This document shows, piece after piece, positions 1-64,000 of a stretch of DNA of 64,000 nucleotides; position 1 is the first letter of the stretch; each line of letters starts with the position of its first letter. The notes below the pieces were generated by a model that saw only the letters and a program-made list of their open reading frames with translations, was not told the DNA's origin and made no database searches. The translations under genes were made by a program, and so were the position numbers. This stretch comes from Octopus vulgaris (lineage: Eukaryota): positions 9,858,001 to 9,922,000 of the forward strand of contig OX597828.1 in NCBI GenBank assembly GCA_951406725.2. Direction: 5' to 3'.

Positions 1-299
1 AGCGTGAGCGATAACACTCTCAGCAATAATTTATCTAACCAACACAACAAATAAGCCTTCAGACAATCTCAAATTTCAGTATTGATAATGACACCATTAC
101 TATCACCGTCACCACCTACACTGCCACTAGAAATGTAGAGTCTCACTAACTTGATATCAATCTGTTGAACGAAAAACTGTGAAATAACTATCGCATGTGT
201 AACGACGTTTCTCAGCTGATTGTCGATCTATGAGCCGTACAAAATTTCCAAGCGTCTAACAACTGTGTTTCCACACTTCTTGGCTTACAGTAGGTCCAT

Positions 300-885
300 A
301 AACCATTCGCAGATCTTGTTACAGGGCCTCTAACCCAGCCGTTTTACGGGGAGAATATTTTCAGCAACTATAGGCTGTTCCATTTACTCTAGTATTGTGA
401 CCACTCATTGAGATGTCATCAAATATATGTCTGAGCAATGATGACGTCCTCAATAAAGGCAATGAGTGCAACGGCTCTAACGACATCACAGGTCGTGTAG
501 AATGTGTGGACGTTATATCACTCTGACCATCTATTGACATGGATTTTGCTGTGGAGAAATGTATAGGGATCATTTAGAAGAGTGGAGTAGAGTCCCGCGA
601 AGTTAATACAAGAGTATGGCGACTCCATCTAAGACAACCCCATGATTGTAATTACCGGGACAATTATGACTTAAATAGCTTCTGCCACATCAGGTCTGAA
701 CACGCAAAACCACAGTGCATCACATCGTCAGCGATGATAAGTACCACAGAACGCTGGAATGGCTGTACAATACCTACCTAGGCCCCAGGAAACGGTAATC
801 CTGTAAGAACGTTGGGTGCATATGCAACTGTCACTATTGAAAACATGGCTCTGAAGAACCACATATTCAAGTTCAATAACACGAG
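300..885 (+). mobile_element. Degenerate Penelope-like element reverse transcriptase remnant
   Basis: Manual translation from 509 gives DVISL*PSIDMDFAVEKCIGII (PLE RT motif DV.SLYPSI); the same frame at 851 gives LKNHIFKFNN (PLE NHxFxFN motif). Stops present; boundaries approximate. Confidence 0.6.
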
Positions 886-2224
886 CGGTAACACTGATAG
901 CGCAAATAGTAACCAGTTAATCAATCAACGGCCAAAGAAATGTTACAAAATGCTCGAATTATAACAGAAAATAATTCAGAAAAATCATTTGGTTAGTAAA
1001 AAGGAATGAAAGAAGAGGAAAAAGCGTTAAATAATTTTCTGTCATTTTATCGATGTGCGTTGAGTTACCATTGCATTCACGTTAAGAGTCGGTGGATTGA
1101 AAATAAGGGCGAGTTGAAAGGTTTTTCGATGCCTGTGGGGAAAACAACGCAACATGTTAAGTGAGACATGCAATTTGGCATGATTGCTATTAGATGAGTG
1201 CGAGTTTGAAAGTAATTAAAAAAGAGGAGTTTGACCTCATCTCATTACATATATATATATATATATATATAAAGGGTTGTGGATTTGCTACCAGAAATAA
1301 ATTTTCGTTGGCTGTTGGTGACAGTTTTGTCTGATTATGAAGGTGACGCAATATTAGCCATTCATCAGTTGCATCATGAAAACCGCTCGTGTATAGGCAT
1401 GAAGTTTTTAATTCAAACGATGACCAAAATAGCAGAGAGAGAGCTATTGTGTACAGAAGATTCACGCGAATCCTCAAATGTTAAGTCTCCGAGAGTTATC
1501 GACTACATTACTGAATTGTACATGTTGCATCTAGACTGCCAAATAATATCTAGATAGAATAATTGTATAGGTATGTATATAGTAACAGCATAACTTGTCT
1601 TCAGTTCATAGTCATTTGCTACACATCATAGATATATGACCAGTACAGTTGAACAAGTTTGGATTCACATGCAGGAACCGGCTTACTGGGAGCTAAATAA
1701 TCTTTCTTGAAGTCCAAGTGATTGAGTTAAGTAAGCATATAGAAAGTAATAATCACAACAAATATTGGTCGTCCTGATAAATACGATTACAATTGAATCA
1801 ATTAAGTTAAGTAAGAGAGCAGCGATTAAGTAAACTTGATTATTAGAGAGGGACATAGAAGTTATGAAGTATGTTAGTGAATGTATCATGACTGACTTTA
1901 TTGCAGTGAGACCGCCCCTCGGCCAGTTCTTTGCAGAGTTTGGGAGAAATTAGAGATACAGATACATAATTAGAAATTTTAACATAAAGTGATGTTAGGA
2001 GAGGAATCATAACTGGTTTTGTTCACGGTGAGACTGACACCGATCAATTCTTTAAACTCAGAGCACAAAAAGTCTCCTCAATGAATACGAGGCAGGGATA
2101 CGGCCAAAATCAGCCACGTAAAACTCAATATATGAAGCGGCAATACCATGTATTCTAAAAGTGTTCTGAGATGCTAAATAAATGGAGTATTCAAATTGCT
2201 TTTGAATTCCTTTGCTTGAAAACA

Positions 2225-3060
2225 TTTGATGAGCAGAGATATACTGACGTACGGAACCGAGAGTTTCATTTATAAATATGCCAAGTGGAAGCTATCTTGT
2301 AGAAATGGTGAACTCCAGCATAACCTTCAACATACATAAACCTCTTACCGTTATAATTTGCGCCGATTGCTATCTGACAGAACTGGAACGTTTGTTCTCA
2401 TTATTTTGGAAGAGAGATATACGACTTACCAGCGGCCCCATTTGCCGTCAACGCTTACTGTGTGGATGACTAGAAATGCTTTTCGTGATGTGCCGGCTCG
2501 GTCTATGGCTGCAAATCATCAGTGACTCTATAGCTGAAGCTGTGTGATCACTGCCATTTACCAGAGATTTTTCTCCAGCTATTACTGAATGAAGCAAAAA
2601 GCCCATGCAGAGCGCTTTACGTGTGTATTGAAATATCACCACACACAGGAACCGGCTTACTGGAATATGAGTTAAGCAGGCTTATGGAAGGCAATAATCA
2701 CGACAAATATTGATCATCTTGCGGTCATACAGAGCGGTAAGTGGAAAGTTGTACATCAACGTTCAGTACAAAATTTGTTCTCGAAGAAACTTAATGCAGC
2801 TATGAAAAGCAACTGGCTACATCACCCGAAGATTTCTTTCGGTCAGGGTCCTTTGATAAATTCCAAAATCCGTTACTTGGCAAAGACATTGTTGCTACCA
2901 GACCCGGTAATGCAGCCAGATATAATTCTCCAATATACTCAGAGAATAACGATAATGTTAAGTACGCATTCTTCCAATGACCGAACACATCCAGTATATG
3001 GATGCCTGGCACTCTTTTTCAGCAGATTAGTATTGAGCGACATGATGTGAAGTAATTCGC
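2225..3060 (+). mobile_element. Probable highly decayed Ty3/Gypsy pol remnant (RNase H to integrase C-terminus)
   Basis: Collinear degenerate motifs: EQRY (~2231), HKPLTVI (2335; cf. DHKPL), IAEAV*SLP (2530; cf. ADALSRLP), WMPGTLFQQI...DVK (~2999; cf. W.PG integrase tail). Multiple frameshifts and stops. Confidence 0.4.
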
Positions 3061-5833
3061 CCAACGTCATGCAACGGCTACCAGCCATTTCAGGAAGTAA
3101 ACCCACGATATTATCATCGGGAGCCGATTATGCAAAGTAGTTGAGCAAGCAACTTTAACTCTATTAATATCAGTCATGTAAAATAATATCAAAATATCAA
3201 AAATATACATAATTTCATAAATTTCTCACTGCATACACTGAATGTCAATTATGTTTATTATATTTAAGTTTTACAATAATATGCTACCCCTCAGACATTA
3301 ACCGAATTAAGTCAAAATGAGTAGCAAAAATTAATATAATTTGCAAATGAAACGAAGTGTTCGCATTTAAAAATTTAAAAAATAAACACCTAATACAAAA
3401 TGGCTCCCACCTTTAGATTCCTTTCAAATTCACGACAGTATATTTTATTCTTTTCTGTATTTATTTCTTCCTTTACAACAGAAATGTTATTTCGTCATGA
3501 CCACACTTTTTGTGACTTTGGGATATGATTTCCTGTCTAATAGGAACAATTCCCAAATAATAGCAGTTACCATTAGCAAGATTGACAGCAACACTGATAA
3601 GGACAATAAGAATGCGTTGAATGAAAATATTAATTTAAATATTGAGTTATGTGAAATTGTCAATAAAAACTGAAGGGTAGTGAAAACTTTGACAATGTTA
3701 ATTCATTCACTAAACACAGGAAAAATAACAACACTAAGATAAACAAAAATAACAAGAGCCTTCAGTGCTCCATTTTGGAAAAGGAAAATGGATTGTGACC
3801 ACCACTTCATATGGAATAAGGGCGACTGAGAAAGCATGCGTTCCTCACAAATTTCGATGAGTTTTAGAGTTACTTAAGAGAGTACTACGTAATTAATTGT
3901 CTTCGACATATTTACCTCATAAACATGGAGCAAACTACAAAATAGTGAGTAGGTTTTTTAGAATCAGAAAAAAAAATTATCCTCACCGATATCTGGTGTT
4001 AGAACAGTCAGTGTTTATCGCAAGTTATTAAAGGATAATAAACTGTTTATAACAATGCAACGAGATTGACAATTGTCATATCATTGTGTGACAGATTTCT
4101 TTTGCACATATAATGAGATGTATTCCTACAAGACGTATAACATTTCCAAATTTCGTCATAGAGATAAAGAGCCCATTAAGATTTTGTTCGTATAGTAATC
4201 AGTGCACAGTGGTATTCAATGTATATTATGTTTAGAGATATATTTTAAATCTTTCTGCAAGAAATAAGCATATACCAAATTAAATAACGGATCATCATGC
4301 CTTAATAAATTTTCAGAAAAAGCAACTCATCATTTCTTCATCTTATTTGTTTATTTCTCGTATCCAGTCTTTTACAGTTGTCCGACAGGGTAACACAGTG
4401 AGAATGGACTGACTTTAGAATTCACAAAAAAAAAGGTAATACTATCCATGTGGAGAAAGAGAAAGGGAATGTGTTTAAGGTAAAACATAGATATATTACT
4501 GCGTGGTGTGTAAAAACAAAAATTAAGTATCACTGATTTCGTAATGCATAAATACATCGTTTAAGTGTCCGATTTTTCATTTGCCCTATATTCATCTACG
4601 CATTTAACAAAAGCTGATTGTATAAATATATTTGTCTTCGACGGTATCTGGTAAGGATGTTGCTTAATTTGTCTCGTAATAAAATCAATGTTACTAAGGT
4701 TGCTCAGCACATGGTAATATGCACTCATTATTCTTCAGTGCAAAGTTTACGCCAAAGCTATTCAGCTTGCATGGAAAGGGAAATCTGTTTTGTTTCAAGA
4801 TAACCGAGGCTTCGATTAAAGGAGGATTTTCGAATCTTAGGTATTAGACTCATTCGATGCAAAGATGTATTACCGTGGCGCTTTGTTAATTGTTATCTTA
4901 TTTGAAAGAATGATAATCTAACAGACTGACTAGTTAGAAAACTTCTTAAGACATCTTGTGTATTAGTATTAAATTTAGTAGAATGTCGGATTTGAATGGC
5001 AACTTGGACACAATTCAGAAATACAAGAGAGTAACAGATAAGAGGCGTGGTGTAAAATTGGAAAAATAACCAAAATACAGCAAGGTTTTTCAAATTAACC
5101 TGTGAGCAATTGTTGATTAACTTGTAATGAAAAACCGGGTCAAAAAACTCCAACGGGGTAAATTATTATAATACATACCAATTTTTAACACAACGTTAAA
5201 ATGAATGTCTAAAGACCAGGGATAACTGGTAGACAAGACAGAACTACGCTGCAATGTGACTCTAAAATGCCTATGTTTTTACGTCATCTTCAGTAACTGA
5301 TTAATTGATTAATACATATCCAGTTACATCTCTCGCTGACTTAGGAATTGATAGACTTTCTCCCCTCTTGTAACGCTTTCCACTCTAATTTTATCCACGT
5401 ATGTGGTATATACTCAGTAGCTCTGTGTTCTGGTTCTATAAGACATTTTTATTCGCATCGGAGGAGAAATTGGTATCATCGCCAAACAAAAGTGGCACGA
5501 ATATTAGATATTACAATAATTGTCAAAATGTGGCTACTGTCGTCCAACTAATTTATGTAATTTCAAACAAGCTGTATTCAACTTGTTTTAAATGAATCTG
5601 CTTTTGTGTTTCAAATAAATATAAGACATGTTCAAAGTTCCAGTTGTCGATAACACTACATTCCTAAAAATAAATCCGTAGAACTTTCTTAGTGATTGAT
5701 AATGTTAGGTGTCGTTTTCAATATGTATGCATGTGTGTATGTATGTAGGCATGTATGTATGTATTTACACACACACGAATATATATACACCTGAACATAT
5801 ATATATTTCTGTGTGCGTGTGTATAGATAAATG

Positions 5834-5864
<31 letters not shown>

Positions 5865-5892
5865 GTATATATGTACGCTGTTAAATTACATT

Positions 5893-5906
5893 TATTATTA
5901 TTATTA

Positions 5907-5967
<61 letters not shown>

Positions 5968-6010
5968 CATCATCATCAGCATCATCATCATTATTAGTAG
6001 TAGTATTAAC
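5893..6010. repeat. (TAT)n/(CAT)n/(TAG)n compound microsatellite
   Basis: Directly visible; source of the poly-L/poly-N ORFs. Confidence 0.95.
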
Positions 6011-6018
6011 ATTACTAC

Positions 6019-6145
6019 GGCGACCAGCCGGAAGAATAGTTAGCACACCGGACGACGAAATGCTGAAGGATATTTCGCTCGTCTCTACGTTCCGAAGGCA
6101 AATTCCGCCAAGGTCGAATTTACCTTTCGTTTTTCGGGGTCGCTT
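6019..6145 (+). mobile_element. SINE family B, diverged partial copy
   Basis: Similar to the reverse complement of 30200-30340 (ggcg...gttagcac.ccgg.cgaaatgc...aattccgcc.aggtcga...ttcggggtcg). Confidence 0.75.
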
Positions 6146-6266
6146 CCACAAAATAGCTACCCTTGTGGCAAAATTTGAAACCATTTTCTATTATTATTAC
6201 GAGTATTACTAATAATAATAATTGTTATAAATGATAATAATAATTATTATTACGAGTATTAGTGAA

Positions 6267-6605
6267 GACGCATGGCTCAGTGGTTAGAGCGTCGAGCTTA
6301 CGATCATGAGGTTGTGAGTTCGATTCCCGGACCGGGCTGTGTGTTGTGTTCTTGAGCAAGACACTTTATTTCATGTTCCTCCAGGTAACTCAGCTGTAGA
6401 AATGAGTTGCGACATCACTAGTGCCAAGCTGTACGGGCCTTTGCCTTTCCTTTGGATACCATCAGTATCAGTGGTGTGGAGTTGAGAGGCCGGTATGCAT
6501 GGACGACTGCTGGCCTTCCATAAACAACCTTGCCTGGACTTGTACCTTGGAGGGTAAATTTCTAGGTGCAATCCCATGGTCATTCATGACCGAAGGAAGT
6601 CTCAC
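6267..6605 (+). mobile_element. tRNA-derived CORE-type SINE (family A)
   Basis: A-box TGGCTCAGTGG, B-box GAGTTCGATTCC, then CORE-like tgtgttcttgagcaagacactt; second copy at 47228-47528; followed by (TAG)n. Confidence 0.85.
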
Positions 6606-7754
6606 CCTCATTACGAAGTAGTAGTAGTAGTAGTAGTAGTGGTAGTAGTAGTAGTAGTGGTGGTGGTAAAAAGAAACCAGAATTGTAGTAGTAGTAATAT
6701 TATTCCTCAATAATTCGTCACACCACCGTCAACAACTTTATTATTCTCAGGGTCGTAATAACCACGGCCTCCATCGTAATAACCGTCATCATAAACATTA
6801 TAATAATTATCATCATAAACATGAGAATCATTAGGAAAATCATCGTCCTGAACTCAGCTTCAATGTAGTCATCGTCACCATCATTGTCTTCCTTATCTTC
6901 CTTATCTTCATTGTTACTATTTTTAAAGTGATGATGATCATGATGATAATTTCCATAAAGCTGTTTATGTTTTTAGCTTTATTCTTTATTCCTTCACTGA
7001 ATCGATTCTTGCTTTCACTTTCACTATACTTGTCTCTATTCCTCTTTATAGATTTTTTTCATCATTTTCATCGTCTTTAGCTTGTTATTTTTATATATGT
7101 TTTTTTTTCACATTGCCTTCGCTGTGTCCATATTTAAATGCAATAAATTCAGATAAAACATTCTTGGCTACCAAAAGCAGCCAAGTCTTGTCAGTATGAC
7201 ATTGATTGAAGCAAAATAACTGACCGCGCCGCTCCTCACTCCAATTTATTGCCACTTTTTGACCTGCGAGAATTTATAAAATACACTGTGTATTTTTTAA
7301 ATTATTTTTTTTACTTTCTGCTTTTTGTATTCATTTTCCCCTATTTTTTATTGTCGGTAAGCAGAGTAAAATTAAATGATCGTATGGTGCAGATGAGTTG
7401 CAAAACTTGAGAGTACCCTATATCATGTCCAACGGTTAAAAAAAGAAAACACCGCCAACAACACCATTACAATGTAAATAGAGGAAACAAATGCGCATTT
7501 CATTAAAAAAAGAATATATATAAAAAATATGAGAAGTAAAATGAAATCTAAAAACACGACTGAACACAAGCAAGACCAAATCAAGACAAAATAAAACATT
7601 CAAGTGTTTCCAATGAAAGGTGTATATACTTCCATCATATTCAAAATATATTTTGTACAACATTCCTCAAAACCAAATGGATGCACAGAAAGAGACACAC
7701 ACTCACACACAAACACACGCACACACTCACACATTACATACATATACATAGTGC

Positions 7755-7820
7755 ATATATATATATAAATTTATATATATATATATACACAAAAATATAT
7801 ATACAAACATATAACAATAC

Positions 7821-7856
<36 letters not shown>

Positions 7857-8023
7857 GTATACATATATATATATGTATGTATATGTATGTATATATATAT
7901 ATGTATTTATATATGCATTCTTATATGTTTGTATATATATTTATGTATATATATATATGTGTGTGTGTATTTATATATGTATATAAATTTATATGCATAT
8001 ATGTATGCATTTATGTATGTATT

Positions 8024-8059
<36 letters not shown>

Positions 8060-8110
8060 TTTATGTTTGTATATATGTATTTATGTATCTATATAATTAT
8101 ATATGTATAA
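7755..8110. repeat. (TA)n/(TATG)n low-complexity tract
   Basis: Directly visible. Similar tracts at ~8670-8888, 11880-12150, 18325-18405, 24860-24910, 25416-25522, 27660-27800, 28178-28300, 40345-40470, 43210-43320, 43585-43710, 59400-59762 and 61108-61425. Confidence 0.95.
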
Positions 8111-8667
8111 ATGTATCTGCCTTACGTCAATGTGTGTGTGCTTGTGATTATAAATATATGAGTGATCGTGTGAGTGTGCATGTGCCTATATTTGTGTATG
8201 AGGAGACATATTCCTTGTAATCTTAAAATCTTATTCTTAAACAATATCTAGTAAAATAAAAACAGACAATATTTCTTGCAGAGCATATGTTTCACATAAA
8301 ATATTAATGTCGTCTGTTGATGCAGATTACCGGTTGTCTCTGACACTTACTACGCAACGCACACGGATCAAACACGCGGGCGCGGGCGCATGAACACACA
8401 GACACATGGACGCACTCACACACTCACACAAAGACAAATAGACGCATACAACAACAAACACACACAAACAAATAGTTAACATGTATATATTCCTGTATAT
8501 ATATACCCGCACATATATAAATATAGGTATATATATATATATACGAAAGAAGGTTTGAAAATGCAATTTAAAAGATGTTTATTTACTTAACCGGTTTCAC
8601 TCTTTGGAAAAAGATTGTCAAAAGTAACATATGGAAGTTTGGTTGCGTTAATTATATAAAAAATGAT

Positions 8668-8716
<49 letters not shown>

Positions 8717-8729
8717 TATACATATTATT

Positions 8730-8766
<37 letters not shown>

Positions 8767-9044
8767 ACATATATACACACATATATATATATGTACATAT
8801 GTATACATATATATATACATATTATATACATATATGTACATGCATACACACACGCACGCACACACACACACACATATATATATATATAGGTTATGAGAGG
8901 TAATGGGTTTATGAAACCCAAAGATGACAGGTAATGTTGAGTTGGTGCTATGGACAGAGTATACTTAAGCTCCAGATTCGGTGATTATGCGAATAATGAG
9001 TTCTACCTTGGACATATATTAACACGGATATATACATAAAAAAT

Positions 9045-9170
9045 TAACGGAATGAGATGAAGAAATCCAAGACTGTGAAAGATTTCACAACATTTATACA
9101 GAGAAGGTCAGACAGCTGTTTCCGGGATATGTTATATATCCCTTCAGAGACGATGCGAGAAATTGGTTAA
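9045..9170 (-). mobile_element. Hammerhead element family H5 fragment with deleted core
   Basis: Minus strand reads gtct-CTGA(tga missing)-agggatat ataac atatcccg-GAAAC-agct-GTC; homologous to 61040-61107 and 11775-11870. Confidence 0.7.
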
Positions 9171-9185
9171 GAAATAGTTATTATA

Positions 9186-9305
9186 GAGACGATATGAAAC
9201 TCAGGAAAGAGACGATATACAAACTCAGGAAAGAGACGATATACAAACTCAGGAAAGAGACGATATACAAACTCAGGAAAGAGACGATATACAAACTCAG
9301 GAAAG
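9186..9305 (+). repeat. 24-bp minisatellite (AGAGACGATATACAAACTCAGGAA) x~5
   Basis: Near-perfect tandem units directly visible. Confidence 0.95.
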
Positions 9306-9311
9306 AAAGAC

Positions 9312-9813
9312 AAACGAAATACATATTTTTTTCCTACCCACAAGGGGCTAAACACAGAGGGGACGGACAAGGACAGACAAACAGATTAAGTCGATTACAT
9401 ATCTGGTAATGCGTAACTGGTACTTATTTAATCGACCCCGAAAGGATGAAAGGCAAAGTCGACCTCGGCGGAATTTGAACTTAGAACATAACGGCAGACG
9501 CAATACATATTTCTTTACTACCCACAAGGGGCTAAACATAGATGGGACAGACAAGGACAGACAAAGAGATTAAGTCGATTACATCGACCCCAGTGCGTAA
9601 CTGGTACTTAATTTATCGACCCCGAAAGGATGAAAGGCAAAGTCGACCACGGCGGAATTTAAATTCAGAACGTAGCTTCGGACGAAATACCTATTTCTTT
9701 ACTACCCACAAGGGGCTAAAACAGAGAGGACGAACAAGGATAGACAAACGTAACGGCCTGACAAAATACTGATAAGCATTTCGCCGGTCATGCTAACGTT
9801 TCTGCCAGCTCGC
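9312..9813 (-). mobile_element. SINE family B, tandem multimer (head plus repeated ~182-bp bodies)
   Basis: Repeated cccacaaggggctaaac...gaccccgaaaggatgaaaggcaaagtcgacc...ggcggaattt units; head-like end gctaacgtttctgccagctcgc at ~9792-9813. Confidence 0.85.
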
Positions 9814-10619
9814 AATTTTTGTGCCACGTACAGAAATTATAGGTAAATATTTATAGGTTTTCAGTAATACCTTTCACTCGGTTTCAAATTTCAGTTGAAT
9901 TTTGCTTATTTAAGAATATCCCCTTGTCATTATATACCCAAAGGATTTGAGATATGCACACGATAACTACGCAAGGAATAGCAATCACATGCTTCTCTTT
10001 TGTTCACTTTAAAATACCAAACACATACATACAATTAGAGTTCATTTGCGTTCACTCTTTAGAAGCAAGGGTGCTCACACACGTGATTGTACATACATTA
10101 CTAAATAAAAAGTCGTGTACATTCATACTGTGTATACAAGTATACAAGGACGCATACTGACAAATAAAGTATGAACACAAATAATGTACACAAACACAGA
10201 TACGACAAACAAATATACAAGCAAAAATCCCTCACAAGTAAAACCGAAGCGAGACACACTCATAGAGATGTAAAACAAATTAAACAGCACTTACATGAAC
10301 TTGACTACTTTAGAGACACAACTCGCTACATGGGCATTCATAAAGCGTATCAATACACACAGACTCTCAAAATATATATTAAACTAAAATAGTCACAAAC
10401 TCCCACCCTCCTCAGACACGCACTCGCAAGCACGTACACGCTTTGTATAATACAACAGCTTTCAAATGCATACCGACTTATGTACCGATAAAAAATATAT
10501 TTGCGTGTCTGCAAGCACATCCACAAATATCGAATGAAATAGAATTATCTTAAAACAACTGCAACACATACAAACATAAACACGCACGATGAACACACAT
10601 TCTTTTATTTTATCGTTCA

Positions 10620-11490
10620 TATTTTACTTGTCTCAGTCATTGGTGTGCTGGGGCACTGCCTAGAAGGGTTTAGTCGGAGAAATTAACCCGGAGACTGTCT
10701 GGTTCTTCGGATCATTTCGGTTTGAACGGCAGTTTTTTCTAGCGGTGTCATATGAAATTGTCCCCTATAATTATGACCCTATTATCGATCTATTGCATTT
10801 CAATGTTTTAGGGTTAGGGTTAGTTAGGGTTAGGGGTGGGGGGAAGGTTATCTTTTTTTTCTTCACAAATTTGAATACAGCCAATCTGTTTCTTAAACGA
10901 GGGACATATTTATACGGCACAGAATTTTTTTTTTTTACTTCAATGGACGTAATTGATTCGTTGAAATTGCAGAAACTGAAAAAAAAAAAAAAACAACTAA
11001 TATCTTACAAACTATAAAAGTTTCTCAATAAAGCCATGAGAAAAAAATGTTTTATAAACACATTCTACCAGTATACGAAGTTTTAAAAGTTTTAGTTTCC
11101 TAGAAATTATGTTAAAAACTGCCCTTCAAACCGAAAAGATCCGGTTTTTCTTATATCGAACTACTTTGCTAAACAGTTAAATTACGGAGACGTACACAAA
11201 CTAACTTTGTCTGAAAAAGATGATGAAGACAAACCAAAACACAACGAGAATAACAGACATATGCACAAATGCAGACAGAGACAGGTACGTAGGTACACAC
11301 ATATTTACATACATAGATACACACATACGCACAAACACGCGGACATCCATGCCCAAACATATATACACTATATACTTCTTTCAGCTGCAGTCTACAAGAA
11401 CTACACACAACTCTTTGCTCGCCCACGTCTATATTAAGAGATTCGTGCCAAACTTATCTTGCACTCGGACCGAACCATAAACCGTTGATT
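10620..11490 (-). mobile_element. Diverged SINE family C interrupted by a MITE
   Basis: 10620-10708 and 11143-11490 are collinear with the family C copy at 58055-58440. Confidence 0.6.
10709..11142. mobile_element. MITE with ~29-bp TIRs and 8-bp TSD, containing TTAGGG repeats
   Basis: Left GGATCATTTCGGTTTGAACGGCAGTTTTT, right (rc) GGATCTTTTCGGTTTGAAGGGCAGTTTTT; flanks GGTTCTTC / GGTTTTTC. Confidence 0.9.
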
Positions 11491-11769
11491 TGACACATGC
11501 ATACAAATATACGAAGAATACTCTCATTCTTCTATTTAATCAAATTTTGCTATTACAGGGAATATACTCTCCCTTTGCCTAAGTCGTAGCGTTCGGTAAA
11601 AGCTATCCTGTTTCTTGGAGCGAGTAATTTTTACAAGCATAAGCCGTTTTCATTTCCATCACTTATGCAGCGCAACTTTAATGAAGCAGTTGGGCGATTT
11701 CTTGATTAGGTTTTCGGTTGTGTATCAAGTGTGAATGAATATGCATAAAAAATAATTCCGTTGGTATGT

Positions 11770-11875
11770 CTAATCCGAGGAAGGGATATAATAAGTATCC
11801 TGGAAACAGGTGTAAAACCTATTTATAAATGTTCTAAAATCTTCACAGTCTTGACTTTTTAATCTCATTCTGAAA
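11770..11875 (+). mobile_element. Hammerhead element family H5, degenerate copy
   Basis: CCGAGGA-agggatat aataa gtatcctg-GAAAC-aggt-GTA; downstream sequence matches the rc of 9050-9100; ends at (TA)n. Confidence 0.6.
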
Positions 11876-11909
11876 AAACGTTATATATATATACATATAT
11901 ATGTGTACG

Positions 11910-11958
<49 letters not shown>

Positions 11959-11999
11959 GTATGTATGTGTATATATATATATATATATATACATATGTC

Positions 12000-12048
<49 letters not shown>

Positions 12049-12086
12049 ACATATATATATATACATATGTATATACATATATTTAC

Positions 12087-12150
<64 letters not shown>

Positions 12151-12275
12151 CTCCCGAAAGAAGGACAAAAGAAAAATTCTAATGCCAAATATGCCGAAAA
12201 AAAGACAAAATTGTCAATAACCATTATAATTTGTGTCTCGAAACAAACCGATAGAAATTTCTATAAAATCCGTTA

Positions 12276-12336
12276 TTACCGTATTGGTCCCAATTTCGGG
12301 GTTAATTCATAAGAATTTTCCCCTCTTCAGCGATAA
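12276..12336 (-). ncRNA. Type-I hammerhead ribozyme (family H1), intact core
   Basis: rc: ttatcg-CTGAAGA-gggg aaaattc ttat gaattaa cccc-GAAA-ttgg ga ccaa-TA-cggtaa. Stems I, II and III all pair; AUA cleavage triplet. Lies in a ~390-bp unique segment (12150-12540) bounded by (TA)n. Confidence 0.85.
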
Positions 12337-13469
12337 ATTCGTATGACATAAATGAAATACTTACTCATACCCATGGAAAAAGCAAGCACTAAGTCCTGAG
12401 CAGACCTAAGTACCCCAAATATATCCAAAATAGAAAATCTTCGGCACATCTCGAGAGACGTGTGATTCGAACTAGAAACTTTCACAGAGTGAGAGAATCC
12501 GGAAGTGAACACTATTAAATTTTATCCTACATTAGTTGTGTATATATATATATATATATAATCAAAGGACAGTATTTCTACCTGTCGGAAATAGCAGTCA
12601 AAACTCTTATTTAAATCGTCAATAAATATAAGTATATGTATATGCATGTATGTGTGTATATCTGGTGTATATGTACACATTAAGGCGGTCGTTTGAACGA
12701 TACGAAATACTTGCATTGGTTGTATAAGAATTAAATTCTTATGAGTTTCATCTTCATCATTGTTCGACCGTGGCCTAGACAATGGAATTTACTACGTTAC
12801 ACCAGACTTCACGGTCCATCATAGCATTACGGAGGTCCTGTTGCTGGATGCCTGTATCCCTGGAGATTACATCAGGGTAGGAGAGTGTAATTTCGTCACA
12901 TTTTGTGACATCATGACTGACATTACCTCATTCGTCTAGCGCGGGTCTCATTCTCAAGAAATTTTTGTCACCTCTATTTATCTTTAGGGACGAATTTATG
13001 TGGGCACAGTCATGTGTGCATGCAAGTTTTCCTTTGTGTTTGTGATTGTGTCTGTTTGCTTCTGTATGTGTGTATGCATGTGTATTTATGTATGTATGTG
13101 CTTGTGCATATAGATTTATATATGAACATGCATATGCATGAATACACACACACAAACAAGTACATATATATGTCTGTGTGTGCACGCGTGGGTGTGTATG
13201 TTTGTGTGCATGTCTGTTTGTTGGTAGGTATGTGTGTATGTTGGTCTGTGTGAATGTGTGTGGTACTGGAGTGCCTGAAAACAAGATGCTTAGAGGCCAG
13301 TACGTTCTGCATGTTTCTACGTCCGTAGTTTCGAATCACACAGGTATTCCCTCTTTTGTTTTACCATGAGCACGGTGCTACATTATATGTCGCTCCATTC
13401 TAGACAGTTGAAATTAAATATGATAACGGTGCATTAGTTAATTCTGTATTTCGGCCAGTTGTCAATATA

Positions 13470-13843
13470 GGATGCTACATCTATTTGCAGATCATTGTAT
13501 TTTGAAAGTTTCTCCGTTTCCTTTAGAGTAACATTGTCATCGATTAGAAAGCCTTTTTTCTCGATGATCTGTGACGACTATGTCCGACCTATTAGCCTGA
13601 ATACCTCTATCTGTTTTTATAAGCATATCCCAGAGTAAGATTGCTTTCTCCTTTTCTGTGACCTTTTCAGGTGTGTGCTTATATCATCTTTTTTCTGTTG
13701 TTGCTGCATTGTGTTAGCAGAGATTCCAGTGTATATAGGTCCCAACTATGTCGTGTCTATTAATATATTCCTCCTTAGCCAGGACTGAGCAGCCAGAGAC
13801 AATATGATTTATTGTTTCCCCTTCATCTCCACATAGTCTGCAG
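13470..13843 (-). mobile_element. R4/Dong-type (RLE) non-LTR retrotransposon remnant: CCHC knuckle plus restriction-like endonuclease
   Basis: rc translates CRLCGDEGETINHIVSGCSVLAKEEYINRHDIVGTYIHWNLC...HTPEKVTEKEKAILLWDMLIKTDRGIQANRSDIVV...LKETEKLSKYNDLQI. Confidence 0.9.
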
Positions 13844-16800
13844 CTTTTCCCTCCACTTAATGTTTAAATTCGCCAGCGACAAAATATTTTCTAAACATAC
13901 TTCAGTCACTTTTCTAAGATTATCCTCGAAAAATATCCGCAGGGCCGTAGCGATAAGGTTATAAATAATATCAATTATATTCTAACACAACGCGAAAACT
14001 GGCACCAGAATATATAGCAGCCATAAATCCATATCTCCAATCGGAATCAATATTCAAAGACGATTTCTCGAAATTTGTTCGCGATCAAATATCAACCGTA
14101 CTTATACAAAGAGCAGTAAGGCTGAATTCACCAGGAAATATTTTGATTTATGTAAGTGCTTCGTTTTCTCTACCGCTAAAGATTTAACGATTTGGGATGA
14201 ATAGAAATTAAAAGGAAAAGAAATTTCTTTTGGACGGTGAAGTAATTGCTATATCCTCTGGCTTTCTAGGCAACATCGTAGAATGTTGAATGAATCCTTA
14301 TTAAAGTTGTATCTGAAATTTAGTTGTACTGAAGATTCCAGAGGAGGATTAAATGCTGCAATACCAGGATTCGAACCACTAAAACTTTTAGAAGTTCATT
14401 TTAAGTAAAAGGAAAAGAACAACCAAAATTAAATTTAAATATACATCCTTTTCAAATTAAATTTTACCTACAATTAGTTCTCTTCCTTTAATTGATAATT
14501 CCCGAGAGGCAATGCGCGCGCGCGCACACACACACACAAACACATGCACACATGCTAACACAAACACTCACATAAGTACCAAGTGATACGCTTCAAAAGA
14601 TAAATTCTGAAGTCGATTATTTCGAGGAAAATTGTTTAAGATGGTAATGCAGCGTAGCCGCATTCTGATGACTGGATCAAGCAAAGGAATATATATATAT
14701 ATATATGTACATACACATGCATACATATACATAATCAATGGAATGTAGGAATTTCAGTTTGTATATTTATTGTCTCAATAAATATATTCCTGTTGCCATA
14801 GAGTGATGCTTTATGAGCAGTGCAGAATTTTATACCCAGCCTTATGGAACCTTATACCGTTATCATAGTGATCAGTATTTAAAGACCCTTACTGGAAAAT
14901 ATGCTTATCTTAATCTCTTTCTGTTTCAAGTAAAACCCTCATATACTACATATACTACATAAAAGAAACGATATATCACAACAGTAATACTCACATATAC
15001 ACGTATCCACGCAGAAAAAAAATTCACATGGTTATTCACTAAAATCAGTGTTATATAGAAACACGTCCAATCCTATTGAAAATATCTATGCGTCTGTTTT
15101 TGGATACTTTTCTATATTTATATTACACTTTTTCCGTTCCATTTCCGTATTGTCATGTGTCTGTATGCTTGTCATTCTGTAAGCATGTGAATATATTTTT
15201 CTTAATATTTGCGTCACCTGCGTATGTGTGTGTGTGTTTGTGTGTGTAAATACGTAATCTGAACAAATCGTATCAGATATAAAGATATGGTCACATTTTT
15301 TCGTTTCTATTTATAATGCTTACATTTCATATTGTATGAGGAATGAATAATCATTATCATCGTTAATACGAAGGAACTTAGAGAATAATAGATGCCGTTA
15401 TTCCTATTTGAAGCTAAGGAAATGGAGCAACGTCATGCAAGTAAAAATGTCCTTGATATTGTTTCACAGATATTAAATCTTTGAATGGCAGTACAAATAG
15501 GGAAATTTGTTATATATCAAGTGACTAGGAAACACAATAGTGCCATGGCTATATAGCCTGCATGAAAATCTTTTATAATATGGAACATAAAATCCATCAT
15601 AATGATGTAAATATCCTCATTTTACTGGGATTCTTTTAGAAATAGACTCAGAATTTTCGTATTGGTTTGTGATATTGTTCTTTACTGTTGTTTAAAAATA
15701 TATATTTTTGTGTAAAAATATATGTTTACGTTCCGATCATTATCAAAGTGTTTTTAAACATCTTTGAGAAAAAATATTTACGCATTGTCAAATACCCTAA
15801 GATCTAATAGATTATTGCTGTGCGCCAATAAATTGAAAGCAGATGTGTGGACTGGCAAGAATCTTGGTATTTAGCTAGATTTACTCTCTTTGAGTTTCGG
15901 AGTACCAATCCCGCTAAACATGCTCTAGGTTGTAATCGTTGCAGGATCGATATACTCGACTTTAACACTAAAATTCATTTCTTGCACATAAATATATTAT
16001 CTGGTCTTAGTATACGCTTCATTTAGTCTCTTATAATATATCACAATTCGTGGTGATTGTTCCCTGTAAAAAGTGTTGCCGTGGTGTGTGCCATTTGCTA
16101 ATGTAGTGCCGTAGAGTAAAATAATTCTTTGTTTGGTTCAGCTTTGGAAACCATTCGCATTGGCAAAAACAGTAAACTAATTTTCGCCAAAATTATTTTA
16201 CCGTCTTTAAACTGTGAGAGGCTTTACTAATAAATAATAACCTGTAACTAATGAGACGTAACTGGTGAATATGATTTAGTTCAAAATTTACCTTGTAGCT
16301 ACACATCGTTATACATAAATTTTAAAGTGGACGAGGAAATATTTTAAAGCAGTCACTCTAATTTATGCATCGACCCTAAAACCCCTAAAACCGTACCAGA
16401 ATGTCTGTATTATATTAAGGCATTAAGTGAGAGTACCACATAAAATGACAAAATATAGAACTGGGATAATTTTCACGTCCCGAAAGTTTATAATTGATAG
16501 TCAATTCAGGAAATAATTTACACCAAGAAAAACGCCTGCACATACACATCCTCTCAATAGTTGTTATATATCTAAATAGTGACACTCTGGTCAATGATTC
16601 GGAAAATACAGTGAACTCTGAACTTCACTGAAGAGTTTCAAGAGGACGGAAAATACATACAGATCTTTTCTGCAATTACTAGATTTATAGAGTTAATGTA
16701 ATTTCCCCTTCGGATCACAAATACAATCTATACGCGTCCTCAAGCCTCTACAGTTCTTAATGCCAAGCTGGTATTGTTAGCGTGATTTTTCGTGGATTTT

Positions 16801-18346
16801 AGTATCAAAGCCAACCAGCATTTGATCCTGCCATTCTATTAACTTACTTGTTAGACTTCCATAAATACATTGGTTAAACAAGAAGTGAGACACATACTAC
16901 CACAGCAATTAGAAAAAAATGAGACTTACTTGAATTACCGAAGGAACTATTTCTGTAATCTAATCAAGTCCCCCGAAAATAAATCTTACAGATATTTTTT
17001 CTCCGCCTGCAAAGTTTCTCCTGTAGAAATAAACCTGAAGTATATATTTCTATGTCGCTACAAGATGCTAAAGCAAAAACACATTTTCTATATGTATTCA
17101 AAATAAAATGGAAAATAAAGCAGTACTGTATTATGAGTGAACTCGCTTATATTTCGTAATGATTTCTAATAATGGCTTCAGAATATATTGGTAACAATTA
17201 AAGGTATTTAATAAGTATTAATCATAAACATAACAACGATAAACACAAAAACTTCAATTAAAATTTAGCCATTCTATTAAGGTTTTATCTCATCAGTTAC
17301 AATTTATTACATTTCACATTAAACTGTCTGGTTAACACTTAAAGAAGTTGAATATCTTTCAAGAACTGATATTAGTATTAATTTAAATGCAGAGACAATT
17401 TGGCTTTTGTCAATCTGGTGCTATTACATCTTACTTGATTGCTCTGTATTTTCACAAAGAATCTATGCACTTGGTTACCGGATATATTTAGAAAACATCA
17501 AATAATAATACTCTATCTGACAGTAATACGAAACTACCTTCGCATAATATATTCAATAAAAGAAGCAGAGAGATAAAATGCGAAGCACACATATAAATTG
17601 AGCCTAGATGATTTTCATCTTTCTTCCCAACAGGAAACTCACAGATTTATTTACGAAAATACTGAGCATACAGAAAGAATGTATATTGAAGGTATCTTAA
17701 TCCGGCAATTTTAATCATATACGGCATTCATGACATTGTAACACTATCACAAATATATAACATTTAAAGACTCACATTCACAGGAATTGCATTTAAAGAT
17801 GTCCATTCACAGCCTCAAAATTGACTTCAAAAACGATTCAAGTGGTAACTATTGCTAACTCTCTAAAATGTCCCAGTGTTGATTACGGGGGAAATATAAC
17901 ACAAACATTTGAGACCACATTGTAAATGTAAATTGATAATAGATTGTTTGTAGTGAATTTAATCAACGTCACATATCTTGGATTTGGAGAACAAAGCAGC
18001 ATATGCAATACACGGAGTAAAGAATGATCATGCAATTAGATTAGTGCATAGAGTATTCTTTAATACCTAAATGCAAATTTCTAAGGGGCACTCAATTTTG
18101 TTTATCGTTTAAACATATGGTTGTTATTCGCTTATAGTTTTCCAAATAAGAGCATTCATTCTTAATTTCTTTAATTAAAAACAATGATTATATAAACAGG
18201 AATTTATTATTAACATTCACACACTCCTTCGCATATACATGCATAAAGGGAGACATGTGCCTTGATATATACGTACTTTAATATTTCTGTTCAGAAACAC
18301 GCGGGCATACACATATATATTCTTGCATATATATATATTATATATA

Positions 18347-18406
<60 letters not shown>

Positions 18407-19790
18407 CATTGATCAATATATGACTGATATATACGTGCATTCAGCTATAATCAGAAACGCTCACTCACATATTCTCCACACACAGGAATATATGCATATA
18501 CACGTTTATAGCATATATTTTATTTTGAAGAAAAGGCATATAACTGCTTTTAAAAAAATAAATAAATAAACACAAAAATATTCTTTGAAAAATTGAAACA
18601 TACTTTCTGTTTTGCAAATTAATCGGAAGCGTAGTTGCTAGCGTATTAATTCTGTATTTTTATAATAATTTCACTTTTCTGTGCATAACATTTTTCATAC
18701 TTCGCTGATTCAAAATATGTTCGTTTTAACCTTTGCCGAAATTTTCATTTTCAACTCCTACTTTCTCTCAATCATTTTTTACTCATTGATTTTTGACTAA
18801 CAAATGCACTCATCATTTTTTTCACTGTTATCATAATTAACAATGTTTAGAGATTAAAGTTATTTTTTGTTCATATTCCCAAAGGAATATTCATTTTAAT
18901 GTTCAAACAAAATGAAAGCAGAGTTGTTTCTGAACAGAAAATATTAAAAAAATGTTACTGGACTTTAATTTAAATTTTGATGAATATGTGGACATGATCA
19001 CTTGATTAAATCATGAAGTTTCAAATTGATGTAAAAATTATATGAAAAATCAACAACATGTTTCAAATGTTTGAAAGTTGACAGCCAGTGAGGAATGCAG
19101 GAAGTGGCATTAAACCAGAATAATATAAATATTACCACTAGACTCACAAAATAAGTAGCAATATCATAGTAAATTAGACGGAATTTGACGTTTCAAGATC
19201 ATGGGTCACCTTCTGAGGTTTAGCCAGTCAGAGAAATAAAAAAAAGTGTAATGCCACAAAAGATGACATTCATTAATTCTCGAACCCGTTCTGTAACTAT
19301 GATTATAAAATTTAAATAATATTCAGCCATGTTGCCTGGTGTTTCTAACCTGACCCCAACAACAGAAAGACCTAATTTTAGGACTCTTAAATAACAAAGC
19401 AATCATTATTTTTAAGGTAATTCTTCCCTTTGCAAAGATTTGCCATTCCACTTCCAATATCATCAAGTGACCTAATGGGAAGCATAAATATTTTCTTTGA
19501 ATAGAAAAAGAGTAATGGTGTGTGAATGGAAATGGTATAGCGGCTGATGTCATTCCAGTAATTGGTGCCCAGCTTCTTTTTAAAGTAAAGTCTGATTACA
19601 TTTGACCGTGCTCAAAATTAATTTCTATAAGTTGGTAGACTTTCTAATACATAGTGGGTACATTTAGGATCAAGATATTAAATTCTGAGATTTAATTCTT
19701 AAGGTTAGGTAAAATTATTATACTCAATATGCATTTTCAGTTTCTGTCTTATGTAAAATAGCAATATACATACATAAATACATACGTCTT

Positions 19791-19823
<33 letters not shown>

Positions 19824-22800
19824 TTGCGACTTTGTGTACGTATATGCACATATATATATATATGGTGGGGTGCGTTATGTATGTGTGTAAATATATGTGT
19901 GCCTCTGAACATCAGCACACGTCCATTCACAACGTACTGATACTCATATACACGTAATATGACATGTTTAATATTATTATGTTTAATCTACAACAGTAAA
20001 TTGAAGCCTTCATAGTTTACTAGAAAATAAACATAACGTGTATATTAGTTAGCACATTTACTGATATACTTTTAGGCAGCTGAGAGAATTTAATGATGCT
20101 ATTTAGTTAAACTTAAAGTATTTCTTGGTTCAAAACCCACCGATTTAGTGTTAACATTTGAAAATCCATTCAATAGAAAACATACATACTAATGATGCCT
20201 ATCAAATGATTCAGCTAGATATATAGATATATGTGTCACATGCATATTAGTGGAGGTGCGCCAAATTGGACGAAACGTTTTGTGGGTTTTAATGTGGCCA
20301 CTTGTATTCAAAATTCTTATTGCAATTGTTTTGGAGTCGATGTCGCTATAGTGTCTGCCAATATATCTTATAGCATTTGTTCTGTTTTTGTTTTAGTCAT
20401 CGTACTGGGGCCAAATCCAACTGTGTCCTTTGGTGGACGTAAAACGCCTTCCCATAGTCCTAGGCTGCCTATCCTAGATCGCATCATTCAGTCAATTCAA
20501 TCTCGCATTTTCTGTAGTCGAATGTGACGCCAGCATTTAGAACAGGTCTTCGATTTAAGTTTATCTGTCCCCTTCTTCTCAACTGTCCTGGTACTCCTAA
20601 TGAAGGAGGAGGGTTAAACACATTACTCTTCATCGTGCGATAAAACCGATGAAAAAAAGAAACCTTCTAGCTGATTGTTAAATATGTGTCTTTCTCTCTT
20701 ATCTCTTTCTCTCTTCCCTCTTGTTTTACACAAACTCATGCACACTCACACATAAGCATGGACATTAACAGTACTCTTTCACGTACTTATTCTCTTCTGT
20801 GTCAAATTTATATTTGCAATACTTTACTCAACTCTTTTGAACGAATGAGTTGATACAAATTCACCGACACTGACTCACCTAATTTATGTTACTTATTCAT
20901 TTACTTGTATTGTGTGTCGACTATTTATTTAGTTTATTAGAACCATTACTTATCGTTGCAGCATTTTGTGCAACATACGAGAGATTAAGAGCATTTGAAA
21001 TGTTTCTGTGTAGCAGACGCGACGCATTTTAAGTAGAGTGATTAAAGCAAGGTGAAATTTAGTGCTGTGAAAAAGACAAAACTGAGTGAGAGATCTGGGA
21101 ATTGAACGCTAGATATTCCAGTCGTAAGTCCAAATTAGAAACTACGTGTTACCACATCACTTACGATACTTCGCAAGAAATAGTTTGCCAATTTCCTTTT
21201 ACAAAATTGTAATTATATGGATTTCTTTTTAGTTATGGTTCTTCTTACATCTTCTGATGTACAAAGCTGAATTTCAGCCACATCGCTCTCTTCAGTATGT
21301 GGGTTGAGGAACTTAAATTCCACTGAGAATGCACTCACCCACTCTGACTAACTCATTAAATCAGTCATGTAAAGATACAGTCGCAGCTAATATTTCAATT
21401 CCTTACTGAATTTAATACATATCTATGTTTTTAATATCTTGACAAGGGTATCCCGCTCGAAAATTCCAGCCACGATAATTATCATTTCGAGGTGAAAAGG
21501 AAATAAAGGAAAAGGAAATAAATTCTTTCGCTTTTTCTGGATGAACAAAATACTAATATTTCTACACGTTGTGATACTGAGACATTGAAAATAATCTCAA
21601 CGCAAAGTTTGAAAAATTAGGTTTGTAATATCTAATATAGGCGTGAATATTTAAATGAAAGAGGGCAGTGATGGAAAAAATGCTTGCAACTTCGTATTAT
21701 TTTCCTCCATCATCTTCATAAGCGTCATTCTCCTCGTAGTCATCATCATCAACGTCAGCGTTACTGTCGTCATCATCGTCGTTATCATCATCATTGGCGA
21801 CGGCGGCGGCGGCGGCTTCGTCGTTCTCGTCATCATTATCATCATCGGTCAAAGATTTGTTTATTTCCCAAAATATTCATCTATAAATTACGTAATCGAC
21901 ATTTATTGAGGAGTACATTTGTTAACTAGAGCCAAAGTAAAATATCCTTATTTTTGTGGAAGAGAAATAATCATATGCAAAATAACAATGTATAGTGGAT
22001 CGATTAGCAGACAGAGATAACATTTGTGAAATTCATAAAATATTTGAAAGAGCAGCGTAATCAACTAACTCGGTTCGATAACTCGTTTTACGAATAAATT
22101 ACTTTCAAATGTATGCTATTATACACATAATTATGAGCTACACATACGGTTTTTGACAGACATCTGAAGATATTCATCAAGAGAGAGAAACCGAATGGGA
22201 TAGATAGAGATGGCAGTGAAAATAGAACGAAAGAAAGGAAAAGAAATGTCGGCTAGCTATATTAAAAAGAAGTGTTGCGATATTTCTTTTGTTCAGATGC
22301 AGCCAGCTAGTTGTAAAATCAGGTATCATTGTTATATAAGACATAAAATTACAAATTTATGCATGTTTAGCTATTTGTGTCTTCTCAAAATAAACAATGA
22401 CAAAAATATAATGTCCATTATAGTGAAAGAAAATATTGTCGAGATTATACGTGAACTTAATTAACAAATTTATACCTCATATATCCTGATATTTTCGTTG
22501 CAATCTACATTAACTTACTGAATTGAGGAAATATTTTACATACATTGAATAGTTTTTCTATTGATTTCAATAGCTATATTCAAGTTGAAATTGAAAATTC
22601 TGAGATATTGAAAAAATAATAAATAAATAAATAAAATATTGGTTTGCATTTTGTTTCGGATCCACTGTTTGCTTAAAAGTCATTGTAGTTTATTTTTATT
22701 TCATATATCTTATATAAAGTATTCAAATACAACACAAAGAAAATGAAGTAAAAAACAAGAAAACAAAACAAATACAATCTGATGGAAAATGCTTTTTGTA

Positions 22801-23457
22801 TGATTTCAATATATTTACTAACGTTTAGTTATAACATTGTTTGCTATATAGGCAAAAGAATCATTAAAACTTGCCTCCCAGTGTGGCTACAAGCATATGA
22901 ATAGGGAGAGACGTCTTAATGTTTATTGATATTTCTCTCATAGAGAGTTGCTACAATACCGCTTACAATGTTTACATTTATTTGTGAATAAGTGGCTAGT
23001 TGTATTTCTATTGCAACGGAAGAGGTAGTAAAGAAAATATACATTCCGACGGTGTTACTATAAAATTGAATTATCTGCTTGCTTTCATACTTAAACAAAT
23101 GGGTTTAAATTTGTGGAGTATAAATCTGGAGCATAAAAGAATAACGTGATCCTATTATGAAACACAGACTGATACATATTCCACCGATTAGAATTTATTT
23201 CAACTGAAAAATGGTAATATTAAAATTGATAACAGAGCTCAACCTCAACATGTCGCAGATGCAGGAGAAATCCAGCACCTGTTAAAAAGGAACAGAAATT
23301 ATAGTTCTATATTAAGAATGCTTGAGGAAATGTGATAATTACATGTGGAAAACACCTGATACTATGCTTGCTCGGTCAACTGTGACTTGGGGCCTTTCTT
23401 CTTCTTCAGTGAGGTAACATTTTCAATTAATATTAGTAGCTATAGTATGGCATTGTG

Positions 23458-23726
23458 GAGGCACATCCTAGTGGTTAGAGCAGCGGACGCCGGTTCGAAT
23501 CTCAGACCGGGCGATGTGTGTGTTTATGAGCGAAACACCTAACCTCCACGCGGCTCCGGCAGAAGGTAATGGCGAACTTCTGCTGACTCTTTCGCCACAA
23601 CTTTCGCTCACTCTTTCTTTCTGCATCTTGCAGCTCACCTGCGTCCCGTCCAGGTGGAGAACCTATACACCAAGGAAACCGGTAAATCAGCCCTAATGAA
23701 CCAAGCATGGCTCGAGAAGGAACAAG
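23458..23726 (+). mobile_element. tRNA-derived SINE family D (tail type 1)
   Basis: tagtggttagagc ... ggttcgaatct A/B-box-like head; shares head and central ctctttcgccacaactttc with 34136-34447. Confidence 0.8.
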
Positions 23727-23869
23727 ATATTATGGCATTCTTCGTAAATTCGTCCGATAATAAGGCAAAGTGATGACCAAATAAATAGATAGAAGATAAA
23801 TATCATAAAGTAATTAATGAAAACGATGCACTAGGGAAGAGAACAAAAGCAATGGATCTAAATTTCGCC

Positions 23870-24060
23870 CCAAGGCCAGAAACTTAAGGGGAGAAGGAAG
23901 TCATTTACATCGTAATCAAGTCCTCAAATGGTACTTTTTATTTCCGGTTACGAAAGCATGAACGGTGAAGTAAACCACAACAGAATTTGAAATCAGAAGG
24001 CAAAGATCCTGTAGAAATGACGCTATACATTTTGTCTGGCTCGCAGTCTGTTTGGTCAGT
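23870..24060 (-). mobile_element. Old SINE family B-related copy
   Basis: ggtactt...cgaaagcatgaacggtgaagtaaacc...gaatttgaaatcagaa resembles family B. Similar relics at ~29570-29700, 32480-32580, 34780-34930, 37980-38075 and 41385-41560. Confidence 0.55.
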
Positions 24061-24857
24061 AGGTAAATTATGACATGTTCTGAGCACTAGCTCTACCTAT
24101 TTAAGATCTGTGATTGCTAGTAGCTCACAATTATACTCGTGTCTCATGAAACTTGTTCTCGGTACCAAAATGTTCTCAGCATGAAAATACTCTTAGTCAA
24201 AACTGAAATGATTATGAAAAAAGAAACGTCCATCTACAAAATAAAATATTATTAGCTAAGTAAAGTATTCACATTGTTGAAAGCCCTCCTTGTTTGACGC
24301 AATTTATAACGTATTCAGTGATGGTTGCCGTTTTCGTGATGGAGTGCATGAACGTCTGTGGTATTGAACATTTCAATCATATTTGCCATGACGCATGCGG
24401 GTTCTGTATCTGGTTGGAGTGAACTCAAATATAGTGTTTCTTTCGCTTACATCATTATTGTTTATACAGCAATTATGATTATCCACTTGTATAATATTTA
24501 TATCATCTACGTTTAAAAATATAAGAAGCGGCCACTGATATATCAACTTTCGTCTTACCCTTTTATATAGCTACATAGGACCCCAATGCTTAGGAGAATT
24601 TGACTCTTGCTTTCAGCAAATGAAATAACGAAATACATAATATCCCAATTAGAAAGCCATGTTATCCTCTCATATCAAAATTTAACTTCGAAACACTGAG
24701 GGGTTTTGGTCAATACAGTGTATAGAAACTGATTCCTTTATCTACAGTGTTCATTTATATAAATGAAAAGCCTGTTTCAGTTTCTCTTCGGATTTCAGTC
24801 GTAGTGGATAGTGTTAAGAATCTTCCTTCTTGCCTTCTTGTTAGATATTCCCTGCAA

Positions 24858-25526
<669 letters not shown>

Positions 25527-25698
25527 ATTATTATGGGGTATGTAAACTATCTTCAAATTCCATCCTGAAGGTAGGTCTAATTTTTTAAATGTTCATTGCA
25601 TTGCACGTGTGTGTATTTATCGTAATGTTGGTGGTTTTTGAAGCTTTCGCTTTCATTTTGGGCAAGCGGATTTTTTTACCATCCTTTTATTCAAATAT

Positions 25699-25755
<57 letters not shown>

Positions 25756-25757
25756 TA

Positions 25758-26560
25758 AGTAACAATAAAGGGTGAAATTAATTAATTTGGAATAATTATT
25801 AATTACACCAAGTAGATTTCGGCATGTAAAAGCCTCATTCGAGGAAAATTTAAGTAATACTAAGCAATTAAGGGTTTAACAACGAATTGCCTCACCACAC
25901 ACCGAATTTAGAAATAGCAGTCAAAGGGTTATAGCTATTTTTTCTACTAAAAGGGAGATCTCAGTAAAAATACAGCACTTGAATGGCAAACACAGACAGG
26001 TAAGAGAGAATGAAATGACGGCAATCTATCATACAATTTTAAGTCACCTACGGACGTACGTTTCGAAATCAAGTTTTAGGAAAGCATAAGAATTAGATAA
26101 TTCTACCTTACCCAAACTTCTTTTCTCATCAGCGTAGGATACTACAATTATGAATAATTGTATATTAAATTTTGAGATACTAGAAGGCATCGTCTCAACT
26201 CAGTGTCAGAGCGAGCCAAAGCATTACCAGTACCACGAAATTCAAAGTGTGAATGAAAGTTTGTGTCACCAGCCCCTTTCCACCCGCGTGTAGCCAAGAC
26301 AAGATGCTGTGGTCATTTACTGGGATAAAATATGGTTATCAGTAACAATAAAGGGTGAAATTAATTAATTTGGAATAATTATTAATTACACCAAGTATTT
26401 CATTCTCTCTTACCTGTCTGTGTTTGCCATTCAAGTGCTGTATTTTTACTGAGATCTCCCTTTTAGTAGAAAGAATAGCTATAACACTTTGACTGCTATT
26501 TCTAAATTCGGTGTGTGGTGAGGCAATTCGTTGCTAAACCCTTAATTGCTTAGTATTACT
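25758..26560 (-). mobile_element. Hammerhead element family H3: 583-bp monomer with 57-bp direct repeats and 164-bp inverted arm
   Basis: 25758-25814 = 26341-26397 (direct); 25853-26016 is the near-identical rc of 26397-26560; (TA)n on both flanks. Confidence 0.9.
26047..26138 (-). ncRNA. Minimal type-I hammerhead ribozyme (family H3), intact core
   Basis: rc: cctacg-CTGATGA-[long stem II gaaa..aagttt..gaatta tc taattc..aaactt..tttc]-GAAAC-gtac-GTC-cgtagg. Perfect 6-bp stem I and palindromic stem III. Confidence 0.92.
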
Positions 26561-26699
26561 ATATATAAATATATATATATATATATTGTTTCTTTTTTTC
26601 TGAACGGAAAACCCGCTTCTTTCTGTTTGGTGCCAGTAAAATCTCGATAAGAGTGATTCATTGTAGTAGAGATCATGCATTGTAGAAAGGATAATCGCT

Positions 26700-26900
26700 G
26701 AAATTCACTAACAAGTGTAACTGGAATATCTGCAATTCGCATCTCGTTTATGCATTTTACTAAACATAGGTGTTGGATAGCTATCATCTGCACCAATATG
26801 CGTCTATGACCCATATGAAGTCTGATAGTATTACATTAGAAAAAGCTTCACGGCGTTTATTTACGGTGTTCACTGAACTCAAACTGACCACAACTCGCCT
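26700..26900 (+). mobile_element. Possible ancient CR1-type LINE RT C-terminal relic
   Basis: THMKSDSITLEKASRRLFTVFTELK resembles CR1-type PHLKKDI..LEKVQRRATKMIPELK. Confidence 0.35.
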
Positions 26901-27493
26901 TAAAATTTAGGGTCCACAAAAAGTGTTCACTAAACATTTATAATCTCCAATTCTGTATGGATCAGGCATTGAAATATACATTAATTAACAGGTAATGCAT
27001 TACTCACTATGACAGGAGGATTGTTTTCTATGCATATTGATGTATCCGATTTATTTCAAACTTATGTCTCGATGGACAGGGCCATTAATGGAGCTAATCA
27101 AAATGTAGCCTGACAGACCCTAATTCCATGTTACGAAAATTCTCAATAGACTAGCATATACATACGTCCAAACTTGAAATTTTCCTCAAATGTGTTATTT
27201 TATATATTACAGAAAAGCAATTATGCAGATTGTTGTCAATGCTCTATCAACTCATTAATCGACTGTGATGTCAGCTTGAGTTATATAGATAAAGCTACCC
27301 ATCCATTTAAAAGAAACTACAGGTAAAGACATATTATAAAGAGTGATTTCAATGATTAGTATAGCCCGAACCCAAAACATTTCGAAACGGGAGCTGGATT
27401 GGAGCCAACTGCATTGATGCACTGCATCAATTACCAAACATACTACATACGATAAGAAGAAGACAGATATATATACATACATATATACATACA

Positions 27494-27655
27494 CAACGGG
27501 CTTCTTTCAATTTCTGTTTACCAAATCCCCTCACAAGGCTTTGGTCAGCCCTAGGCTATATTAGAAGACACTCGCCCAATGTGCCATACAACGGGACTGA
27601 AACTGGAATTATGTGGTTTGTCAGCAAGGTACTTTCCACACAGCCACTCCTGCGC
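27494..27655 (-). mobile_element. tRNA-derived SINE family C, 5' half
   Basis: rc begins gcgcaggagtggctgtgtgg...ttcagtccc; homologous to 40852-41003, 46185-46320 (+), 46476-46625 and 58270-58440. Confidence 0.8.
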
Positions 27656-27685
27656 ATATATATACATATATAAACACACACATAT

Positions 27686-27717
<32 letters not shown>

Positions 27718-27736
27718 GTATATGCATATGTATGTA

Positions 27737-27800
<64 letters not shown>

Positions 27801-28172
27801 TATGTTTGTATGTTTGTGTTTGATTTGATGCACGCAAGCGTGATCAATATTGAAAGTATTTTAAACTGAAAGTTCGTGCCCCTCAGTCAATTCAGCTGTA
27901 CTTTTATTCTTTCTTGAGACACCTCAGTGATGAGAAAACGAATTTATGATTGATCGAAAAACATATTTGCTAACAAGCATGTTGCAGTTATATTTCATTT
28001 GAGAATTTTATCTAGTCAGTCTTTTATACGTTTGTTGTTTATTACTTATTACATATATGTGCATTGGTGGTTTATGAGTCTCGAGATATAGCTGTGCTTG
28101 TGTGTGCATATTTGTACAGCTATATATGTATCTATACATGCGTGTGAATACGTAAGTACGCATGTGCACTTT

Positions 28173-28252
<80 letters not shown>

Positions 28253-30117
28253 TATATATATGTGTGTGTGTTTGTGTGTGTGTCTGTATGTGTATGTGTG
28301 TGCGTGTGTTTGTGTTTGTGGGTACGTGTGTAGGTTTGTTTGTATAAGTAAGCTTGTAATACAAATATGTTATCACAGTCAAACCCTTAGGGTTCTTCCT
28401 ACTAAACTCGTTGGCGTTAAATATAGTTGCAAGAAGAATATTTAACGAACTACAAAAATAGTTCTTATATATAACTTAAAATGACGAATATTTAATAAAA
28501 AAGCTTTCGAAAATGAAAATATTAGGTATAATTTATTGAATAATATTTAGAACTTCAACTCTTTAATATCTTTCAAAATATGAAGAAAAAAATTAGAATA
28601 CAAAAATCCACCTAAATTATTTCGAACGGAAATTTGAAATCCTGCGAACTATTTACGTTTCAAATTTTTAAACATATGTTTTCTTTTGTTTATATTGTGA
28701 AATTTAGTTACAGTTTCATAAATTAAAGGAAGCGTTACTGCTCAGTAAATAGCTAATACTAATTCTACTGAATATCGAAAATGTGATTATGATAAAAAAT
28801 ACCGTTATTATATTTACAAAGCTTTATGATCATTCAGAAACTTTAGTAGCCAAATCGAACTTTAAATGTAATTTTATTGTTTGCTAAGCGATTGTAATCG
28901 AATAGCAAGTGTTTGCAATATTGCGCAATGTCATAAATGTGTTAGCTTAGTAAAGTTTGTGAATAACATAATTTAGAGCTGATAACTACCAGCTAAATAA
29001 TGCTATAGCTTAGCCTCAGACGTTTGTTTCGTAATTGCCGAAGCCATTATTATTTCGTTAACTAGCCGTTTTTTTTTATATCTCCATCAATTTGATTTCG
29101 ACAATATAGCTAGGAAAGAGAAAATATATTATTTGGTTTGGGATTGAAAACCTGCAAATTGAAGAATATTCTCATGGAAAATATAAGGAAAAGTTCAAAT
29201 ACTTGTATTTTACATTACATGAATTATATTGTGAAAATGAGAGAAACATTTGAAAACGTAATTTAGTCCTACTAAATTATATCTATTATGTTATCATCGT
29301 ATTAGTCGTTAAATAGTCAAGCACTCGAAATCGGCAATTACAAATGTTGAAGTGTTTTATATATTTAAAGCCAATGAGATTTACTATGCTTCTTAGAAAT
29401 TTTCGTCGCTGGTATAGGCAGCACAGTGCAGCATCTTGCTCAAATATTTAACATCTATATATATCATAAAATATAATAGGACGTCGTTACAATTTCAAAA
29501 ACAAACTTTTTCACTATATTCCAACAAAATCTTTTACTTCCCAAAATAAAAAATGAATGACAAAGAGCGATGCAACTGGTAGAATGTCTAGAGCTTTGTT
29601 TAATTTGCTTTGTGACATTTGTTCTAGTTCTATAATGCTTATGTTCAAATTCTACTGATGACATCTTTCTTTAGACCATTTCAAAAACAATGAATAATTT
29701 TCTAGTCTAGTTCTTCACATTCCATTCAGTTCGTATTCTATCTTTTTGCTTCACATTCTGAAAGAAATCAGTTCCTGTCAACCCTTGAAATAGATGAGCT
29801 TCATCAGAGATGAAATTACTCAAACACTTCGTGTGTAACTATGGTGACTTTGCACCTCCATTGCCATTTTGAGAACCCAAGGAAAGCAAAGTATAGTAGA
29901 ACATTGGATAATACATTGACCCAATGATTCATTGGTACTTTACGGTACCGATCTCTGAATGCTAACAGGCGGCAACATAGATTCCGATGGGACTCGAAAC
30001 CTGAACGAAAAGTGATGCTGAGATAATTCAATAATTCCACAATTCATTTAGCTAGGCTGATATCTTTATATCATATATTATTATTTTGTTTTAATGTAGG
30101 CTTCTATATATATCTCT

Positions 30118-30340
30118 TTATTACCCACAAGGGGCTAAACACAGAGGGGACAAACAAGGACAGACAGGGGTACTAAGTCGATTATATCGACCCCAGTGCG
30201 TAACTAATACTTAATTTATCGACCCCGAAAGGATGAAAGGCAAAGTCGACCTCGGCGCAATTTGAACTCAACGTAACGACAGACGAAATACGGCTACGCA
30301 TTTCGCCCGGCGTGTTAACGTTTCTGCCTGCTCGCCGCCT
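30118..30340 (-). mobile_element. SINE family B, monomeric full copy
   Basis: rc begins ggcggcgagcaggcagaaacgttaacacgccgggcgaaatgc, contains gagttcaaatt (B-box-like) and gactttgcctttcatcctttcggggtcgataaa. Confidence 0.85.
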
Positions 30341-30654
30341 TGAAGGCTTCTATATCTGAGATATAAAGAGACGAACAGGGTAGATATAAATGAGTTAGTG
30401 TGATTTAATATGTTTTCACCTGAGACAGCATTAAAGATTCAAGTTTGAATATTATAAGGCATAGCCATGGATTGGAAATTAGGAAGTTGTCTGCGTAACC
30501 CTGGGCATCGAAGTCACTCAAGCTACACATAAAAAAGGCAAGTGTTACGATGCCTTCTATAACATGCCTTGCATTAACTAGCACCTTTTGTGTGAAATTT
30601 CATGAATAGAATCACATGTATAAACGCACTATATTTAAATATATATATTTATTT

Positions 30655-31046
30655 ATTTATTGCCCACAAGGGGCAAAACATAAAGGGGACAAACAAGGCC
30701 AGACAAATAGATTAAGTGGATTATATCGACCCCCCAGTGCGTAACTGGTACTTATTTAATCGGCGCCTAAAAGATGAAAGGCAAAGTTGTCCTCGGTTGA
30801 ATTTGAACTCAGAACGTAGCAGCTGACGAATAACCTATTTCATTACTACCCACAAGGGTCTAAACACAGAGAGGACAAACAAGGACAGACAAATGGTTAC
30901 GTCGATTACATCGAGCCAAGTGCGTCACTGCTACTTAATTTATCGACCCCGAAAGGATGAAAGGTAAAGTCGACCTCAGCGAAATTTGAACTCAGAACAC
31001 AGCGGTGGACGAAATGCCACAAAGCATTTCGCCCGGGGTGCTAACG
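30655..31046 (-). mobile_element. SINE family B, one head plus two tandem bodies
   Basis: Two cccacaaggg... units (30663, 30849) and one head ending ctgccagctcgccgcc at ~31046. Confidence 0.85.
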
Positions 31047-33404
31047 TTTCTGCCAGCTCGCCGCCTTATATATATGGATACATATACATACATTCATACA
31101 TAAATACATACATACATATGTATGTGTGTGTATGTTTGCGCACGTATGCGTGTGTGAATATAGCACATGTTTTCCAGAGGACAACTTCTTACATCGAGCA
31201 ATTAAGCAAACATTTTATTATGTGCTCAATAAAATATATAAAGGATGTGAATCTTACATTTTTGCTATGACTGTGATGAAAGTGGAAGTATGGGGCTGGA
31301 TTTGAAATCCGATAGCTATTCCATAGGATACATATTGCGGCAAATGCTTTAGTTATTATATCTATCAGCTTGCCTGTATATGCCTATCTGGGGGTAACAG
31401 TTTCGTAATTTTAAATCTTAATTGAATACGATTCCTTCCAAGTCGGATTTATATCGTCATTATAAAAACAGTCAATGATAGATTGAGATCGAAAAATCAG
31501 TAAAATACTTGGTATGTACGTTGATATAATTGACTAATCCCTTTTATGAGGTTGCAAAAACTTGCTGCAGCTTAATGAATAAAAGCAGCAACAGTAAAAA
31601 CATAACGCAAAATGTATGAATATATTTTGAAGTTTTATTGGAAAATGTTCAATTCTGTGAAAGATAATTTCATATTTTTTTTAAAGTTTTCCCTAGTGTT
31701 TTGTTCAAAACCTGCAGTATATTATATTTGAAATATAATCGAAAATTTATTTAATTATCTCACTGTAGTTTTACAGCTATCATTCTATAAAAAAAACAAC
31801 TATATATTTAAATAGTCCTTTAAAATGTTACAACTAATGAAATTGGATGTGAGGAAATTGAATTATTCAATGCGATGAAAAATAGAGAAAAACACTCGTA
31901 ATGCATACTTTTCTTGATGAAAAGTTTCAAACAATATATCATTTAATATGTAAAGTTCTTTGATTTTTTTACAGATCAGCGCTCCTAATCAAAATTCGCC
32001 ACCTATCAACATGTGTCTAAATATCTATTTTATGCACGCTCACACGCACATGCATACACATGTAGACACTGCCATAAGCATACAAAGGCTCATGTGTATA
32101 TATGTAAACATATAGATATCCATCCATCTGCACATACATAGATATGTATAGGCACACGTATATATATGTATATATATGTTGGGGGTGAGTGTGTGTGAGT
32201 GTGTGTCTCTAATACGTATGTATAAATAAAATGATTTACCTCAAAATTTAGTTTTCATCATCATGAACAAAGACGTAATGGCGCATCATTACAGAGTGAA
32301 CATAAGAGACATGGAGTCATTTATGGCAGTTAATGTTAACCTGGGATATTGCATAAGGACGCCAGAATGCCGCATGTTTAATTCCAGTCTACTCCTATTA
32401 CAGTCTTTGGGCAGATAAGAATATATAATAGGCAAATACTTTAAATGTACTTTGAGACATATTACCAAGACATATAGAACAACTCACTGTGCCAAGGAAA
32501 GGGAACTCAGAACGTAGAAACGAAGGAAATGGCGTGAAGCACTTTGTTTCACCTGCAAACGATTCTGCCCGTCCGCCAACTTAATATCACCTAATATTAA
32601 TAATATTATAGGTAATAAATTAGGACATATGTCTTGCAAACAGTTGCACATGCAAGTGCTACCAATCAAAATCTCCGCATACCGGAAGCCAGCAAGTGTA
32701 TGGGATCACCAGGACAGAATGCGCGCCGTTTCGGGGCCTACCTCGAGGGGCATCAAGGAACACCGGCTGCCCTCACTGATATGAGGCCCACTTGCGAGAT
32801 CAGCTGCTTATTAAATTGAAATGTAGCAGTATGTGAAACAGGTGGAGCAGGAAATATTTACTCAATCTGAGTATATACCGTATAGTAACTTTTAGATATT
32901 ACGATTTATATAGTATAATGACGGAACTTATCCAACCAACAGGGCTTGGAATAATCTTTCAAAGGTTTCTCTTAAGTTATGTACAGCAAGCAACCTGTGT
33001 TGGCAATGATGAGTGAATGCATATATTGTGTCATAGCTCTGTAAACCAGAGAGTAAACTAGTTTCTTATTGCAAGTCATGGCTTATCGAACTTGCTTAGT
33101 TGATGTAAACGATATATTAGGGATGTAAAAAGATTAGAGGCGAAATTCAATTAGAATCCAAAGTCAAAGTACTAAAACATATGTAAAATGTCACCAATCA
33201 TGTTTAACACTAATCGTCTGTAAGTATACCTCACTCTGACTCTCCATGTATGTGTGAATATGTATATATATATATACACAAATACGTATATATACATGTA
33301 CTCACACACACAGACATATGTATTGGGAATAAGATAGGGTACACACATATACGTCTATATGTATGTTTATTTTGTATATTATACATAATTATATGCATAA
33401 AACA

Positions 33405-33429
33405 TCTATCTATCTATTCTATCTATCTA

Positions 33430-33523
<94 letters not shown>

Positions 33524-33560
33524 TAGAGAGAGAGAGAGACAGAGAGAGATAAAGAGAGAG
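33405..33560. repeat. (CTAT)n-(CT)n-(TA)n-(GA)n compound, quasi-palindromic microsatellite
   Basis: Directly visible; the (CT)n and (AG)n arms are complementary around (TA)n. Confidence 0.9.
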
Positions 33561-33984
33561 ATTCGTCGTATTTTTGAGCAAAATGCAGTTCAGGTTGCTC
33601 TGCGATCACTTCGATACCTGATGTGTGGTACACCATGAGCCTGTTTAGGTAATATCGATTTGGTAGCGGGTAGTGAGCAAATGTACTAGACATACATTTG
33701 ATCACTATCAATAAATCACTTTTTGTCCCACTCGTTCGTCAAAATTTGAACGTTCATACGTCGTCTTCGGGAGATGAGTCCACCTCACACACACACGCAC
33801 AGACACACAAAACACACACACACACACACATGTATATATCGGAGCAATCTCAAGATTAATCAGCCGAAATTGCGAAGATGATCCGGTTCTTGACTGAAGA
33901 TTGAAGGCTTCGAATGTCCCGTCCGTGTTTTTTGTGTCGTCTTCTAATGTTTCACGTTCTTGTCCCAGTTTGTATTTTTTTTCC

Positions 33985-34060
<76 letters not shown>

Positions 34061-34083
34061 CATTGCTTATAATTTTTCATTGC

Positions 34084-34114
<31 letters not shown>

Positions 34115-34135
34115 ATATACATATATACATTCATA

Positions 34136-34447
34136 GAGGTGCAATGGCCCAGTGATGAGGGCAGCGGACTCGCGGTTGTAGGATCGCGGTTTCGATTCCC
34201 GACCGGGCATTGTGAGTGTTTATTGAGCGATAATACCTAAAACCCCACGAGGCGCCCGCCAGGGATGGGCTGGCCATTCCTGCTGTACTCTTTCGCCACA
34301 ACTTTCTCTCACCCTTTCTTCTGTTGGCCTGCTCACTTAGCCAGCGGGGTGGCGTCATTTGAAGGTTAAATCATTGCGAAGAGCATTGTGAACAGCGATG
34401 TGTAGCAACATCTGATAGCCTGGTCGGTCACGGTTATCACGGTGATA
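34136..34447 (+). mobile_element. tRNA-derived SINE family D (tail type 2)
   Basis: A-box TGGCCCAGTGA, B-box GTTTCGATTCC; central region shared with 23458-23726 but a different 3' end. Confidence 0.8.
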
Positions 34448-35061
34448 TACATACATACATAAACACTTTTATATACATAAGCACATGCATACAGTGAAAT
34501 CGTTTCATAATATTCACACTATTGAATCATATACTTCTATTCAACGAATTATAGGCGTTCATCATATTATTTACCTTTAAGGTTTTCTTTTGTTACTTGT
34601 TTAAAGTAAACTGAGTTTCATTTAAAGCTAGACAACTGCGTCAGACATTTTCCTTTATCCAAAAGAAGCATTATAATTACCTACCCATCTTTTTTTTTTT
34701 ATATCGATATAACCACAATATTGTGTAAAGAAACAGTAGATTAAATCATTATTGATTTGAAATTTTACGAAAAGACCAGCAGTTTCGATACTTTTTTTTC
34801 GACCCCAAAAGGATGAGGAATAAAGTTGACCTCGGTGGTATTCAGAACGTAACCACGAACGAATTGCTGCGAATCATTTGAACAGTGCTACTGCTACGTA
34901 TTTCGAATATCACTGTTACGATTCTGCCTCTCAAAACCATTGATATAACAACTAATTTAAATTTTTTCCTAATTAATTCTTACGTTACCAACATATGTCG
35001 GCTCTTTTTAACCTATTCATTATAATTTATACACTAATTGCTGAACAATTGTATTAACATA

Positions 35062-35537
35062 CCGTAAATCCTTGAGTATAGTTCTCCCTTGAGTATAATA
35101 CGCAGAGGATTTTTAGGGGTTTGTACCTATGAAAAACTTAAACCTTGTGTATAATACACACGCCTTCTCTAACTTGAGTCAAGGAGGTCTATATAACGTC
35201 CTTGGTTTGTAAAAATGTATACCATAACGTCCTTTATTATTATTGTATATATATCATAATGCAAACTTGTAGCTTTTTTGTGCATTTTGCAGAAAATAAA
35301 AAAATAAAAGTAATAACGTTTAATAAATGTTACTAACTCCAAGTTATGGAAGATTTAAGGTATTTTCTCGCCCGACATGACAAAATGCGTCTGAATAAAC
35401 ATTGCCGGACAGCAAATAGAGACTCAGACATTACCTAGAAAATAATTTTCATTTTTAACCTCGTATATAGTACTCACTATGGATTTTGAGCTTTAAATTT
35501 TGGGGAAAAAATGCGGATTATACTCGAGGATTTACAG
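35062..35537. mobile_element. Tc1/mariner-superfamily MITE with TA TSD
   Basis: TA|CCGTAAATCCTTGAGTATA ... TATACTCGAGGATTTACAG|TA; ~20-bp TIRs with TA on both sides. Confidence 0.85.
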
Positions 35538-36254
35538 TAAGTGTTCGTCAACTGGATGTTAACCTGTTTCATGATTTCACATGACTAAGAAGACATTTTA
35601 TCATAGTTATGGAATGAGTCTATCTTTTTTCTTCCTTCCATTTTGCTCTTTTTACGTAGACAGAAACCAAATTAAAAGTAAGTTGAGAGATAAGTAAATT
35701 GACTATTATACACACTGTGTTGCTCGTTAATTCTTGAAAGACTTCAGAGGTAATAATACGTTTCCATGTTGAAACCGAAAATTACATTTTAACGTAAAGG
35801 ACAATACGTTAAAGAAAACAACAATGAAAGATTTATCATGAAGTGGAAGAAAGTGAACGGGTAACAACTAAATAAAATGTATGACTGCATTTTTTATTTC
35901 TCTTAATGGGAAAGTTTGGAACAGTTTTCTTTTTTTCCTTTACATTCTCTGATTTCCTGTTAACAGTAAACACATAAAATATAAATCTTTCTATCATTGT
36001 TGTTACTATTGCTATCAGTTTATCATCATCAACCTCTTCGCCCACATCAATTCCACTATATTACTATTATCAATAATGTTACTGTTATTTGTATTAATAA
36101 TATAACATATTACGTGACGTTTCTTTTGAGATCAAATCCCTCCACTGCCAACTTTGTGTTTCAATCTTACATGGTCGATGAAATATGGTACTTGTTTTGT
36201 AATATGGTCTATGTAACTACTTAATACTTACCATTGAAAATGCCTCAATGAGTA

Positions 36255-36264
36255 GCTATTATAA

Positions 36265-36302
<38 letters not shown>

Positions 36303-36425
36303 GTTATTATTATTATTATTTTTGTTATCAATATTATTATTATTATTATTATTATCATTATTATTATTATTATTATTATTATTGTTGTTGTTGTTGTTGT
36401 TGTTACTTGTTATTGTAGTAGTATT
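36255..36425. repeat. (TTA)n/(TTG)n microsatellite
   Basis: Directly visible. Confidence 0.95.
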
Positions 36426-38671
36426 CATGTTATAAATATTATTATGGTTGATGTAACAAACATCACTGTTATCAACAGCATCAAAAGTAGTAGGTTTAGT
36501 AGGTCTAGAAGTACTGGTAGTGGTAGTTGTAGCAGTGACAGAAACAGTGGCAGTAGTAGTATTTCCAGCTTGATGAATTCTTGTTTATCGAAACGAAAAA
36601 CTATTAAACTTCAAAATGATTATAGGGAAGAAAATAATAACAATGTTTGACATTTAAATTGACTTCACGTCGAACTAAATAATTCAAAGCCGATATGAAT
36701 CAATCAAAACTGTTGAAAATCCACTGTAGTCTTAATGGCAGTTCATTTTAATACAGGTAGTTCACTTATAATCGAATGACATTCTCATCGAAAGCTACAT
36801 TTTCTGAGATCAGGTAGAGAAAAAAATAGAAAAGAAATGCGCCAAAATGCGCAAAAAATAAAAATGCCTAACGGCAAAACGAAATAATTAAAGGGAAAAA
36901 CAAACTAAAACTGTAGATGCAATTTACATTTTTGGTTTGCATTTGTGTATGCCATTGTTCAAGTTTTATATTTATTGCTGTAGTATATATTTTCTTTTCG
37001 GCTTTCTTATTTCATTAAATATCAAAGAGGCTTATTTATTTATTGTTCATGATTCAATATTTATATATTTTTATTTCGTGTTTTGTTTACGACTTTAGTC
37101 GGGATGTTAATCCTAATTGCATATCTTAACATTTATTCTTTCAGTAATAAAAACCAGTTTCGAATATAATCTTTTAAAATTATAATTTCTTTAAAGCATA
37201 ACAATATGACGGTTAAATGAAGAACAAAAACAAAGCAAAAGAACCGGAGCGCATTTATTTCCGAGCAATAGAAGCTAAATTCCAGCCTTAGTTGACGATA
37301 TTTTGACATCGAAATGAAACATTAATTGAATGGATGTCACAAATAGTTGAAACATAATCATAGTTTTTCGATGTTGAAATGGAATTCTAAATCTTTGAGT
37401 GAGGCAATTATGATAGCTATAATGCGATTCCAATTTCTAGTGTCAAGTATTAGATTTTCAACAAAAGAAACACAGAAAATGTAGAAATGTAACAGAGTAC
37501 AAGTGGTAGACGTCTGACGTATTTGCACTCATACAGACGGTGTGCACCCGAATATGAATCTATAGAATCTCAGATATTGGGAATGCATATTTTACTGACG
37601 ATAACGTTGAGATACACAGTGATGAGTGAAAACAATATACAGAAGTGTGTTCGTGGGCAGCCCTCATCATTTAAGGTTGAAACAATCCAAAGATAACGTC
37701 TGACCTTTAACCAACCAATCAAATTCCAAAGAAATTGTTGTTTGTTTTCCTAGAATTATGAAACAGCTGTCCTTCAAAGGAATCTTGGGGTTGAGTTTTG
37801 TGATCCCATTGTACTTTGTTAACTTATATTATTTTACGTCATTGAAATTAAAAGTCGATAATCTGCGATAAATGAAAGCTATTAATTAGGACAATGAATA
37901 AAAGATCTTCAAACACAATACACCGCTGAAGATGTCCTGCACCAGATGTAACGTCTAGATTTCTACTTTAACTAATTCGGTGTCTGGCGGCGACGGAAAA
38001 CATTCAATAGCATACTGTTTAATACTCATTCACATCTACGCTGGGAGTTCAAATTTTGCTGAAGTCAACAGAGACTTCAGATACCGACTGTTATTTTTTT
38101 TTCGTAAATTTGTGCAATGTGTTCGAATCCTATCTTCGTCTTCCTGTTTGGTGACTTAATCCATCGCTCGGCTTTACACCAGCCCTTAGTAACATGGTTG
38201 TCCTTTACTGATTCATGCTGTTGTAAGCCTTCGGAGTTGGTTTCATGTTGGAGAATACCTTCCTTCCTTTCTTTTATTAGTTTTGGAATCACCATAAAAA
38301 TATCCTAGTAATTCATTACTTTCTGAATGAAACAAAAATTTCCATTAACTTAAAGTTTTCTGCAAAAAGAAGGTAATGCTTATTTATTTGCTCTGTACAG
38401 GTTAATTTTCAGTACTGGGCTCAGATCTGGCATAGTATGAATATGAATCTACATATATGTATACAAACATGTATGTGTGCGTGCGCGAATGTGTATGCGT
38501 GTGCGAATGTGTGTGTGAGTGTCTGTCTGTGTATGCATACACGCAAGGACAAAGAGAGGGGGAAAGAGGGAGTGAAAGAATAAATTATTTGTTTGTGTGT
38601 TGACGTATTTATCGAAAGATTTTGTTTAAATATATCTGTGAAAATATATAGTTTATTTGTATATATGTCAA

Positions 38672-39047
38672 CTAGCAGCTAAGCCCGATTTCACCCGGTC
38701 TGTTTGGATGATGTGGCTGTGATCGTTTTCGGTTAGGCATAATCTATAACTGCTTTTCTCAACCTTATCATTTCGGGTCCCCTGTTTCGACTGGAGCCTA
38801 GAGGTGTATGAAAATTTATATGACCCAACGCTTCAGAAAACAGCTTCAAAGCAATGGTTGTTTTAATGGCAGAAGAAAGAGGGAAATTCCATTTCAAAGA
38901 AAGTTTTAATCGATTTTCTCGGTAAGTATGGGTGCTAGGAAAATAATACAAACCGCATTCCAAACTATGCACCCATCTGCCGTTTGGCTGTGAACCTCAA
39001 GAAAAGAAAGACTACAAAGGTCGCCCATGTCCAATTTATATTATAGA
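38672..39047 (-). mobile_element. Non-autonomous Helitron
   Basis: rc starts A|TCTATAATATAAA and ends ...ccgggtgaaatcgggcttagctg-CTAG|T: 5'-TC, 3'-CTAG, subterminal GC hairpin, A/T target, no TSD. Confidence 0.75.
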
Positions 39048-39076
39048 TATCTATATCTATTTACCTATATATATTA

Positions 39077-39112
<36 letters not shown>

Positions 39113-39837
39113 GTGTGTAAGTGTGTATATATATATACGTATGTATATGTGCGTGTTTGTGTGTATGTATGTTTCATTATTTTGTTTTGTTGTGCACTGA
39201 TAAAAGGTGCAAAGATTCAATTCTATACAGAAGTTGAGTCATTTGAAGAAAATACTAGAATTTCTAAGTACGCATTAGTTGGATAAAGTTACATACTCTT
39301 CTTGGAAATTCATAATCATGGTCTTAGATCTGGATGTCGAATGAAAGAAAATAATTAATAATGTAAATATTAGATAATTAAGGCATAAATGCTGGGAGAG
39401 GTCTGATTGAACATATGCGTATCACATAAGAGGGGACTATCAATTTTAGAACGTTAGGTCTCTCATATTTCGTCAAAATTTCACAAACGAAGAAAGTTAA
39501 ATTTAAACTCATACTCTGTTTGGCTATGAAGAGAAACTAAAACCATTTGCCGTTTTTCAACTGTCCAGTAGTTCATCAGTGAGAGGTTATTCTAGGCCAT
39601 GTTGCCCTTTGGACTGTAGCGATGTATTTTAAAATATTGTTGAAGGCGTATATCAGACGTTAGGAAAGTAAAACTTTGCAGCAGTTGTCCTGCGTTAGTA
39701 TATATGAAAATTTGCTGTTGACGAAAATGTACTGATTAGAACTGTCCATGCACGCAATCTGTTTATCTGCTCACACACATACACGACATGTACGACGCAC
39801 AAAAACAACGCCCAAATCGGCACATACACGCATCTCT

Positions 39838-40343
39838 GCCCTCTATATAATATAAATAAATATTTTCAAGTTGAAAAAATTTACAGATTTTCTCTTACGA
39901 GGTTTTTTTCACGCTAACTACTTGATAATTTCTTATGAAGATTTTATCCTATTTTTAAATTTATATTTTTCACCGGAACAGTTCAATACTGAATTTTTGT
40001 TCCGAGTAAGCACGTTGTTACCGAAATGCAATTCGAAAAGCCCGCCATTTACATAGATGTGTAGGGATGAACAGTCCTATATGCTGCGATGGACACTGCG
40101 GTTGCTCGTCTCGTATGTTGTTTTTGTTCATTCATATATATCTTGAATTCGTTGTACTGAAGAACATAAAATGCAAATACTGCATTGATTGCGAAATCAC
40201 AGGTGATATTAACTAAATTATGTTTTTAAATGACTCGCTTCGAAGATTGCATTCGGTACAATTTGTTTATTTTGGTAGTTTTGACTTTAAAAGTCCCTCC
40301 TAGCGTGCGGCATTTATGTGTAATAGTGCCCTGTATATAATAT
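39838..40343 (+). mobile_element. Hammerhead element family H2, complete ~490-bp monomer with short terminal direct repeats
   Basis: Starts GCCCTCTATATAATATA (39838) and ends GCCCTGTATATAATATA (40328). Hammerhead core at 40151-40213 (CTGAAGA...GAAA tcac ag gtga TA) with damaged stems I and II. Confidence 0.85.
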
Positions 40344-40383
40344 ATACATATATAAATATATATATATGTATATGTATATGTAT

Positions 40384-40471
<88 letters not shown>

Positions 40472-40484
40472 ATACATTATTTAC

Positions 40485-40840
<356 letters not shown>

Positions 40841-40851
40841 CTCTATATATA

Positions 40852-41003
40852 CTACGGGCTTCTTTCAGTTTCTGTCTATCAAATCCACTTAAAAAGACTT
40901 AGTTGGCCCGAGGCTGTAGTAGAAACACTTGCCCAAGGACCCAGGCAGTGGTGCTGAACCCGGAATATTGTGGTTTTTAAGCAAACTACTTACCACACAG
41001 CCA
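40852..41003 (-). mobile_element. SINE family C, 5' half
   Basis: Homologous to 27494-27655; followed by (TG)n at 41012-41070. Confidence 0.8.
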
Positions 41004-41008
41004 CATAC

Positions 41009-41072
<64 letters not shown>

Positions 41073-42851
41073 AAAAGATTGTGGTTTCATTCTCATGGAT
41101 AAATTATTATTTTCACTAAATTATCTTCTCGACTAATACATTGAGGGTAAAATTCTTTTGGTAGATTGTCTGGATAATCTCGCGAATGGATTGCACGTTA
41201 TATTGAAAGAACCCACTTCATCAAACTGTACCACTCAGAGTTCGTTAGATGAGTAAGTATATGAAATGACACCTGTCTCTACACGGGCTAACTCAAAAGA
41301 CAATGGTAATTCTGTGGATTCTACCAATGAAAGAAACAAAATCAGAAAAGCCCGCTAAAATCAAGTGGTGACCTCGCTGAATGGTCGTGGGGAATCAGAC
41401 AAAACAAGGAAATTTTTTCCTGTTTTCATATTCTGAGTTCAAAATCCATCAAGGTCAGCTTTGCGTTTCAGTTTTTCGGGGACAATAACATAAAGTCAAG
41501 TACATGGCTTAATGTGATCGAATAACCCCATTTCGCAAATTTCTGATTATTTTGCTTATACTAAAAATAATTAGAATTATTATTTAATTGACGAGATCAC
41601 AGGAACTTTAGAGCATTAAAATATAATAAGTTGTATGAGTACATTTTTACTGGTTTTTCGCCCGGGCAGAAAGTTATAGTAATTGCTTTAATGAACAGAT
41701 GTAAATATTTTTGATGACTGTGCTTGGTTCAAAGTTATCTGGGAGAAAATATTAACCGGAAATTGAATCTATGTTGCACTTTATGTTTGATAAAACTTTC
41801 ACCTCAGCCTTAAGCGGTTGAAAATATATGATGAAACAAAATAAATATTAATTTTCAAAGGGGAAAATCTATTATTTATACACTTTCCTCAACGAATTAT
41901 AGAAGAATTGCGCAATCTGCGAATGGGAAGGAATTGCACTCGGCTTGCATATCACTGTAGGCACAATTCATAAATATCACAAATATTTGAGCTTATGAAT
42001 TCATCGATTTTCAGTTAGTGGTGTGGCATTGTTGGATAATGCGACGGATGTTCAACCAACATCCAAAGGCATACGTGGTGTAAATTAAATGAAGTTGCTT
42101 TACGGATGTATTGCAAATATGTCGTGCTCTCGGCAGGCTAAACTGCACCTTCTTTTCAGTGACAGCTTTTATAAGTGAAATAAGCATTGAATTGTTATGC
42201 AGTAAAAAAGGATAATCTTGAATACTGAATCATATTATTCGATGTGAAATGATATTTGACTGAACTAATATGCTTCTATAGATCACGCTAGTTGATAGGA
42301 AATAGAATAAATGTCAAGTTAAATGTTAATATCGAACACTAAAACTGTTTTTGTAAGATTCACATTTATCAAGAATTTAGCACATAATTTATGCAGTTAA
42401 TTTATATATTTATGTAACGATTATAAGATTTGGGTGTACGTTCAGTTTTATTAAACTTGTGGCAAAGACACAATAACACTTTAATACTGAGACCTAACCA
42501 GCGCAAAATCATTGCAAAAACATAGTCATCCAATTATGTGTTGTTTTTCTTTCCCTTTTAAAGGTAGCTATAATAGCGACTATACAAGCAAAATCTCTTT
42601 CAAAACATTATTTAAAATTATACATGAAAAATAAAATACTTTAACTATAGGCAGTTCTAATATTTAACATTTTACTTTATTGGATTTTCAGGAGTAACCA
42701 ATTCGAAATTTCTTCCTTTTGGCTTCATGAAGATTGTCCAACCACTTGCAATTTTGGAGGAATTCATATTCACACTAAATAATTTCGACACAGAAATAAT
42801 ATAACTAAATAAAACTATTTACACACAATTTCAACAATGCACCATATATAC

Positions 42852-42888
<37 letters not shown>

Positions 42889-43122
42889 GCATGAACTGTA
42901 TTATTACACAGACATACTAACATACATGAAAACGTACAAACATATCGGCACAATTCGTTGCATATATATATATATATATACACACAAGCATTTAAGGAGT
43001 TCAGATTATGCACGCAAAAATATTAGAAATACTAATTCTGATGCACAAGGATTATTCAAAAATAGATCTTTCTCCATGTTGTGTATGGACATTACATATG
43101 TGCGTATGTATGTGTGTGTGTA

Positions 43123-43155
<33 letters not shown>

Positions 43156-43251
43156 ACATGTGTCTACGTATCTACGTATACTTGTAGACACACACACACA
43201 TATCATACATGTATATATATGTATAAATTTATATATATATATATATATATG

Positions 43252-43322
<71 letters not shown>

Positions 43323-43587
43323 TAAAGACAAGGAGAGAGATAGAGAGATGTATGGAGAGTGAGAGAAAACCAATTAAATCTGCCCTACCCTAAAGTAAAT
43401 TCACATTGCACAGACACGAAAACGAGATATCTCGGCAGGCGTATCGAGAAGACCTGTACACACGCTTATACGTATGATTGTGCTTGTGTGTGTGTGTATG
43501 TGTATGTACTTGTGTGTAGAGTATGTGTGCGTGTGTATATGTGAGCCCATGTATAAATAAATAGGCTAATAAATATATTTCTGGTCC

Positions 43588-43692
<105 letters not shown>

Positions 43693-44531
43693 ATATGTTT
43701 ATGTATGTATATTGCGTGTGCACGTGTACATTCGCTCGCTAGATTGAGCTAGTGCGTATGCTTTGTGACATTTATACACAAGTTATAATGTGAATGGATA
43801 TATTGTAATTCAACTAATATGAAGCTAAAAGAGAAATCCAATTTGCAGTCACGAAAAGTGTTGGCTTTGTTTGCGGAGACGTGTCTGTATATATATATCT
43901 ATGCCCGTGTACTATTATAATTGTGTTTCAGTGTGTGTATCTATATGCAAGTTGATAGTTCGTGTATGTGAATGTGTACTTCGGAAGGAGCGTGTGTAAG
44001 AGATTTTGGTACACAAAAGCAGTAGCAATCCAGATCATTGGAAGCCCATAAGGTAGTCTAAAGCCGGAAACAGCATTTCTAAGCTATGGACATTTATTAC
44101 GATGCATCTCTTTTCTATCCAATAACACCAAGTAAATAACAGCTGGCAATTGTTGCAATGAACTGGCTTATAACTGTACAAAAATATTTGGATCTTCACG
44201 TATCGAAATAGTATTGTTACTATAAAAATTCTAAACATCTGAGATGATGGTTAAATTTTATTACATTGAATTAGTTAGACTTAATTTATACCAATCCTAT
44301 AGTTACACCAATCATTAAACAAGGGCAATGCTGGAGCAATTGCTTCAGGTGTTTTTAGTCTACCACTTTGACATCAGGAAATATCTTTCAAGTTTGATAC
44401 TAATTTTATCTGGCCTTTTACTGAACTGCTAAGTTACGTTGGTGTAAACAAACTAGCATCAATAACATCGGTTGTTAAGCCATGGTGTGAGCACAAAGGC
44501 TATCACAAAAACACACATCCCTTTACATATA

Positions 44532-44584
<53 letters not shown>

Positions 44585-44588
<4 letters not shown>

Positions 44589-45137
44589 GCCCTGATGCAG
44601 TGCCAGGCAGTGGCTCTCATGGCTTCTGATCTTAACTGATTGGAAGTGTTATCATGTACATTGTTTTGTCTTGGTATAAAAGATGGGTTATAGCAAATAT
44701 TCTGCTCAATACCACAGATTTGCTTGTCAGTTGTTTGTAACCAGTTGAGAATGTCCTTTAGTGGCTGACGATATGTGCATCTCTGATCACGAGCAGAAGT
44801 AGTGGGGGAGCATCATAGCCATGTGTTGAGAGGATTCTTTGGGGTTTGAATAATTCACCTCTGGAAACATGGGTGGTTCTTTCAACATCCTTAAACAACC
44901 CTTATTCAGGGACCTTTTGAGCGGGATGGGCTACTCAACCTGAAGAAAATTCTAACTGGGCCCCACCTGCAAGGTCATGTGCTGTTTATCTTGATATGAG
45001 ATCACCATGTCGCGCACATATGGTTGTGATGCATGTGCCTGGTGTACCTTTATCAGACGGGTAGTCATGATGGGTATATTGGGCTTCGTATATTTTACCC
45101 CAGTGTCACTTTGATGGCATGCACTGCTCTCTCACTC
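44585..45137 (+). mobile_element. Family E: ~550-bp non-coding element embedded in (TAA)n
   Basis: Three copies in the window (44585, 48305, 62990) with the same 3' end (ctgctctctca) and (TAA)n-type flanks on both sides. Strand is nominal. Confidence 0.85.
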
Positions 45138-45151
45138 AATAATAATAATAA

Positions 45152-46068
45152 TAATAATATCAAGGTAATAAGAATTATAGAATTTTTTACTACCAGTGGT
45201 CTAGCGCAAAAAATTTAGTCAATAGACTATATATTATTCCTATAAAATATCGTGTACATTAAAACACATTAAGAGGCTTCCATCATAGGAAGGCCTTGTG
45301 CTAGAAAGAACAGTTAATGTTCAAGCCACTAATTAGGGATAAATTCTCGAGGGAAATGAAAAATAAAAATAATTACCATCTAATTTATTTCCCGGACCAT
45401 GGTTTCTGATTTATTTCAGTAAAATAAAATTTACTGAGGCCGTTTTCTTCAGCGGGTAGCCTTAGATTAAATATACACACAACGAGATCGCATGTAAATT
45501 CATTGTTTGTACATTCTAATTTTTTAAAATCCACTGCGCAGTCGCAGTCTATTGTCGGCAACAGAGAGGATGCGGTAAAACCTCGAACATGTGTTTTAAT
45601 GTACACGATATTTTATATACAGTCTATTGACTGAATGTTTTGCGGTAGACCACTGATAGTAAAAATTTCTATAATTCTTATTACCCTGATATTATTAATT
45701 ATGTTTAATGATTTTTGGTAAATTTGTTCGACTTTTTACCGGCATCCTCTCTGTTGCCGACAATAGACTGCGACTGCGCAGTGGATTCGAAACATTAGAA
45801 TGTACAAACAAGGAGTGCACATGCTGAATTGATCTCGTTGTATGTATATTTTATCTAAGGCTGCCCGCTTAAGAAGACGGCCTCAGTAAATTTTATTTTA
45901 CTGAAATAAGTCAGAAACCATGGTCCGTGAATTGAAATAGATGGTAACTGTTATTTTTCATTTCCTTCGAGAATTTATCCCTAATTAATGCCTTGAAATT
46001 TAACTGTTCTTTCTAGCTCAGGGCATTCCTATGATGGCAGCCTCTTAATATGTTTTAATGTACACGAT

Positions 46069-46075
<7 letters not shown>
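45152..46075. mobile_element. Hammerhead element family H4: 459-bp monomer plus near-full-length inverted, permuted copy
   Basis: TGTTTTAATGTACACGATATT at 45592 and 46051 (direct repeat); 45152-45589 is the rc of 45725-46070 joined to 45592-45697. Confidence 0.9.
45391..45456 (-). ncRNA. Minimal type-I hammerhead ribozyme (family H4)
   Basis: rc: cccg-CTGAAGA-aaacggcc tcagtaaa ttttat tttactga aataaatca-GAAAC-catg-GTC-cggg. The plus-strand paralog at 45864-45929 has a mutated core (CTTAAGA). Confidence 0.8.
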
Positions 46076-46140
<65 letters not shown>

Positions 46141-46383
46141 CATATATATATCCACACATATTATAAACATATACACATGTGTGGGGGGTGTAGATATAAG
46201 CGAGTCTGTGCGGTTCAGTGTTCAGTACCACTGCATGGAACTTTGCGCTAGTGTCTTGTACTGTATCCTCGGGACTTGCGAGTGGATTTGATTGACAGAA
46301 ACTGAAAGAAACCCGACGTATACGCACCCACGCGAGCGCTGAAACACACATATCCACACATACACACACACACGCGCATGTAC

Positions 46384-46422
<39 letters not shown>

Positions 46423-47227
46423 CGTATATATATATATATATATATATACACATACATACATACATATATTCATGGCACGACGGGCTTTGACACCGTTTTC
46501 CTCTACCGATTTCGCGCTCAAATTATTGTTTGGGCTGGCGCTATGTTAGACGACATTTGCTTAATCTACCGCGTACTCGGATTGAACCGGAAAAAAATGT
46601 GGTTGTCAAACGAGCACATTCCTCCTCCTAGTTAACATTTATTTCTTATGAGCAATATTCTTTCCATACTTAGTAAAAGCATATATCTTAAAAATTCGTA
46701 ACTGCTTTTCTACTCATGAATGTAATTAATGATATAACAGACATTTTAACCGCTATGATGTGTGTGTGTGTGTATGTGTGCGTGTGTGCAGCTGCATTTC
46801 ACGCTGTTTATAGGCAAGATATTCTAACCATCATCATAATATATTTTAACGCACTATCATAAATGTATAAATTATTCTGACAATTTCTATTTCATCATCA
46901 GTATTAAATCACTGAAGTTTGCGTCACGGTATAAATATTTGCCACATTCTTGACAATAATATTCTTTATGATTCAGACATTTCTATAATGTCTAACAATA
47001 CATCTGTTACAACTTTTGTTTTCTTAAGAATGTCGAAGACATTAAGTTTTGTGTGTTGTCTTAACCAACTCATTTTAAAAGTAAACTTATACCCACCAGT
47101 CATAATCCGTACGTGTATATACCAAATTTCTTTAAATAATCTTAAAAATGTAACAAAATATTTATTCACTAGGACATAAATAACTAAGATAAAGTTATAA
47201 TATATAATAACATAGTGATGAAGTGAA

Positions 47228-47528
47228 GGCGCATGGCTCAATGGTAAGAGCGTGGAGCTTATGGTCATGAGGTTGTGGGACCAGGCTGTGTATTGTGTTC
47301 TTGAGCAAGACACTTTATTTCACGTTGCTCCTGTTCACTCAGCTGTAGAAATGAGTTGCGACGTCACAGTTGCCAAGCTGTATCGGCCATTGCCTTTCCA
47401 TGGAGAGGGGAGGCTGGTATGCATAGGCGACTGCTGGGTTTCCCATACACAACTTTGCCCAGAGTTGTGCCTCGGGGGGTAACTTTCTAGGTGCAATCCC
47501 ATGACCATTCGTGACCGAAGGGGATCTC
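47228..47528 (+). mobile_element. tRNA-derived CORE-type SINE (family A), B-box region deleted
   Basis: Homologous to 6267-6605. Confidence 0.85.
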
Positions 47529-47565
47529 CGGAGTGATGATAGTAATGATAATAATGATGATGATG

Positions 47566-47597
<32 letters not shown>

Positions 47598-47600
47598 GAT

Positions 47601-47682
<82 letters not shown>

Positions 47683-47970
47683 TCCATTAAAATTTCATAT
47701 AGGAAGAATTTAGAGCGTGCGAATAGTAAGGTCATGCCTAAAATAATTGGTGCACTGGGAACAGTAAGCCAAGATATCGATCAGTGGCTGAGGGAGATTG
47801 AAATAAAATGCCCGGTAGAGCTCCTACAGAAAGCTTGTGTCAAGGATTATCAGTAGCGTCTTAAAAATTTGAAACACTGCTGAAAACTTGTGGATACCTC
47901 GGGTCACAAATAGGAATCCGCTATTCATATAATCCCTACCAGGAGGAAAACAAAGGACCTGAGACAAACC
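47683..47970 (+). mobile_element. 3' end of R4/Dong-type non-LTR retrotransposon
   Basis: KVMPKIIGALGTVSQDIDQWLREIEIKCPVELLQKAC (RLE C-terminal IIGALG motif), then a short UTR and (CAA)(TAA)n. Confidence 0.8.
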
Positions 47971-48112
47971 AAAACAACAACAACAACAACAACAATAATA
48001 ATAATAATAATAATAATCCTTTCTCTTCTTGGCACAAGGCCTGGATACTGTGGGAGTGGTATATATTATATAATAATAATTATAATAATAATAATAATAT
48101 TAATACTAATAA

Positions 48113-48148
<36 letters not shown>

Positions 48149-48304
48149 ATTAATAATACTAATAATAATAATAAAAATAAAAATACTAATAATACTAATA
48201 ATAATACTACTACTACTACTACTACTAATAATAATAATAATAATAATGATGATGATGATGATAATAATGATAATAATGATGATGATGATGATGATGATGA
48301 TGAT

Positions 48305-48858
48305 AAATGCCATGATGCAGTACCAGGCAGTGGCGCTCATGGCTTCTTATCTTAACTGGCTAGAGGTGTTATCATGCACATTGATTTGTCTTGGTATAAA
48401 AGATGGGCTACACCAAATATTCTGCTCAATACCACAGATTTACTTGTAAGTTGCTTGACCTTAACGAGTTGAGCATGTCCCTTAGTGGCTGATGATAAGT
48501 GCACCTCTGATCCCGACCAGAAATAGTGGGGGAGCATCATGGCCATGTGTTGAGAAGTATTCTTTGGGGTTTGGATAATTTACATTCGGAAACTTGGTTG
48601 TTTCGTTCAACCTCGTTAAACAATCCTTATCCAGGGAACTTTTGAGTGGGATGGGTTACTCGACACGAAGAAAATTCTAATTAGGCCCCACCTGCAAGGT
48701 CATGCGCTGTTTATCTTGATATGAGATCAACATGTCACTCACATAAGGTTGTGATGCATGTGCCTGATATGCCTCATTAGACGGGTAGTAATGATGGGTA
48801 TACTGGGCTTGGTATATTTTACCCCAGTGTCACTTTGATGGCATGCACTGCTCTCTCA
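48305..48858 (+). mobile_element. Family E copy in (TAA/TGA)n
   Basis: Full-length homology to 44585-45137. Confidence 0.85.
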
Positions 48859-48862
48859 AACA

Positions 48863-48924
<62 letters not shown>

Positions 48925-48988
48925 TAACAATAACAATAACAACAATAACAACAACAATAATAATGATAACAATAACAACAACAACAGC

Positions 48989-49096
<108 letters not shown>

Positions 49097-49159
49097 AAGA
49101 AGAAAAAGAAATATAATAATGATAACAATAATGATGATGATGATAATAATCTTGAAATA

Positions 49160-49725
49160 GAAAATATATAGACAATATCAAATCAGCACTTATGCTTGCT
49201 GGTACGAATATCATCCGGAGCGTGTCATTGAAGGTAAAAATGTCACTATCCTCTGGGATTTTCCTAGTCAACTCCGACATATATTTGTAAAGTAATAGAT
49301 GTAAGTGTCCCCACTAATAAATATAAATCTGTAGAGGATTTGGCGATTTAAATAAATATAATGACCTGGAAATTTAAATACAAAAGATGCGGCATCTTAA
49401 AACGAGAATCGCTCTTGTTATTGTGCGTGCCATATGTATGATCAGAAAGGGATGTAAGAAATGTCTAGATAACATCTCAGGAGAATTATGACTCAGAGAA
49501 ATTCAAAAGATTGTGCTGACAAATACTGCCCATATCTTTTTTTAAAAATCCTATCAATTTAAATATATGTGACCTAGTGCATGAAGATATTTCACTACTG
49601 CCCCTGCCACTTTCTCTCCCCAAGTTTTCAGTTATACTGTAACATCTCTTATCCTTCACTCGCCCCAGGACGCTGAGTGTGTTTCTCGGCGAGTGATTGC
49701 AACAAACATACAGATTATGAGCAAA
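49160..49725 (+). mobile_element. 3' end of a second R4/Dong-type element with 3' UTR hairpin
   Basis: WYEYHPERVIEGKNVTILWDFP...VIDVSVP...KYNDLEI*IQKMRHLKT...LREIQKIVLTNTAHI; stem tcactcgcc/ggcgagtga at 49656-49696; flanked by (TAA)n-type repeats. Confidence 0.85.
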
Positions 49726-49799
49726 TAACAACAACAACAACAACAATAATAATAATAACAATAATAATTATAATGATGATGATGATGATGATGATGATG

Positions 49800-49869
<70 letters not shown>

Positions 49870-50013
49870 TAATAATAAATCCAAATTTTGGCTGAAGGTC
49901 AGAAATTTTAGAGGGGTTTGATAGTTATTGAAAATGTTTGTACACCAAAATACCAAGGCAAATCACATAAAGACCCTTACATACATATCTCTTAATGTAT
50001 TCAACATTCAGTC

Positions 50014-50049
<36 letters not shown>

Positions 50050-51579
50050 TGTGTGTGTGTGTGTGTGTGTGCGTGTGTCTGTGTCTGTGTGTCTCTTACG
50101 TTTTTCTCTTGTATGTTGCGTTGTACATCGAGAATATTATCTCGAAGCATTAATGTTACTACGTTTATTTGGCTTACGACTCATTGAATTGAAAAAAGGG
50201 CTTCAGTAGATTTATTATTAAGGTTGATAAAAACCTGAATTCATTCACCGAATACATATTCAGGTGTGACAAATAGAAATATATTATTGCAAATTAAAGT
50301 ATACAAAAATGCACACTGATGCACATAGATATTTACACATACACACATATACAGTCGCATACACGTGAGCTTGTGTCTATATATTTGTGTTTAGTGTATA
50401 ATGTTTTGTGTTTGTATATTTTCGTGTCTTTAAATGACTCCATGTGTGCGTAAATGTTACATGCATGACAAGAATATAATGTAATCATACGTAGACATAT
50501 TCCCATATATGTATTTATATAGAGAGAAGGAAGAAGTTTAGAGAGGTGATTGTGAGCATACACATAAATGCTTATACATATGTTAAAAGTGAATGATATC
50601 AATTAGCGATAAATCTGGTTGCTTTTTTTTCTCTATTCAGTGATTTCTTAAACGACTTCAGGCCATATTACATGACAAGAAAACCTTTGAATAGTAAGCA
50701 AAACTAAATACAACAAATATATAAATATATAAAATAAAATTATACTTGGTCGGCGTTGCGTTCATTGCAAGTCAACAACTATCAGAATTGTCCGAATCCA
50801 GTTCATTCCAGCGATCAGGCGCTAAAATATTCACCAGCGTTTTGCAAATAAAACTATCAAATCCTTTCTAATGGAAAAAGATTTTCGCCTTAATGCAATC
50901 AGAACTCCTTGATTGAAAAGAAAAGTTACATATAAATAACTAGAGGCCAGTGAAATACAGGCTGTTTGGTTTAGCCGCTCCTCCAGTCTTTTCTCTATAT
51001 TGGGTCTTTAGACCATTTCTCAAGGATTAGATGTATTGTATTCTTTAACGTTTTCATATTTTTTTTTTATTTTCCTATTCCCATATTTACTTATTTTATT
51101 TGTTTATTTGTATGTCTAATGTTTAATCTCAATTTACTTTTCTCTGTTCAAGTATTCAGCATTTTCTTTTCGGCTTTATCGCTATTTACTTATTTTCTTT
51201 ATTTCATTCGTTGATTGTTTGCAGCTTATTACTTTTTTTCTATTATTTGTTTCTCTTTTTTTTTTCTTTTCAATTAACTCCCACCATTATTCGGTATTAA
51301 CACGTATCTTCTTTCAATAATCTCTCTATATAGGTTTCCATCACAGATTCTCTTGTATAAGCTGTTTCTTTTACTTTCGGATATTTTCTCATCGAATACA
51401 CGCACACTCAAATATACACTCACACACAAACCACATGCATACTCAAACACACGCGCACATATAAAACCACATATACACATGCTTTTCTTTTACTACTCAG
51501 TGTTCTTCAAATATCCATCACCTCGCACGTATCTCTGTGTGTGATCCTCGTTCAACTCATGAGTGAACCATAGTTCGAT

Positions 51580-52060
51580 CATGTCACCATTCGGCCGAGT
51601 GTCCCATCCATGCAGGCATTGGACAGATTAGGAGATAAGGCTCCATCCTGACGGACTCTAGATCTAACTGGAAAAAGGTCAGATGTTGAGTCCTGAATCC
51701 AAGCTGCACAGAATCTTACGGCGCACAATACCATCATTAGCCCTGTTAATTCAAGAGGTATACAGCGCAGCTCCAGCATTTTCCAAAGTATGCCCCCCTC
51801 CACCGATTCAGACGCCTTGCGGAAGGTGGGTGACATAAATCGGTAGCAGCTCAACCTGCGTTCAATTAATACAGGAAAAGCCAGGATCCTGTCAGTAGTT
51901 GGACACTTAAGCAGAAGCCGATGATTTCACATTCTGCACAGAAGGATCCTTGCAAAGGGTAGGGTAACAACCGTATAACTGTTGCAGTAGCGAGAGTCAC
52001 CTTTAGCTTTCCAGGGAAGGATAATTATGCCCAGCTTCCAGTTAAATATTACAATGCCTC
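51580..52060 (-). mobile_element. RTE-clade LINE reverse transcriptase remnant
   Basis: GIIILPWKAKGDSRYCNSYTVVTL; TTDRILAF; FRKASESV..GILWKMLELRCIP; FPVRSRVRQDGALSPNLSNACMD (cf. GVRQGCVLAPTLFNACMD). Confidence 0.85.
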
Positions 52061-52519
52061 TGAACAATCCAGTGTAGAGGATGACGAAGGATGCAAGCCT
52101 CATCGCTGTAAATACCAGCCCTCTGGAGGATTTTGGTATTAAGTAACTTGTCAGATCGGGGGATATTATCAACAACGACAAACACAGTGGGAGGTTAGTA
52201 CGTAAATATTGATAGGTGAACATCAGTTTTTCGATGATTGAATTGAAGACCAAGCTGAGATAAGTTTCTCTACATTGAGTTCGCAAAATGTTTAAGAGAA
52301 ACATGTTATGAGTTGGCGCAGATGAAATGTCAGCAAATATACAGACACACACACACACACACACACACCCACACATCTTTCTAAATCTGTGTCTTTCTGT
52401 ATGTATTTAGATAGATAACCAATTAACTAATAATAAAGAAGTGGAAATGATTGTGCGTGTGTTATTATCATTGGCATAATGACTCATCCAACACACAAAA
52501 TAATTTGTCACAACACACG

Positions 52520-52580
<61 letters not shown>

Positions 52581-53033
52581 TATATTATCATGGTGGTGCA
52601 GCCCAGCCAGCGATCGATTACAGGGGCCTTCGGGTCTGGAAACAGAAGCAAATTATCCTTCAGTCGGAATGCTGGCCTATTTCGCTTTTTTAAAAAGATT
52701 TTCTTATAAACACCAAGTAAATATTTAACCCGCTTTGTGACCATGTGTTCAGTAAACCACACATGTGCGTATACCTATATTTTCGCAAATGCTTGTATGA
52801 GCGAGTGTACACACATCATTCAGCTTGCGCGAGGGTGTTTATACATTCAAGATTGTTAACGGTTATTTTTAATAATTTTACTCGCTGTATCGTGTGTTCG
52901 TTTCTTTTCTGCATCTGTGATTTTATGTTTGATCGTCTACGTAAATGAAGATATGTCCTTCGAATACGAACATATTTCCTTTGAATACGAAAATACATTG
53001 CAGAACTCTAATTTTAATGAGTTGTATCTATTT

Positions 53034-53136
53034 ATCACCCGATGAGTCACATCTGCACCACGGGATGCTCCTGAACCAGTTGTTGATTGTCCAACCCATG
53101 AGGGATTGGTTCTAGATGTGTCGAAAGAATTGTGAT
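53034..53136 (+). ncRNA. Possible degenerate minimal hammerhead
   Basis: atcac-CCGATGA-gtcacatct...gaacca...tggttc t agatgtgtc-GAAA-gaa-TT-gtgat; stems I and II pair, but U4C and a weak stem III. Confidence 0.45.
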
Positions 53137-53886
53137 TAATAATAAACTCTCGTATATTCGATATTCCGTCTTTCATTTACCATATGTATGTTTGTATGTA
53201 TGTATGCATGCATGTATGGATGGATGGATTCATGCATGACTTGATGGATGGATGGATGCATGCATGCATGCATATTTATATGATCCATACATATTAAAGA
53301 CGAGAAAGTCCAGACCAGTTTGGAGGGACTTGCTGCATCAAAATAATGTGCCCTTCTTAAGTTTAAATTGTCTCCTTCCGCTGTTCATTGAGGTTGATCT
53401 TATTTATTTAAGGCCGTGAATACTATGCATTTGTAAAGAATAACACTCAATGAAATTACTAAACCCGTAACAAATGAATTACTTGAAAGCAATGAAGATT
53501 TCATTGAGAAAACGTGTGACAAATGAGAACCTGTAGAAGGAAATAAAACTGCAAACCTGCATTTTAAATTCAAAAGTTAAGAGCATAAAATATACGTCTT
53601 TAATCTAATTTCTAGTCATTTATGTAAACAATCAGAGTACTAGAAATCAAATAAAATTCTCGAAACATGTGACCTCAGAGATTTTATTGTCTATATTCCC
53701 AATCCCGGTAGTTCTGGAAATGAAATGTCGTCTGGATTTCATTGGTTTATGCCACTCTCCGACCTAAATGTAAAGATCAATATTGACATGATCGTCCTTA
53801 GATTAACTGTTAAACACTTATCATGCAGCCATAAATATTAAAAGCAGCTAAAATGTATATATACTATATAAGGTTAGATTAAGCCT

Positions 53887-54752
53887 AACGAGAGCACACC
53901 CCAAACAAACCAAAATTTTGCAATATGGTTCATTCACTTACTTTTGCAAGTTTACAATTTTATCGCTTTCAAAGTATTCCCCATATGAAGTAATGTATCT
54001 GTCTTGGTCCGTGTGCCAGTGTTCGAAGCAGTACTGGAACATTTACGAATTGATGCCTTTTAACGCTTCCGTAAATTTCCCTTCACCTCTTCAACATTTG
54101 CAAATTCTGCAGCAACGGCATTCGTCTCCAATGATAACTTTCGAAGAAAGGGTCACATTAACTTCCAACTGTTCATTCAGTTCACGTCACACATTCAATC
54201 ACGACTGCTTTTGATCTTCTCTGAGCAAGTGAAGCACAAATTTTTCTGCAGCTCTTTTCATTCTCAATACCTCGCTCGAAATTCGTTGGAAGGATCTCCA
54301 GGACACACTAGTCTTAAGAACAAGTTTATCACGTTTCACCATGAATTTTCATAATATTTCCATTCGTTCGAGTGGTTTATGTTCTTCCTCAACGAGATTC
54401 GTTTTCAAACGACAAGTGACCATTCCTAAAGCGTGGGAACCACTCTTAAACATGTGTTTTTCCTCATGACAGCGTACTTGTAAGCTGTTGGAAGCATGGT
54501 AACGCTTTCGGCCGACGTTTTTCCAAACAGAAAACAGAATTTCACGGAAACACGCTATTCCTTCGTTTCAGCCAACGAAGAGTGGGTGAAGCACTGCCAA
54601 ACCACATGGCAGTACGACACCACCTAAGAACACCGATGGGCAGACTAATGACAGAGGGCCGCATCAAGTGGATTATTGAGGCAGAGGCTTGAACTACAAC
54701 AAGGATGTCCCACAGAGAGCGTTTCCCATTACTTTTTGATATTCTCTCCCAT
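53887..54752 (-). mobile_element. Internally deleted mariner transposon remnant
   Basis: rc translates VKFCFLFGKTSAESVTML..., WFPRFRNG, LRMKRAAEKFVLHLLREDQKQSRLNVCREL...SKVIIGDE, then jumps to ...YITSYGEYFESDK. TIRs are only weakly discernible. Confidence 0.85.
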
Positions 54753-55033
54753 TTCTTATATGTAACACTGAATTTCACTAAAATATATCCGACTTACATT
54801 ATATATTTTTGTTATATTTAGATTAATTTCACATGCTTTAGTTTAATGTTTTGTAACTTAAATATTTTTTGCATTATTTTTATTGAAATAATATCAAAAT
54901 ACATATCCATCTCTCCGGTATGTCCTAGGGTCGATTTGTTCGTCTAAAAGCCTTGAAGGATGTGCTCCAGAATGCCCGAATACAAATGTCAAGAAAAAAT
55001 AAAAGAATGTAAGTCTATGCATATGTATGTATT

Positions 55034-55081
<48 letters not shown>

Positions 55082-55173
55082 TGGATAGATAGATAAATAT
55101 TTAAATATATATATATATATATACATTTATATACGAACACATACATAATATATATAAATATGTATATTATATA

Positions 55174-55209
<36 letters not shown>

Positions 55210-56367
55210 CGTACAACAGTATGTATATGCACACAGCAACTTATAAAAGCTATATATTTTTATGAATAAAGAAAAATACAAAGGCCCTCAATCACATGTA
55301 GAAGTGTGAGTGAGTCCATTGTTTTTTCACTATCTTTCTATTGTGTATATATATACGTATTTCTAGGAATGCATTGAAGCAAAGGCAAATGACAATTATA
55401 ATGATGACACATTCGAAATTATGTTGGTGGCACATAATAATATATGTAATTACCTTATCACACAGTTCCACGTTCTATTAATAAACGAACAAATGTTTAG
55501 CGTAGAATGACAATAACAATGATAAACCTTTCTCGCCATTAACACACACACTGTTTGCGCTGCAAAGAAAAAAGAATCTTGTTTTGATTTTACAAAAAAC
55601 GAAGTATCATTCTAAACAAAAAATCGTCTTTGTTTATCATTATTTTCTTTCACTATTCCTTATCAGTTGGTCTACAAGTTGTTATACATTTTCATTCAAC
55701 CACTTCTTTATTATAATTTCATTATTGTGTTGCATTTTTTATCAGCAACATTTGTGTATTGTACATTTTTTCTATCTTTTTATTTTTTTCCTTCTAAGAG
55801 TGATAGGGAATACTAATCTGTCAGGGTAATATTATTTTACAAGATCTTGAAAGTTTGTAGCAATGGTTACAATGAGGTAGAGTGAAAAAGATAAACATAT
55901 ATACCAAAGAAAAAAAAACTGCTTATATCCTGTATCTGATAATTTATAGATAAAGTTTGCCTTCGTTATTTTAGAGGAAAGTATCTATTTCACTACCTTA
56001 AAATCTCATTGACAAGAACTACAGTCGTATCTGGTGTTAAAAGCAGCTTTATATGAATTAAATTCAATTGTCTATTGTTATATTTTTGATGTAAGTTTCA
56101 CGGTCAATCAAACAATCAGACTGCGGGCAATAACGTCTTTAGAACTGACCTATTTCTCAAGTGTTTCGAATTCTTTTTTATATATATACAGCACATTTTG
56201 CCACGTTCTCGAATATATAGCAAAAGAAAATGTTTTCAATTCATATCTTTAATTATTAATTAATTATCTAAATATAGTGATATCTCTACAAAAGTGTATT
56301 TGCGTTAACCTAATGAAATATTTCACACTTCTCATTTCAACTAATTTGTATGCTCCCTCTCAATCTT

Positions 56368-56425
<58 letters not shown>

Positions 56426-56977
56426 TCTATCCCTGATGGTAGGCGTGGTTGTTTAGTAAGATGGTTTCTTTCGAACAACATGGTTCCATGTTTAGTCCTA
56501 CGTTACTCCTTGTGTGAGTGGCTTTTTAAACCAGACGATGTTTTGAAAAGACACCCACATACATTGCATATCTGTTTTGGACCAGCATGAGTTGCAGTTA
56601 AGTTCTGATTTGTGTGGATCTTAAAATATTATTTACGGCTTCCATTAGATTTGCAGACCTTATGACATACATAGCATTGATAAGTATTCGCAGACAGATA
56701 AGCTGAGTAGTTGGTGGAGGTTCGTTTTTCATGGGTCCGCAGAAGTGAAAATCATGTTCTATCACAAATTGTACCCACAAAAAGATGGCTGGAATTCATT
56801 TTGTCATTGATCGTAGTATTTTTCTTTAAATTTCTTTTGAGATTCGCATGAATAATCGTAGCTCCTTTTGGGTTTCTTTGTGTGTGTGTTTTACGCTATG
56901 AATTTACATTTAATGTGTGTCTTTATAAACATAATTATAATTATAAATATGTTTTAGTGCGTGCTAATGTTTGTTTC

Positions 56978-57957
56978 AGTAATCTATATGCTGTGAGTCA
57001 ATGGGCAGACAGAAACAAAATGCAACTGAATGAGGGAAAATTTGAGCTGATGCATTTTGGAAGAAATTCCTCACTAAAACAACCATACTCTCTTCCTTCA
57101 GGGGAACCGCTCATAGCCTCTAACAATATCAGAGACCTGGGTGTAATTGTTGATGACGATCTCAGTTGGAGTGCACACATCAGCAAGAAGGTCGATATAG
57201 CTCGTAGGATGAGTTCCTGGATCTTAAGAACTTTCCGGTCCAGAGAACAAGGTGTCATCATACCACCTTTTTCCTCCTTTGTACGGCCACACCTCGAATA
57301 CTGCTGCCCACTGTGGTCTCCTCACACAAGACAAAACATCTCCAGAATTGAGTCACCCCAGAGGGCACTCACTAAACGAATTGAAGGCATGGCTGCTCTC
57401 GATTATTGGGATCGCCTTAAAGCCTTGAAACTTTACTCCCTCCAGCGTCGCCGTGAGCGGTACATCATTTGTACGATGTGGAAAATATACCGCCAACTTT
57501 GCCCAAACGACCTAAACATTAGCTTCAAGGATCATCCAAGACTTGGACCACGGGCTATACGTCCCCTGCCCAATTCAAGATCAGAACATACATGTACACT
57601 GCAACATAATTTCTTTTCCTCAACAGGCCCTGCCCTATTTAACATTGTCCCGAGGGAGATCAAAGAGGAAAAGGATCCCATTAACTTTAAACAGAGTCTG
57701 GATAGATTCCTTCAAAGAATACCAGATAAGCCACCCATAATTGGATACAACTCACCCAACAATAACTCACTACTTGAACAAAACTGGATACAACTCACCC
57801 AACAAGAACTCACTACTTGAACAAAGCTTGACTTAAACAAAACTTGACTTAAACAGGATTCGAATAATCCTATCAGGTGGTGCTATTAAGTTAGACATGG
57901 CCTGGACCAATCTTTGGTCGAAACATATCTAAGTTTATCTAAGTTTATCTAAGTTTA
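56978..57957 (+). mobile_element. 5'-truncated CR1-type LINE (RT C-terminal region, 3' UTR and tandem tail)
   Basis: Open frame to 57820 with WADRNKMQLNEGKFELMHFG, IRDLGVIVDDDLSW, FVRPHLEYCCPLWSP and YWDRLKALKLYSLQRRRER; 3' hairpin gaccaa/ttggtc and tail (ATCTAAGTTT)3. Confidence 0.93.
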
Positions 57958-58054
57958 TATGTATGTATATTGATAGAAGTATCAATATACAACTACACTG
58001 GAGTAGTTGCGTATTTTCATATTACATTTTTATTTTACTATTCCTTCATTCTTT

Positions 58055-58440
58055 CCCTTGTTTCAGTCATTTGACTGCAGCCATACTGGAGCACTGCCTT
58101 AAAGGGTTTTAGCGGGCAAATCGATTCTAGAAGTGCCTAGTAGTTATCCTATCCGATAAGTTACTGGAACGCTGGCTCAACGACACTGTTTGTAAAATTG
58201 TGTGGGAGGACAAACACAGAAACAATGAAAAATTCACTCGCCTGCACACTACACACACACACACACACAAGCACACACACACACATATACGACGTGCTTT
58301 ATTCACGTTCTCTCTACCAAATCCACTCAAAAGGACTTCGTTAGCCCGAGGCTGCAGCAGAAGACATATGCTGAAGGTGTCACGCTGTGGGACTGAAAAC
58401 AGAATCATGTGGTTGGAAAACAAGCTTTATGCAGCCACTT
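58055..58440 (-). mobile_element. SINE family C, near full length
   Basis: cttgtttcagtcatttgactgcagccatactggagcactgcc ... internal (CA)n ... accaaatccactca ... gtgggactgaa ... catgtggttgg. Confidence 0.85.
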
Positions 58441-59530
58441 CTACATCTATTATCAACTTTTCTTTTTTCTTTAGCATGCTAATGCTTATAGGTGTCTGTC
58501 ACTTAGCTAGGTGTGCCGACTTCAATGGAGTTGAAAACCATCTGACCGCTAACCCAAATTGAAAATCACTGTTGATTAAAACTATCCATTGGTTTCAGTT
58601 TTCTCTTTCCAGCTCTCTGTTCCCTACTGAATTTATGTATATTGCATTTTAATTCATTGTTTATATGCATTGTTTATCACTCTCAATATACGTCTTTATT
58701 GAATGTCGCTATTTTCTTTCCTCTCTCATCCCATTCTTATATTTTGCTTACATTAAGGATGACCAAATTCCAATATTTATATCCAGCATCTTAATTCATA
58801 ACACATAAATTTATTTGATAGTTACATTTATTTATTAATGGCAATACCACTTTAATTTTATCAATTGGCGGTCTTCAGTACATTGTATATATAAAGGATA
58901 ATTTTGTACATATACGTAAACTTCAAGCAATGGTTTAATCATGATATTCTCGCTCTCTGAAGGGCTAACCGTCTATATTTGCATATTAGTGTAGGCATAT
59001 ATAATAAAGTATTATATACTGCCAACGACCGTAATCCTACGGATATGACGTAGTGAAATAACCACTTGATATTCACCTCCCATACTTTCTGTCATTTTAT
59101 GGTCTCTCTCTCTCACTCGATCTCTTTCTACACCCCTTCATGCATGTGTGTGCGTGTGCACACTTGTGTGTGGATCTGTATGTTGTTGCAAGCTTGTGTG
59201 TACCTATGCGTGCGTGTCGTTGTCTTTCTCTCCAACACTTACGTGATAACCGATGATCGTTTGTGTACGTCCCCTTAAAATAACGACATGGCAAAAAAGA
59301 CCGATGCAATAAGTATCAGGCTTTAAAAATAAGTACTGAGGTGTATGTGTGTGTGAGCGTGCGCACGTGTGTGTGAGTGTGCATGTACGCATGAACATTT
59401 ATATATGTTTGTATATATACATGTATTTACATATATACATATATATATATATGTGTGTGTGTGTATATATATATTATATATACATGTATATGCATGTGCA
59501 TATATTTATCTATCTATCTATATCTATCTA

Positions 59531-59603
<73 letters not shown>

Positions 59604-59710
59604 TATGTATGTGTGTTTTTTATATACATATCTATGTACACATATATATTCACACAAACATATATTCATGCCTACGTGCACCCCGCCGCGCGCCCGCACA
59701 CACACATACA

Positions 59711-59764
<54 letters not shown>

Positions 59765-59767
<3 letters not shown>

Positions 59768-61105
59768 CAAAAAGAGATAACAAAGTCACGCCTGTGAGGA
59801 GTTTCAGGACATTTATAAGAAAAGAGATATAGATATAGCCTCACAACCATTTCTGGGATATCATGGATGTCCCTTCATCAGAGACGATGTGAGATGGTTA
59901 AATAGAGGTAAATGATTGAGTTCGAAATAAGGAATTATTATGGAAAAGGAGGAGATTATATATAGAGGGAAATAAGAGAAAGAAAGTAGAAATAAATTCA
60001 TAAATCTTTGTGGTTACACTTCCATTATTTGTATATTGTGGTGTGTAGAAGTGGTAAAAATGTTTCTTGTACACGGTGTGTAAGTTCCATTAGTAGTTCA
60101 TGTTTAGTCATTTCAAAGTATGTAGCCATGGATTCTGTGTTGCTTATTCCAAGGTATTTTGTGGTGTGAATGAAAATTTGAGAATGTATTAGTAGTATTT
60201 GTTGATAGATGGTGTGGCGGGGGTAGAGATGTATACAATTAGAATGAGGAGGTAGTTCAAAGTGAAGACAGGAATAGAAAATGGGAGGAAGAAAGAGAGA
60301 AAAAGAAAAAATAACAATAAAATAACAATAACAATAATAACAATAACAATAATAAAAAGAGAGAAGAAAGAAAACATTAAAAAAGGGTGAAAGAAGTAAG
60401 AAAGGGAGTGTTAGTGGTGGTCAAGATAATGTGAAGCGAGGATGGGAGGGAAGTAGGGAAGGGTGGATAGGAAGAGATGAGGAGGTAAAGAGTGAATAAA
60501 TGTGAGATATATGAGTAGGGGTGATGTGATAGGGCTGTATTAAGGGATAGGTAGAGAAATGATATGGTGGAATGATACCAAATTGAGTAGTAGTTTTAGT
60601 ATTAAAATTTAAAGTGGAGGGAAGTAAAGGATTTCAAATTTATAAAATAAACCTATGCGATAGGTTAGTGAGATTAGAGATGAATAAAGAAGGTATAATG
60701 ACATACGTACGCGTATTCCTGCATTCACTTTGATCTATCTCTTCATTCTAATCATACACATCTCCCCACCCACGTCTATCAACAAATACTACCAATAAAC
60801 TCTCAAATTTTCATTCCCACCACAAAACACCTTGGAATGAGGAACACAGAATCCATAGCTCCATATTTTGAAATGACTAAACATGAACTACTATTGGAAC
60901 TTATATACCATGTAGGGGATTAATTTTTAACGCTTCTATAGACCGCTATACTCAAATAATGGAATTGCAACTACAATGTTTTATATTTTATTTCTACTTT
61001 CATTCTCTTATTTCCTTATTTTTAACTCATAAAATTACCTCTATTTAACCCTCTCACATCGTCTCTGATGAAGGGATATTCATGATATCCCAGAAACAGC
61101 TGTAA

Positions 61106-61107
<2 letters not shown>
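59765..61107. mobile_element. Hammerhead element family H5: two diverged copies as a large inverted repeat
   Basis: ~59840-60277 is the rc of ~60715-61107 around a purine-rich spacer; (TA)n on both outer flanks. Confidence 0.85.
61062..61107 (+). ncRNA. Minimal type-I hammerhead ribozyme (family H5)
   Basis: tct-CTGATGA-a gggatat tcatg atatccc a-GAAAC-agct-GTA-aga. The opposite-arm copy at ~59840-59886 has a degenerate stem III. Confidence 0.8.
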
Positions 61108-61146
<39 letters not shown>

Positions 61147-61185
61147 TATATATCTATATATATACATACATATATATATACATAA

Positions 61186-61219
<34 letters not shown>

Positions 61220-61297
61220 GTGTGTTTTCCTGAGCGCCTAATAATAATAATAATGTTCCACGTGTTGCTGTTTTTTCTGTTTTCCCGTTTGGATTAA

Positions 61298-61426
<129 letters not shown>

Positions 61427-61439
61427 CAACTCTAAATTT

Positions 61440-61900
61440 CCCCACTGGAATACTCAACAAACACATTAACAAGTGTTCTTTTCTTAACTTCAATACCTAT
61501 AACAGATGATACTTTTGAAGTATCGCCGATCAAGGTGATTTTTCAATCAATTATACGTCTAGTAACCTATAAAATATCTTACTTGACTCTCTTTAAGGGC
61601 AAAATAAATTGCTTGCTCATGCAACCGAACGAGAAGTGCATAGTTTTAGGAGATATCGTTATCTTTAACTGCCCAATGTGATTGCAGTATTGTATTATGC
61701 ATGCATTTAGCATCTTAGAAAAATATGTAAAGACTCTGAGAAAGAGAATCTATTCCAGGGAACCATTATAACACTCTGACCTCCATAATATCTGGCACAA
61801 TACATATATTTTTAAAGTGTCCTTTCCCGAATGACCCGCTCTGGATGTTTGCAGTCACTGTTCAATTCCTGAAAATATATGTTTTGAATGTCTAGTTTAT
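61440..61900 (-). mobile_element. Possible decayed Helitron/Pif1-type helicase relic
   Basis: Weak collinear motifs ERTL..., YYGGQSVIMVP (cf. FGGK.V...GDF), QLKIT and FYRLLDV; many stops. Confidence 0.25.
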
Positions 61901-61944
61901 TAAATTTGCCTAGGTGTTATTCTGAACGGTAATAGTAGCAAAGT

Positions 61945-62152
61945 TAGGAAGGAGAAGGAAGGAGACAAAGAGGAAGAAGAAGAAGAAGAAGAAGAAGGAG
62001 GAGGAGGAGGAGAAGAAGAAGAAGAAGAAGAAGAAGATGATGATGATGACGATGATGATGATGAAGAAGAAGAAGAAGAAGAAGAAAGAGAAGGGAGAAT
62101 AAGAAGAAAGAGAAGGAAGAATAAGAAGAAAGAGAAAGAAGAATAAGAAGGA
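61945..62152 (+). repeat. (GAA)n/(GGA)n/(GAT)n purine-rich tract
   Basis: Directly visible. Confidence 0.95.
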
Positions 62153-62339
62153 ATGTAGGTAGTGTGAAAGTAGTAAGATGATAAAAGTTGAAATGACTTA
62201 AAATTGGCTCGTTATGGATTATAACAGTGATTGGGACTATTTTTTAATGAATTCTTGGGAATCTCTTGAGTGCATCATTTTTAATATTTGCGTGTGTATT
62301 TGTGTTATTCTAAGGTCGTGGTGGATATGTCGTTTGTTG

Positions 62340-62790
62340 TAGACACGTTCAAAAGAGAGTCGCTTTACTATTTCATTGGCTCCAGGTTGTATTGTCCCTG
62401 AATTGGTAGAGGGAACATATTCTGAACCTTGGATTTTTGGTATTGGAGCAAATGTCTCTGTGTTGGCAAAATGTAATTTTTTTTATGGGGGGGGGGATTT
62501 TTATCTGGGATCTGTGCAGAGCTATTCTTTTACGTAGACTGTTTTTGTTTGTCCTATGTATTGCTCTTGAGACCCAGAGCAGGTTAGTGTGTATATCAGG
62601 TTCTCCGAAGCACATGTGAAGTTGCTTTTCACTGAGAAACGTTGTCCCTGTTTGAAAGAGAACTCTGATATTTCAATTAAATAGTCGCATATCCCACAGT
62701 TGGGTCTTCCGTATTTTTTTACTGACGGCTTCTGTGTTGTTGAGCGTATTCGGGCTTGTGTTATGAAACTCTTCATAGATTAGGGCTGTC
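62340..62790 (-). mobile_element. Penelope-like element GIY-YIG endonuclease remnant
   Basis: GRPNCGICDY...FTCASENLIYTLTCSGSQEQYIGQT (LIY...YIG), frameshifting into LRKRIALHRSQIK...FCQH... Confidence 0.9.
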
Positions 62791-62827
62791 TCTTTCTTTT
62801 TATGATGGTGTGTGTTTGGAGGATGGT

Positions 62828-62905
62828 GTGGGGAAATTTCGAAACTGGGTTCTCATTCCTAAGGTATTTTTCGATGTTATTATTCCATGCAGTGACCTCA
62901 ATAAC

Positions 62906-62989
<84 letters not shown>

Positions 62990-63655
62990 CAGGTAGTGGC
63001 TCTCATGGCTTCTGATCTTGACTGAATGGAAGTGTTATCATGTACATTGTTTTGTCTTGGTATAAAAGATAGGCTACAGCAAATATTCTACTCAACACCA
63101 CAGATTTGCTTGTCAGTCGTTTGACCTTAACCAGTTGAGCATGTCCCTTAGTGGCTGACGATATGTGCATCTCTGATCACGAGCAGAAGTAGTTGGGGAG
63201 CATCATAGCCATGTGTTGAGAGGAATTCTTTGGGGTTTGAATAATTCACCTCTGGAAATATGGGTGGTTCTTTCAACATCCTTAAACAACCTTTATTCAG
63301 GGACCTTTTGAGCATGATGGGCTACTCAACCTGAGGAAAATTCTAACTGGGCCCCACTTGCAAGGTCATGTGCTGTTTATCTTGATATGAGATCACCATG
63401 TTGCGCACATATGGTTGTGATGCATGTGCCTGGTGTACCCTTATCAGACGGGTAGTCATGATGGGTATATTGGGCTTCGTATATTTTACCCCAGTGTCAC
63501 TTTGATGGTATGAACTGCTCTCTCACTCAATAATAATAATAACAATAATAATGACAAGAACAACAACACCATCGAATATACCTTAGGAATGAGAACCCAG
63601 GTTCGAAATTTCCCCCAAACCTCTGATGTATGCTGGAGGGCATATCAGCCGCAGA
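62828..63655 (+). mobile_element. Family F copy with 5' inverted segment, interrupted by family E
   Basis: 62830-62882 is the rc of ~63563-63615; 62883-62899 (ttccatgcagtgacctc) matches the head/TAA junction of the 40485-40840 copy; tail CTGATGT atgctg...cagcc GCAG. Confidence 0.65.
62990..63528 (+). mobile_element. Family E copy, slightly 5'-truncated, in (TAA)n
   Basis: Homologous to 44603-45137. Confidence 0.85.
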
Positions 63656-63699
63656 ATACTTAATATATATATAGCCAACCCATCATAATAGTATCACAC

Positions 63700-63830
63700 A
63701 TTGTTAAGATAAGTTGGAAGATCAATCAAATGGCACTGCAGTAGGTTCAACCTATGTAGATGATAGATACTTATGTATCTCGTTGGCAACAAGTCAGCAT
63801 CATCATCAGGAGGCACACAGACCACCTCTA
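63700..63830 (+). mobile_element. Collapsed Penelope-like RT relic
   Basis: DQSNGTAVGS (cf. Q..GTAMGS) fused directly to TYVDD, then HTDH (cf. PTHTDQYL). Confidence 0.4.
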
Positions 63831-64000
63831 ACAACAATCTGAACACGTAGACTTCATTGTAACTGACTACCTACCAAAAGAAATTTTCCACACTGCTGTT
63901 GATTGGACCTATTATCTCATTCATTTGTCATTGATATTTTTTCTTTTTTTTTCCTTTTTTTATCTCGTTATTTACTAGAACTTTTCCTCTTTCTACAGTA

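Follow-up and report, generated by a model that had tools for sequence, protein, structure and literature searches.

Insertions of a non-coding, hammerhead-bearing element of Octopus vulgaris pair two different end sites

How does an element that encodes no protein come to lie in a (TA)n tract as a partial tandem with an inverted arm? This question is raised by an insertion within 64,000 nucleotides of Octopus vulgaris DNA (assembly GCA_951406725.2, contig OX597828.1, forward strand, positions 9,858,001 to 9,922,000), the whole stretch being called the window in the following.

The window insertion and its family

The repeats spaced by 583 bp, the inverted arm and the minimal hammerhead motif that had been read from the sequence were all found where they had been predicted (Table 1). 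The two direct repeats are identical over exactly 57 bp and cannot be extended by sequence comparison. This identity stands, but its interpretation as terminal redundancy of the element does not, as the repeat is the overhang of a 5'-truncated copy of 1.1 monomers that stops there. Moreover, identity over 57 bp has a calculated probability of 0.34–0.56 at a divergence of 1.0–1.9%. With monomer positions numbered from the predicted cleavage site, the long arm comprises monomer positions 239–583 followed by 1–295. The inverted arm matches 25853–26016 at 161 of 164 positions and overlaps the second 57-bp repeat by 1 bp. An interruption of the (TA)n tract, TATATATAAATATA, is present twice, flanking the copy on either side, and the true length of the target-site duplication is 9–14 bp, being ambiguous with the element ends.

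Table 1. Coordinates of the features of the insertion within the window
Feature	Position	Strand	Description
Whole two-armed insertion	25758–26560	.	lies within a (TA)n tract
Long arm	25758–26397	-	640 nt, 1.1 monomers; 3' end at site A (monomer 295), 5' end at monomer 239
Monomer unit	25815–26397	-	single 583-nt unit; none of the three sense translations is stop-free
57-bp repeat, copy 1	25758–25814	-	monomer 239–295; contains a predicted hairpin (25810–25772)
57-bp repeat, copy 2	26341–26397	-	5'-truncated start of the previous monomer
Inverted arm	26397–26560	+	monomer 37–200; 3' end at site B; head-to-head junction overlap of 1 bp
One-sided tail	25758–25852	-	95 nt in this copy; on the long arm, missing from the inverted arm
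Structured module	25758–25953	-	about 200 nt, common to families R2 and R3; covers sites B and A; candidate reverse-transcriptase recognition signal
Hammerhead motif	26047–26138	-	minimal type I; stem I 26138–26133/26052–26047, core 26132–26126, stem II 26125–26065
Palindrome	26054–26061	-	ACGTACGT; predicted intermolecular stem III of a double hammerhead
Left target-site duplication	25744–25757	+	TATATATAAATATA
Right target-site duplication	26560–26573	+	TATATATAAATATA

All parts of the Penelope-type footprint that had been proposed for this insertion are present, i.e., the partial tandem, the head-to-head inverted arm, the (TA)n target and the target duplication. In the family, the partial tandem is likewise joined head to head to a 5'-truncated inverted copy and the tail is found at a single end, its length being about 100 nt instead of 30–40 bp. 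The flanks are (TA)n, with the duplication visible where the tract is interrupted, as in the window and in L104. The unit lacks any ORF, and so does not correspond to an autonomous Penelope-like element with a reverse transcriptase and GIY-YIG ORF between pLTRs. From the footprint we infer Penelope-type mobilisation of the element.

The original prediction had named a single-copy sequence or an assembly artefact as the results that would speak against it. The element is multi-copy, the 583-nt unit having 2,464 candidate sites on many contigs of the 2.8-Gb genome, and the 40 that were scored show 91–100% identity. Its architecture recurs at many loci and public contigs of the runs labelled organisms A, C and D contain the family, which argues against an artefact; for the window insertion itself, no bridging contig was found among the public contigs. 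Monomers of the family have 583–588 nt and are arranged head to tail, with up to about 10 of them per array. There is no coding capacity, with stops in the three sense frames and no ORF of at least 100 aa over the element in six frames. Since each of the tandem units carries a type I hammerhead motif (motif scan; core alleles in 59 loci), the element is, as judged by its sequence, a non-LTR retrozyme. The predicted circle is strongly self-paired (z = -4.3, 40 shuffles). Fragments of Penelope-like elements near two family loci were considered as part of the element and rejected as separate insertions.

The window copy had moreover been regarded as a recent insertion and as the best candidate for an active element, and neither view was borne out. 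Its arms differ at 3 of 164 positions compared with a family mean of 1.0%, so that it is not specially young, and it holds one ribozyme only. The three differences are private alleles, each found in at most one other locus. In the family, 210 of 20,660 bases differ between arms and 506 of 48,417 between tandem monomers within insertions (1.0% each, overlapping comparisons being counted repeatedly), and the median divergence between loci is 3.7%. The age of the window copy is ordinary for its family. With a single hammerhead, the release of a unit-length RNA by double cleavage is impossible. For an active retrozyme copy, the accessible text of bioRxiv 10.64898/2026.07.22.740005 asks for at least two consecutive complete hammerheads; other family loci have them and the window copy has one, which weakens its status as an active copy, not its membership of the family. 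Tandem arrays elsewhere, for example the array of about 10 monomers in L107, are candidate sources.

The hammerhead motif

On the minus strand (26138–26047), the motif consists in this order of CCTACG, CTGATGA, a 61-nt stem II, GAAA, C-GTAC-G, TC and CGTAGG, and cleavage is predicted by the motif scan between 26053 and 26052. Rfam gave no hits in the window at the gathering score and two chance hits at E ≤ 10, leaving the hammerhead unrecognised, so that the ribozyme call stands on the motif scan and on folding. The fold of the hammerhead has a z value of -2.75 against 200 shuffles. As a monomer, its best fold has -27.6 kcal/mol with the core buried and the active shape has -21.0 kcal/mol. Two copies are predicted to cofold at -63.4 kcal/mol, compared with 2 x -27.6 kcal/mol, forming an 8-bp intermolecular stem III with open cores. 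The dimer dependence through the loop III palindrome that had been suggested is thereby supported as a prediction.

Within the family, the core is not better conserved than the rest of the element, shared polymorphic sites making up 2 of 31 core positions versus 22 of 292 others. The variant U4C was found in 26 loci, and three upper pairs of stem II are disrupted in 13–15 of 59 loci. One stem II pair covaries (A-U in 53 loci, G-C in 6). Of six pattern matches for 5' ends at the cleavage site, four are true ends and the others come from a single locus in which both arms carry a deletion. The control counts are three at +9 (uninspected) and zero at -8, and 5' ends show no clear enrichment at the cleavage site. 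Furthermore, 8 of 94 5' ends are grouped at monomer 232–250 (p = 0.013 for an interval picked afterwards), a grouping to which no weight is given. Contigs of run X1, whose RNA nature is guessed, also cover part of the flank.

Further hammerhead motifs were observed beside this one. A minimal motif with a 26-nt stem II lies at 12336–12276 of the window (minus strand), and a near-identical motif in L110 indicates that it belongs to a further repeat family. A second hammerhead-bearing insertion at 24893–25321 has inverted arms of 141–143 nt with 88% identity and a motif at 25110–25173 (plus strand), to which a motif in L122 is similar; it has no match to the module of about 200 nt. As motifs with a stem II of 39–54 nt occur elsewhere in the genome (L038:39-123; L122), the long stem II of the window hammerhead is not unique here.

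End pairing and its explanation

For the analysis of insertion ends, 78 fetched stretches were pooled, resulting in 59 distinct insertions after removal of duplicates. The 3' ends fall into two groups about 100 nt apart, at monomer 196–205 (B, modal 196) and at monomer 289–306 (A, modal 299). The end classes were set to 270–310 for A and 185–208 for B, with limits fixed after inspection of the data, and aligned pieces shorter than 25 nt were excluded, so that a B arm of 23 nt in L030 escaped the count. Two arms are present in 35 of the 59 insertions, with the end pairs A+B in 27, A+other in five, B+other in two and other+other in one. Neither A+A nor B+B was found, compared with 13.3 like pairs predicted by independence (P = 5e-8). 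As 31 of the 59 insertions stem from a query favouring site A, the count was redone on the 28 insertions from a mid-monomer query, which favours neither end. These contain 15 two-armed insertions and again no like pair (P = 9e-4, or 1.6e-3 without the window copy).

At 44 polymorphic sites, the two arms of an insertion carry the same allele in 757 of 773 cells, compared with an agreement of 62% across loci, showing that both derive from one template. In 14 loci, both arms have alleles in common that were found in at most one other locus. L236 carries the same deletion, which removes stem III, on both arms and yet ends at A and B. The 16 discordant cells indicate that some templates were mixed. 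A junction overlap of 1–12 bp was seen in 22 of the 35 two-armed insertions.

Taken together, it is probable that these are two-armed insertions of a non-coding retrozyme made by a Penelope-like enzyme acting in trans, one RNA module being primed twice, at A and at B. Arrays would be transcribed to multimers, in which hammerheads might pair through the loop III palindrome, and a linear or circular RNA of 583 nt could be formed. A borrowed Penelope-like endonuclease/reverse transcriptase would bind one module of about 200 nt in the retrozyme RNA, and both strands of the (TA)n tract would be nicked about 9–14 bp apart. A cDNA would be primed from each nick, starting at site A in one case and at site B in the other. 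Both runs would proceed upstream on a common template, with the first being displaced by the second, before the two truncated cDNAs are joined head to head via short microhomology. The pairing of A with B might be due to an enzyme dimer with one active site per start point; alternatively, copying from B might unfold the B domain, so that the hairpin before A is all that remains. Insertion can probably proceed without self-cleavage.

A single priming event was considered as well, in which the first cDNA would fold back or prime itself to give the inverted arm, and endonuclease resolution at a fixed site would produce the tail. This is unlikely, although it accounts for the sharing of alleles between the arms and fits the 27 of 33 collinear arm pairs that are nested, including that of the window copy (two rearranged cases were skipped). 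Moreover, both 5' ends lie at about the same position in L023, L096 and L108, and self-priming is proposed in the accessible text of PMC3846280, as is endonuclease resolution of the tail in that of PMC8557442. Against this, neither arm is nested in the other in the remaining six pairs, one of them marginal, and non-nested arms cannot come from a simple fold-back, which argues for two runs; furthermore, the periodic sequence makes nesting easy. The longer arm can be either one, the A arm being longer in 17 of the 27 A+B insertions, and copies with one arm only have their end at either A or B (B in 10 and A in three of the mid-monomer-query set). In addition, the tail maps to two start sites of reverse transcription in vitro in the accessible text of PMC11167929.

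Priming of each strand by its own RNA molecule, or by its own monomer within a multimer, with the palindrome perhaps linking the two, is very improbable. It would agree with the favoured dimer fold in the cofold prediction and with differences at subfamily sites between the arms or monomers of L011, L062 and L108; however, independent modules offer no reason against A+A and B+B, and A+B pairs are formed both by family R3, in which no hammerhead was seen, and by L236 with its deleted hammerhead. Finally, a satellite or MITE-like repeat that was spread at the DNA level through recombination or slippage during replication and carries a hammerhead by chance can practically be dismissed: there are tandem arrays, and selection acting on the ribozyme core is not demonstrable within the family, but the fixed 3' and scattered 5' ends, the dispersal over many chromosomes, the unequal head-to-head arms, the target duplication and the (TA)n targeting point to target-primed reverse transcription.

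A shared module, its possible provider and known systems

Two further non-coding families, R2 and R3, match the element only over monomer 101–300, at about 70–80% identity. The monomer of R2 is about as long as that of the element, and its hammerhead-like motif has a stem II of 33 nt and a changed core. In most copies (L125-L154) this core is TCGATGA or TTGATGA, not CTGATGA, making ribozyme activity of R2 doubtful. R2 was by construction found with a looser hammerhead pattern, and the loop III it has in common with the element therefore does not count as independent evidence. R3 consists mostly of the bare module, often palindromic, and no hammerhead was seen in the seven loci read; it might be described as a SINE- or MITE-like minimal passenger. 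It was also observed as tandem units of about 200 nt parted by (TA)n and as palindromic head-to-head units (L192:1301-1859; L193). The ends of both families fall at the same two sites A and B. R2 comprises four A+B and two A+other insertions. For R3, 23 A+B calls, one A+other and one artefactual A+A were obtained in a set that was selected for A and contains duplicate fetches and one older copy of family R1. The A+A call, in L195, was rejected as two adjacent insertions and is A+B when read by eye.

In an alignment of 27 sequences, 96% of the cells in the predicted helices of the module are paired, a value reached in 0 of 500 shuffles and above all slid controls. The changes in the pairs are mostly one-sided and the structure was taken from the same alignment, so that the pairing constitutes support for the module rather than proof. 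It can be put forward tentatively that this portable module of about 200 nt, independent of the hammerhead, might be a complete parasite signal for a Penelope-type enzyme, two reverse-transcriptase active sites being loaded on one RNA at two fixed points 100 nt apart, one per target strand. Tail and inverted arm would then be marks of a priming that is always paired, with animal retrozymes being passengers of the module that bear a hammerhead.

Possible providers of the enzyme are not rare. Autonomous elements with reverse transcriptase and GIY-YIG domains are abundant in the genome, many with intact frames of 781 aa and with (TA)n insertion sites. In two autonomous families, one two-armed copy each has a tail on one side only, with a length of about 40 and 30 nt, respectively, and not of about 100 nt as in the element, which speaks against the explanation given above. 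The partner search comprised a GIY-YIG search, an inspection of the flanks of 16 + 20 selected hits, and the use of blastn and of nhmmer --max together with a profile of the module. In 97 overlapping stretches around Penelope-like genes, with 150 of 6,136 GIY-YIG candidates scored, it revealed neither an autonomous element with the module nor pLTR homology of the element to an autonomous Penelope-like element. The module matches that were obtained were rejected as separate non-autonomous insertions, and a Penelope-like ORF beside R2 in L146, which lies on the other side of a (TA)n tract, was rejected as an insertion of its own. When the stems were kept in a hammerhead pattern and stem II was shortened, 0 matches were obtained.

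Several Penelope-like sequences were recorded on the way. A young autonomous family (L124:289-5510; also L109, L112, L114) has an upstream frame of 479 aa without Pfam match above the cut-off, followed by a reverse transcriptase and GIY-YIG frame of 781 aa; a motif scan detected no canonical hammerhead core in its pLTR. The most abundant Penelope-like family (L156-L185) is very young, with 25,057 first-look candidates, 99% identity and frames of up to about 1,200 aa, and has a single end in the copies read, which likewise speaks against that explanation. In most of these copies, a minimal hammerhead lies about 111 nt before the single 3' end. Within the window, 62824–62352 (minus strand) is a decayed Penelope-like linker/GIY-YIG fragment with 63% identity to the 781-aa family over 95 aa, and 56852–57820 (plus strand) contains a 322-aa frame that presumably resembles the C-terminal region of a LINE reverse transcriptase.

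Publications already cover retrozymes, the link to Penelope-like elements that has been proposed for them, and the one-sided tail, and the window copy itself is ordinary. In the open-access literature, no paper was found that counts end pairing, reports a tail of about 100 nt or describes an end module shared by retrozymes. As far as given in the accessible texts of PMC7229834 and bioRxiv 10.64898/2026.07.22.740005, metazoan non-LTR retrozymes resemble the element in their tandem monomers, which are non-coding, low in G+C and carry a single type I hammerhead, in a strongly self-paired predicted circle and in their co-existence with Penelope-like elements, and differ from it with regard to its 61-nt stem II. 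Dimer-dependent motifs of amphibians (PMC7229834) likewise have a palindromic loop III and form a double hammerhead, which is predicted here. With 583–588 nt, the monomer is longer than the 170–400 nt of invertebrate retrozymes and within the range of 51–972 in bioRxiv 10.64898/2026.07.22.740005, according to the accessible text. The Xenopus retrozyme has pLTR homology to an autonomous element, unlike the element in the stretches examined. The enzyme that mobilises animal retrozymes is a proposal in PMC7229834, LINEs or Penelope-like elements being named, and pLTR homology is added as evidence in bioRxiv 10.64898/2026.07.22.740005. The word "inverted" is absent from the main text of the former, and insertion ends are not analysed in the accessible text of the latter. 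Insertion footprints offer independent evidence that Penelope-type machinery moves animal retrozymes.

Insertions of Penelope-like elements have an inverted 5'-truncated copy and a tail of 30–40 bp at one end in the accessible texts of PMC8557442 and PMC3846280. The element shares with them the partial tandem, the head-to-head inverted arm, the tail at one end, the microsatellite target and a short target duplication near 8–10 bp. It differs in lacking an ORF, in a tail of about 100 nt, three times the published length, in ends that were counted per insertion, and in an end module common to three otherwise unrelated non-autonomous families. For the PAc protein of the green anole Poseidon element, the accessible text of PMC11167929 describes that it cuts AT-rich DNA, extends both strands and uses two internal RNA start sites in vitro, with a dimer being predicted and hammerhead cleavage unneeded in vitro. 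There too, two internal start sites define the tail, the target is AT-rich and both strands are extended, whereas PAc is autonomous and its start sites are closely spaced. In that text, the start site shows no bulk difference between strands, and pairing per molecule is not reported.

The family turns the qualitative finding of a tail at one end only into a rule per insertion with a test for the same template, and it points to a short RNA module on which paired priming could be examined in vitro with a known partner protein. In the twin priming of L1, both target strands prime on one RNA and the inversion is joined by microhomology, the second primer being placed at internal positions that vary, with hardly any overlap between the arms. 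In the octopus element, by contrast, both start sites are fixed and the arms overlap widely.

Follow-up and report, generated by a model that had tools for sequence, protein, structure and literature searches.

Architecture of the foldback locus

The window, which here means the whole 64-kb stretch of DNA that was analysed, consists of AT-rich animal DNA that is rich in microsatellites and repeat fragments. Positions 45152-46078 form a foldback, whose two arms were found by self-comparison to meet at base 45589 (Table 1). The two copies of the direct repeat that bound the right arm lie 459 nt apart and are identical at 29 of 31 positions (E = 2e-7 in the window). This agrees with the first-pass annotation, which had described the right part as one monomer with terminal redundancy at 45592/46051, as both positions are in register inside the 31-nt repeat. 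The GC content of the 459-nt unit is 35%. When aligned to a doubled unit, as that annotation had suggested, the left arm is collinear across the unit boundary and covers positions 137-582 with 86.6% identity (E = 2e-159). Since the last ~15 nt of this alignment are AAT repeats, the true end of the left arm can be assumed to lie near unit position 567. The left arm thus continues over the boundary and ~108 nt into the next unit, and it stops ~28 nt short of a full unit. Its earlier description as an inverted copy that crosses the monomer junction is therefore correct, but it is not a whole monomer. The missing segment (unit positions ~110-136) is single-copy in the window, where it was sought beyond the interposed repeat as well as throughout the remaining sequence, and because it is missing from the left arm the unit length of 459 nt is set by the right arm alone. 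Altogether the locus comprises 1.07 units plus an inverted 0.94 unit, with the second hammerhead on the opposite strand, and is not a same-orientation tandem. No other copy of this family is present in the 64-kb window.

Table 1. Features at the foldback locus and in its flanks (positions refer to the window; a dot marks features without strand).
Feature	Position	Strand	Remarks
(TA)n, then (ATA)n, beyond the ~550-bp repeat	44521..44586	.	probably the left half of the (TA)n tract that was the target
Unrelated ~550-bp repeat flanked by (AAT)n on either side	44589..45159	.	on AT-rich outer end of left arm; two further copies in the window, 88% and 95%
Left arm	45152 (about)..45589	-	inverted, 5'-truncated, unit positions 137 to ~567; 3' end outward
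Intron-like GT...AG, left arm	45301..45376	-	76 nt; candidate by sequence
Left minimal type I hammerhead	45391..45456	-	GUC site 45395; helix I (4 bp) and core preserved; helix III palindromic; base of helix II lost (45444, 45410)
Head-to-head junction	45589..45589	.	single base A common to both arms
Right arm	45589..46078	+	459-nt non-coding unit plus 31-nt terminal repeat; 3' end outward
31-nt direct repeat, copy 1	45589..45619	+	unit start
Unit segment unique to right arm	45698..45724	+	from self-comparison
Right hammerhead	45864..45929	+	GUC site 45925; G5U at 45870; helix I disrupted, base of helix II preserved
Intron-like GT...AG, right arm	45944..46016	+	73 nt, branch-point-like motif, 19 nt past cleavage site; candidate by sequence
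31-nt direct repeat, copy 2	46048..46078	+	counterpart of PLE tail; 123-153 nt past hammerhead cleavage site
(TA)n target microsatellite, right flank	46073..46151	.	from sequence

The foldback, which had been annotated as ~920 bp long and built from two 459-nt monomers, is real according to both folding and self-comparison. However, its stem measures ~350 bp (45241-45585 paired with 45726-46076, 90% identity) around a loop of ~140 nt, and not 460 bp. The left arm overhangs the end point of the right arm by ~77 nt and this overhang is a repeat of the central loop; for the outermost ~90 nt of the left arm (45152-45240) the right end offers no partner, and only the loop is available for pairing. 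The folding energy of the foldback is -536.6 kcal/mol compared with -189 ± 6 kcal/mol for 20 shuffled sequences, and the perfect runs of the stem extend over 44, 33, 21, and 21 bp. The arms differ by 37 substitutions as well as by indels, including those of 6 and 9 nt, and the substitutions are spread uniformly over the two aligned segments (30 of 316 and 7 of 109 bases, i.e., 9.5% and 6.4%; Fisher p = 0.43). As the folding goes far beyond that of the shuffles and the arms have collected substitutions and indels, the foldback is neither due to chance nor an echo of the assembly.

At the left end, the ~550-bp repeat is presumably a later insertion. Its copies in the window (44589-45138, 48309-48858, and 62990-63532) are 86-95% alike and each lies inside (AAT)n, and judged by its sequence the repeat looks like the end of an AAT-targeted retroelement.

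Hammerhead motifs and intron-like stretches

Both arms contain a type I hammerhead motif composed of a 4-bp helix I, the core, one unpaired A, a helix II that is long and interrupted, GAAA, helix III as an 8-nt palindrome, and a GUC site. The core motifs, CUGAAGA at 45452 (minus strand) in the left arm and CUUAAGA at 45868 (plus strand) in the right arm, are 416 bp apart. They show the features of the minimal hammerheads described for Penelope-type elements (PLEs; PMC4209133), in that helix I is short and helix II long, A9 is followed by an unpaired base, and helix III is small and palindromic. In these the G10.1-C11.1 pair is conserved (PMC4209133). At 45444 and 45410 the left copy has A in place of the G of the right copy, and its G10.1-C11.1 pair is gone; the right copy has retained this pair, with an extra A between C11.1 and GAAA. 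This extra A before GAAA occurs in both copies of the foldback and in an unrelated motif at 61065, and the hammerheads may represent a variant in which the base of helix II is flanked by an unpaired A on each side. G5 is needed for hammerhead cleavage, and the G10.1-C11.1 pair matters as well. The first-pass annotation had considered the left hammerhead to have an intact core and had expected the right one to be inactive because of G5U. G5U is indeed seen in the right copy, in which helix I is broken besides. The left copy has preserved helix I together with the single-stranded core, but its helix II lacks the base. Judged by these changes, both hammerheads are probably inactive.

A search pattern consisting of the core, an 8-nt palindromic helix III, UH, and a helix I of at least 3 bp, which was designed post hoc from these motifs, matches three times in the window with three different palindromes, and matches none of 300 shuffles of the window and none of 20000 shuffles of the left arm. 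With the Rfam models none of the seven matches in 45100-46072 (E up to 10) is a hammerhead, and for the whole window there is no hammerhead among the 150 of 162 matches listed, which are just low-complexity or hairpin matches. In neither copy does the minimum-energy structure correspond to the hammerhead fold, and according to the predicted folding a read-through transcript would bury either hammerhead in the ~350-bp duplex. Since the two hammerheads are located on opposite strands, they do not form a dimeric ribozyme in cis. The active form of a non-LTR retrozyme comprises at least two units in the same orientation, each with a complete hammerhead; with one unit plus 31 nt the foldback is not an active tandem retrozyme at its own locus. 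The locus is probably functionless.

Next to each hammerhead lies an intron-like stretch (Table 1). With a crude rule for such stretches that was set post hoc, 4.4% of 15723 background windows pass and 1.4% pass with a branch motif, and four of six hammerhead copies tested pass. A retained intron near the hammerhead is at most suggested by this. The intron of the Drosophila virilis Penelope ends 5' of helix I (PMC4209133), whereas the stretch in the foldback is located 3' of the hammerhead.

Coding content of the locus and of the window

Six-frame translation of the foldback revealed no long reading frame, and tblastn with 150 PLE-like proteins gave no match at E ≤ 1 in 45152-46078, so that the locus can be regarded as non-coding. 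With the same proteins no coding remnant was found in any of the six hammerhead loci of the window at E below 0.3. They also provided no sequence link between the 459-nt unit and an autonomous PLE, and the family motif is absent from the searched portion of the supplement of PMC8557442. A PLE endonuclease fragment is nevertheless present in the window at 62352-62779 (minus strand). It has 528 relatives at E ≤ 0.001 (HMMER), and of 12 relatives scanned 11 contain GIY-YIG and eight RVT_1; a word-index protein search with the fragment yielded 0 of 25 candidates. The sequence is a frameshifted 3' fragment of an autonomous PLE, with a zinc-finger-like CxxC linker and a GIY-YIG endonuclease, and is Neptune-like by its motif. 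PLEs have been listed in Octopus (PMC8557442).

Apart from that, no host exon was located, and Pfam searches on 150 open frames of the window (146 of the 150 longest among 369 non-repetitive frames of at least 45 aa, plus four chosen shorter ones) gave no match at the curated cut-off and one weak match (E = 0.006). An open frame of 322 aa at 56852-57820 looks by eye like the C-terminal region of a LINE protein of the CR1/L2 type, with no Pfam match. A further repeat family with a unit of 183-184 bp occurs in partial tandems at 9293-9749, 30106-30341, and 30663-31067.

Other hammerhead loci in the window

Besides the foldback, the window contains five further hammerhead loci, 12147-12540, 24921-25414, 25758-26560, 39838-40345, and 59764-61107. 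All six are in contact with (TA)n on at least one side. Four of the six have an inverted partner, in each case head-to-head with the 3' ends outward, and the arms are 90.5%, 98%, ~91%, and 77% alike. Among the five hammerhead units that were compared there is no similarity at E ≤ 0.01.

The locus 25758-26560 (minus strand) consists of a 581-nt unit with a 58-60-nt repeat (25758-26396) and a 164-nt inverted arm that is 98% identical, and is bordered by (TA)n on both sides. Its hammerhead (26047-26138) has a 6-bp helix I and an unusually long helix II region of 62 nt, and an intron-like stretch follows. This locus is a young twin of the foldback in its layout and is better material for assays than the foldback itself. 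The loci 24921-25414 and 39838-40345 belong to one family with a 490-nt unit; they are ~80% alike and differ in their end points. An inverted arm is present only at 24921-25414, and its outer end matches the 3' end of the copy at 39838-40345. At 59764-61107 an inverted pair that is 77% alike is found between (TA)n tracts, and its arms carry hammerhead-like motifs at 61065 (plus strand) and ~59880 (minus strand) with the same extra A before GAAA as in the foldback. The locus 12147-12540 (minus strand) is a single truncated hammerhead copy between (TA)n tracts with neither terminal repeat nor inverted arm. All three arms of unit length end just past one unit, namely after 459 + 31 nt in the foldback, 581 + 58-60 nt at 25758-26396, and 490 + ~17-26 nt at 39838-40345. 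As a side observation, two of the three inversion junctions examined (45586-45592 and 25034-25039) are centred on the palindrome ACATG with one shared A, which may be chance.

Relation to Penelope-type elements and retrozymes

Layout, motifs, flanks, the absent coding remnant, and the recurrence of the arrangement in the window are direct observations. The hammerhead, the 31-nt tail, the inverted 5'-truncated neighbour, the (TA)n flank, and the absent ORF fit the insertion layout published for PLEs and for their non-autonomous derivatives, the non-LTR retrozymes. A typical PLE insertion has an inverted 5'-truncated copy at its 5' end, a tail of 30-40 bp, and a bias for (TA)n, which is known for Naiad and Hydra, while Neptune PLEs have a bias for microsatellites (PMC8557442). 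The body of Penelope lies between direct repeats of 34-37 bp, and its inverted terminal repeats are variable in size (PMC2377424). Moreover, pairs of opposite-strand hammerheads at a distance of 100-700 bp have been reported for PLEs (PMC4209133). The foldback shares with the insertions of Penelope/Poseidon, Neptune, and Hydra the minimal hammerhead of type I, in which helix III is palindromic, the tail, which has 31 nt here, the inverted 5'-truncated copy, the (TA)n target, the opposite-strand hammerhead pair a few hundred bp apart, and perhaps the short intron near the hammerhead, for which an intron-like stretch of ~75 nt is a candidate. It differs from PLEs by its unit of only 459 nt and by the lack of an ORF for reverse transcriptase and GIY-YIG endonuclease, and from their hammerheads by the extra A before GAAA, which is absent from the descriptions covered in PMC4209133.

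The unit is also within the criteria for non-LTR retrozymes, i.e., a few hundred bp, a GC content below 45%, and a type I hammerhead. Like the metazoan non-LTR retrozymes (PMC7229834; bioRxiv 10.64898/2026.07.22.740005), it is a non-coding unit of a few hundred nt and low GC content with one type I hammerhead per unit, and it is a structured, dispersed monomer with a PLE in the same genome. In contrast to these, it consists of 1.07 units with an inverted 0.94 unit and has a minimal hammerhead of the PLE type; the main text of PMC7229834 does not contain the word "inverted". Animal retrozymes have been argued to be non-autonomous PLE derivatives, many of them present as monomer copies (bioRxiv 10.64898/2026.07.22.740005). 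Non-autonomous Chlamys elements such as MRC1 (PMC8557442) are comparable too, as they are ORF-less PLE derivatives with repeats of the pseudo-LTR type and a microsatellite bias. However, they are found in green algae, most of them have no canonical hammerheads, and their targets are (CA)n and (C)n (PMC8557442). Structurally, the foldback corresponds to a non-autonomous PLE derivative, and neither to an autonomous PLE nor to a MITE. We consider it likely that it is a single decayed insertion of a non-autonomous, hammerhead-bearing Penelope-type element, which is equivalent to a non-LTR retrozyme, into (TA)n. Searches of the openly accessible literature yielded no publication on hammerhead families in cephalopods and none on PLE twin priming. 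Repbase, Dfam, and subscription papers lay outside this search, and the family may therefore be catalogued already.

A model for the insertion

As the 459-nt unit has no ORF, its copying can be assumed to have relied on a protein supplied in trans from an autonomous PLE, and mobilization of the foldback by a PLE protein is very likely. The reverse transcriptase/GIY-YIG protein would nick both strands of the AT-rich (TA)n target, and each free 3' end would serve as a primer on a multi-unit or circular RNA, where reverse transcription would start internally, 153 and ~243 nt downstream of the hammerhead cut. The resulting two cDNAs of 490 and ~438 nt would then be joined at one shared base, with their 3' ends to the flanks and their 5' ends meeting. 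Later, the AAT-targeted repeat would have landed on the left end, while the arms drifted ~9% apart and the ribozymes were damaged differently. The purified PLE protein of a lizard cuts and extends both target strands and prefers AT-rich DNA, and it starts at two internal, non-homologous sites of the RNA downstream of the hammerhead, which bound the tail (PMC11167929).

A comparable process is known from the 5' inversion of L1 by twin priming, in which two cDNAs from both target strands are joined at minimal microhomology, as proposed here. In L1 the two arms represent adjacent, non-overlapping parts of the RNA and form no inverted repeat. In the classical case they abut on a linear template, which the arms of the foldback do not. 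Here it would be the repeated or circular template that makes the arms complementary. The unit boundary is crossed in both arms, and one linear unit would therefore be too short as a template; a tandem RNA or a circle is required. A linear tandem template would have to contain at least 2.2 units, and the arms would overlap on it by ~108 nt or leave a gap of ~106 nt; a circle imposes no such constraint. Since the two arms meet at one base and their divergence is uniform, they are most simply explained by one insertion, and double priming in one event is probable. For this reason the claim that the arms give independent support for circular or tandem templates can be retained only in part: the template must have been multi-unit or circular, but the arms probably go back to one event and are not independent. 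The two arms do not separate a circle from a tandem transcript, and we lean slightly towards a tandem transcript as the template.

Alternative explanations

A circular monomer RNA, generated by hammerhead cleavage and ligation, is a possible though doubtful template. The right arm would then represent one full turn with a further 31 nt copied by strand displacement; the left arm would go back to a second priming on a circle. The three full-length arms in the window, which all stop 17-60 nt past one unit, mildly favour circles. Kilobase-long copies of Penelope, however, also consist of the body plus direct repeats of 34 bp, and these have been credited to resolution by the endonuclease or to two initiation sites (PMC8557442, PMC11167929, PMC2377424). 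The hammerhead cut lies inside the arms, so that a cleaved linear monomer would need ligation or a template jump to give rise to them; in vitro, though, the main substrate of the PLE protein is uncleaved RNA, and hammerhead mutants have no effect on insertion (PMC11167929). As circles, three of the units fold better than their shuffles (z = -3.1, -5.4, and -4.9), as do two of 18 control windows at z ≤ -3, but with n = 3 and with a folding energy that is blind to the difference between a circle and a tandem transcript. Circles have been proposed for PLEs (PMC4209133), and circular retrozyme RNAs have been shown in coral, mussel, and axolotl (PMC7229834).

It is improbable that the arms are two separate insertions of the same family in opposite orientation, with one beside or inside the other, or that one arose by a later inverted duplication of DNA. 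The ~9% difference and the several indels between the arms would agree with separate events, as would the arms at 59764-61107 with only 77% likeness, and PLE proteins are able to cut their own terminal sequence (PMC11167929). However, neither (TA)n nor any other target sequence is found at the junction, all inverted loci of the window are head-to-head, and the locus 25758-26560 has the same layout with almost identical arms. Furthermore, chance adjacency is unlikely for a family that has no other copy in 64 kb.

It is very improbable that the locus is a DNA transposon of the MITE or foldback type, bounded by long terminal inverted repeats and inserted at TA. The inverted arms of ~350 bp would be in line with such an element, and Tc1/mariner elements target TA, which fits the TA-rich flanks. 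But the ends are asymmetric, as the left arm extends ~77 nt beyond the end of the right arm and this overhang repeats the loop, and both arms are permutations of one hammerhead unit. In addition, the copies of the comparable family at 24921-25414 and 39838-40345 have differing ends and only one of the two is inverted. Symmetric inverted termini, as expected for the TIR transposon that the first-pass annotation had named as the case against its reading, are absent from the locus. Finally, a foldback chimera of the assembly can be dismissed, for although PLE structures of this kind do trouble assemblies (PMC8557442), the arms of an artefact would be near-identical and would not differ by 37 substitutions and indels of 6 and 9 nt.

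Double-stranded RNA and significance of the locus

If transcribed, the single insertion proposed here would be a good ADAR substrate, yet one of many such sites and not special. The earlier remark that the locus could provide long dsRNA for ADAR was conditional and appears reasonable, as the predicted stem contains uninterrupted stretches of 44 and 33 bp. Heavy editing of Penelope has been described for lizard, and for octopus a high rate of hyper-editing as well as a high dsRNA potential (PMC5625713). A footprint of ADAR in the arm differences is not significant, neither by type (11 A/G versus 6 C/T among the 37 substitutions, p = 0.33) nor by the direction of the A/G differences (8 versus 3, p = 0.23). 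A miRNA precursor was considered and rejected, as the match to the Rfam model MIR8562 reaches 54 bits at a cut-off of 211 and reflects the hairpin only.

The foldback is a decayed copy with a published layout, and its value is that of a data point on inverted and tandem PLE insertions and on the form of their template. The mechanism of inverted and tandem insertions of PLEs has been named as the next task (PMC8557442). As the units are short and non-coding, arm lengths and end points could easily be counted genome-wide, and such families could test the template question. A wider reading, to which we give little weight so far, would be that the genome holds several ORF-less hammerhead families which are inserted by a PLE protein from circular RNA by double-strand priming, with one turn plus 17-60 nt as the output and often a second arm head-to-head. 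If this is true, the genome records locus by locus the use of circles by the PLE machinery. It would then also be densely seeded with hairpins of 100-400 bp, of which there are four in 64 kb, and these could be a main source of edited dsRNA in a cephalopod host. Should many of these hairpins lie within introns that are transcribed, ADAR would have more dsRNA to handle.
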